Assembly (NCBI RefSeq): GCF_000009965.1
Contig: NC_006624.1
Location: 1,470,001 to 1,502,000 of the forward strand
From: Thermococcus kodakarensis KOD1
GTDB lineage: Archaea > Methanobacteriota_B > Thermococci > Thermococcales > Thermococcaceae
Reading direction: 5' to 3'
DNA length: 32,000 nucleotides
Shown here: one piece after another, positions 1-32,000 of the stretch
How the letters are laid out: every line of letters begins with the position of its first letter
Numbering within the stretch: position 1 is the first letter of the stretch
Position numbers and translations under genes: made by a program
The notes under the pieces: generated by a model
Seen by the model: the letters and a program-made list of their open reading frames with translations, nothing else
Database searches by the model: none
What the model was told of the DNA's origin: nothing

Positions 1-344
1 TTGACAGCAACGACAACATCGCGAGCTTTAGCAACCGCCAGCCAGAGGTAAGCGCTCCGGGCGTTGACATACTCAGCACCTACCCGGACGACAGCTACGA
101 GACCCTCATGGGAACCAGCATGGCCACTCCGCACGTGAGCGGTGTGGTTGCACTCATTCAGGCGGCATACTACCAGAAGTACGGAAAGATTCTACCTGTT
201 GGAACCTTTGACGACATAAGCAAGAACACCGTGAGGGGAATTCTCCACATAACCGCTGATGACCTTGGTCCGACAGGATGGGACGCCGACTACGGTTACG
301 GTGTTGTGAGGGCTGCCCTTGCCGTCCAGGCCGCCCTGGGCTGA
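1..344 (+). CDS. Subtilisin-family serine protease, C-terminal fragment (gene starts upstream of the window)
   Basis: Frame 3 is open from the window edge (DSNDNIASFSNRQPEVSAPGVDILSTYP...). It contains the catalytic-Ser box [11 protein letters not shown], with stop TGA at 342-344. The C-terminal ...GYGVVRAALAVQAALG matches my memory of Tk-subtilisin. Confidence 0.9.
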   Translation, partial: DSNDNIASFSNRQPEVSAPGVDILSTYPDDSYETLMGTSMATPHVSGVVALIQAAYYQKYGKILPVGTFDDISKNTVRGILHITADDLGPTGWDADYGYGVVRAALAVQAALG

Positions 345-419
345 TTTAAAACACTTTTTACCCTTTTCTCCATTTACTTTCCTTCCAAAAAGAGATAAAG
401 AAAACAAGAAAGAAGACGC

Positions 420-1592
420 TCAATCAATGCTCAAGTTGAGCTTCTTCGCCTGCTCCAGCACGTACTCTCTTATCTCCTTCGCCTTTGGAAGCTCCGCCAC
501 TATCTTGCCGTTCTCTATGAGCGGCTTGAGGAGCGGCTCGACCTTTGCACCGCAGACGGGACATTTCTCAAGCTTCTTCTCCACGGGAACGCGGTGGTAG
601 TGGCCGTTCTCGCAGCGGTAGATCTGCTTCCTGCCGCTGAGCTTGCCGCGCTTCGTTATCGGCTTTCCTTCGACTTCCACGATATCAAGGGAGAAGTCAA
701 CCGGCTTAGCGCTCGCTATTGCACTGCCCACACCAAAGGCATCGGCCACATCCGCCAGCTCCTTCAGGCTTTCCTCGTTCAGTCCTCCGCTGAGGAATAT
801 TTTGACGTGGTTGTACCCCCTTAAATCTAGCTCCCAGCGAACCTCCTCGACGATCTTTCTGAAGTTGCCGCGTCTAGAGCTGGGTGTGTCAAGTCTTACT
901 GCGTTGAGCCTATCTCCAAGGGCCTCTGCCGCCATTAAGGCCTCAAACTTCTCGTCGCATAGGGTATCCACAAGTGCCGTCCTCGGGACTTCGGGGGGCA
1001 TAACCTCGTCGTAGTACTTCCAGGCCTTCACCTGGTCGCCGATTGTTAAGATCAGCGCATGGGGCATCGTGCCAACGGGCTTTTCGCCTATCATCTCAGC
1101 TCCTAGGACACCTGAGACGCCATCACAGCCACCAATGAATGCGGAGCGGTCTATCATTGGAGCTATCGCCGGGTGCATGTGCCTTATCCCGAAGGAGTAG
1201 ACGGGCTTAAACTTGGCAGCTATCTTGATCCTGAGGGCGGCGGTGGCTATGCCGCTCGCTTGACTGAGCATGCCGAGCAAAGCCGTCTCGTAGATGCCAA
1301 ACTCGTCGTAGTAGCCCTCTATCTGCAGAACCGGTTCGTAGGGGTGGAATATCGTTCCTTCAGGCATCGCATAGACGTTCACAGGGAGCCCCTCGAGGAG
1401 CTTCGCAACCTCTTCTATCCCCGCTAAAACACCCCACTTCCAGCCGTGAGGAAGGCTTGTGGTGCCCACGTCTGCGAAGACCCTCTTCTTTATCCCTTTC
1501 TCACGGAGGATTTTTTGGGTGCGGATGAAGTAGACGTCGGTCGTTTTGCCCGCCTTTATATCATCCTCATGGGCAATGTAGAAGTCGCGCAT
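420..1592 (-). CDS. Archaeal-type nicotinate phosphoribosyltransferase family protein with C-terminal zinc-ribbon
   Basis: The 390-393 aa ORF has an overall PRTase type II pattern (N-terminal DVYF..., TIM-barrel-like middle with RLDTPSSRRG). The C-terminus carries CENGH...CPVCG. ATG at 1592 is preceded by AGGTGA; the track start at 1601 is GTG. Confidence 0.8.
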   Translation of the reverse strand: MRDFYIAHEDDIKAGKTTDVYFIRTQKILREKGIKKRVFADVGTTSLPHGWKWGVLAGIEEVAKLLEGLPVNVYAMPEGTIFHPYEPVLQIEGYYDEFGIYETALLGMLSQASGIATAALRIKIAAKFKPVYSFGIRHMHPAIAPMIDRSAFIGGCDGVSGVLGAEMIGEKPVGTMPHALILTIGDQVKAWKYYDEVMPPEVPRTALVDTLCDEKFEALMAAEALGDRLNAVRLDTPSSRRGNFRKIVEEVRWELDLRGYNHVKIFLSGGLNEESLKELADVADAFGVGSAIASAKPVDFSLDIVEVEGKPITKRGKLSGRKQIYRCENGHYHRVPVEKKLEKCPVCGAKVEPLLKPLIENGKIVAELPKAKEIREYVLEQAKKLNLSID

Positions 1593-1692
1593 GGTTCTCA
1601 CCTTGGAAAATAGTTAAGCCCCTCAATATAAGGGTTTTTGGTCTCCACAGACCTTATGAGGGACGAGTTCGTAATAACCCGTGGGGATTCCT

Positions 1693-2484
1693 ATGAGAGA
1701 TCCTATCTCCAAACTCGTATCCCTCACTGGAAAGAGGGCCCTTATCACGGGAGCGGCCTCTGGGATAGGGAAGGCAACAGCACTCCGCTTCGCCGAGGCA
1801 GGGGCTGCACTTGAGCTGGTTGACATAGACGAGCTGGGCCTCAAAGGCGTCAAGAAGGAGGCCGAAGAGTTCGGCGTCGAGGTGAATACCCACCGCGTTG
1901 ACATCTCGCGTAAGGTCGAGATCGATGCCCTCTGGAAGGCCCTTGAGGGGAGAGAACCCAACATCCTCGTCAACAACGCGGGCGTCTACTGGTTCAAGGA
2001 CTTTACCGAAGTTAATGAGGACTTCTATGAGAGGGTGATGAACATCAACCTCCACTCCGTCTTCTGGACGTGCCAGCACTTCGTGAGGGCAAGGAAAGAT
2101 GAAGGCGGCGTTATCGTCAACGTGAGTTCAATCGAGGCATTCCTGCCCTTCGCGAGGGGTCTCGTCCACTACGACGTTGCGAAGCTCGGGGTCGTCGCCC
2201 TCACGAGGGCCATAGCCAGGGAGTACGGAAAGAAAATAAGGGCCAACGTCGTCGTCCCAGGGGGTATAGAGACGGAGGGTGTAAAGAGACTCAAAAAGGA
2301 GGCGATAATGAAGTTCGACACCGAAAAGATTGGCATATCCTTCCACTTTAACGCACGCCTTCCGATGGGCCGCTTCGGAGAACCCGACGAGGTTGCAAGG
2401 GTAATCCTCTTCCTCGCTAGCGATTTAGCAAGCTACGTGAACGGGGCTATAGTTCCGGTGGACGGGGGCTTTCTGTCCACATAG
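1693..2484 (+). CDS. Short-chain dehydrogenase/reductase (SDR), 3-oxoacyl-ACP-reductase-like
   Basis: Carries the Rossmann motif TGAASGIGKA, NNAG, and catalytic YxxxK (YDVAKLG). ATG at 1693 lies inside the GTG-started track ORF. Confidence 0.9.
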   Translation: MRDPISKLVSLTGKRALITGAASGIGKATALRFAEAGAALELVDIDELGLKGVKKEAEEFGVEVNTHRVDISRKVEIDALWKALEGREPNILVNNAGVYWFKDFTEVNEDFYERVMNINLHSVFWTCQHFVRARKDEGGVIVNVSSIEAFLPFARGLVHYDVAKLGVVALTRAIAREYGKKIRANVVVPGGIETEGVKRLKKEAIMKFDTEKIGISFHFNARLPMGRFGEPDEVARVILFLASDLASYVNGAIVPVDGGFLST

Positions 2485-2522
2485 AGAGCACACAGCCAAT
2501 TATGACACACCACAACTCAGTG

Positions 2523-4025
2523 TCATCGCTTCCCATCGTTTCTCCGTCTAAGGATGGCGACCGCCACCAACGCGGCAATAGCAGCAAGACCGCTCTTGAT
2601 AACTGCCCCCAGCGGAATGCCACTCCTTGGTTTTTTATACAGCGCCAAAAGCATCTCCCGAGTTAAGTCGCTGAACTGACCGTTCTTAAAGGCGTACACG
2701 CTATCATCGCCGAACACTAACCACTCTCCACAGCAAAACGCCACTTTATACTCACGCCCTTTGAGAGAACCCGGCAGCTCAACGCCCTTCCCCGATGTGA
2801 GGTTAAAGACGTGGGTTAGATTAAAAAAGAGAACCGAACTTCCGCCGGAGACCACAAGAGGGAATCCAGGTTCGACTTTCAATCCTGATAGAGTCCACCA
2901 GGGCCAGGTCGCTCCGAAACTGCCGTAATCCCTCACGTAAGCTATCCTGACAAACGAATCGTTGACGCTAAGGGAGTTTACCGGATCGAGCGAGAGGTTC
3001 CTGAGCTCGAACAGCTCAAGCCTTAGGCTGGCCCCCTCGGAATTCCCGAAAATCGGGGTGGTCGATAGGATGTAGCCCTTATTGGAGGTCACTAACGCGT
3101 GGAGTTCAGTGTAGTCGTTTTCGTCTTCAAAAGTGCGAATTTTGGCGAAGTCCGTGCCGTTGAACACCCAGACTGTCACAGAGGAATCGTTTTGAGATTC
3201 TCTAAAGAGTATCGGGCTCCCGATCCAGAAATCGGGTAGATAAATTCCCGCGTTTTCTGGAGTCCTGTTTTCTAGCCTCCTATTGTAAGTCAACACCAGC
3301 GACGAATTCTCTATGGTGAACATTCTAACCCATCCACCGTCAGCCGAGACTACCAGGAAGGTTCTGTTACCATCGACGGCTATTTCAGTTGAGTACCAGC
3401 CTGTTTCGCTAATTTTGCGCTTCGTGAGAACATTGCCATTCTCATCAACCAGATAGATCCAGGAATCAGCGAGGACCAACCAGGCGTTGAGCTGGGGCAC
3501 CCATCTCTCAAGCCCCGTGACGTTGAGGGGTATGAGGGTTCCATCCTTCAGGAGGTAGTCCCTGAACTCGTAAGAACACTCCCCGTGCGCGAGGTCGTCG
3601 TTTGGTCCAGCCCCCAGGAAGGTAATGTAGTACTCCCTGCCGTTCCAGGTGATATCAAGGTCGTTGTCGGTGCACGCACTTCCCCCACGGAAGGTGTGTA
3701 CGAGCTCAAACTTGCCGTGGCGGTAGAGATAGAGCTTCACTGTTACGGTGTCCCCCTTCTGAAGGAGCCAGTATTTTCCATTCCAGTGCCTCACGATGTA
3801 CTCCCTGCCGAAGGGGAGCTTCTCGGCCTCGAAGGAGCGGCCGTCGTAAACCACGCCGTAGAACCCGTTTGAGGTTTCGTTGAGGAGCAGGAACGCAATT
3901 TTATCGCCTGCAGGGTAGGCGTTCACGATTTTTAAGCTACTTTCAATGCCCAGTGCCGGAGCGGGGCTCACGATCAGAAAAATAAAGACAAAAGCGAGGG
4001 CAGCGCAGGTCACCAATCGGGGCAT
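2523..4025 (-). CDS. Hypothetical secreted protein with N-terminal signal peptide and C-terminal TM anchor
   Basis: The 500 aa ORF has a hydrophobic N-terminus (CAALAFVFIFLIVSPAPALG). Its C-terminus has a hydrophobic helix followed by RRRNDGKR. There are many N-x-S/T sequons. I recognise no catalytic motif. Confidence 0.75.
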   Translation of the reverse strand: MPRLVTCAALAFVFIFLIVSPAPALGIESSLKIVNAYPAGDKIAFLLLNETSNGFYGVVYDGRSFEAEKLPFGREYIVRHWNGKYWLLQKGDTVTVKLYLYRHGKFELVHTFRGGSACTDNDLDITWNGREYYITFLGAGPNDDLAHGECSYEFRDYLLKDGTLIPLNVTGLERWVPQLNAWLVLADSWIYLVDENGNVLTKRKISETGWYSTEIAVDGNRTFLVVSADGGWVRMFTIENSSLVLTYNRRLENRTPENAGIYLPDFWIGSPILFRESQNDSSVTVWVFNGTDFAKIRTFEDENDYTELHALVTSNKGYILSTTPIFGNSEGASLRLELFELRNLSLDPVNSLSVNDSFVRIAYVRDYGSFGATWPWWTLSGLKVEPGFPLVVSGGSSVLFFNLTHVFNLTSGKGVELPGSLKGREYKVAFCCGEWLVFGDDSVYAFKNGQFSDLTREMLLALYKKPRSGIPLGAVIKSGLAAIAALVAVAILRRRNDGKR

Positions 4026-4447
4026 TTCTCCCTCACCAGGTTAACATTCCTCAGGTTGGTACCATAGTAGTAAGCTCTATTGGGCCATAGTTCGCTTGTA
4101 TGGATATACACCCCATCAAGCCATCCCCTCCAATAGTCCAAACCTCTGATCCGGGGTTTTATTGTGTAATTTGAGTTATTAAAGAGCTCCCACTGCTCTT
4201 TATCATCCCTGACGAGTACAGGAATCTCGACGAGATAGGGGAGTTCAGGGTTTACCTCTTGTTCCAGCCATTGTGCCAGCTGCTTGCCGTCGTTGTAGCC
4301 ATTATCGTAGGACTGACCTCCTCCCCGCCGTGAATGGCGAGGGTTCCAACGAATTAACCCCTCGCTAAAGGCGGGAAGGTTTACGGGCACATTACCTACT
4401 CCCGTTACCGGTTTCGGTTCAGCCCGAGGGCACGGTCTTGTGCCCAT
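4010..4447 (-). CDS. Hypothetical protein (W/Y-rich), start uncertain
   Basis: The 145 aa ORF overlaps the start of the downstream gene by 16 nt. It has no recognisable motifs and an odd P/G/R-rich N-terminus. Confidence 0.4.
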   Translation of the reverse strand: MGTRPCPRAEPKPVTGVGNVPVNLPAFSEGLIRWNPRHSRRGGGQSYDNGYNDGKQLAQWLEQEVNPELPYLVEIPVLVRDDKEQWELFNNSNYTIKPRIRGLDYWRGWLDGVYIHTSELWPNRAYYYGTNLRNVNLVREKCPDW

Positions 4448-4541
4448 TACCCCTACCGCAAAGCGGTTTGGGGTTATGATTTAGAGGCCAAACCCCTTGG
4501 TTTTTGACTGTCTCAAAGGGCAGTTTTTTGAAGGACGCTTG

Positions 4542-4739
4542 TCAACGTCCTAACCACCCCAAAGCGGAGTGGTAACCGCTCATCGGCATCTGCCCATACT
4601 CTCCATCCCTACCAGGGGCATGGAGGACTATCATGTAGTCAAACCCGAGATCCCTCAGCTTAGAGGTCGGCATGTTGGTATCAAAGACCGCGTAGCTCCC
4701 GTACTGCGGCTTGAAATACCACAGCACATACGTCGTCAT
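4542..4739 (-). CDS. Hypothetical small protein
   Basis: The only support is a 65 aa ORF with an AT-rich promoter-like region upstream (4740-4880). Confidence 0.35.
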   Translation of the reverse strand: MTTYVLWYFKPQYGSYAVFDTNMPTSKLRDLGFDYMIVLHAPGRDGEYGQMPMSGYHSALGWLGR

Positions 4740-4882
4740 GATACCACTCCACTTAGTTTTTACCTTAGATACTTATAAATTTTTTGGATTTAGCATTTAA
4801 ATAATGTGATAAAATCCATGTTTCAATAATAAACTCCAATGCTATGTATCAAGACACAACAGAATAAGGGGGAAAGCGTTGA

Positions 4883-5782
4883 TTACAGTCTGAAAGGAAC
4901 CTCAGCCCCTTCTCCTTTCTCTATCTTGTGGAGCTCCCGCCTGTATGCTTCAAGCGGCCTATCTTCAACCTTAAGGTAGCCGGCGAAGGTCTTCGGCCTT
5001 TTTTCCAGCTCGTCGAAGAACTCAGGATAGCGCTTGTCGCGAACTATGTGGTGGTCGAGGATTACCTCCGCGTTCGTCTCCAGGATTATCTCGTTGAGGT
5101 TCTTAACGCCGGTTTCCCACGATCCCGTTGCTCTCGGGCCGAGATAAGTTGGGGGTCCGCCGGTTATGAGCAGGTCGGGGTTCTTTTCGATTATCCACTT
5201 GACAGATCTCCTGTTCAGCAGTTGAATATCACTGGCGTGGATTACCCTTTTGGAGCCATCGTCGATGAGAACCATCACGACGAAGCCGAGCTTACTTCCC
5301 TCGCTTCCATGCGGTACTGCCGGTGAAAACTCGATTGTAACGCCGCCAAGGTCGAAGCTTCTCCCGTCCGCGTACTCGATCTTCTTCGCTATCGCCTCTG
5401 CGTTCTTGAGGAATGCCCATGCCCTCTTTCTCTGGCTGAAGTTGATGTTTTCGGTAGGGTGTTTGATGAAGAGAATCTTTCCCGCATAGATTTCCCTCGC
5501 GTAATCCTCGCTGGAGCTCTCGTAGAGGCCTTCAAAGAAGGGGGTATGATGGTCGTAGTGGTAGTGGGAGATAGTCACGATGTCGGCCTTCCTCGCGTAG
5601 CCTTGCAGTTTCTTCCTCATCTGCTGGAGAGTTTTAAGCTCGACTTCCGCAGGAGGGAGGCCGTAGCGCTTCGGGCCGAGTGCTACACCCGGATCAATCA
5701 GTATCCTCAGCCCCCCAGCTTCAACGAAGGTCGCCAGGCTCCTAACCCCAAGGCTTTCAGATGCGAGTGGGATGACCCTCAT
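4883..5782 (-). CDS. Metallo-beta-lactamase-fold hydrolase (UPF0282-like)
   Basis: Carries an HxHxDH-type motif (SHYHYDHH) and the N-terminal MRVIPLASESLGVRS typical of the archaeal UPF0282 family. ATG at 5782 is preceded by GGTGA; an alternative ATG lies at 5794. Confidence 0.85.
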   Translation of the reverse strand: MRVIPLASESLGVRSLATFVEAGGLRILIDPGVALGPKRYGLPPAEVELKTLQQMRKKLQGYARKADIVTISHYHYDHHTPFFEGLYESSSEDYAREIYAGKILFIKHPTENINFSQRKRAWAFLKNAEAIAKKIEYADGRSFDLGGVTIEFSPAVPHGSEGSKLGFVVMVLIDDGSKRVIHASDIQLLNRRSVKWIIEKNPDLLITGGPPTYLGPRATGSWETGVKNLNEIILETNAEVILDHHIVRDKRYPEFFDELEKRPKTFAGYLKVEDRPLEAYRRELHKIEKGEGAEVPFRL

Positions 5783-5891
5783 TTTATCACCCATTAGCCA
5801 TGTTGATGAGCTGATTAATAATCCTGACTACTAACTTTCGGGTGTACAAGGCATAAATTTAAATAACATCCATGTATATCATGCGGATGTC

Positions 5892-6842
5892 ATGGGTGTG
5901 TATAAAGCGGCTGTGGTTCCTGTGGTAATATTATTCTTCATAACTGGACTACTCGGCCACAATACTGGCCGACTTAGCGATATTCCTGTTATTGGACCCC
6001 CCTGGGACCAGTTAACTACCAAAATGATAGACAGTATCTACGATGCCCTCGGAATTTACCTCGGTGTTGTTGGAGCTTTAGATAAGAGCATTTCGGATCA
6101 TGTCCCCGTTATTGGCTACTATCGGGGGGATGATTATCTATCCCAGAAGCTTAACGGTACATGTGCGTATCCATACTGGAGTTGCACTGGCTTCCCCCGT
6201 GAAGAACTACCCGAGATACTTCAGTCAGAAGTCGTTCAAAACTTTGTAACTTCCGTCATTGCGGATGCTGAGAAAAGGGTCGAGGAAGCAAATGTCCCAA
6301 GAGAAGATTACCTCCTTTACCTTAGAGGCACTGCATATGAGGCAATGGTAGAGCGAGCAAAGTACTGCGCAGGTGGACCAACGAAAGATCCCCGCTATGT
6401 TGTCTCTCACTGTGGAGACTGCGATGACTGGCATGTAATAGCCTACGCAATAATCTCCCGGATAAATGAAAAGCACGATATAAACGCAAGGTATTTCCTC
6501 ACAATGACTATGGACCACGCGTTTCTGACGGTTTATTATCCGGACGAAGGCATGTGGGAGATATACGATTGGTTCCCTCCGATAGGTCAGCTTTATAGTG
6601 AGAACTCTTCAAGCTACATAGAGCTTAATGGACATTGCCCGTATCTATATCAACAAGATAAATGCGTAGTAAAAATTAGAAGGTTTGGGAAATATTATGA
6701 TCTCCAAGATTTTTATGCCCATGAGGGAGAAGGAAATATAGGCTATATCTACGAGTTCCCCAACTTGAGGTACGTCTCTCTGGATGATCTCCTGGCCATA
6801 GAAGGAGACCCCGTGGTAAAGCATTTAAGCGGTAACCATTAG
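5892..6842 (+). CDS. Membrane-anchored hypothetical protein with a possible transglutaminase-like Cys-His-Asp core
   Basis: The N-terminus has a TM helix (VVPVVILFFITGLLG). The segment GDCDDWHVIAYAIISR...INARYF...DHAFLTVYYPDEGMWEIYDW parallels the G-x-C-x-dfa...ARyv...HAW.EVy...W..lDp pattern of transglutaminase-core domains. Confidence 0.6.
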   Translation: MGVYKAAVVPVVILFFITGLLGHNTGRLSDIPVIGPPWDQLTTKMIDSIYDALGIYLGVVGALDKSISDHVPVIGYYRGDDYLSQKLNGTCAYPYWSCTGFPREELPEILQSEVVQNFVTSVIADAEKRVEEANVPREDYLLYLRGTAYEAMVERAKYCAGGPTKDPRYVVSHCGDCDDWHVIAYAIISRINEKHDINARYFLTMTMDHAFLTVYYPDEGMWEIYDWFPPIGQLYSENSSSYIELNGHCPYLYQQDKCVVKIRRFGKYYDLQDFYAHEGEGNIGYIYEFPNLRYVSLDDLLAIEGDPVVKHLSGNH

Positions 6843-6851
6843 GTAATTCCG

Positions 6852-6911
6852 ACCGATGAGGAGTGTCATCCCTCCTGATGTCGAGATGATGACATTATCC
6901 CCACCTGAGGT
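6852..6911 (+). ncRNA. Candidate C/D box sRNA (2'-O-methylation guide)
   Basis: The layout is C box ATGAGGA (6856-6862), a 12-nt guide GTGTCATCCCTC, D' CTGA (6875-6878), a 7-nt spacer, C' ATGATGA (6886-6892), a 12-nt guide CATTATCCCCAC, and D CTGA (6905-6908). Flanking acc/ggt can pair. The exact 12-nt spacing on both halves is the archaeal hallmark. Confidence 0.65.
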
Positions 6912-6917
6912 GTTCCC

Positions 6918-7385
6918 ATGCTCGGGCTGTTCAGGAAAAAGAAGGAAAAAACGGGGCCGTTCGTTTATCTGAGCGAGCCTACCCTGCTTTACAACACCAA
7001 AACGGAGAAGGCCATAGTTGGGATAATCCGTGAGAAGCTCAACACCGATAATATACTCGTTCCCTCAAAGTACGGAATGAGAGACACCAGCAAATACATC
7101 CCCAAGGCGAGCTACTTCGTAGCGATAGCTCCCCTCGGGAAGTTCACTTCTCTAGTCGGAAGGGAAGTCAGGATAGCCCTTGAGAACGGCGTCAAAGTTT
7201 ACACCCTCCTGATTGCACGGGAAGGGGACGAGCTTGTTTACCTGTGGGTTGAAGGTGTTCCAGAGGACGTCGAGTGGCTTTCACCTGAAGAGACCATGGA
7301 GTTCACCAAAAGCTTCCTGAACAGCGAGTTCATGGATATTCTCAAACATGGCCTCGTTTTTGGCTCAAGAAAAAGAGAATGGTAA
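6918..7385 (+). CDS. Hypothetical protein
   Basis: A 155 aa ORF with GAGGTG 6 nt upstream of the ATG. No recognisable motifs. Confidence 0.7.
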   Translation: MLGLFRKKKEKTGPFVYLSEPTLLYNTKTEKAIVGIIREKLNTDNILVPSKYGMRDTSKYIPKASYFVAIAPLGKFTSLVGREVRIALENGVKVYTLLIAREGDELVYLWVEGVPEDVEWLSPEETMEFTKSFLNSEFMDILKHGLVFGSRKREW

Positions 7386-7394
7386 AGAAAAGGC

Positions 7395-8840
<1,446 letters not shown>

Positions 8841-9695
8841 TCAGATCACCCCCTTCTCGCGGAGCTTGGCGAGGTATCTTTCCCTCGCGAGGGCCTGCTG
8901 CTCGGCAAAGCGGGAGTCTCTCCTTATCACGTCGTCCCAGTCAACCTTGTGGGCATCGAACATTGGCCCGTCCCTACAGGCGAACTTTACCTCGCCGTCG
9001 TAGAGAATCCTGCACGAACCGCACATCCCGGTTCCATCCACCATTATCTGCCTCACCGTCGTTATCGTGGGGATGCCGTAGGGCCTGGTGAGTTCGGCGA
9101 GCTTCTTGAGGCTTCCCAACTTTCCACCCGCGAAAACGATGTCAACCTTGTCCTGCTCGATCAGCTCCTTTAAGACGTCAAGATAGTGGCCCTTCCTTCC
9201 AACGCTCCCGTCCTCGGTCGTTATGTAGAATTCATCGGCAACCGGCTTCGAGAGGAACTTTTCAGGATAGACGTGGTCTTTGGTCTCGAAGCTGTGAATC
9301 GCTATGGTGTAGTTGCCCGCCTCCTTCATCGCCTTGAGTGTGGCATAGCACTCAGCTTGGGCACAGACGGCATCGGCTGCAAAAACAACGTTGCCGTAGT
9401 GTTTGACTTCAATTGGCTTCCCAAGCGGCCCGGCAACGCTCAGAAGCTCGTCTCCAACCTGCTTCTCGTACCAGAGCTTGAAGGTCGTGACGCCGTGGCG
9501 CCTTATGAACATGCCCACCCTTCCAGTGTCCTTATCCGCATAGTAAACCGACATCGGCACCCTTTCGCCCTTCTCGTCCACGATGAGGACTATAAACTGT
9601 CCCGGCTTCCAAGAGCGGGCCACGTGCGGCGCTTCAACCTCCATGAAGAAGTCTATCACTGAAAGGTTCTCCTTGGCCGTTATCTTATATCCCAC
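8841..9695 (-). CDS. nfnA: Ferredoxin:NADP oxidoreductase small subunit (NfnA/SudB, FNR-like with C-terminal 2Fe-2S)
   Basis: Has an FNR-like fold pattern and a C-terminal C-x-S-C...C motif (GMCGSCRILYDGEVKFACRDGP). The GTG start is preceded by GAGGTG. Confidence 0.9.
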   Translation of the reverse strand: MGYKITAKENLSVIDFFMEVEAPHVARSWKPGQFIVLIVDEKGERVPMSVYYADKDTGRVGMFIRRHGVTTFKLWYEKQVGDELLSVAGPLGKPIEVKHYGNVVFAADAVCAQAECYATLKAMKEAGNYTIAIHSFETKDHVYPEKFLSKPVADEFYITTEDGSVGRKGHYLDVLKELIEQDKVDIVFAGGKLGSLKKLAELTRPYGIPTITTVRQIMVDGTGMCGSCRILYDGEVKFACRDGPMFDAHKVDWDDVIRRDSRFAEQQALARERYLAKLREKGVI

Positions 9696-9737
9696 AGTGC
9701 ACCACCTCGAACACGTGATCAGATATGTTCACCTTTA

Positions 9738-9782
9738 GTTTTGAACTCAAGGTTTATACGCTTTTTTTGAACCAAAGGTTTA
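9738..9782. promoter_or_regulatory. SurR-like operator pair bracketing the nfn TATA box
   Basis: GTTTTGAACTCAAGGTT (9738-9754) matches GTTn3AACn5GTT exactly. A second, near-duplicate TTTTTGAACCAAAGGTT lies at 9764-9780. A TATA-like TTTATAC (GTATAAA on the minus strand) sits at 9753-9759 between them. Confidence 0.4.
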
Positions 9783-9898
9783 GAACCCCAATTTTCACCA
9801 GAAAAGCCCTGAAGAACCTTCTTCAAAGAAAGGAGAAAGCTCTATTTCGACAGGCAATACTTTTTAGTTAGTTCAGCAAACTGTGAGCAGGTGATAGT

Positions 9899-10684
9899 AT
9901 GGTGAACATCCCGAAGAGTCACCCACGCTACTGGAGCCTCTACTACCGCGAAAAGATAATCGAAGGAATGGAGAAGGGAATGACTGCCAAAGCTGGACTA
10001 ATAGCCCACGGACGTGGAGAGGCCTTCGACTACCTGATCGGTGAGAGGACGATAGAACCAGCTGAGAGGGCCATGAGAGCTGCCGTTGCGAAGTTCCTTC
10101 TGGCTGAGCATCCAGTAATCTCAGTGAACGGAAACGTTGCTGCCCTCGTTCCAAAGGAAACGATAGAGCTGGCAAAGGCCCTCAACGCGAAGCTTGAGAT
10201 AAACCTCTTCTACCGCACGGAGGAGAGGGTTAGGACCATAGCAGAGGAGCTTAGGAAGTACGACCCGGAGATAGAGATACTCGGCATCAACCCGACGAAG
10301 AGAATCCCCGGCCTTGAGCACGAGCGCGGGAAGGTCGATGAAAACGGCATCTGGAAAGCCGACGTTGTTCTTGTCCCGCTCGAAGACGGCGACAGGACGG
10401 AAGCGCTTGTGAGGATGGGCAAGTTCGTCGTTACCGTTGACCTGAACCCTCTCTCGCGGAGCGCCAGGATGGCCGACATAACGATAGTAGACAACATTGT
10501 AAGGGCTTATCCAAGAATGGTAGAGCTCGCGAGGGAGATGAAGGACTACAGCAGGGAAGAACTCCTCAAGATTGTCGGGGAATACGACAACGGCAAAACC
10601 CTCAGCGACGTGCTGCTCCACATAAGGGACAGGCTAACGAGGCTGGCTGAGGAGGGGATATGGAGGAGAAAGGAGCTTGAGTGA
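9899..10684 (+). CDS. 4-phosphopantoate--beta-alanine ligase (archaeal phosphopantothenate synthetase, COG1701/DUF137 family)
   Basis: The 261 aa N-terminus [43 protein letters not shown] fits my memory of this archaea-specific CoA-pathway family (TK1686 in T. kodakarensis). AGGTGA precedes the ATG. Confidence 0.8.
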
Positions 10685-10770
10685 AGCCTTTCCTTTTGTT
10701 ACCTTTTTGTTGTCAGCCTTAAAAACAAAGAGAACCCCTCAAGAAGGGATAAGGGAAGATTAAAAAAGAT

Positions 10771-11592
10771 TCACTGGCATTCACGTAGGTATTTCTCAAA
10801 CACCTCAACGTACTTAAACGCGTCATCTGGAAGTATCAGGATCGCCGTTCCGGGATACCTGTCCCTGACCTTCTCAAGGGCACTGACTACGGCACCAGAG
10901 CTGAGGCCTATTAAGATGCCTTCCCTCCTAGCCACCTGGATGGAGCCCTCAATCGCTTCCCTCTGTGTTACCTCGACGACCTCATCAATGCCAGCGTCAA
11001 AAAACCACTTAGGCCTTGTTTCGAGCCGTTTTATGCCCGGAATCTTCTCGTTCTTAGCTGGAACCACCCCAATGACTTTCGTGTCGTAGCGCTCCTTGAA
11101 GTACTTTGCAATACCCGCTATGTGTCCAGATGTTCCGACTCCAGCGACTATTACGTCAGGGCTTACTCCTATGCTCCTGAGCTGTTCGTCTATCTCCCTC
11201 GCGGTGTACCTGTAGTGGGCCTCAAAGTTGTCGTCGTTCTCGAACTGGTTCAGGTTCACTGCCCCAGCTTTCTCCGCCTCATCCCTGACGAATTCAATCA
11301 TTTCCCTGTCAATTACCTCGAAGTCCGTCTTCACGACCTCTGCCCCGAGGACTTTCAGAAGGGTTACTGTCGCGTCTGGAGTCGGCTTCGGCAGATAGGC
11401 CCTGAATTCAACGTTAAAAATGTTCGATATCGCTGCCATTGCTATTCCAACGTTTCCAGAAGTTGCCTCGAAAAGCCGCCTGGTGCCGTTAATGTCCCCG
11501 CGCTTCAGAGCCTTCATAACGAGGTTAAAAACAGCCCTGTCCTTTATGCTCCTGCTGAAGGGGTTAAAGAATTCCAGCTTGGCAAAAGACAT
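10771..11592 (-). CDS. PLP-dependent cysteine synthase / O-phosphoserine sulfhydrylase family protein (main frame, N-terminally truncated as read)
   Basis: Motifs present are AKLEFFNPFSRSIKDR (PLP-Lys), TSGNVG, GVGTSGHIAG and SSGA. The expected ~30 aa N-terminal segment is missing from this frame (see the 11564-11680 feature). Confidence 0.85.
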   Translation of the reverse strand: MSFAKLEFFNPFSRSIKDRAVFNLVMKALKRGDINGTRRLFEATSGNVGIAMAAISNIFNVEFRAYLPKPTPDATVTLLKVLGAEVVKTDFEVIDREMIEFVRDEAEKAGAVNLNQFENDDNFEAHYRYTAREIDEQLRSIGVSPDVIVAGVGTSGHIAGIAKYFKERYDTKVIGVVPAKNEKIPGIKRLETRPKWFFDAGIDEVVEVTQREAIEGSIQVARREGILIGLSSGAVVSALEKVRDRYPGTAILILPDDAFKYVEVFEKYLRECQ

Positions 11593-11680
11593 CCCCCCTC
11601 TCGTCCGAAAGGGAAAGCCTGAGCAGGGGGGTCGGTTTGTACTTCTCGAAGAGTTCTATTGGGCTGTTAAAGACGTTCAT
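11564..11680 (-). pseudogene. Out-of-frame N-terminal fragment of the cysteine-synthase-family gene
   Basis: ATG 11680 opens MNVFNSPIELFEKYKPTPLLRLSLSDERGDVFCQAGIL*, which contains the family-typical TPLLRL box. GGTGG lies 6 nt upstream and TTTATAAT (11713-11720) further upstream. This frame is offset by 1 nt from the main ORF. Confidence 0.55.
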
Positions 11681-11859
11681 CTGGAACCACCGAACCTGTT
11701 TAAAATACTTGCATTATAAATGTTTTGTTTTCGACCATATTACACAATAATGAGTAAGCCGTGGACATTCATATGGATGTGGATAAACCGCCCATTGAAA
11801 TATAGAAGCGGGGGTATGCCCTCTCAACGTTAGGGTGGTTGCTAAATTTAAAAAAGCTG

Positions 11860-12591
11860 TCAAAACTCCTTTTCAGTTTTTTCAACGAGCTTTCTGAGGC
11901 CGTTGATTAGTTCATTCTCGTTTGAGGCCTTGGAGACGACGAGGGGTATCCTTTCACGTTCAGCAAGCTTGACCGCTAGCTCGTCTAACCTCTTGACGCC
12001 GTGCAGCACTATCACAGCTGGCTTAAGCCCCTGAACGCGGACTGCTATCATGGGGCTTCTGCCCGTGGTCACCTTTGTAAACACCAGTGCCCTCTCAGTA
12101 GTCCATCCGTAGAGCTTAAGAAATTCCTCGCTGCTCATCTCAAGGATCGCCCGTATGCTGTCAACCACCGTGTAACCGTAAATCTTTCTGTCGAGAAGGT
12201 CATGGTTTGCCGCAACCTCGCCCTTGACGGCCTCAACAACGGCTCTTATCGGAACGGGGACCGCAAACTCGCGAATATCGAGAATAGCATCCGTCGGAAG
12301 TTCGCCCTCGATGGTCTTGCTGAAGGCTCTTATGACGTTCCCGCCCCTTTTCTCATCAATTTCAATGAGGGCCTCAACGAACTTTCTTATCGTTGAAGCA
12401 CCGGGACTTTTTCTCCTCCCACCCTCATAATCGCTGATGACGGAGGATGAGACTCCAAGGTAATCCGCAAGCTCGGTCTGGCTTATCCCAAATATCTCGC
12501 GCCACTTTCTCATGGTCTTACCGGGGTCAGAAGAAAGTGTTATCTCTCCCGCGATCCTCTTGGCAAGGGCTTCCTTTTCTTTCTCCAGCAT
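11860..12591 (-). CDS. XRE-type HTH transcriptional regulator with a C-terminal conserved archaeal domain (COG1395-like)
   Basis: The HTH is ISQTELADYLGVSSSVISDYEGGRR, followed by a ~150 aa C-terminal domain. Confidence 0.8.
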   Translation of the reverse strand: MLEKEKEALAKRIAGEITLSSDPGKTMRKWREIFGISQTELADYLGVSSSVISDYEGGRRKSPGASTIRKFVEALIEIDEKRGGNVIRAFSKTIEGELPTDAILDIREFAVPVPIRAVVEAVKGEVAANHDLLDRKIYGYTVVDSIRAILEMSSEEFLKLYGWTTERALVFTKVTTGRSPMIAVRVQGLKPAVIVLHGVKRLDELAVKLAERERIPLVVSKASNENELINGLRKLVEKTEKEF

Positions 12592-12759
12592 AATCGTTGC
12601 TAACTCTAAAATATTATAAGTCTTTCGGCAATTGCAGAAAGAGGTTAGTGCCCAGTTGATACAACAAGAGGGAAAGATAAACCATTTTGGGCAATACCAA
12701 CACAGAATTTAATGTTTAGCCTGCAACTAATCTCAAATCTGGGCTTACCTTTAAACTTC

Positions 12760-13656
12760 GCGAGAAAGTTTTTAGAAAAAGCTTGACCAAAGAAACTTTG
12801 CTGGGCAAAGTTTCATCAAAGTTTGTGATGCTTGACTAAAGGGCTGTTTTGATAGGATTTTCCTTATTGAATGCTGTCTTGGGTTGTGAATTCTATTCTT
12901 ATTCGCTCGCTCTTTGTGAGTTTGCTTTTTAATTGACGCCCTACGGGCGTCAAAGTGAGAGAAACTCCTTTTTAGCTAGCATGTTTGAAGAATTCACTTA
13001 TTTTTTAGTTTGTTTATCGCGAAAATCCTGTAGAAGTGCAATTCTAAGAAGAACCACGAGCCTTGATCAAACTCAATGGGACTGTCGTCCCATGCGTTGA
13101 AGCAGAGCTTCAACGTCGCGCAGGAAGCTTTTAGACAAAAGCTTGACCAAAAGTGCGCCCTTCTTCTCGAACTTGCTCTTCGATGAGTATATGCTTGCTC
13201 AGAAAGCAAGTTCGCTTGGGTTTACTCCCAAAATCTCTCGTTAATTGTAATTTCGAACTTTCTTTTTAGCGCTCAAAGAGCGCTATACTGTGAGGAAATC
13301 CTGTAAATCTAGCAACTCGGTAAGTAAACCCACTCAAAAGCCAGCTCATTAAAAACGCATACTACTCTTCCGCCATCCTTCAAGGACGCTTGAACGACAG
13401 TGAAAGCGGCGCTGAAGCTTTTAGAAAAAGCTTCACCAAAAAGTTTGAATGTCCTCGAGAATTGGCTTGATTCGGATTCTATTCTCTTAGTAGGTGGCCA
13501 AATAAATGCGGGTTTTCTTCTTTTTAACGCTCTTCGAGCGTTATATCGTGAGTAAACCCCTTGAAAACCGCTGATTGATGACTGAGAATCACTGGAAAAC
13601 AGGAAGCTCAAAAGGACATTCTACTTTTGATGAAACTTTGCCCAGCAAAGTTTCTG
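12760..13656. repeat. Array of about 3 degenerate modular repeat units (220-360 bp) with two hairpin types, abutting the 3' end of tRNA-Ile
   Basis: AT-rich HindIII-type hairpins lie at 12765-12784, 13125-13144 and 13414-13434. GC-rich hairpins lie at 12934-12952, 13267-13285 and 13525-13543. The 30-nt hairpin element occurs at 12791-12820 and 13626-13655. There is no credible coding potential. Confidence 0.85.
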
Positions 13657-13734
13657 TGGTGGGCCCGCGGGGCTTCGAACCCCGGACCTCCCGCTTATCA
13701 GGCGGGCGCTCTGACCAGGCTGAGCCACGGGCCC
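13657..13734 (-). tRNA. tRNA-Ile (anticodon GAU), CCA encoded
   Basis: The reverse complement GGGCCCGTGGCTCAGCCTGGTCAGAGCGCCCGCCTGATAAGCGGGAGGTCCGGGGTTCGAAGCCCCGCGGGCCCACCA folds as a cloverleaf. The anticodon loop is CTGATAA. Confidence 0.97.
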
Positions 13735-13747
13735 GCGAGAAAGGTTT

Positions 13748-13825
13748 TGGTGCCCCGGCCGGGATTTGAACCCGGGTCGCGGGATCGAGAGTCCCGCATG
13801 ATTGACCGGGCTACACCACCGGGGC
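13748..13825 (-). tRNA. tRNA-Glu (anticodon CUC), CCA encoded
   Basis: The reverse complement is GCCCCGGTGGTGTAGCCCGGTCAATCATGCGGGACTCTCGATCCCGCGACCCGGGTTCAAATCCCGGCCGGGGCACCA, with anticodon loop CTCTCGA. It lies 13 nt upstream of tRNA-Ile, so the two are likely co-transcribed. Confidence 0.97.
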
Positions 13826-13852
13826 GCGTCCGAGATTAGAGCAGAGGGAGGG

Positions 13853-13860
13853 TTTATAAA
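13853..13860 (-). promoter_or_regulatory. TATA box of the tRNA-Glu/tRNA-Ile transcription unit
   Basis: The palindromic octamer TTTATAAA lies 28 nt from the tRNA-Glu 5' end. The same octamer at the same spacing occurs upstream of tRNA-Gln (29048-29055). Confidence 0.55.
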
Positions 13861-14169
13861 CTTTTCGGCTCTCTGTGCCCCAGGTTGCCGCCGTACTTGA
13901 TGCACTCTTATGTTCTTTAACTTGGTGTTCCGATTTGAATATTTTAATTTAACTTTACTTTATGCCATTTTGTATTTGTTCGCCTCAGATTCCCAATATT
14001 GGCAATAACTGTTACTAAATGTCATGTATTTTAAAACAAATAAGTCAGTTCCCGCCGTTGAAAATTATTAACAACGCTATCTCACATAACTTATGTTAAG
14101 GAGTATGCAAAATTTTGGATGTTCTCTTTTGAATTTTGATTAATACACAATGTTGCGCAAGACTTATAA

Positions 14170-16224
<2,055 letters not shown>

Positions 16225-16267
16225 AGTCTTTTAACCCTCTCTTCTTTTCTTCCTTGAGGTGGTTGGA

Positions 16268-18022
16268 ATGAGAAGGGTTCTCGCTACTATACTCATTGTG
16301 GGCTTTATGCTCTCTCTCATCTCCTCACCCGTTCTTGTCTCGGCTGAAATCAGGCCGTACGTTTACGAGCCTACAGTTCCGGACACGGCCTTTGCTGTTC
16401 TCGCCCTCTACAAGACAGGCGATTACGACAGAGTTCTGGAAGGCTGTGAGTGGCTCATGGCCATTAGGACGCCCTTTGACTCCTGGGGCTACGCTTACAG
16501 CGAGGAGCACGAGGCCAAATACACAGCTATGGCAATAATGGCACTCATCAGAGGAGAGAGCATAGCCAACGGCAGGTATAAGGATGTTATCAACAGTGCT
16601 GCATATTGGCTCATATACAAGCAGAAGGCCGACGGCTCCTGGGACGACTACCTTGATGCCGCTATGGCTGCCATAGCCCTGAAGGAGCTCCTGGGAAGCA
16701 AATACGTTGAAGAGAACATGACGGGACTTGAAGACCAGCTCAGGGAAGGTTTGAACAGAGCACTTGGCTGGCTTCAGATTAATGAACCAGAAAACGACGT
16801 GGAGAGAATATTCCGTGACATTGCGCTGGAGGATAAAGATGACCTTGAGAAGCTTAATGTTGAGGGTGAGCTGAAGGCCTACAAAGCCTTTGCACTCGCT
16901 TACCTCGGAGAAAAGGTCTCACTGGAAGGGAACTTCTCATCGCCGATGGCCGTTGCGATGGCGCTTTACGCGACAGGAGATGAAAAGTACAGGGAAGAGC
17001 TCCTCGATATGGAACACTTCGGCTTCTGGGGAAGGCTCCACTACCGCGTCCTCGACCTGCTCGACGTCTCCCAGATCAGCGGCTTTGAAGAGCTCAGAGA
17101 AATTGCCTGCCCATACCTCGAAAAAATCCCCGCCACTGAAGAGTGGCAGAAAGCGGTTTATGCCCACTACTTTGTCCTCTGCTCAAAAGAGCCGGAGCTC
17201 CCTGAGAACTACAGCTCTCTCCTTCCCTGGCAGGTAGCGGAAGTTGCGAGGATAAAGGCCCTCCTCGGAAAGCCCTACGACGATGCAGTTGAGTACCTTC
17301 TCTCCAGCCCGAATAACGGAACCTGGAAGGACTTTTACAACACCGCCTACGTCGTCTGGGTGCTCAAGAGCCTCAACGTTTCCTACGACTACGAAAAGTC
17401 TCTTCACTACCTTTCGGCTAATCTCACGTGGATGCTGAGCGAAAAGAATTCAAAGACAGGAGATCCTGTTTACTACTCGATACCGACTTACTACTTCTCG
17501 CAGGCAGCCATAGTTTTCAGCCAGTTTGGAATGAAAGATGAGCTGAACAAGACTCTCGAAGTCCTGAAGGAAAGACAGTATCCCAACGGAGCTTTTGCTT
17601 ACACCCACCAGTCGGTGACGGGTATAACAACAACAGCCAGAGTTGTCTGGAACCTTGAGGTGGCGGGATTGACTGACACTGAAATTTACAGAAAGGGTGT
17701 GGCTTTCCTGAGAGATATGCTCTACGCGGAAATTCCAGAGGTAAAGCCGGAGATGGCCAATACCACTTTCCTTAGGGTAGATGAGGGGAAATACGTCGGC
17801 AACACCACGGGAAGAGTGAATCCAACTGGACTTGACGGGTACGTTGCGATTTACCCCCCAAAGAACCCCCTGATGATAAAGGCAGTTGCCGTGGAGGGCT
17901 TCAGGGCAGAGAGCCCGTGGAAGAACCGCGGACTTCAGCATGCTCTAGTAATCGTCGCGGTCGGGGTGCTTCTCGTTGCTATGTACGGCGTAGTCTGGTT
18001 TGAGAACAGGAAGAAGAGATGA
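16268..18022 (+). CDS. Surface protein with signal/TM N-terminus, C-terminal TM anchor and alpha/alpha-toroid (prenyltransferase/terpene-cyclase-like) repeats
   Basis: Shows recurrent T/Y-A-x-A-(L/I/V)-x-A-L helices and DGSW/NGAF/NGTW turns. The C-terminus is VIVAVGVLLVAMYGVVWFENRKKR. GAGGTG precedes ATG 16268. Confidence 0.75.
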   Translation: MRRVLATILIVGFMLSLISSPVLVSAEIRPYVYEPTVPDTAFAVLALYKTGDYDRVLEGCEWLMAIRTPFDSWGYAYSEEHEAKYTAMAIMALIRGESIANGRYKDVINSAAYWLIYKQKADGSWDDYLDAAMAAIALKELLGSKYVEENMTGLEDQLREGLNRALGWLQINEPENDVERIFRDIALEDKDDLEKLNVEGELKAYKAFALAYLGEKVSLEGNFSSPMAVAMALYATGDEKYREELLDMEHFGFWGRLHYRVLDLLDVSQISGFEELREIACPYLEKIPATEEWQKAVYAHYFVLCSKEPELPENYSSLLPWQVAEVARIKALLGKPYDDAVEYLLSSPNNGTWKDFYNTAYVVWVLKSLNVSYDYEKSLHYLSANLTWMLSEKNSKTGDPVYYSIPTYYFSQAAIVFSQFGMKDELNKTLEVLKERQYPNGAFAYTHQSVTGITTTARVVWNLEVAGLTDTEIYRKGVAFLRDMLYAEIPEVKPEMANTTFLRVDEGKYVGNTTGRVNPTGLDGYVAIYPPKNPLMIKAVAVEGFRAESPWKNRGLQHALVIVAVGVLLVAMYGVVWFENRKKR

Positions 18023-18025
18023 AAT

Positions 18026-18056
18026 TCTTTCTCTTTTTTAAATTTAAAATAAATCA
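18026..18056. terminator. Bidirectional oligo-T terminator region between convergent genes
   Basis: A T6 run at 18034-18039 lies downstream of the + strand gene. AAAATAAAT at 18046-18054 gives T-runs on the minus strand downstream of bpsA. Confidence 0.45.
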
Positions 18057-18063
18057 GAAAGGC

Positions 18064-19119
18064 TCAGGTAGTCGAGCTCTCCTCGTCGTCGTAGAGCTCC
18101 TGACCGACGGTTATCTCGTCCTCGAAGCCCTTCGAGCCCTCAAGGGTCTGGATCCTGAACATGTAGCTCTTGTACCAGTTGTAGCTCGGCTTTACCTTTA
18201 TCGGAAGGAGCCTCCAAGCCCTCGTCTCCTCGACGTAGCCCCAGTTGACGTACTCATTGAAGTTCCTGATGATGTCGGTAATGACGACGCCGAACTCGTT
18301 GAGGAGAACCCTCTGTATCTCCCTCCACTTGTCGAGGGAGCTCTCTCTTCTAGTTATTCCAAAGTAGCCGGCGCAACCTGGCCCCTTGAGGGTCGCTATG
18401 CCTCTTCCCACGAAAGCCCTGATGGCTTCAACCGTCTCGGGCGGGTCCGTGATAAAGGTGTCGAACTTGTGGAGCGCGTAGTCGGGGAGCGGCTTCCTGA
18501 GGTCGAAGGTGAATATCTCGATGTTCTCGTAGCCTATCTCGTCGGCGGCCTTCTCGATGAACTTCGTGAGCCTCTCGTCTATGTCGAGGACGGCTATCCT
18601 CTTCGGGAGACCGCTGAGCATCAAAGCGACGCTCGTGAGGTCATCGTCCCCGAGGACAAAGACCTCCTTGTTCTCAAGGTCGCCCCTGCTGTGCATAAGG
18701 GCAACTCTGGCGACGGTGGTCTCTGGAGTGACGTAGGCCTGGTCGAACTGGTGGGCCGGCTCGGGCCTGTCCCTGGTTATCTCCTTGAACTGCTCGAGAA
18801 GCTCGGAGAAGGCGTCTATCTCAACCGTCCTTCCCTGGCAGTGGGAGCAGGTGTAGTCAGCCCTGGGGCCGATTCCATACTTCTCCACCAGCTCCTTGCC
18901 CTTCCTCGTGAGGATCACCTGGTTGTTCTCAAAGGCCACGTAGCCGAGCTCGTAGAGGGCAGTAACGACAGCAACGACGAGCGGAAGCGGCTCCTCGCTG
19001 AGGTCAACGATCCTCCAGACGTCACCGCTGGCCTGAATGGCGCTCAGAACATTCTCTATCGTCCTCTCGTAAACGGGAATGGTCGTCTTCTCCTTGACCC
19101 TCTCAATTATCTCCCTCAT
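18064..19119 (-). CDS. bpsA: N4-bis(aminopropyl)spermidine synthase (branched-chain polyamine synthase, DUF43 family)
   Basis: The 351 aa product has an N-terminal wHTH-like part, CSHCQGR, and a methyltransferase-like aminopropyltransferase core (VFVLGDDDLTS, ITDPPET). It matches my memory of BpsA (TK1691). Confidence 0.85.
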   Translation of the reverse strand: MREIIERVKEKTTIPVYERTIENVLSAIQASGDVWRIVDLSEEPLPLVVAVVTALYELGYVAFENNQVILTRKGKELVEKYGIGPRADYTCSHCQGRTVEIDAFSELLEQFKEITRDRPEPAHQFDQAYVTPETTVARVALMHSRGDLENKEVFVLGDDDLTSVALMLSGLPKRIAVLDIDERLTKFIEKAADEIGYENIEIFTFDLRKPLPDYALHKFDTFITDPPETVEAIRAFVGRGIATLKGPGCAGYFGITRRESSLDKWREIQRVLLNEFGVVITDIIRNFNEYVNWGYVEETRAWRLLPIKVKPSYNWYKSYMFRIQTLEGSKGFEDEITVGQELYDDEESSTT

Positions 19120-19227
19120 ATCTCACACCTCCAGAAGGATTCTTGGTTCGTAAAAGAACCTTGTGGAGGCCCCTTTTAAGGGTTTTCCCGCCGGCAGATT
19201 TTAAAGCTCATTCCTGAATTTAACCCC

Positions 19228-19968
19228 ATGCTGAAGCCGGTTGGAGAGGACTTCGTGAAAAGGTACCGCCTAGAGTACAACCTTGAGGCGCTTAAAAGGG
19301 TTAGAAGAGACATCGGAGAGATTGCCCATACTCGTTTGAGAGCCCTGATAGAGTACCGCTTGAGCGGGAAGGACTTCGACCGCTCTCCGACGGGAGCAAA
19401 AGTGGCCGTAGCGTTCTCAGGAGGATCTGACAGCACTGCCACGCTGAAGGTGCTTCGCTGGGCCGGTTTTGATGCGATCCCCATAACGGTTAAACTCCCC
19501 CAGATGGGAGAAAAGACCCTCGAAAAAGCCCGGAACTATGGGGCTGTTTTCATCGAAATTCCGGAATATTTGGATATCATACGGCCCCAGATTGAAAAAG
19601 GTGCCCCGATCTGCGGCAGATGTCACGCTCTTGTAATGAGTGCAGTTGAGGGATATGCCAGAAAATCCGGAATAAAAATCGTTGCCTCCGGGGACATGCT
19701 CAGTTCCGGCTTGATCTCTATCTACCAAAAAGAGGACCTTGTAATTCTCAACCTTCCAGCGTTTCTGGCGCTGGACAAGGCTGAAATTATCGAGATAATT
19801 GGTGGGGACTACGATCTCAAATTCGGCTGTCCCCTTCTCTGGGAGCTGTTTAGAAAAGCTCCTTCAACCAAGAGGCTTTCCATCCAGAGGGTTCTGAGGG
19901 AGACGAGGGCAAGGGCTTTGAGGCCCGGGATGGCCAGGGAACTGATACTCGACATCCTCTCCCGCTGA
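19228..19968 (+). CDS. PP-loop ATP pyrophosphatase family protein (adenine nucleotide alpha-hydrolase, COG2117-like)
   Basis: Carries the SGGxDS motif (VAFSGGSDST) and a CGRCH motif. The transcript is possibly leaderless, because TTTTAAA (19200-19206) lies about 25 nt upstream of the ATG. Confidence 0.85.
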   Translation: MLKPVGEDFVKRYRLEYNLEALKRVRRDIGEIAHTRLRALIEYRLSGKDFDRSPTGAKVAVAFSGGSDSTATLKVLRWAGFDAIPITVKLPQMGEKTLEKARNYGAVFIEIPEYLDIIRPQIEKGAPICGRCHALVMSAVEGYARKSGIKIVASGDMLSSGLISIYQKEDLVILNLPAFLALDKAEIIEIIGGDYDLKFGCPLLWELFRKAPSTKRLSIQRVLRETRARALRPGMARELILDILSR

Positions 19969-20030
19969 GTACACATTCCTGTCCCAAAAGGTTTAAATGT
20001 GTATTCTCTGAGGCTCTTCAGGTGGTGTTA

Positions 20031-20564
20031 ATGGTCACGAAAGAAGAAGTTGAGAAGGTCGTTAAGTCCATAGTTGATGAGAAGTTCATCCGCTCAATCG
20101 ATGTCGATGAGAAGGGGAACGTTACAGTCACACTGGCGAAGGACACTCCCGACATTGACAACGTCCTGATAAAGCTCCACTCCGAAATTGGAAAGCTGGA
20201 AGGAGTCGGCTTAATCACAGTAAACCGCGAGAGAGAAATCAAGGAAGCCGACGAGAACGTTCAGCTCACTGAGGAAATGGTCCTTGAGAAGCTTAAGGAA
20301 GTAATCGACCCCGAAATTGGGCTTGATGTCGTCAACCTTGGGCTAATCTATGACCTTAAGGTCAACCCTGACAACACGGTTTACGTCAAAATGACGATGA
20401 CGACTCCAGGCTGTCCACTTACAATGTGGCTCCTTCGCGCCGTTGAGGACAAGATACTGGAGATTCCTGGGGTTAAGGACGCTGAAATCGAGCTCACCTT
20501 CGATCCGCCATGGACGCCCGACAGGATAAGCCCCGAGTACAAGAAGAAGCTGGGTCTCTTTTGA
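20031..20564 (+). CDS. DUF59/MIP18-family Fe-S cluster assembly-related protein with N-terminal extension
   Basis: The C-terminal domain has DPEIGLDVVNLGLIYD...TMTTPGCPL, typical of DUF59. AGGTGG precedes ATG 20031. Confidence 0.8.
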   Translation: MVTKEEVEKVVKSIVDEKFIRSIDVDEKGNVTVTLAKDTPDIDNVLIKLHSEIGKLEGVGLITVNREREIKEADENVQLTEEMVLEKLKEVIDPEIGLDVVNLGLIYDLKVNPDNTVYVKMTMTTPGCPLTMWLLRAVEDKILEIPGVKDAEIELTFDPPWTPDRISPEYKKKLGLF

Positions 20565-20700
20565 CCCATCTGGTCTTTTTTTGTTCACTGAGAGACTTTT
20601 TTAGGGCCGTTTATTCTGTTTTACACCCATTTGAGAGTCTCCGCGGTTCTCTCCGCCTACGAAAACTTTATATCCCCTCCAGTTCATTTAACCACGGTGA

Positions 20701-20898
<198 letters not shown>

Positions 20899-21032
20899 AC
20901 TGGTTTCTTCTGTTCTTCTTTCCTTGTTGTTATAAGGGTCATTGATTAAGTGCTTCGTAGGGATGGACTTCTTAGAAATCTTGAATCAAAAGAATCTCTG
21001 ATATAAGTTAAGAATCAAGAAGAAAAGAGAGC

Positions 21033-21206
21033 TCACTTCTTCCACTCGGTATAACCACATCTTCCACAGGACCAGCGGTCCTTGTGGTTGGCCATAAAGA
21101 CTCCCGGCCCGCAGCGCGGGCAGAACTTGTTCTTCCTAACGACCTTACCACCCTTGACTTCGTAGAGCTTCCACTTCTGGCTGGTCTTCTTCTTACCCTT
21201 GGCCAT
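21033..21206 (-). CDS. rps27ae: 30S ribosomal protein S27ae (eS31)
   Basis: This gene is not in the ORF track because it is under 60 aa. My hand translation is [57 protein letters not shown], with a C4 zinc ribbon. Confidence 0.9.
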
Positions 21207-21216
21207 CTACACCACC

Positions 21217-21513
21217 TCACTCCTCCTGCTTCTGGACAAGGCCGTCCCTAACGAGGATGTACTCGGGCTCGATGTAGAGCATCCTCTCCCTCGTCTCGTA
21301 GGCCTTGGCGTAGCCCTTGCTGACGTTGCTTCCGAAGTAGCTCCTGATGTACTGAATAACGGTAGTGTTCGGGTCGAGGTCGAGCATCGCGACGAGCTTA
21401 CCCTTCACCGCTTCCCTGCTCGGGGTAGGCTCGCCCTCATGAAGGACGTCGAAGTATATCTCCTTCCTTCCCAGGAGCTTGTTCTCCCTTATCTCGGTAA
21501 CCTTAATCTCCAT
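21217..21513 (-). CDS. rps24e: 30S ribosomal protein S24e (eS24)
   Basis: [23 protein letters not shown]... is the typical S24e N-terminus. The track ORF carries a 12-codon spurious extension. Confidence 0.92.
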
Positions 21514-22036
21514 CACGAACCACCTCCATACTCGCGAGTATCTTGGCACACCTGCGCTTGCATTCGGGTGTTACCTTTATAAGCACTACCCCTTCATCGG
21601 GCTGGCCGTACAGGACGAGCGTTCCGAGTGGGGCGTACAAGACGGCCGGGATCGCCGCCAAGTCCTCCTCCCCGCTGACCAGGATGTGGACGTTTCTCCC
21701 CCTTTCAGCCAGCCCGAAGGCCTTCCTGACGGTGTCTAATAAAGCTTTCGTTATAGTTCCAGGGGGGTTTGTTACGGTCAGAAAAACGGCGGTGTCCTCA
21801 ATCTCGGGGGAGTATTCTTTTCTCTTCGTCTTGAGATCGTAAAGGGCAATTATTGGTTTGACGCCGATCTTGAGGACGTTCTCCGTGACGACATCCCCAA
21901 CAGTGACAACGGGGTGTTTCTCGAGCTCACCCCTAACCTTAAGGTAGGGTTCAGGAATCGGCCCCCTAACCAGTTCACCTAGGGGCCTCTTCAGCTCGTC
22001 CCTCAGTTCTCTAGTAAGCCTGAAGAACATTTTCAC
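21503..22036 (-). CDS. DUF359 protein = GTP-dependent dephospho-CoA kinase (archaeal DPCK)
   Basis: About 175 aa, with VTVGDVVT and [13 protein letters not shown] motifs of DUF359. It sits in the conserved position between spt4 and rps24e. The assignment comes from my memory of TK1697. Confidence 0.82.
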
Positions 22037-22236
22037 CTTACCCTGATGGCGTACTTGCCGGGAACCTTGGCGGCCTCTGGTATGCTCTCCCTGAGCTTCT
22101 TCGCTATCCTTGACTCGACATCTAGGACTATCACTAGGTCGAACCAGTCATCGCTGAGGTCCCTGCTGCCGCAGACGGGACAGCGGTCTTCAGTCGTTAT
22201 GTAGTGGCAGTGCCTGCAGGCCCTCTCCTTGGCCAT
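22033..22236 (-). CDS. spt4: Transcription elongation factor Spt4 (RpoE'')
   Basis: The zinc ribbon is CRHCHYITTEDRCPVCGS. It lies immediately downstream of rpoE'. I prefer ATG 22236 over the GTG at 22242. Confidence 0.9.
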   Translation of the reverse strand: MAKERACRHCHYITTEDRCPVCGSRDLSDDWFDLVIVLDVESRIAKKLRESIPEAAKVPGKYAIRVR

Positions 22237-22238
22237 AT

Positions 22239-22811
22239 TCACTCCCCCTTGGATTCTTCCTTAGCTTTTTTCTTCTCCTTCTCAATCCACTCGAACTTTC
22301 CAAGGCCAGGCTGGCGCATCGTCATGTTTATCTTGTTCTCCCTGATTACCCTGCTCTTGACGCTCACGCCGATTATCCTGGCCCTCACGTAGTCACCGAG
22401 CTTGAGAACCCTGTTGGTTTCTTTGCCAATGAACTGCCTGTTCTTCTCGTCGAAGACTACGTAGTCGTCCATGAGCTGGCTGATGTGGACGAGGCCGTCC
22501 ATCGGGCCGATTCTTATGAAAGCACCGTAGGGCATCATCTCAACGACTTCGCCCTCGACGACCTCCTGGTTCCTCGGCTCCCAGACGAGAACGTTGAATA
22601 TTGCCTCGTGATATGTAGCACCGTCGCCCGGAACGATGACCCCCTCGCTGATTTCCTCAACGTCGAGGATCGCCAGTACAACACCCTCGTCTCTGTCGTA
22701 TATGCCCTCGTAGGTCTCCCTGAGGACTATCTTCGCGGCTTCCTTTGGGTCCATCGTGAACATCCTGGGTGGAATCCTCACGACGTCCTTAACTTTCAGG
22801 AGCTTGTACAT
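22239..22811 (-). CDS. rpoE1: DNA-directed RNA polymerase subunit E' (Rpo7), S1 domain
   Basis: The N-terminus is MYKLLKVKDVVRIPPRMF and the S1 fold segment is GEVVEMMPYGAFIRIGPMDGLVHISQ. Confidence 0.93.
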   Translation of the reverse strand: MYKLLKVKDVVRIPPRMFTMDPKEAAKIVLRETYEGIYDRDEGVVLAILDVEEISEGVIVPGDGATYHEAIFNVLVWEPRNQEVVEGEVVEMMPYGAFIRIGPMDGLVHISQLMDDYVVFDEKNRQFIGKETNRVLKLGDYVRARIIGVSVKSRVIRENKINMTMRQPGLGKFEWIEKEKKKAKEESKGE

Positions 22812-22847
22812 GCCTCAACCTCCTTCAGAAGGGAAAAGGAGAAGGAA

Positions 22848-23384
22848 TCACTCCTTCTTGCCGAACTTCTCCTTGTAGAGTTCGATGGCCCTGAGGATCT
22901 CTTTCTTGGCCTCCTCGGCGTTGCCCCAGCCCTCGACGGTGGTGGTCTTTCCTTGCAGCTCCTTGTACCTCTGGAAGAAGTGGGCTATCTCGTCGAGGAA
23001 GGCCTTTGGAACGTCATCTATGTCCTTCCAGTCCTTGAAGTACGGGTCCTCAACGGGAACGGCCAGAACCTTCCAGTCCTTGTCGCCGCTGTCCTCCATC
23101 TTCATTATGCCTATCGGCCTCGCCTCGACGATGGTGAGCGGATATACCGGCTCGCGCATGATGACCATGATGTCGAAGGGGTCGCCGTCGTCGTACCAGG
23201 TCTGCGGGATGATACCGTAGTCAACCGGGTAGAAGAACGGGCTGTAGAGGACCCTGTCGAGCTTCAGAAGACCTGTCTTCTTGTCAAGCTCGTACTTGTT
23301 CCTGCTCCCCTTCGGGATCTCTATAAGGGCGTAAACGACCTCTGGAACCTCCGGTCCGGGCTCAAGCTCGTGGAACGGGTTCAT
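22848..23384 (-). CDS. ppa: Inorganic pyrophosphatase (family I)
   Basis: Family I signatures are present: [17 protein letters not shown], and [10 protein letters not shown]. Confidence 0.96.
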
Positions 23385-23441
23385 ACCTAACCACCTCTAA
23401 CCTTTTCTTAGAACTCCTAGCTTTGCTTTCCGGTTCTGCTT

Positions 23442-24404
23442 TTAAAGTTGTTGGTATTCGTAGACTGTGTCGCCGTCCGCTATCGAATAGACGTCGCCCT
23501 CATTACTGCCGTCGTGGACTATCGGCCTGTCCACAAGCTCAAAGACCCTCTTAAGGTCTTCGGGAGTTTTGAGTTCGACTTTTCGTGTTCCTTCAGGGGA
23601 TTTGCCTTCAACTACATACTTCCTCAGTGAAGCAAGTTCGTCTTTGGGCTTCTTCTCTCTCTTTGAGTAGACAAAACCGAGCGGTGGAACCGCGAAGAGC
23701 AGGGCCATGGCGGGAAACACCTTTCTCGCAGTGGAGTCCTTAACGCTCGTCCCAACGAAGCCAACGCTGTTTTCAGTTATACTTACATTCCTCTCAACTT
23801 TCTGGTAGTCCTTGGTCGCTCCGTCAAGGCTCAGCATTCCTGAAGTGTCTTTTTTCAGCTGGATCTTCTGTGTGAATGGTTCACGTCCATTTATACTGAC
23901 AGTAACAGTTAGATAAACTTCGTTCTCGGCCCTGTGCAGGTCAGTGCCTTCCCGTATCTTTTTGAGCTCTTCTCCAAGCGATGTCATGTTAAACTTCACT
24001 GGAACCGAGAATGAACCGGCGAAGTTCCCCGATGCTATCTCAGTCGTCCTGTTGAGCAGGTAAACTGGCTTCCTGTTCACCGAGACGTAGTAGTTTGAGT
24101 GCATCTCTATTTTATAACTGCCTGAAGCCCCAGGTGACGTTGAGTACCTGTATTCTCCTCTTATTACGTCGGTTATCCCCGAGGGATAATACTTCAGCGA
24201 GGTGCCGTTCTGGTAAACGGTCTCGTTCGAGAAGAGGGCGTAGTGCCTCAGTGAACCACCTTCAGAATAGGCGGTAGTGTAACTAACATCCCTGGTTGAC
24301 ACCGGCGTTGCGTAAGCTATAACCGAGTAAACACCAAAAAGAACCGCCAGTGAGAGTGAAATTCCAAGGCCCGCAATCAGGGCCTTCTTTTTATTTACCT
24401 TCAT
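23442..24404 (-). CDS. Bitopic/two-TM membrane protein with a large extracellular domain and small cytoplasmic C-terminal domain (DUF5305-like by memory)
   Basis: The N-terminal TM is ALIAGLGISLSLAVLFGVYSVIA and the second TM is VFPAMALLFAVPPLGFVY, followed by about 70 aa of charged tail. It is the last gene of the co-directional cluster, and GGAG precedes the ATG. Confidence 0.8.
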   Translation of the reverse strand: MKVNKKKALIAGLGISLSLAVLFGVYSVIAYATPVSTRDVSYTTAYSEGGSLRHYALFSNETVYQNGTSLKYYPSGITDVIRGEYRYSTSPGASGSYKIEMHSNYYVSVNRKPVYLLNRTTEIASGNFAGSFSVPVKFNMTSLGEELKKIREGTDLHRAENEVYLTVTVSINGREPFTQKIQLKKDTSGMLSLDGATKDYQKVERNVSITENSVGFVGTSVKDSTARKVFPAMALLFAVPPLGFVYSKREKKPKDELASLRKYVVEGKSPEGTRKVELKTPEDLKRVFELVDRPIVHDGSNEGDVYSIADGDTVYEYQQL

Positions 24405-24423
24405 CTAAACCAACTCCAAATCT

Positions 24424-25371
24424 TCAATCGTCGTCTGAACAGGCGACGCTAACCTCTATTCCGTTGCTCCTTCCCGGGTAGCCGTCTATAGTTGCCCCGT
24501 CGTTGAGTGAGTAAGTGCCGCATGAGGTGAACTCCTGCTGGTTGCCGTTGTTAACCCTTGTGAATATCGTCACGTTGATGTGCTCGCTTCCTCCAGCCGG
24601 AACTAATACTTTCCACTTCATCTTGGTTGCAGGATGAGAGTTCCCGTTCTGTGAATTTCCGTTTCCATTGCCGTTTCCCTGGTTAGCGGCCCAGAAGCTG
24701 TACGTTCCCGAGCTCGCCGAGACTTCCGAGAGGCTGACGTTGAACTCAGCTGGTATGGTGTCCCTGACCGTTAGGTTCAGGTCGTTGTCAGTTGGGTTAG
24801 AGACTTCTATCTGGAACGTCCACTCCTGGTAAGTCTTCAAAGGTATGTCGCTCGTGTTTCCCGAGAGCAGAGTCTTCGTTATTCTCGGATCGTCGAGAAC
24901 GGTAATCTTTACAGGGCAACTCTCAATCACCGCGCCCCCTCCGTCCCAGGTGGCGTAGATCGTGACCGGAACGTAGTACTCTCCAGGTGTGGCCGAGCTG
25001 GCCGCAACGTGTCCACCGAAGGTATGTGAGTCCCCAGGTGCTATGTCAACTGGTGTTCCCGTACCGCTCTCAACGTCCAGATACATTCCAGCTGGAACAT
25101 AGCAATAAGCCGGTTCCAGAGTAATGCTCACGTACTCGTTTGTTATGAGCTGGTTCTCCAGCGTCATTACGTCGAAGTCCTTTCCTTCCCCATTCAGAAC
25201 TATAACTGACGCAATCTCGCCGTCCGAACAGTTAAAGCCCACGTATTCGTCCTCGTGGGAGACGACCATTACGCTCGCCGCTCTGGACGATGAATATTCC
25301 CTGAAATTCCCGCTGGAGCCCACGATGAGGAAAGCCCCCATCAGGAAAACAAGAACTATAATTGCTTTCAT
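24424..25371 (-). CDS. Secreted protein sharing the post-signal NFRxY motif, with a DUF11-like repeat region and a GN-repeat
   Basis: The signal region is MKAIIVLVFLMGAFLIVGSSGNFREYSSSRAAS. It also carries LTVRDTIPAEF and GNGNGNGNSQNGNS. Its start overlaps the peptidase stop in ATGA (25368-25371). Confidence 0.8.
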   Translation of the reverse strand: MKAIIVLVFLMGAFLIVGSSGNFREYSSSRAASVMVVSHEDEYVGFNCSDGEIASVIVLNGEGKDFDVMTLENQLITNEYVSITLEPAYCYVPAGMYLDVESGTGTPVDIAPGDSHTFGGHVAASSATPGEYYVPVTIYATWDGGGAVIESCPVKITVLDDPRITKTLLSGNTSDIPLKTYQEWTFQIEVSNPTDNDLNLTVRDTIPAEFNVSLSEVSASSGTYSFWAANQGNGNGNGNSQNGNSHPATKMKWKVLVPAGGSEHINVTIFTRVNNGNQQEFTSCGTYSLNDGATIDGYPGRSNGIEVSVACSDDD

Positions 25372-26444
25372 AACCTACCATCTCCCGTTAGTTTGGATAA
25401 AATCTTCCCCTTTCTTATTGAGATCATCTCTCCCGAAATCCCGGAGATCCAGTAAAATGCAAGCATCAGTACCGAGAGTGGGATCAGGTACAGCACCAGC
25501 GGGAAGTACGGGCTGATTGAGTACGCCCAGTTTATCAGGCTGTAAGGCAACAGAGCCGGGTATGACCACACAGATACTTCTTCCCTGTAAATCCGGGTGT
25601 CCACCGGAACGGTCACGGTGAGGCTGAGGTTCTGGGCCTCTCCGCCCCCGAGACGGAAGCCGGTTGTTTTCAGCTCGACCCTACCACTGTCATCCTTGAA
25701 GAAGTAGTAGAACGGATAAACCGCGTGGTTCTCAACGCTGAGGTTCTTCTCAAAGGTTGTTCCGGGTAAGTGCCAACCATCAGTCTGTCCTCCGGCCAGG
25801 GTCGAGGAGTACGTAAACGCCAGCGTCCCCCATGATGCAATGATGACCGCCAGAAAACCCGAGATTATGAGGACTGAGACTATCCCGTAGAGTGTTTTTC
25901 CCTGAATTCTGATGAACCTCCGGCGTTTTGACCTTCTTCTGCTTCTCTCCTTTGAGCTTCCAGAGAAAGTGAGCAGGCCGCCGAGGATCACTATTATCAC
26001 TATGGCATAGACGTTCGTCAGCCTTTTCCTGAGGTTCACTATGAAATCCCCACCGCCCCTGATCACCAGGGGATGGTTTGAAATCTGGACTACTTTTCCA
26101 GCAATATCAACATGCTCAACCTCGGGATACGCCCCATCCTGCTGGTCTGTAGCAACGTTGTGGTCCCCTTTGGTTATGTACTTTCCATCAACAATTGCAT
26201 AAACCCTATGGACTGTCCAGCCATCTCTTCTGTGGAAGACTATAATATCCCCAACCTCAGCATTCCTTGAAAGGGGGTTTATGAAGAAGAGGTCGCCCTT
26301 GTTGATCGTGGGCGTCATGCTCTCAGAATAGGCATAAGATACTAGAATCGGCCTGTCAAGGATGAACCCCACCACTGAGGCTACGAGTATCATAAAAATT
26401 ACGGCTGTAATAATGCCTTCGAGCAGTTTTTTCATCCTTAACAT
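25368..26444 (-). CDS. Signal peptidase I (ER/archaeal/SipW type) fused to a C-terminal multi-TM plus beta-rich extension
   Basis: The catalytic boxes are YSESMTPTI (Ser), GDIIVF, WTVHRVYAI (His) and KGDHNVATDQQD. These are followed by about 200 aa containing 4 hydrophobic helices and an RRRSKRRR loop. The start is ATG 26444 or 26435; the longer track ORF overlaps the upstream gene. Confidence 0.88.
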   Translation of the reverse strand: MLRMKKLLEGIITAVIFMILVASVVGFILDRPILVSYAYSESMTPTINKGDLFFINPLSRNAEVGDIIVFHRRDGWTVHRVYAIVDGKYITKGDHNVATDQQDGAYPEVEHVDIAGKVVQISNHPLVIRGGGDFIVNLRKRLTNVYAIVIIVILGGLLTFSGSSKERSRRRSKRRRFIRIQGKTLYGIVSVLIISGFLAVIIASWGTLAFTYSSTLAGGQTDGWHLPGTTFEKNLSVENHAVYPFYYFFKDDSGRVELKTTGFRLGGGEAQNLSLTVTVPVDTRIYREEVSVWSYPALLPYSLINWAYSISPYFPLVLYLIPLSVLMLAFYWISGISGEMISIRKGKILSKLTGDGRL

Positions 26445-26487
26445 CTCTTCAAGATTAACAAAGTGAGGCAAAGGCCTCAAAAGGAAA

Positions 26488-27027
26488 TCACGGGCTTCCG
26501 CATTCGCCTGCAACGGCCTCAAAGCTGAGCTGGAACTGATCCATGCCGAGGCTTGCGTTGGTGTTGTCAAAGATCATACCAACTGGCACGGGGTCTCCGT
26601 AGTTGACCGTGAACTCGAGGTTGTTTGACGGCCCTGCTATCGGACTGTCGTAGTCTCCTGCAAAGAGCAGGACGTTGTCGTGGTTGCTCTTTATGGTAAC
26701 ACAGATCGGATAGTTTGTCTGGTTGTTCTCCCAAAGGTCGTTGCTTACCTCGAACATTTCCTCAAAGACGTAGGTGGTGTTCGGGCTCATGCCCGTTCCG
26801 CCCCAGTCGGGGTGGTTCGGGTTATATTCGCTTATGTCCACGTAGAGCTTTCCAGCGTCGTAGGTCACGTAGGGCTGGAGTGCGGTCAGGTCAATAAGTT
26901 CGTTGTCGTCGGAGACGACATCGAAGCTCGCAGTCCTGTCGGCGGAGTAGTACCTAAAGTTAGCACCCGCGCCGACGGCCAGGAGCATTCCAACCATTAA
27001 CAATGCCAATCCAAATAGTTTATTCAT
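26488..27027 (-). CDS. Small secreted protein, paralog 1 (candidate fibre/pilin-like subunit; DUF1102-like by memory)
   Basis: The class-1 signal peptide is MNKLFGLALLMVGMLLAVGAGA, followed by NFRYYSADR. It shares DDNELIDLT, VDIS..NPN.P, FEVSNDLWE and a C-terminal GECGSP with the next gene. GGAGG is the RBS. Confidence 0.85.
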   Translation of the reverse strand: MNKLFGLALLMVGMLLAVGAGANFRYYSADRTASFDVVSDDNELIDLTALQPYVTYDAGKLYVDISEYNPNHPDWGGTGMSPNTTYVFEEMFEVSNDLWENNQTNYPICVTIKSNHDNVLLFAGDYDSPIAGPSNNLEFTVNYGDPVPVGMIFDNTNASLGMDQFQLSFEAVAGECGSP

Positions 27028-27041
27028 CTTTCATTCCTCCT

Positions 27042-27638
27042 TCACGGCTGACCGCAGTTTCCAGCTATCTCAGCGGGCTCTGTGCCGAGCCTGTAGGCTT
27101 CAATGTGTACCGCTGCGTTGTTGGTTGTACCTGGTGCGTCGTTCGCGACGGTAAAGTCCATACCGACCTTAACCGCGTCTCCGTTGTTCACAACAAAGCA
27201 GACGTCGTTCCTCGCCATGTCGCTGGCGTAAACTGTCTGGCCGGTTGTGCTGTCGTGGACGTCAAACTCATGTCCGTAGAACTGGATCATGGTGTTGTCG
27301 CTGGTTATCCTTACGACTATCGGCATTCCCTCTTCCCATAGGTCGTTGCTGACTTCAAACACTTCATCGAAGTTGTACTCTGAGTTCGGGCTCAGGCCCA
27401 TTCCATATCCTGGGTAGTTCGGGTTGTTCGGGCTTATGTCCACAACTAGGACGCCGCCATCGTTAATGTACGCGTAGGGCTGAATTGGAGTCAGATCGAT
27501 GAGCTCGTTGTCATCGGTCACGATGTTCCAATGAACGCTCCTGTCCGCGTTGTAGTCCCTGAAGTTAGCTCCAGCCCCCAAAACGAGGCCAAAGGCCACC
27601 AACAGGCCAAAAATTCCCAAAGCAAGATTCTTTTTCAT
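27042..27638 (-). CDS. Small secreted protein, paralog 2 (candidate fibre/pilin-like subunit)
   Basis: MKKNLALGIFGLLVAFGLVLGAGA is followed by NFRDYNADR, and the C-terminus is GNCGQP. The GGAGG RBS lies at 27645-27650 (minus strand). The 42-codon N-terminal extension in the track ORF is not credible. Confidence 0.85.
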   Translation of the reverse strand: MKKNLALGIFGLLVAFGLVLGAGANFRDYNADRSVHWNIVTDDNELIDLTPIQPYAYINDGGVLVVDISPNNPNYPGYGMGLSPNSEYNFDEVFEVSNDLWEEGMPIVVRITSDNTMIQFYGHEFDVHDSTTGQTVYASDMARNDVCFVVNNGDAVKVGMDFTVANDAPGTTNNAAVHIEAYRLGTEPAEIAGNCGQP

Positions 27639-27825
27639 TTTTTCGCCTCCTATACGGAGGCACTGTGGTACGGAAGCAGGTTCCGAAATACCAGAGGTGT
27701 TTCGACACCACATCGGTGGGCAACACAGTGCCCTTGGCGGACGACCATTACGGTCGCTCCACAATCACATGGGTCCTTCAGATATATATGAAGTTGGGGA
27801 TTACCACATAGTAATCAGTCATTAC

Positions 27826-28317
27826 CTACACATTATCCTCTGATTTTTCAGGGTTTTTTCGCTCCCTTGGTCTGGCTATGAGGTACGTCCTCCTGTGCTG
27901 TATGGCAGATACTACCAGATAAGTCACTGCAGCAAAGAGGAGGAGGACGTTGCCGAGCCATAGGGCCATGAGGGCAAAGATAACTGAGAGGCCAGCATAG
28001 AACACGCTCCAGCTTATGTCGTTCTTCTGGACAACTTCCATGTAGAGGGTGACGTTGTCAGGAACCTTGAGGAGGGTTATCCTCCCTCTGCTGAAAGTCA
28101 CAATTCCCTCCCTCTCAAGCTTTGGCAGGTGCGTCTGCATAAGGCTGACATAGACGCTCTTCCTGTGTTTTCTGTCGGTGTTGCCCTCCCTCTCGGCTAT
28201 GTACTCCACAACATCCCTGAGCTCAGCGCTCCCGTTTTTCCTCTGGAGGAACTCTATGAGGAGCATCCGCCTCTTGTTGCCGAGTATCATCCTGGAAGGA
28301 GCTTTATTGCTAGCCAT
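27826..28317 (-). CDS. Membrane-tethered winged-HTH regulator (N-terminal wHTH, two C-terminal TM helices)
   Basis: The wHTH segment is LLIEFLQRKNGSAELRDVVEYIAERE...SVYVSLMQTHLPKLEREGIV. The TM segments are WSVFYAGLSVIFALMALWLG and VLLLFAAVTYLVVSAI. Confidence 0.75.
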   Translation of the reverse strand: MASNKAPSRMILGNKRRMLLIEFLQRKNGSAELRDVVEYIAEREGNTDRKHRKSVYVSLMQTHLPKLEREGIVTFSRGRITLLKVPDNVTLYMEVVQKNDISWSVFYAGLSVIFALMALWLGNVLLLFAAVTYLVVSAIQHRRTYLIARPRERKNPEKSEDNV

Positions 28318-28323
28318 AGCTTA

Positions 28324-28545
28324 TCATCTCACCCTGTAGTGCTTTCTCTTGTTGTAGAAACCACTGTTGTAAAATGCCTCCACCACACCCCTCGAGACAA
28401 GATCCCTCAAGACCCTCTCAACTCGCTGACGGGTGCATTCAACTCCCATCTCGTTCAAGAACCTAGTGATAAAAGCAACGCTTAAGGGGCCCTTTTTCTT
28501 CAACAGGGCAATGATCTCGCCTTCAAGGTTTACATTTCCATTCAT
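28324..28545 (-). CDS. Small winged-HTH DNA-binding protein
   Basis: The 73 aa product carries IIALLKKKGPLSVAFITRFLNEMGVECTRQRVERVLRDLVSRGVV. It ends 6 nt upstream of the next regulator gene. Confidence 0.65.
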   Translation of the reverse strand: MNGNVNLEGEIIALLKKKGPLSVAFITRFLNEMGVECTRQRVERVLRDLVSRGVVEAFYNSGFYNKRKHYRVR

Positions 28546-28944
28546 TCTCTCACCTTCTTGTAATTACATGATTTAAAAATGAGACATCATTCTCAACAAG
28601 TTACTAAAATCCCACTTAACACCTATTAGGCGCACCTCCTTAAAAGGGTTCTTAAAAAGTTCGATTTGCGCGCTTTTTAGTCCTGAAACAGTTTTTTGAT
28701 GGCAAATTATGGGAAAAGTCCAACAGTTGGGCTGCAAGAATAAACCCCTGCCCATTGGGTTCTGCAGTTAAATATCCCCTGAGCTTCTCCCACTGGGAGC
28801 TAAGAGGACATTACTTAAACTAGAAAACAACAAAAACTTCAGGGGATTTCCAACTGCAGGGACATAGTATAGTTATTTTCCAGAAGGGGGATTACAAAGG
28901 AGAGTAAAACACGGGGTTCGAAGTTCATCTGGAGCCCAGTTGAA

Positions 28945-29020
28945 TGGTAGCCCCGCGGGGATTCGAACCCCGGTCGCGGGATCCAGAGTCCCGCATGCTT
29001 GGCCGCTACACCACGGGGCT
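28945..29020 (-). tRNA. tRNA-Gln (anticodon CUG), CCA encoded
   Basis: The reverse complement is AGCCCCGTGGTGTAGCGGCCAAGCATGCGGGACTCTGGATCCCGCGACCGGGGTTCGAATCCCCGCGGGGCTACCA, with anticodon loop CTCTGGA. It has the A1-U72 pair typical of archaeal tRNA-Gln. Confidence 0.96.
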
Positions 29021-29047
29021 GTACCCGTTGATAGCTCCGATGGTGGA

Positions 29048-29055
29048 TTTATAAA
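29048..29055 (-). promoter_or_regulatory. TATA box for tRNA-Gln, in a divergent promoter region shared with tRNA-Arg
   Basis: TTTATAAA lies 28 nt from the tRNA-Gln 5' end. A second TATA-like TTTTTAAG at 29082-29089 lies 24 nt upstream of tRNA-Arg on the + strand. Confidence 0.5.
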
Positions 29056-29112
29056 TTTTACTCCTTCTAAAGGCGGTTAGGTTTTTAAGTTTCTTTTCAT
29101 TTTCCCAGATGT

Positions 29113-29190
29113 GGGCCGGTGGCCTAGTCTGGACGGGGCGTCGGCCTTCGGAGCCGAAGGTCCCGGGTTCAAATCCCGGCCGGCCCGCCA
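29113..29190 (+). tRNA. tRNA-Arg (anticodon UCG), CCA encoded
   Basis: The sequence is GGGCCGGTGGCCTAGTCTGGACGGGGCGTCGGCCTTCGGAGCCGAAGGTCCCGGGTTCAAATCCCGGCCGGCCCGCCA, with anticodon loop CTTCGGA. Confidence 0.97.
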
Positions 29191-29637
29191 TAGAAACTTT
29201 GCTGGGCAAAGTTTCATCAAAAATCGAATGTCCTTTTGAGTGCCCAGCTTTTCAGTGATTCTCACCATAAATTGGAAATCCTCAAGGGGTTTGCTCGCAG
29301 TATAACGCCCGAAAGGCGTTAAAAATAAGAAAACCCCTATTCATCTGCAAATTTGTCATGAGAATCCCAATTCTCAGCCAATATCACGAAGACATTCAAG
29401 CTTTTGGTGAAGCTTTTTTCCAAAAGCTTCAGCGCCGCTTTCACTAGCGTTCAAGCGTCCTTAACGGATGGCGGAAGAGTAGTATGCGTTTTTAATGAGC
29501 TGGCTTTTGAGCGGGTTTACTTATCTAGTTGCTAGATTTACAGGATTTCCTCACAGTATAGCGCTCAAAGAGCGCTAAAAAGAAAGGTGAAATCGCAATT
29601 ACCAAGAGATTTTGAGAACAAACCCGCGCAAAGCTGG
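29191..29637. repeat. Two modular hairpin repeat units abutting the tRNA-Arg 3' end; inverted copy of 13210-13656
   Basis: The 30-nt element lies at 29192-29221, GC hairpins at 29303-29321 and 29558-29574, and an AT hairpin at 29409-29430. The block 29401-29585 is roughly 90-95% identical (by eye) to the reverse complement of 13258-13445. Confidence 0.85.
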
Positions 29638-29703
29638 AGAAGTTTGAGCAGAGATTAAACTTCTCCACTTTCTTTCAACGTTAGGGGGAGAAAATATCAA
29701 AAA

Positions 29704-30654
29704 TCACCCCTCAAGAAGCTCCTTAACCGTTCTTCTGACGGCCTCGTAGCTGTTCATCTTTGGTCTCCAACCGGTGGACTTGGCCTTGCCTATGTCGAGG
29801 AGCATGAGCTTAACGTCGCCCTTCCAGCCCCTTCCGCCATCTACCCCGCCAGTAAAGCGGAACTTCGGGCTCAACCCCATCTCCTCGCTAACTATTTCTG
29901 CTATCTCCTTCACTGTTATCCAGTCGTCGTTGCCAAGGTTATAGACGTCGTAGGTCTCGCCGCTTTTCTTGAAGTGTTCGAAGATGTGGAGCATTCCCTC
30001 AACGGTGTCGCTCACGTGGAGGTAGCTCTTCCTCTGAGTTCCATCTCCAAGGATTTCCAGCTCGTTCGGGTTCTTCCGCAGTTTGTTGATGAAGTCGTAT
30101 ATAACGCCGTGGTTCGAGCGCTTGCCGATGATGTTCGCCAGGCGGAAGCTCAAGGCCTTAAAGCCGAATATGTGGGCGTAGCCACTTATTATAGCCTCAG
30201 CCGCGAGCTTTGCACCACCGTAGACACTTATCGGCTTAAGAGGGCCGTAGCTCTCAGGAGTTGGAATGACTTCAGCATCGCCGTAGACCGTTGAGGAGCT
30301 CGTGAAGACGAGGTATTCAACGTCGGAATTCCTCATAGCCTCCAAGAGGTTGTAGGTTATCGTGACGTTGCTTTCGTAGAGCGTTTCAGGGCTCTGGGCG
30401 CTGATTCTAACTTCAGGGTTAGCCGCGAGGTGGAAGACAACATCAACGCCTTCAATGGCCTTTTTTACGGTCTCGAGGTCAACCATGTCACCTTTTATGA
30501 ACTCGAAGCGCTCGTTATCGAGCCAGTGCTTTACGTTGTCCAAGCTCCCGGCGCTCAGGTTGTCCAGAACTCTGACCTCATAGCCACTCTCCATCAGCCC
30601 GTCAACGAGGTGGGAACCGATAAAGCCAGCACCGCCCGTAACTAGGACTTTCAT
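29704..30654 (-). CDS. NAD-dependent nucleoside-diphosphate-sugar epimerase/dehydratase (GalE-like)
   Basis: MKVLVTGGAGFIGSHLV is a Rossmann motif and YGGAKLAAE is the YxxxK motif. ATG is at 30654; the 37-codon extension in the track ORF is not credible. Confidence 0.92.
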   Translation of the reverse strand: MKVLVTGGAGFIGSHLVDGLMESGYEVRVLDNLSAGSLDNVKHWLDNERFEFIKGDMVDLETVKKAIEGVDVVFHLAANPEVRISAQSPETLYESNVTITYNLLEAMRNSDVEYLVFTSSSTVYGDAEVIPTPESYGPLKPISVYGGAKLAAEAIISGYAHIFGFKALSFRLANIIGKRSNHGVIYDFINKLRKNPNELEILGDGTQRKSYLHVSDTVEGMLHIFEHFKKSGETYDVYNLGNDDWITVKEIAEIVSEEMGLSPKFRFTGGVDGGRGWKGDVKLMLLDIGKAKSTGWRPKMNSYEAVRRTVKELLEG

Positions 30655-30737
30655 GTGCACCATCACCCATGTAGTTATCGAGGTCACGTTATTAAACTTT
30701 GGGAAAAGCTTTTTTACTCTAACGTTTAAGTTAAACC

Positions 30738-31145
30738 ATGATGAAAATCTATGACATTCCCCCACAGGGAAGGGAGAAAATAAAAGTGAAAATTCAAGAA
30801 GCCCTCATGAGAAGAGAGGAAGTTATATTTGCTTATCTCCATGGTTCTTTCATCGAAGATAGGCCGTTCAGAGACATTGATGTAGCCGTTTACGTGAAGG
30901 AGAAGCTAGATATATTCTATGAAATGACGCTGGAGGATGAACTTACTGAACTAACGGGGTTTCCCGTTGACGTCCGGGTTCTGAACGAGGCCCCTATTAC
31001 TTTCAGGTTTAAGGTCATAGGCGGAGAACTACTGTTCTCGAAGGATGAAAAAGCAAGGTGCAGGTTCGAGGAAGAGACCATGGCAGAGTACCACGATTAC
31101 TCCTACTACCTCGAACTCTACGGGAGGGAGGCCCTTGGAATATGA
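30738..31145 (+). CDS. Minimal nucleotidyltransferase (MNT/MntA-type antitoxin, Pol-beta superfamily)
   Basis: The GS-x(n)-DxD motif is present (LHGSFIEDRPFRDIDVAVYV). The product is 135 aa and is followed immediately by a HEPN gene. Confidence 0.88.
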   Translation: MMKIYDIPPQGREKIKVKIQEALMRREEVIFAYLHGSFIEDRPFRDIDVAVYVKEKLDIFYEMTLEDELTELTGFPVDVRVLNEAPITFRFKVIGGELLFSKDEKARCRFEEETMAEYHDYSYYLELYGREALGI

Positions 31146-31167
31146 TAGGGACAGAGTAACGAGGCTG

Positions 31168-31566
31168 ATGGGAGAAGCCAAGAATGCCCTTTTCAACATC
31201 CATGAACTTGCAGAGCTTGATGAAGAAGAGTTTCTAAGGAACAAGCATTACATATCTAGCGCAAAGTACAATCTTCTGGTTGCAATTGAGGCATGCATAG
31301 ACATTGCGTATCACCTGATATCAAAAAACAAACTGAGACTACCGAAAGACTACTCGGACGCGTTTAAGGTTCTCCAGGAAAACAATGTTATAAGCAATGA
31401 ACTGGCACGCCGCCTTATCTTAATGGCTCGTTTTAGAAACAGACTTGTGCATATATACTGGGACATTGATGACAGGATGATATACAGAATCATAACCGAA
31501 AACATAACTGATATAGAGAAGTTCTTAGAGCACATCCGTAAAATCCTCGGAGGGGATAACAAATGA
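31168..31566 (+). CDS. HEPN-domain protein (DUF86/HepT-type toxin)
   Basis: Carries the R-x4-H motif RNRLVHIY. The ATG at 31168 is the first Met after the MNT stop. A TTG at 31135 (LEYDRDRVTRL...) is a plausible true start overlapping the MNT 3' end. Confidence 0.85.
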   Translation: MGEAKNALFNIHELAELDEEEFLRNKHYISSAKYNLLVAIEACIDIAYHLISKNKLRLPKDYSDAFKVLQENNVISNELARRLILMARFRNRLVHIYWDIDDRMIYRIITENITDIEKFLEHIRKILGGDNK

Positions 31567-32000
31567 AAGCCGTCATAATGGCCGGTGGCTACGCCACCAG
31601 GCTCTGGCCAATCACAAAAGATGTCCCCAAGGCCCTGCTGCCGGTGGGGGACAGGACGATACTTGACCACATATTGGAGAAGGTCGCAGAAACCGGCCTT
31701 GAAACATATATCTCCACCAACAGGTTCTTCGAGAGCAGATTCAGGCCCTTTGCCGAAAAATGGGGTGTCAAACTCATAGTTGAGGACACACTCCACGAGG
31801 AAGAGAAGCTCGGAACGATAGGCGCGCTGAAGAAGATAATCGAAGAAATAGGCCTTGACGATTATTTGATCATCGCTGGGGACAACCTCTTCTCCTTCTC
31901 GCTCCAGGACTTCCTCAAGCGATACGATGAAAAGCCCCTGATAGCGGTCTATGACGTTGGTAACCCAGAGCTCGCCAAGAGGTACGGCGTTGTGCTCCTA
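31563..32000 (+). CDS. Sugar-phosphate nucleotidyltransferase (glucose-1-phosphate thymidylyl/uridylyltransferase family), N-terminal part (runs off the window)
   Basis: My hand translation from ATG 31563 is MKAVIMAGGYATRLWPITKDVPKALLPVGDRTILDH..., the G-x-G-x-R-L signature. The frame stays open to the window end, and the start overlaps the HEPN stop (ATGA). Confidence 0.9.
   Translation, partial: MKAVIMAGGYATRLWPITKDVPKALLPVGDRTILDHILEKVAETGLETYISTNRFFESRFRPFAEKWGVKLIVEDTLHEEEKLGTIGALKKIIEEIGLDDYLIIAGDNLFSFSLQDFLKRYDEKPLIAVYDVGNPELAKRYGVVLL

Follow-up and report, generated by a model that had tools for sequence, protein, structure and literature searches.

The question raised by this part of the Thermococcus kodakarensis KOD1 chromosome is what two long gaps between its genes consist of. 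In the window, by which we mean the whole 32,000-nucleotide stretch that was analysed (chromosome positions 1,470,001-1,502,000), a preliminary description had recognised about 900 bp and about 450-500 bp of non-coding DNA built from repeated units. Their non-coding character was borne out: both regions hold short ORFs only, none with a Pfam match, no gene is annotated by RefSeq between TK1688 and the tRNA gene TKt30, and the GC content of the repeats is 0.38-0.42 as against about 0.5-0.59 in the adjoining genes. The spacing of the units was likewise found again, at 360 and 289 bp (repeat family D7). We read these regions, with a probability of roughly 0.55, as belonging to a REP/BIME- or MITE-like DNA repeat family that is tied to tRNA 3' flanks, and not as a structured RNA gene. 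In the literature that we searched there is no description of this repeat family in Thermococcales and the family is apparently undescribed so far; a link with the 3' ends of tRNA genes would be uncommon for a prokaryotic extragenic repeat. Identification as oriC/ORB, dif/Xer or CRISPR sequences was set aside on sequence form.

The first region (12760-13656) is a three-unit array and the second (29191-29640) a two-unit array of a non-coding DNA repeat family found genus-wide. The first array, in the order H2-H1-alpha-H2-beta-H2-alpha'-H1-tRNA, adjoins the 3' end of tRNA-Ile(GAT) (13657..13734, minus strand; tRNA match and RefSeq locus tag TKt30), and the second adjoins the 3' end of tRNA-Arg(TCG) (29113..29190, plus strand; tRNA match). 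The preliminary description overlooked that 13211-13659 recurs in inverted orientation at 29188-29632, with 83% identity over 453 aligned positions; these arms of a large inverted repeat enclose 15.4 kb, from TK1689 onward.

At the left edge of the first array lies a degenerate AT-rich boundary hairpin of the H2 type (12765..12784; repeat family D7). Its loop is TTTTTAGAAAA and GAGAAAG stands just before it, a combination that resembles a BRE/TATA element. Boundary hairpin H1 (GAAACTTTGC-TGG-GCAAAGTTTC, a perfect 10-bp stem, then ATCAAAGTTTGTGAT; 12792..12814; repeat families D15 and I4) opens unit alpha (12792..13090), an imperfect palindrome of about 282-299 bp with one H1 end, recognised from its homologues (13 of full length at other loci), its end pairing and its fold. 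The end on the right is a degenerate one that carries small hairpins at 13078-13091 and 13096-13114, and the unit's central GC hairpin, at 12934..12952, is TGACGCCC-TAC-GGGCGTCA, that is (T)GACGCCC-TAC-GGGCGTC(A). Unit beta (13125..13434), an imperfect palindrome recognised from a self reverse-complement match at 13182-13370 and from its fold, has homologues at six other loci (L083, L060, L040, L046, L024 and L019). It is opened by boundary hairpin H2b (AAGCTTTT-AGAC-AAAAGCTT, then GACCAAAAG; 13125..13144; D7), centred on TAGCGCTC-AAA-GAGCGCTA, that is (T)AGCGCTC-AAA-GAGCGCT(A), at 13267..13285, and carries on the minus strand a module (13330-13413) of AGCGC, a 34-nt insert, TGGCGGAAGAG and, further on, GCGTTTTTAA. 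Adjacent units meet at boundary hairpins, and H2c (GAAGCTTTT-AGA-AAAAGCTTC, then ACCAAAAAGTTTGAATGTCC; 13414..13434) stands between beta and unit alpha' (13414..13654), a 241-bp imperfect palindrome defined by its fold and a six-copy alignment. The central hairpin of alpha' is TAACGCTC-TTC-GAGCGTTA, that is (T)AACGCTC-TTC-GAGCGTT(A), at 13525..13543, its paired boxes are GAATGTCC/GGACATTC, GATTCTC/GAGAATC and GGGTTT/AAACCC, and it closes with an H1 hairpin (13632..13654) 2 nt downstream of the tRNA-Ile CCA end.

The second array holds a second copy of alpha' (29193..29430; inverted-copy match and six-copy alignment), with H1 at 29193-29215, again 2 nt past a tRNA CCA end, the central hairpin (T)AACGCC-CGAAA-GGCGTT(A) at 29303..29321 and an H2 hairpin of the GAAGCTTTT/AAAAGCTTC type at 29409-29430. 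The second copy of beta follows (29431..29640; 89% identical to 13413-13211), with TAGCGCTC-AAA-GAGCGCTA at 29559-29577. The AT-rich hairpins at 13414-13434 and 29409-29430, and the weaker copies at 13125-13144 and 12765-12784, all lie where the preliminary description had placed them. Its coordinates were right for four of the GC hairpins, but the second AGCGCTC hairpin is at 29559-29577 and not, as it had it, at 29558-29574. It missed H1, a third and perfect hairpin type (GAAACTTTGC-N3-GCAAAGTTTC; starts at 12792, 13632 and 29193), and the fact that around each GC hairpin is centred an imperfect palindrome of 240-310 bp with AT-rich hairpin ends.

Across the family, a unit opens with an AT-rich boundary hairpin of the GAAACTTTGC, CAAACTTCGC or GAAGCTTTT type followed by AYCAARG and by boxes of the GTGATTC or GAATGTCC type, continues through a T-rich arm to a perfect GC hairpin of 6-9 bp (mostly 7 bp), and returns through a mirror arm to a boundary hairpin. 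A perfect stem of at least 7 bp is present at the centre of 22 of 32 units, compared with 2.6% of shuffles, and at least 10 different perfect 7-bp stems occupy this homologous position. In the tRNA-proximal hairpin 95.3% of cells are paired, three of the ten pairs have changes on both sides, and the covariation score was reached by 0 of 500 shuffles. That stems are kept while their sequence changes, as had been claimed from the KOD1 hairpins, thus holds for both hairpin types; the paired substitutions among the five KOD1 hairpins themselves mostly mirror a few subfamily classes and so do not stand for many independent events. The arms behave otherwise. Their complementarity is 0.55 within units and 0.54 between units, so that concerted evolution of the palindrome's two arms was rejected, and because the value within units is not above that between units, the constraint is on the hairpins and a few boxes only and not on the long palindrome. 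We also considered tRNA mimicry (H2 plus ACCA as a minihelix, GTTCGTGATTC as a T-arm), which was dropped since the match is poor and ATCA occurs more often than ACCA.

Another reading takes up the RNA option of the preliminary description: the units would give rise to small structured non-coding RNAs, either as trailers of tRNA transcripts or from promoters of their own, with the hairpins as RNA structure. The covarying stems suit it. The predicted folds are significantly stable (single-strand z-scores against dinucleotide shuffles of -3.63 for alpha, -3.94 for beta and -4.89 for alpha'), and the published start-site maps, which that description had proposed as a check, place two TEX-enriched orphan-sRNA starts, 1482800(+) and 1499347(+) (Table S6, PMC4247193), at 12800(+) and 29347(+) of the window, both inside units. 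However, the two starts lie at non-equivalent places, the one running inward from an end hairpin, about 23 nt downstream of the BRE/TATA-like element in the 12765..12784 hairpin, and the other running outward from a unit centre, about 20 nt past TAAAAATAAG, and sister copies have no published start at the homologous positions. Rfam matched only tRNAs and snoRNA sR55 in the window at the gathering score, and a permissive search (E up to 10) of either repeat region gave no credible match. Since the units are palindromic, their fold is equal on both strands, and unit order and number differ among close relatives. The stems are Watson-Crick save for one T-G pair in JCM 11816, though most of them were selected as perfect hairpins, and in the alpha' subfamily most conserved pairs are invariant, which neither favours nor disfavours an RNA fold. 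The authors of the transcriptome study considered these AU-rich RNAs unlikely to fold stably at 85 C (PMC4247193). We hold a structured RNA family to be very improbable.

On the reading as a DNA repeat family, the signal would reside in the DNA, as palindromes able to form hairpins or cruciforms with conserved outer half-sites, and not in a folded RNA product. The starts may then come from stray promoters, AT-rich loops and flanks mimicking BRE/TATA elements; the start positions are from the literature and the promoters are putative. Of the AU-rich orphan sRNAs described as 'T. kodakarensis-only', no fewer than two, those of the two start sites checked, could in this way be explained by the units. 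The one published sRNA cluster of KOD1 that we examined, 1504016/1504068, is unrelated DNA with no copy of the unit.

The preliminary description had made the existence of further copies a check on its reading, and such copies are present in many Thermococcus genomes. In a genome scan among whose matches KOD1 itself did not appear, the exact H1 pattern was found at 59 loci, about 47 of them from about 16 Thermococcus/Thermococcaceae MAGs, several with many copies per genome, and the same units occur in T. nautili, where one array reads tRNA-Gly-H1'-alpha-H2-beta, in T. peptonophilus and in JCM 11816. Unit placements (n=27, 26 of them distinct, one locus pair being identical) measure 270-345 bp and have inverted ends. 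With the caveat that loci were chosen by the presence of H1, which biases the tRNA-association statistics, 34 of 53 H1 hairpins are close to the 3' end of a tRNA (16 of them no more than 10 nt and 18 no more than one unit away), the adjoining tRNAs are of at least 17 isoacceptor types, and about 38 of about 50 terminal-tRNA trailers open with the hairpin, 0-10 nt after the CCA of the cluster's last tRNA gene.

A host function, in the 3' processing of tRNAs or in termination, would be just as compatible with so strict a CCA-adjacent position and with the conservation of the hairpin at most clusters of tRNA genes. The units would then be host-selected elements of the tRNA 3' flank, conserved for working and not for spreading, in which the CCA-adjacent hairpin and a U-tract about 20-45 nt further on set pre-tRNA 3' processing and termination while the mirror half stops converging transcription. 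Termination at oligo-T tracts is established in Archaea; the mark of such a terminator is a run of about 5 or more T past the end of the gene, on the strand being transcribed. On the inward-reading strand the units have 35.8% T versus 23.7% A and 134 runs of T4 or longer versus 56 of A4 or longer, and this enrichment is seen in both arms. A conserved T4-T6 run follows GTGATTCC or GAATGTCC, and T4-T6 runs are placed both after the first hairpin and ahead of the central one. On the reading as a DNA repeat family, too, a polymerase entering a unit from either side would meet the T-runs first, so that the unit could stop archaeal RNA polymerase from both sides and would act as a bidirectional stop behind heavily transcribed tRNA genes. 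Pairing of the hairpin survives changes on both of its sides, and in five MAGs a unit adjoins the stop codon of a cbf5-like gene, which also suits a host function. The element is not universal, however, the trailers of KOD1 tRNA-Gln, tRNA-Lys (L002 and L009) and tRNA-Gly (L004) being unrelated; arrays of two or three units, changes of order and conversion patches exceed what a terminator needs, and promoter activity within units is odd for an insulator. We regard a host-selected element as rather unlikely.

As for a DNA repeat family, the units combine traits of two known kinds. Terminal inverted repeats of about 41 nt (hairpin plus ATCAAAGTTYGTGATTC), a small uniform size and the lack of an ORF are MITE-like, and the extragenic position behind genes and the mosaics of alternating orientation are those of REP/BIME sequences. 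The REP/BIME likeness seen by the preliminary description therefore stands as regards mosaic architecture; two defining REP features were not seen: a GTAG-type (5' GT(A/G)G) tetranucleotide is absent from an alignment of 39 ends, and the 8-kb loci around copies hold no transposase or recombinase gene, including the IS200/IS605- or RAYT-like genes that it had suggested looking for. The boundary hairpins are perfect palindromes of 21-25 nt flanked by AYCAARG, where REP sequences are imperfect palindromes of 20-40 nt. Elements of the IS200/IS605-derived PATE type have subterminal hairpins that point the same way at both ends, lack inverted repeats outside these hairpins and insert 3' of a fixed tetra- or pentanucleotide. 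A PATE was rejected on the grounds that, outside the hairpins, one end of a unit is the inverse of the other and the outer flanks have no fixed short motif. No target-site duplication or other direct repeat flanks the copies, which are bordered by a tRNA CCA plus 0-10 nt on one side and by a further module of the family on the other. Nor did about 47 loci show a longer version with an ORF: no two ends were spaced by more than 600 bp, and no ORF recurred.

Integrative elements of Thermococcus insert into tRNA genes (PMC5495485), and the location at tRNA 3' ends could also mark scars of plasmids or viruses that target tRNA genes, either remnants of att sites or ends of decayed proviruses. Yet the homology between copies begins past the CCA, no tRNA fragment is duplicated or found at the distal end, the flanks carry no integrase fragments or other mobile-element genes, and the same element is carried by the at least 17 isoacceptor types noted above. 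Neither the region nor the H1 and H1' patterns had a match in plasmid, phage and viral-contig collections, and we hold such scars to be highly improbable. The H2 pattern had 17 viral-contig matches, all GC-rich and in otherwise unrelated DNA, which we discarded as coincidence; the one such region that was tested matches Komagataeibacter/Novacetimonas (Acetobacteraceae) plasmids.

Among known repeats, the REP/BIME sequences of Enterobacteria and Pseudomonas (RAYT/TnpA-REP) share with the Thermococcus units their dispersed extragenic palindromes behind genes, their alternating mosaic arrays with linkers and the maintenance of stem pairing through sequence drift, and are known for side effects on termination, transcript stabilisation and recombination. 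The Thermococcus family differs in being archaeal, in a unit ten times larger (about 300 bp), in its two hairpin classes, AT-rich at the ends and GC at the centre, and in lying almost exclusively at tRNA 3' ends with no RAYT-like gene in the 8-kb loci. The Correia elements of Neisseria, ERIC/IRU, BOX and RUP are bacterial MITE-like modular repeats that resemble the units in their length of 100-300 bp, lack of an ORF, inverted ends, strong fold-back potential and modularity, and in carrying promoters and terminators that affect neighbouring genes. Correia elements and most MITEs duplicate their target (TA) and belong with a cognate IS family; for the Thermococcus units no such duplication or IS was found. 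None of Correia, ERIC/IRU, BOX and RUP is known to be tied to tRNA 3' ends. Archaeal elements of this general kind are MJRE of Methanocaldococcus jannaschii and the SM-type MITEs of Sulfolobus, which are old, non-coding, palindromic multi-copy intergenic elements of low pairwise identity, a general description that fits our units as well. Neither is known to be linked to tRNA genes or built from alternating hairpin classes, and the Sulfolobus MITEs have identifiable parent IS elements. Correia elements are named in the reference list of PMC11602168.

Alignment of close relatives shows that units come and go and undergo conversion in patches. The order is tRNA-Ile-alpha'-beta-alpha in KOD1 and tRNA-Ile-beta-alpha' in T. 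peptonophilus, and a 560-bp block bounded by H1 is present in one locus (L047) and absent from another (L033); in both pairs the gains and losses fall at hairpin junctions, and the sites are mosaics and not clean empty sites. In one MAG tRNA-Arg and tRNA-Asp are followed by copies of a 350-bp block that are 100% identical while the surrounding flanks have diverged, and KOD1 and JCM 11816 differ by 31% in the alpha interior (12862-13037) compared with about 1% in 13100-13656. A flip-flop inversion of the alpha core between these two strains was rejected, with 180 matches in the same orientation versus 126 reverse-complemented. We propose that recombination, at hairpin junctions or within homologous units, may copy units from one tRNA flank to another, remove them or convert them in patches. 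All of this could come about without mobility, through homologous recombination or gene conversion with tRNA similarity as the anchor. It is also conceivable, but decidedly doubtful, that the units are hairpin-delimited cassettes, inserted and excised at hairpin junctions by a putative structure-specific recombinase, with the CCA-adjacent hairpin as the attachment site and the cassettes as the main substrate of chromosome flipping. If that were true, they would parallel in Archaea the REP-RAYT or integron attC systems, cassettes and not tRNA genes or a plasmid integrase would drive flipping in Thermococcales, and the symmetric U-tracts would preserve tRNA termination through every inversion.

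Read as a DNA repeat family, the units may themselves serve as a recombination substrate. Thermococcales genomes are notoriously scrambled, with known breakpoints at tRNA genes. In Thermococcus, inversion breakpoints lie at pairs of tRNA genes with opposite orientations, inverted homology over 100 bp or more is enough for inversion in Thermococcales, and the passages concerned ascribe inversions to tRNA genes and the pTN3 integrase and name no repeat family (Cossu et al. 2017, PMC5495485). Our arrays resemble those substrates in that breakpoints fall at opposed tRNA genes, and differ in that most of the homology is found in the 240-550 bp that follow the tRNA genes. Homologous palindromic modules of 240-550 bp behind most tRNA clusters would be a concrete and testable inversion substrate, and the genetic tractability of KOD1 makes it feasible to delete a unit or to track inversion of the TK1689-TK1706 segment. 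By comparison of Thermococcus genomes, dispersed inverted copies are shown to mark gene-order breaks and segment inversions. The neighbour of the TK1688 homologue is tRNA-Ile in KOD1, tRNA-Arg in T. stetteri and tRNA-Gly in T. nautili, and in T. stetteri the flipped part of the 15.4-kb segment, which comprises at least the 5-6 kb nearest to tRNA-Arg, adjoins the TK1688 homologue. Synteny between MAGs stops inside units, and the units account for short-read assembly breaks at these sites.

The repeat array behind tRNA-Ile (region A, 12760-13656) and the one behind tRNA-Arg (region B, 29191-29640) contain inverted copies of each other: 13211-13659 matches 29188-29632 with 83% identity over 453 aligned positions, and both copies start 2 nt past the tRNA CCA, of tRNA-Ile on the minus strand and of tRNA-Arg on the plus strand. 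This inverted repeat of about 450 bp encloses 15.4 kb, from TK1689 onward. Around region A lie the HTH-regulator ORF TK1688 (11860-12591, genome 1481860-1482591) and the tRNA-Ile gene TKt30 (1483657-1483734, minus strand), both taken from the gene table in the supplement of Jager et al. 2014, and the subtilisin gene Tk-SP (14170-16224). The preliminary description had called the arrays non-coding, and they hold short ORFs only, with no Pfam matches and no RefSeq gene; their GC content is 0.38-0.42. Every hairpin it listed is present, with only the second AGCGCTC/GAGCGCT hairpin shifted, to 29559-29577, and copies of the AT hairpin, each with its CACCAAA flank, are spaced 360 and 289 bp apart. 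It had missed a third hairpin type, H1, a perfect palindrome (GAAACTTTGC-N3-GCAAAGTTTC) that opens each inverted copy and is also found at 12792. Each GC hairpin sits at the centre of a longer imperfect palindrome (the sequence matches its own reverse complement at 12886-12997, 13182-13370, 29208-29416 and 29506-29632), and neighbouring units of 240-310 bp have AT-rich boundary hairpins in common. Region A can thus be written H2-H1-[alpha]-H2-[beta]-H2-[alpha']-H1-tRNA-Ile and region B tRNA-Arg-H1-[alpha']-H2-[beta], where alpha, beta and alpha' are unit types and H1 and H2 boundary hairpins. The single-strand fold of each unit is far better than that of dinucleotide shuffles (z-scores -3.6 to -4.9).

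Further copies were found elsewhere. A scan with the H1 pattern, covering one genome per species, returned 59 loci, about 47 of them from some 16 Thermococcus or Thermococcaceae MAGs, several of which hold many copies each; the other matches were isolated and in unrelated bacteria. Cultured organisms also carry the family: in T. nautili the arrangement tRNA-Gly(CCC)-H1'-alpha-H2-beta lies upstream of the TK1688 homologue (H1' being a variant boundary hairpin), and members are found behind tRNA-Ile in T. peptonophilus and strain JCM 11816. Unit alpha aligned end to end with 13 full-length homologues. Using a profile of the 90-nt unit end and then pairing facing ends, we placed 27 units (26 distinct, one locus pair being identical). 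Their lengths range over 270-345 bp, with most at 294-309 bp, and they are bounded by inverted repeats of about 41 nt, each made up of the hairpin plus ATCAAAGTTYGTGATTC. The boundary hairpin occurs in several variants, all perfectly paired (GAAACTTTGC, CAAACTTCGC, GAAACTTTTGC, GAAGCTTTT and CAAGCTTT). The repeat family is real, and we found no description of it in the literature searched.

At least 17 isoacceptor types are represented among the tRNA genes adjoining H1-pattern matches. Sixteen of the 53 exact H1 hairpins are no more than 10 nt from a tRNA 3' end and 18 exactly one unit (230-400 nt) off, with several others deeper inside arrays. A trailer survey took every terminal tRNA gene in the loci, hairpin present or not. 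Both sets of figures are biased upward because the loci were picked for H1 content, although many of the positive tRNAs bear the H1' variant, which is beyond the reach of the H1 search pattern. An H-type hairpin followed by AYCAARG opens about 38 of the roughly 50 trailers, a related short hairpin, CAGCCCTTTGC-TTC-GCAAAGCGCTG, followed by GCGGAAG (a beta-type start) opens seven, and about five are unrelated. One exception comes from five MAGs (L007 817-839; also L028, L036, L052 and L055), where a unit adjoins the stop codon of a cbf5-like (pseudouridine synthase) gene: H1 overlaps that codon and is followed by a full unit. The family is therefore not strictly confined to tRNA genes.

The preliminary description took paired stem substitutions as a sign of selection on a folded molecule. 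Stems are indeed kept while their sequence changes. In 36 aligned tRNA-proximal hairpins, 95.3% of cells are paired, three of the ten pairs change on both sides (C:G/G:C 16:16; T:A/C:G 22:14; G:C to A:T), none of 500 shuffles matched the covariation score, and shifting the partner strand abolishes pairing; the both-side changes mostly divide two or three subfamilies, however, and so represent few independent events. At the unit centre, 22 of 32 units have a perfect stem of at least 7 bp no more than about 4 nt from the midpoint, a length reached by only 2.6% of shuffles, and at least ten distinct perfect 7-bp stems occur there, including GCGCTCC, GACGCCC, AACGCCC, AGCGCTC, AACGCTC, GGCGTCC and CGCGCCC. 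Co-evolution of the long unit arms was rejected, the identity of left and reverse-complemented right arms being 0.55 within and 0.54 between units. An alignment of six alpha' copies contains conserved paired boxes (GAATGTCC/GGACATTC, GATTCTC/GAGAATC, GGGTTT/AAACCC and TAACGC/GCGTTA) that are almost invariant and therefore neither support nor refute a fold.

Two published orphan sRNA start sites, 1482800(+) and 1499347(+) (Table S6 of Jager et al. 2014, PMC4247193), fall inside units. The first (12800) is within H1. About 23 nt upstream of it is the H2 loop TTTTTAGAAAA, with GAGAAAG before it; together these plausibly form a BRE/TATA element. The second (29347) is about 20 nt past TAAAAATAAG, which comes after the GC hairpin. 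Since the two occupy non-equivalent unit positions and no start site is listed for the sister copies, we interpret both as adventitious promoters within AT-rich DNA. A structured sRNA family, which the preliminary description had offered as one option, would account for starts within units, but their positions differ and the units have no Rfam match, even at permissive thresholds; we judge it unlikely. Two other orphan-sRNA starts, 1498860(-) just downstream of tRNA-Gln (28860) and 1483882(+) upstream of Tk-SP (13882), have no family modules in the local DNA.

When the unit arms are read from either end to the centre, T makes up 35.8% and A 23.7%; runs of four or more number 134 for T against 56 for A, and a T4-T6 run is conserved about 20 nt past the first hairpin. 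Oligo-T tracts terminate archaeal RNA polymerase, so with this inward polarity each unit could halt transcription from both sides. The main rival explanation, that the units are tRNA trailer or terminator elements selected by the host, would make such termination their function; we regard it as possible, at rather low odds.

No protein-family match to the repeat regions was found, and as far as could be tested the units yield no gene product. In the MAG loci, repeated DNA is limited to 150-1400 bp around tRNA genes and the adjoining ORFs are housekeeping genes. Unit flanks consist of tRNA-CCA plus 0-10 nt on one side and one of a few family modules on the other, and contain no target duplication. 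Provirus scars might be expected behind tRNA genes, but no copy of the family occurs in the plasmid, phage and viral collections searched; we consider this origin very improbable. A 26-mer equal to the Thermococcus H2+CACCAA motif, AAGCTTTTTGGAAAAAGCTTCACCAA, does recur in GC-rich viral contigs (L065-L081; for example L069 954-979 and 1825-1850), directly after a terminator-like hairpin, and the one such region that was tested proved similar to plasmids of Komagataeibacter/Novacetimonas (Acetobacteraceae). As nothing else in this DNA resembles the Thermococcus repeats, coincidence or convergence is the probable explanation.

Several comparisons point to turnover of the units. In MAG S013_maxbin2, a 350-bp block (beta-start module, H1, alpha and H1', as far as CCA) is 100% identical behind tRNA-Arg(GCG) and tRNA-Asp(GTC) on two contigs (L004 6370-6747 and L039 3838-3460), with homologous but diverged flanks on both sides and other copies in the genome 60-80% alike; such a pattern is what a conversion tract or very recent copying leaves behind. 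Between KOD1 and JCM 11816, 8.3% of positions in region A differ, and about 55 of the 75 differences fall in 12862-13037, the alpha core, which is 31% diverged and symmetric about the GC hairpin, whereas divergence is about 1% in the rest of the repeat region (13100-13656) and 3-4% in the flanking genes. The patch appears to be a conversion tract derived from another family member; inversion was ruled out by comparing orientations. Behind the orthologous tRNA-Ile, KOD1 has alpha'-beta-alpha and T. peptonophilus beta-alpha', each unit in the same orientation; exactly one unit has been gained or lost, at a hairpin junction. A 560-bp H1-bounded block present in locus L047 is absent from L033, where the next unit is only half there.

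We favour, with a probability of roughly 0.55, a DNA-level repeat family whose units would spread and become homogenised through recombination at hairpins or between them; bidirectional termination would be a side effect, as would stray promoters, and chromosomal inversion a consequence. Bacterial REP/BIME mosaics, to which the preliminary description had likened the units, are with MITE-like modular repeats the closest in architecture and behaviour; the Thermococcus units lack the REP GTAG motif and the target duplication of MITE-like repeats, no cognate transposase was seen for them, and their near-exclusive position at tRNA 3' ends and two alternating hairpin classes set them apart.

Gene order breaks at these repeats. 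The TK1688 homologue adjoins tRNA-Ile/Glu and Tk-SP in KOD1, T. peptonophilus and JCM 11816. In T. stetteri it adjoins tRNA-Arg, tRNA-Gln and DUF7344/DUF1102 genes, which in KOD1 make up the far end of the 15.4-kb segment and here come in reverse order (L061 4800-6000), and the epimerase gene, outer neighbour of region B in KOD1, is followed by H2-alpha' and then the contig end; the segment is thus opposite in orientation over at least the 5-6 kb nearest tRNA-Arg. The single junction recovered falls inside the repeat module that immediately follows tRNA-Arg. The homologue lies behind tRNA-Gly and alpha-beta in T. nautili and has no element in T. henrietii, and MAG-to-MAG synteny likewise ends inside units. 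These breaks agree with the Thermococcus inversion breakpoints at opposed tRNA gene pairs, for which 100 bp of inverted identity is enough, described in passages of PMC5495485; those passages, retrieved by keyword, do not mention any repeat family. The repeats are a practical obstacle to assembly: independent short-read assemblies of T. stetteri (L082, ending at 4826) and KOD1 (L085, starting 167 nt past the epimerase) break inside region B, and draft genomes may contain too few of the copies.

Other features of the window include a C/D-box sRNA of family sR55 between two protein genes (6852-6910, plus strand; Rfam 75.6 bits), internal repeats of 360-411 bp in the C-terminal part of Tk-SP (PPC domains, 15348-16150), and adjacent DUF1102 paralogues (26729-27523) repeated 605 bp apart. 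Adjoining the epimerase, a nucleotidyltransferase (Polbeta) and HepT-like gene pair (30738-31566; L085 1202-2030) is a typical MNT/HEPN toxin-antitoxin module.

Follow-up and report, generated by a model that had tools for sequence, protein, structure and literature searches.

A putative Sec-dependent fimbrial locus of Thermococcus kodakarensis related to the haloarchaeal Tafi system

Introduction

Which surface structure, if any, would be built by a compact run of seven minus-strand genes of Thermococcus kodakarensis KOD1 that combines three secreted proteins with a signal peptidase? The genes lie in a 32,000-nucleotide stretch of NC_006624.1 (positions 1,470,001 to 1,502,000; hereafter the window) and correspond to TK1701-TK1707, with exact matches to BAD85890-BAD85896 (TK1707 is BAD85896). 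An initial annotation, made from the letters alone, proposed a fibre of the bacterial TasA/SipW kind and regarded it as new. TK1701-TK1705 plus TK1707 have been depicted and modelled as a "taf-like cluster", with AF2 models of donor-strand oligomers in which the TK proteins exchange strands (iScience 2025, Fig. 7C/8C; PMC11821415), so the locus is known at the level of prediction. TafE homologues of Thermococcales were also analysed in PMC12337348. The fibre prediction is correct but not new, and the claim of novelty is withdrawn. The literature searched contains neither an experimental test of the locus in Thermococcales, in agreement with the initial annotation, nor a report of a Tafi-like filament in any Thermococcales species.

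In haloarchaea, the filament needs TafA and TafD; without tafD, TafA is not processed and no filament forms, while deletion of pibD has no effect (PMC11821415). TafE filaments solved by cryo-EM are linked by strand donation, and TafE contributes to biofilm formation (PMC12337348).

Results

Gene layout and conservation of the cluster

All seven ORFs are intact and carry RBS-like sequences (Table 1). From TK1707 to TK1701, the genes are separated by 6, 187, 14, 52 (43 with the alternative ATG of TK1703), -4 and 19 nt, and the stop of TK1703 overlaps the start of TK1702 in ATGA. The co-directional, tightly packed layout is thus as first described. The cluster proteins share 83-92% identity with those of the nearest named species, T. 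stetteri and T. peptonophilus.

Table 1. Features of the TK1701-TK1707 locus (window coordinates).
Feature	Position	Strand	Size or residues	Remark
TK1707	28324-28545	-	73 aa	
TK1706	27826-28317	-	163 aa	
TATA-like element ATATATAT	27782..27789	-		read from sequence; in the 187-nt gap upstream of TK1705
TK1705	27042-27638	-	198 aa	
Post-signal box of TK1705, GAGANFRDYNADR	27540..27578	-	G21-R33	present in 47/47 first-paralogue orthologues
TK1704	26488-27027	-	179 aa	
Post-signal box of TK1704, GAGANFRYYSADR	26935..26973	-	G19-R31	present in 46/47 orthologues
TK1703	25368-26435, alternative start 26444	-	355/358 aa	
TK1702	24424-25371	-	315 aa	
Post-signal box of TK1702, GSSGNFREYSSSR	25282..25320	-	G18-R30	strict form in 28/41 orthologues
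TK1701	23442-24404	-	320 aa	

A neighbourhood survey, which the initial annotation had suggested, revealed that the order 1707-1706-1705-1704-(third DUF1102)-1703-1702-1701 is kept across genera in 49 Thermococci and Archaeoglobi loci with differing flanks. The TK1703-type peptidase is embedded in the cluster in every one of them, which supports the claim that it is dedicated to the locus. In nearly all loci the peptidase gene has a TK1702-type gene downstream, and in most a DUF5305 gene is the last of the cluster. A second DUF1102 paralogue is found wherever the flank is long enough. A third, which is box-less and resembles a TafF-like terminator or anchor, occurs in 24 of 47 related loci and is missing from KOD1; with regard to anchoring, this absence is a point against a fibre. 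In haloarchaeal loci, the same HMMs identify neighbours of the pilin genes as TafD-like, DUF5305 and DUF7344 genes.

The DUF1102 subunits

TK1705 and TK1704 are paralogues over their full length (42% identity, E 5e-44) and share the blocks DDNELIDLT, VDIS..NPN.P and FEVSNDLWE and a C-terminal G-x-C-G-x-P, all of which had been read correctly from the letters. Both match Pfam DUF1102 (E 1.2e-60 and 9.5e-59, respectively). For TK1705, AF2 predicts an all-beta sandwich (pLDDT 83.6). Foldseek ranks the bundling pilin AbpA (7UEG) first among its PDB matches and FimA pilins next, and the best matches also include Hyper2, a protein that builds cannula-like tubes. Known pilins give low TM-scores (0.33-0.36), which counts against a fibre, and the top 50 matches contain neither 9P0A nor TasA. 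Of the families proposed for comparison, DUF1102 and AbpA are recovered and TasA is not.

A DUF1102 profile search retrieved 509 proteins at E<=1e-3, with acidic Tat-signal proteins as the distant members; among 39 sampled distant matches, NCBIfam TafE matches all 39 and TafA matches 37. In hhalign, the TK1705 family profile aligns with the haloarchaeal TafE-like profile over 185 columns (99.9%, E 5e-34), and the latter matches (E 1.2e-27) the Natrinema pilin 9P0A, whose filament was solved by cryo-EM. By profile comparison, the small subunits are DUF1102 proteins homologous to the haloarchaeal TafA/TafE pilins. TK1705, the first and most conserved paralogue, is a candidate major subunit, and TK1704 is a candidate minor or adapter subunit. 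The direct NCBIfam scores of TK1705/TK1704 against TafA and TafE are 25 and 16 bits (equivalog cutoffs, 190 and 155), which is a point against the Tafi assignment.

A post-signal box in three secreted proteins

TK1705 and TK1704 start with an n-h-c type signal peptide followed by GAGANFRDYNADR and GAGANFRYYSADR, respectively, and TK1702 resembles them only over about its first 42 residues (1-44 in the comparison with TK1705), which comprise the signal peptide and GSSGNFREYSSSR (E 3e-5). The signal peptides are Sec/SPI-like, which agrees with their earlier reading as class 1 rather than class III. The proposed N-terminal module of the three proteins also holds, with counts above chance in orthologues from 49 independent loci (Table 1); most of the 13/41 TK1702 orthologues that deviate from the strict form carry a close variant, as judged by eye. 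Residues A24, F26 and R33 of the TK1705 box are invariant in 62 homologues, and G18, S19, S20, G21, F23 and R30 of the TK1702 box are nearly invariant in 37. The present work adds that the box is common to the tip protein and the subunits that polymerise but absent from the third DUF1102 paralogue (0/24). The TK1705 box aligns with GTGAF..V.A.R of the Tat-type pilins, and the aligned Phe is the residue found at the N-terminus of mature TafA by mass spectrometry (Phe30; PMC11821415). TK1703 is predicted to cleave within the box, where the donor-strand segment begins.

The signal peptidase and the membrane protein

TK1703 scores above the cutoff of the archaeal SPase I model TIGR02228 (63.3 against 51.85 bits). 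Because S39, H76 and D91/D97 are invariant and a catalytic Lys box is absent, TK1703 is of the ER/SipW type, as annotated. It contains four TM-like segments (residues 1-35, 137-162, 179-208 and 306-335) and a conserved second extracytoplasmic domain (residues ~210-305). The alignment with a haloarchaeal TafD-like protein covers both domains (27% identity, 318 aa, E 2e-31), and by sequence TK1703 matches a TafD-type signal peptidase I.

TK1701 belongs to Pfam DUF5305 (E 7.4e-11). The TM scan predicts an N-terminal TM segment, an extracytoplasmic domain of ~190 aa, a second TM segment (residues 229-247) and a cytoplasmic tail of ~70 aa. In all 15 haloarchaeal loci that yielded a DUF5305 gene, this gene directly follows the TafD-like peptidase gene, and TK1701 matches a DUF5305, TafG-like membrane protein in sequence. 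Of its earlier description as a membrane platform, the membrane accessory protein stands and the "platform" role is unproven. The literature proposes that TafG/DUF5305 assists the peptidase.

The larger secreted protein

The AF2 model of TK1702 (pLDDT 82.4) contains two tandem Ig-like beta-sandwich domains, with residues 1-42 disordered. Foldseek matches it to integrin leg domains, AgI/II adhesin C-domains and PrgB Ig domains. The first Cys does not occur before residue 48, so TK1702 has no lipobox; the missing lipobox cysteine is a small addition of the present work. TK1702 is a candidate tip or initiator subunit, analogous to TafC, in line with the tip or adhesin-like subunit first proposed, with similarity to the small subunits limited to the N-terminus.

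Regulators and expression

The two wHTH regulators of the initial annotation are both found. TK1706 contains an N-terminal DUF7344 winged helix (Pfam E 5.8e-19) and a hydrophobic, TM-like hairpin (residues 101-142). In haloarchaeal taf-like loci, its family HMM matches 45 ORFs (E to 1e-30), usually beside the first pilin gene, and its identity to a haloarchaeal DUF7344 neighbour is 34% over 148 aa, TM part included. TafB is described with two TM helices and a cytoplasmic domain (PMC11821415), and TK1706 matches a membrane-tethered TafB-like regulator. TK1707 is a small soluble winged-helix protein with only weak TrmB/GntR-type HTH matches and is probably a local regulator. A TK1707-like gene precedes the TK1706-like gene in many Thermococcus loci, and the TK1707 family HMM has no match in 79 haloarchaeal taf-like loci. 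As judged by these searches, TK1707 is specific to Thermococcales, and TK1706 rather than TK1707 is the conserved regulator, which the present work adds.

The element ATATATAT is a candidate promoter of a putative TK1705-TK1701 unit. In four planktonic conditions, dRNA-seq yields very low counts for TK1702-TK1706, with a DESeq baseMean from pyruvate libraries of 4-30 (8 for TK1705). This near-silence of the fibre genes in planktonic culture is a small addition of this work; the low counts are a point against a fibre.

Discussion

We consider it likely that TK1701-TK1707 is the hyperthermophile counterpart, exported by Sec, of the Tafi (TafA-G) fimbria or bundling-pilus system of haloarchaea. 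The homologies, gene order, box, catalytic residues and predicted folds described above belong to the KOD1 locus itself. In the comparison with Tafi, TK1703 corresponds to TafD, TK1701 to TafG, TK1706 to TafB and TK1705/TK1704 to TafA/TafE; the haloarchaeal pilins are of the Tat type, whereas the KOD1 proteins have ordinary Sec signal peptides.

The locus could instead be a direct member of the bacterial TasA/TapA/SipW system, with TasA/camelysin-homologous subunits and a SipW orthologue, as is suggested by the Ser/His catalytic residues of TK1703, its weak match to the SipW model (E 8.4e-6) and the post-signal A-x-F-x-D pattern of the subunits, which presumably resembles the N-termini of TasA and TapA. 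However, SipW is not known to have the second domain and the three extra TM segments of TK1703. TasA membership was rejected with no Peptidase_M73/TasA Pfam match of the subunits at E<=1, and SipW orthology with 25.5 bits against an equivalog cutoff of 190. At E<=1 for the three window proteins and E<=1e-3 for 39 haloarchaeal relatives, the SipW-cognate signal model gave no match. Searched against the PDB at E<=10, the DUF1102 profile retrieved no TasA chain. Although AbpA, the top fold match, has been described as TasA-like (PMC12337348), direct membership is highly improbable, and the family label is changed to Tafi (TafA/E, TafD, TafG, TafB). It is scarcely credible that TK1703 is a general housekeeping signal peptidase among unrelated secreted proteins: it does pass the generic archaeal model, but this model has 158 positions and TK1703 is an atypical 355-aa protein with four TM segments and two domains, encoded within the same cluster in 49/49 loci of at least three genera with different flanks and translationally coupled to the tip-protein gene. 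Haloarchaeal cells are viable without TafD, the homologue of TK1703, which acts specifically in TafA processing (PMC11821415).

The very low expression, the missing TafF-like protein and the low TM-scores would also fit DUF1102 proteins and TK1702 that are secreted or surface adhesins, or envelope-associated, and depend on the peptidase without polymerising in Thermococcales; some TafE homologues are predicted as non-filamentous assemblies or without oligomers (PMC12337348). This is unlikely: the profile homology spans the full length and reaches a pilin whose filament structure is solved, and the published AF2 oligomer models contain strand exchange (PMC11821415). In addition, the box and the next strand are strictly conserved in two paralogues and the tip-like protein, which is the pattern expected of donor-strand partners. 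The low counts and the absent paralogue are likewise compatible with a KOD1 copy that looks intact but is a silent remnant, no longer expressed after loss of its terminator or anchor. That is very unlikely, since the ORFs are intact with RBS-like sequences, the proteins remain close to those of T. stetteri and T. peptonophilus, 23/47 related loci (about half) also lack the third paralogue, and a biofilm- or attachment-associated fibre is expected to be low in planktonic culture.

For the Tafi-like system, we infer the cleavage position, the subunit order, strand donation and the production of a filament at all in KOD1. TK1705, TK1704 and TK1702 would be exported by Sec via their n-h-c signal peptides and cut by TK1703, probably with TK1701, at G-x-x-[GA]-[NTD]-F-x-x-[YF]-x-[AS]-x-R, with a predicted cut at GAGA|NF or GAGAN|F. 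The N-terminal segment freed by cleavage (~R33-T41 in TK1705) would act as a donor beta-strand by entering the open beta-sandwich of the following subunit. TK1702, with its box and two Ig-like domains, would occupy the tip and initiate assembly, and TK1704 and TK1705 would form adapter and shaft. TK1706 and TK1707 would control expression, the level of which is very low in planktonic laboratory culture. The locus is a self-contained module for secreted beta-sandwich subunits homologous to a solved strand-donation pilin, and the proposed independence from type IV pilus machinery is supported. A thin surface fibre, held together by strand insertion into the neighbouring subunit and served by its own signal peptidase, is very probably the product of TK1701-TK1707.

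A conserved gene module on the minus strand

The TK1701–TK1707 cluster consists of seven closely packed minus-strand ORFs, separated by gaps of 6, 187, 14, 52 (or 43), -4 and 19 nt, and the stop codon of TK1703 overlaps the start of TK1702 as ATGA. By published gene coordinates, the window corresponds to NC_006624.1:1,470,001-1,502,000. The initial annotation had described these genes, their packing, the overlap and an N-terminal module shared by three secreted proteins, all of which were confirmed. A divergent tRNA-Gln/tRNA-Arg pair bounds the cluster upstream, and the downstream flank carries the genes for inorganic pyrophosphatase, RpoE´ and a DUF359 protein. The interval between TK1707 and tRNA-Gln contains no convincing gene, just one short ORF; a TATA-like element, ATTTTTAAAT, precedes the TK1707 start by approximately 30 nt. 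The cluster is closely preceded upstream by an NAD-dependent sugar epimerase/dehydratase gene, and such a gene is likewise found upstream in three related loci, two of which are from Archaeoglobus. This neighbor could relate to glycosylation of the putative fibre subunits or be a coincidence. The features are summarized in the table, together with others elsewhere in the window.

Features of the cluster and its surroundings (positions in the window, or in an individual related locus where an L number is given)
Feature	Position (strand)	Length	Description
TK1701–TK1707	23442-28545 (-)		products BAD85890-BAD85896, exact-sequence match, T. kodakarensis KOD1
TK1701		320 aa	Pfam DUF5305, E 7.4e-11; two TM segments
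TK1702		315 aa	no family match; AF2 model (pLDDT 82) with two tandem Ig-like sandwiches and a disordered N-terminus
TK1702, N-terminus	25230-25371
TK1702, loop at residues ~231-250	24622-24681		NQGNGNGNGNSQNGNSH in KOD1
TK1703		355 aa	archaeal signal peptidase I model TIGR02228 passed, 63.3 bits (cutoff 51.85)
TK1704		179 aa	Pfam DUF1102, E 1e-59; 42% identical to TK1705 over the full length
TK1705		198 aa	Pfam DUF1102, E 1e-60
TK1706		163 aa	DUF7344 winged helix, then hydrophobic hairpin (stretch 101-142)
TK1707	28324-28545	73 aa	small soluble HTH protein
TK1707 to tRNA-Gln interval	28546-28944	~400 nt
Short ORF in this interval	28573-28755	60 aa
Epimerase/dehydratase gene	29704-30765 (-)
Epimerase/dehydratase genes, related loci	L003:3647-4567, L007:3416-4360, L022:4570-5601
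Third DUF1102 paralogue, related loci	L003:6519-7004, L014:2893-3408, L015:7504-8001 and 21 other loci
Tk-SP subtilisin gene	14170-16224
Three consecutive ORFs immediately downstream of the Tk-SP gene	16259-18022, 18019-19179, 19228-19968 (+)	587, 386, 246 aa	no Pfam match at E<=1e-5
C/D-box sRNA sR55	6852-6910 (+)		Rfam RF01307, 75.6 bits

The peptidase loci of Archaeoglobus profundus, Pyrococcus yayanosii and Palaeococcus ferrophilus share an identical layout, (HTH)-DUF7344-two or three DUF1102-peptidase-variable protein-protein of ~310-330 aa, with unrelated flanks in each. A scan of species-representative genomes added 46 further loci, from MAGs of Thermococci and Archaeoglobi. Searches with the seven window proteins (phmmer) revealed the co-directional order 1707-1706-1705-1704-(third DUF1102)-1703-1702-1701 in essentially all loci. 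The pyrophosphatase-RpoE-DUF359 flank is common to 11 Thermococcus loci only, which indicates that the conserved unit is the 5–7 gene module itself. The concern raised at the outset, that the genes beside the peptidase might be unrelated from genome to genome, is thereby removed: the module is conserved across genera amid differing flanks.

HMMs derived solely from cluster proteins of Thermococci and Archaeoglobi were applied to 79 hypersaline metagenome loci with genes resembling tafE of the haloarchaeal Tat-fimbria (Tafi) system, TafA–TafG. Twenty two-domain peptidases were recovered (E down to 1e-49), and the HMM of the C-domain alone matches 16. An ORF of the TK1701 family directly follows the peptidase in 15/15 cases, and the one checked against Pfam is a DUF5305 protein. 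The same loci contain 45 DUF7344 regulators of the TK1706 type (E down to 1e-30), and the TK1707 family HMM found no relatives in any of the 79.

Profile comparison links the DUF1102 proteins to the TafA and TafE pilins

Both small paralogues weakly match the NCBIfam models "fimbrial protein TafA" and "TafE family fimbrial adapter protein". TK1705 scores 25.4 bits with TafA and 16 bits with TafE (cutoffs 190 and 155 bits), and TK1704 scores 14.2 bits with TafA (cutoff 190 bits). A search of 1.84 billion representative proteins with the DUF1102 profile yielded 509 proteins at E<=1e-3, the distant ones being acidic proteins that bear twin-arginine signals and the motif GTGAF(S/T)SVxA(D/E)R. All 39 distant proteins sampled match NCBIfam TafE and 37 of the 39 match TafA, below the narrow equivalog cutoffs. 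Alignment of the DUF1102 profile with a profile of the Tat-type haloarchaeal TafE-like proteins (hhalign) gave 99.9% probability and an E-value of 5e-34 over 185 columns, so that the putative fibre subunits are homologous to the TafA/TafE pilins; GAGA-N-FRDYNADR is paired with GTGA-FSSVQAER. Judged by these scores, TK1705 and TK1704 are distant homologues of TafA/TafE rather than equivalogs.

The haloarchaeal profile in turn matches PDB entry 9P0A ("Pilin", 215 aa) at E 1.2e-27, and 9P0A is a match to the Natrinema TafE pilin, for which a strand-donation filament was determined by cryo-EM (PMC12337348). This link emerged only via the haloarchaeal intermediate; PDB sequence searches with TK1705 and the DUF1102 profile returned spurious matches only, such as a phage tail protein and adiponectin. 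With the DUF1102 profile, neither a TasA chain (at E<=10) nor AbpA was matched among PDB sequences. Among the proteins retrieved by the DUF1102 profile, several very long ones have a complete DUF1102/TafE-like module, GTGAF..V.A.R motif included, at their start: P0454 (2409 aa), P0430 (1831 aa), P0362 (835 aa), P0339 (666 aa) and others. These may be fusions of a donor-strand module to giant proteins of adhesin-like character, able perhaps to cap such fibres or to decorate them.

The AF2 model of TK1705 (pLDDT 83.6) is all-beta after the signal helix, with low confidence exactly over residues 22–31, the conserved motif after the signal peptide (hereafter the box); the TK1702 model is likewise all-beta after its N-terminal signal region. 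The best Foldseek PDB match of TK1705 is the bundling pilin AbpA of Pyrobaculum calidifontis (7UEG; E 1.6e-4, probability 1.0; TM 0.33/0.36, 14% identity). FimA type 1 pilins occupy ranks 2–5 and 7–9 and are followed by Hyper2, which forms cannula-like tubes; AbpA, FimA and Hyper2 all assemble by donor-strand complementation. Neither TasA nor 9P0A is among the best 50 matches. The absence of 9P0A might reflect a monomer model that is self-complemented, in contrast to an open filament subunit. Of the candidates that the initial annotation named for comparison, DUF1102 is the Pfam family of the two paralogues and AbpA the top structural match, at a low TM-score; the Pfam model of Peptidase_M73/TasA-camelysin gives no match at E<=1 for TK1702, TK1704 or TK1705.

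A post-signal box is shared by three secreted proteins

In each of the three secreted proteins an n-h-c signal peptide is followed by the box: GAGANFRDYNADR in TK1705, GAGANFRYYSADR in TK1704 and GSSGNFREYSSSR in TK1702. A small-residue c-region (GAGA or GSSG) comes after the hydrophobic core, and no class III signal, with a short charged leader and G/A cleavage before the hydrophobic helix, is present, as the initial annotation had held. The N-termini (MKKNLALG..., MNKLFGL... and MKAIIVL...) also lack the RR (Tat) motif; Sec-type relatives of Tafi have already been recognised (PMC11821415, PMC12337348). Similarity of TK1702 to TK1705 and TK1704 is confined to the N-terminal module of ~42 residues. 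Across 62 DUF1102 homologues, A24, F26 and R33 are invariant, as is D42-D43-x-E45-x-I47-x-L49, and across 37 TK1702 homologues G18, S19, S20, G21, F23 and R30 are nearly invariant.

We screened 49 related loci for the box with a strict regular expression. It matches the first DUF1102 paralogue in 47/47 loci, the second in 46/47 and the TK1702-like proteins in 28/41, with close variants in most others. A third, shorter DUF1102 paralogue (~150–170 aa), located directly upstream of the peptidase in 24/47 related loci, carries the box in 0/24; its N-terminus is hydrophobic and continues with a motif such as ..KPIPVVYA... This paralogue is probably a terminator or anchor subunit. Neither it nor a TafF match is present within the KOD1 window. 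The box sets the presumed polymerising and tip subunits apart from the box-less paralogue, a point that we add to PMC11821415.

The candidate tip protein TK1702 finds its best structural matches in integrin leg domains, C-domains of streptococcal AgI/II adhesins and Ig domains of PrgB, and gives no match to the NCBIfam TafC model. TK_1702 has been called a structural analogue of TafC and was reported to carry a Sec/SPII lipoprotein signal (PMC11821415). The first 47 residues of TK1702 contain no Cys, and the box of TK1704 and TK1705 is present there as well, which makes TK1702 more likely a substrate of TK1703 than a lipoprotein. In an alignment of TK1702 homologues, the loop at residues ~231–250 is replaced in many Thermococcus proteins by Cys/His-rich stretches such as GGCGHCGGGHGGHHG, and several homologues have Cys/His-rich C-terminal tails. 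These loops and tails may mean metal binding on the presumed tip subunit.

A TafD-type peptidase is paired with a DUF5305 protein

TK1703 has a catalytic N-domain, four TM-like segments and a second extracytoplasmic domain, which is the architecture of TafD. BLASTP aligns it with a haloarchaeal peptidase over 318 aa, covering both domains, at 27% identity (E 2e-31). An alignment of 28 homologues revealed that S39 (in SxSMxPT), H76-R77, D91 and D97 are invariant, as is the block WGT..F.YSSTLAGGQ.EGWYLPG in the second domain. With these residues, the predicted active site shows the Ser/His chemistry known from ER-type and SipW-type peptidases. We found no mention of a second SPase I of KOD1 in the literature searched.

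In KOD1, only TK1702 separates the DUF5305 gene TK1701 from the peptidase gene. The constant pairing of the two suggests that TK1701 helps cleavage or assembly. Bacterial peptidase-DUF5305 fusions are mentioned in PMC11821415 and had prompted a comparison of the TK1703 C-terminal domain with TK1701; homology between them was rejected (hhalign probability 1.3%).

Regulators and expression of the cluster

TK1706 shares 34% identity, membrane part included, with a haloarchaeal neighbor protein. From position and architecture, and not via the HAH_0241 sequence, we infer that the haloarchaeal matches of the TK1706 family are TafB. PMC11821415 lists TK_1701 (DUF5305), TK_1702 (~300 aa), TK_1703 (peptidase), TK_1704/TK_1705 (DUF1102) and TK_1707 (regulator), and names TK_1707 the probable TafB analogue without listing TK1706. 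On the present data, the conserved protein that corresponds to TafB, a regulator with two TM helices, is probably TK1706 rather than TK1707.

Read counts of TK1702–TK1706 are very low in published dRNA-seq libraries, with a DESeq baseMean, computed from two pyruvate libraries, of 4 to 30 (8 for TK1705); the first 46 protein-coding genes of the same table span about 5 to about 5,000. In the sulfur libraries, too, raw counts are similarly low. The system therefore appears to be switched off in planktonic culture, which would explain why nobody has seen the filament, and low planktonic expression fits an attachment or biofilm fibre. This near-silence of the fibre genes in available transcriptomes is an addition to PMC11821415. 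No TSS for the cluster was found among the entries listed in the T. kodakarensis dRNA-seq TSS table. TK1707 received 717 reads in the control without TEX versus 13–96 in TEX-treated libraries, and its neighbors stay low (PMC4247193, table S7); the TK1707 transcript may be mostly processed, carry a 5´-monophosphate or be unusually stable.

Comparison with known fibre systems

Tat-fimbriae ("tafi") were discovered in Haloarcula hispanica (PMC11821415, iScience 2025), where deletion of tafA or tafD abolishes the filaments, TafA stays unprocessed and accumulates without TafD, and deletion of pibD has no effect. Mass spectrometry placed the mature TafA N-terminus at Phe30; SignalP predicted another site (PMC11821415). 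The cryo-EM structure and a biofilm phenotype of the TafE pilus followed from Natrinema sp. J7-2 (PMC12337348, PNAS 2025). The KOD1 cluster resembles this system in its homologous pilin-type subunits, its two-domain, four-TM peptidase, the DUF5305/TafG gene that follows the peptidase (directly in haloarchaea, after one gene in KOD1), the membrane-tethered DUF7344 regulator and the two-domain candidate tip subunit with the common N-terminal box. The box reads G-x-G-A-(x)-F-x-x-[VY]-x-A-x-R in both systems. Independence from class III signals and PibD is a further likeness, predicted for KOD1 from the signal peptides. In contrast to the twin-arginine signals of haloarchaea, the KOD1 subunits bear Sec/SPI-type signal peptides, and the single co-directional, operon-like order differs from the shuffled, partly divergent haloarchaeal layout. 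KOD1 also lacks a TafF-like anchor, the TafC model does not match the sequence of its candidate tip protein, the equivalog cutoffs are missed, and the small wHTH gene TK1707 is extra, with no haloarchaeal counterpart. Phylogeny places the Sec-type homologues of Archaeoglobales and Thermococcales basal to the Tat-type haloarchaeal clade, and the Tat-dependent pili of haloarchaea probably descend from the Sec-dependent form (PMC12337348).

The initial annotation had assigned the locus to the TasA/TapA/SipW type of Bacillus subtilis. The operon logic is indeed alike, combining a fibre subunit, a nucleator or accessory protein and a dedicated ER-type (Ser/His) peptidase, as are Sec export and the aromatic residue just past the cleavage site. 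The TasA fibre forms by donor-strand exchange via the new N-terminus, according to Bohning 2022 as cited in PMC12337348. The KOD1 peptidase differs in its extra extracytoplasmic domain, its additional TM segments and its pairing with a DUF5305 protein, and it scores 25.5 bits with the SipW equivalog NF046067 (cutoff 190). The SipW-cognate signal model (NCBIfam/TIGRFAM) gives no match at E<=1 for TK1702, TK1704 and TK1705, although HMMER filters may miss very short matches, and none at E<=1e-3 in 39 haloarchaeal relatives. We presume that TIGR04088, the model for this class of signal peptide, was present in the searched set. The fibre mechanism proposed in the initial annotation is largely right, and its TasA/SipW label is an analogy only.

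AbpA bundling pili and Sulfolobus threads are Sec-dependent, donor-strand bundling filaments of hyperthermophiles, a description that would also fit the KOD1 fibre. The low TM-score (0.33–0.36) and the lack of sequence similarity separate AbpA from TK1705. The TafE topology, with BID and CHGEF sheets, differs from the AbpA jelly roll (PMC12337348), and the ABP and thread loci are without tafD/tafG homologues (PMC11821415). In FimA, the pilin of bacterial chaperone-usher type 1 pili, a donor strand likewise completes an Ig-like domain; KOD1 has no periplasmic chaperone, usher or outer membrane, and assembly must take place at the cytoplasmic membrane.

Proposed assembly and implications

Their signal peptides suggest that TK1705, TK1704 and TK1702 would be exported by Sec. 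TK1703 would then cleave at the box, as implied by its homology to TafD, the Phe30 result for TafA and the confinement of the box to the three secreted proteins of the cluster. Cleavage would fall at GAGA|NF, in keeping with the -3/-1 small-residue rule, or else at GAGAN|F. The freed N-terminal segment, with its alternating R-S-V-H-W-N-I-V-T, would insert into the next subunit and complete its sandwich, as happens in TafE. TK1702, with a donor module and two Ig-like domains, would naturally act at the tip or as nucleator. TK1704 would form the adapter and TK1705 the shaft, or the two roles would be exchanged, and TK1706 (conserved, TafB-like) and TK1707 would be the regulators. A bolder version, which we consider improbable, is that the TafD-type peptidase, through its conserved second extracytoplasmic domain, and its obligate DUF5305 partner form a fibre assembly machine. 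Such a machine would recognise the box in the subunits of tip, adapter and shaft, link membrane-level cleavage directly to strand insertion into the growing fibre and replace the chaperone and usher; the box-less paralogue, not cleaved alike, would be a membrane-retained terminator, and genomes without it, such as KOD1, would shed fibres into the matrix.

A TafD-based search had already identified "taf-like gene clusters" in Thermococcus, Pyrococcus and Archaeoglobus (TSIB_1247-1254, TK_1701-1707, PH0561-0565 and AF_2076-2083), and AlphaFold heteromers with donor-strand exchange were presented for taf-like proteins (PMC11821415). The novelty claimed in the initial annotation fails because the locus was published in 2025 as a predicted Sec-dependent Tafi-like fimbria cluster; what stands is that no Thermococcales filament has been shown in the literature searched, which contains no report of a Tafi-type filament in Thermococcus and no mention of TK1701–TK1706 in a fimbria context beyond PMC11821415. 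Both the locus and its interpretation are known, and as a genome-scan finding it adds little.

If T. kodakarensis does build the fibre, it would become the first hyperthermophile with a known Sec-dependent filament of the Tafi type. Because T. kodakarensis is genetically tractable, questions that concern the whole family would become directly testable: the roles of the second peptidase domain and the DUF5305 partner, the exact cut site of the precursors, polymerisation at the cytoplasmic membrane without a chaperone or usher, and a role in attachment or biofilm formation at around 85 °C.
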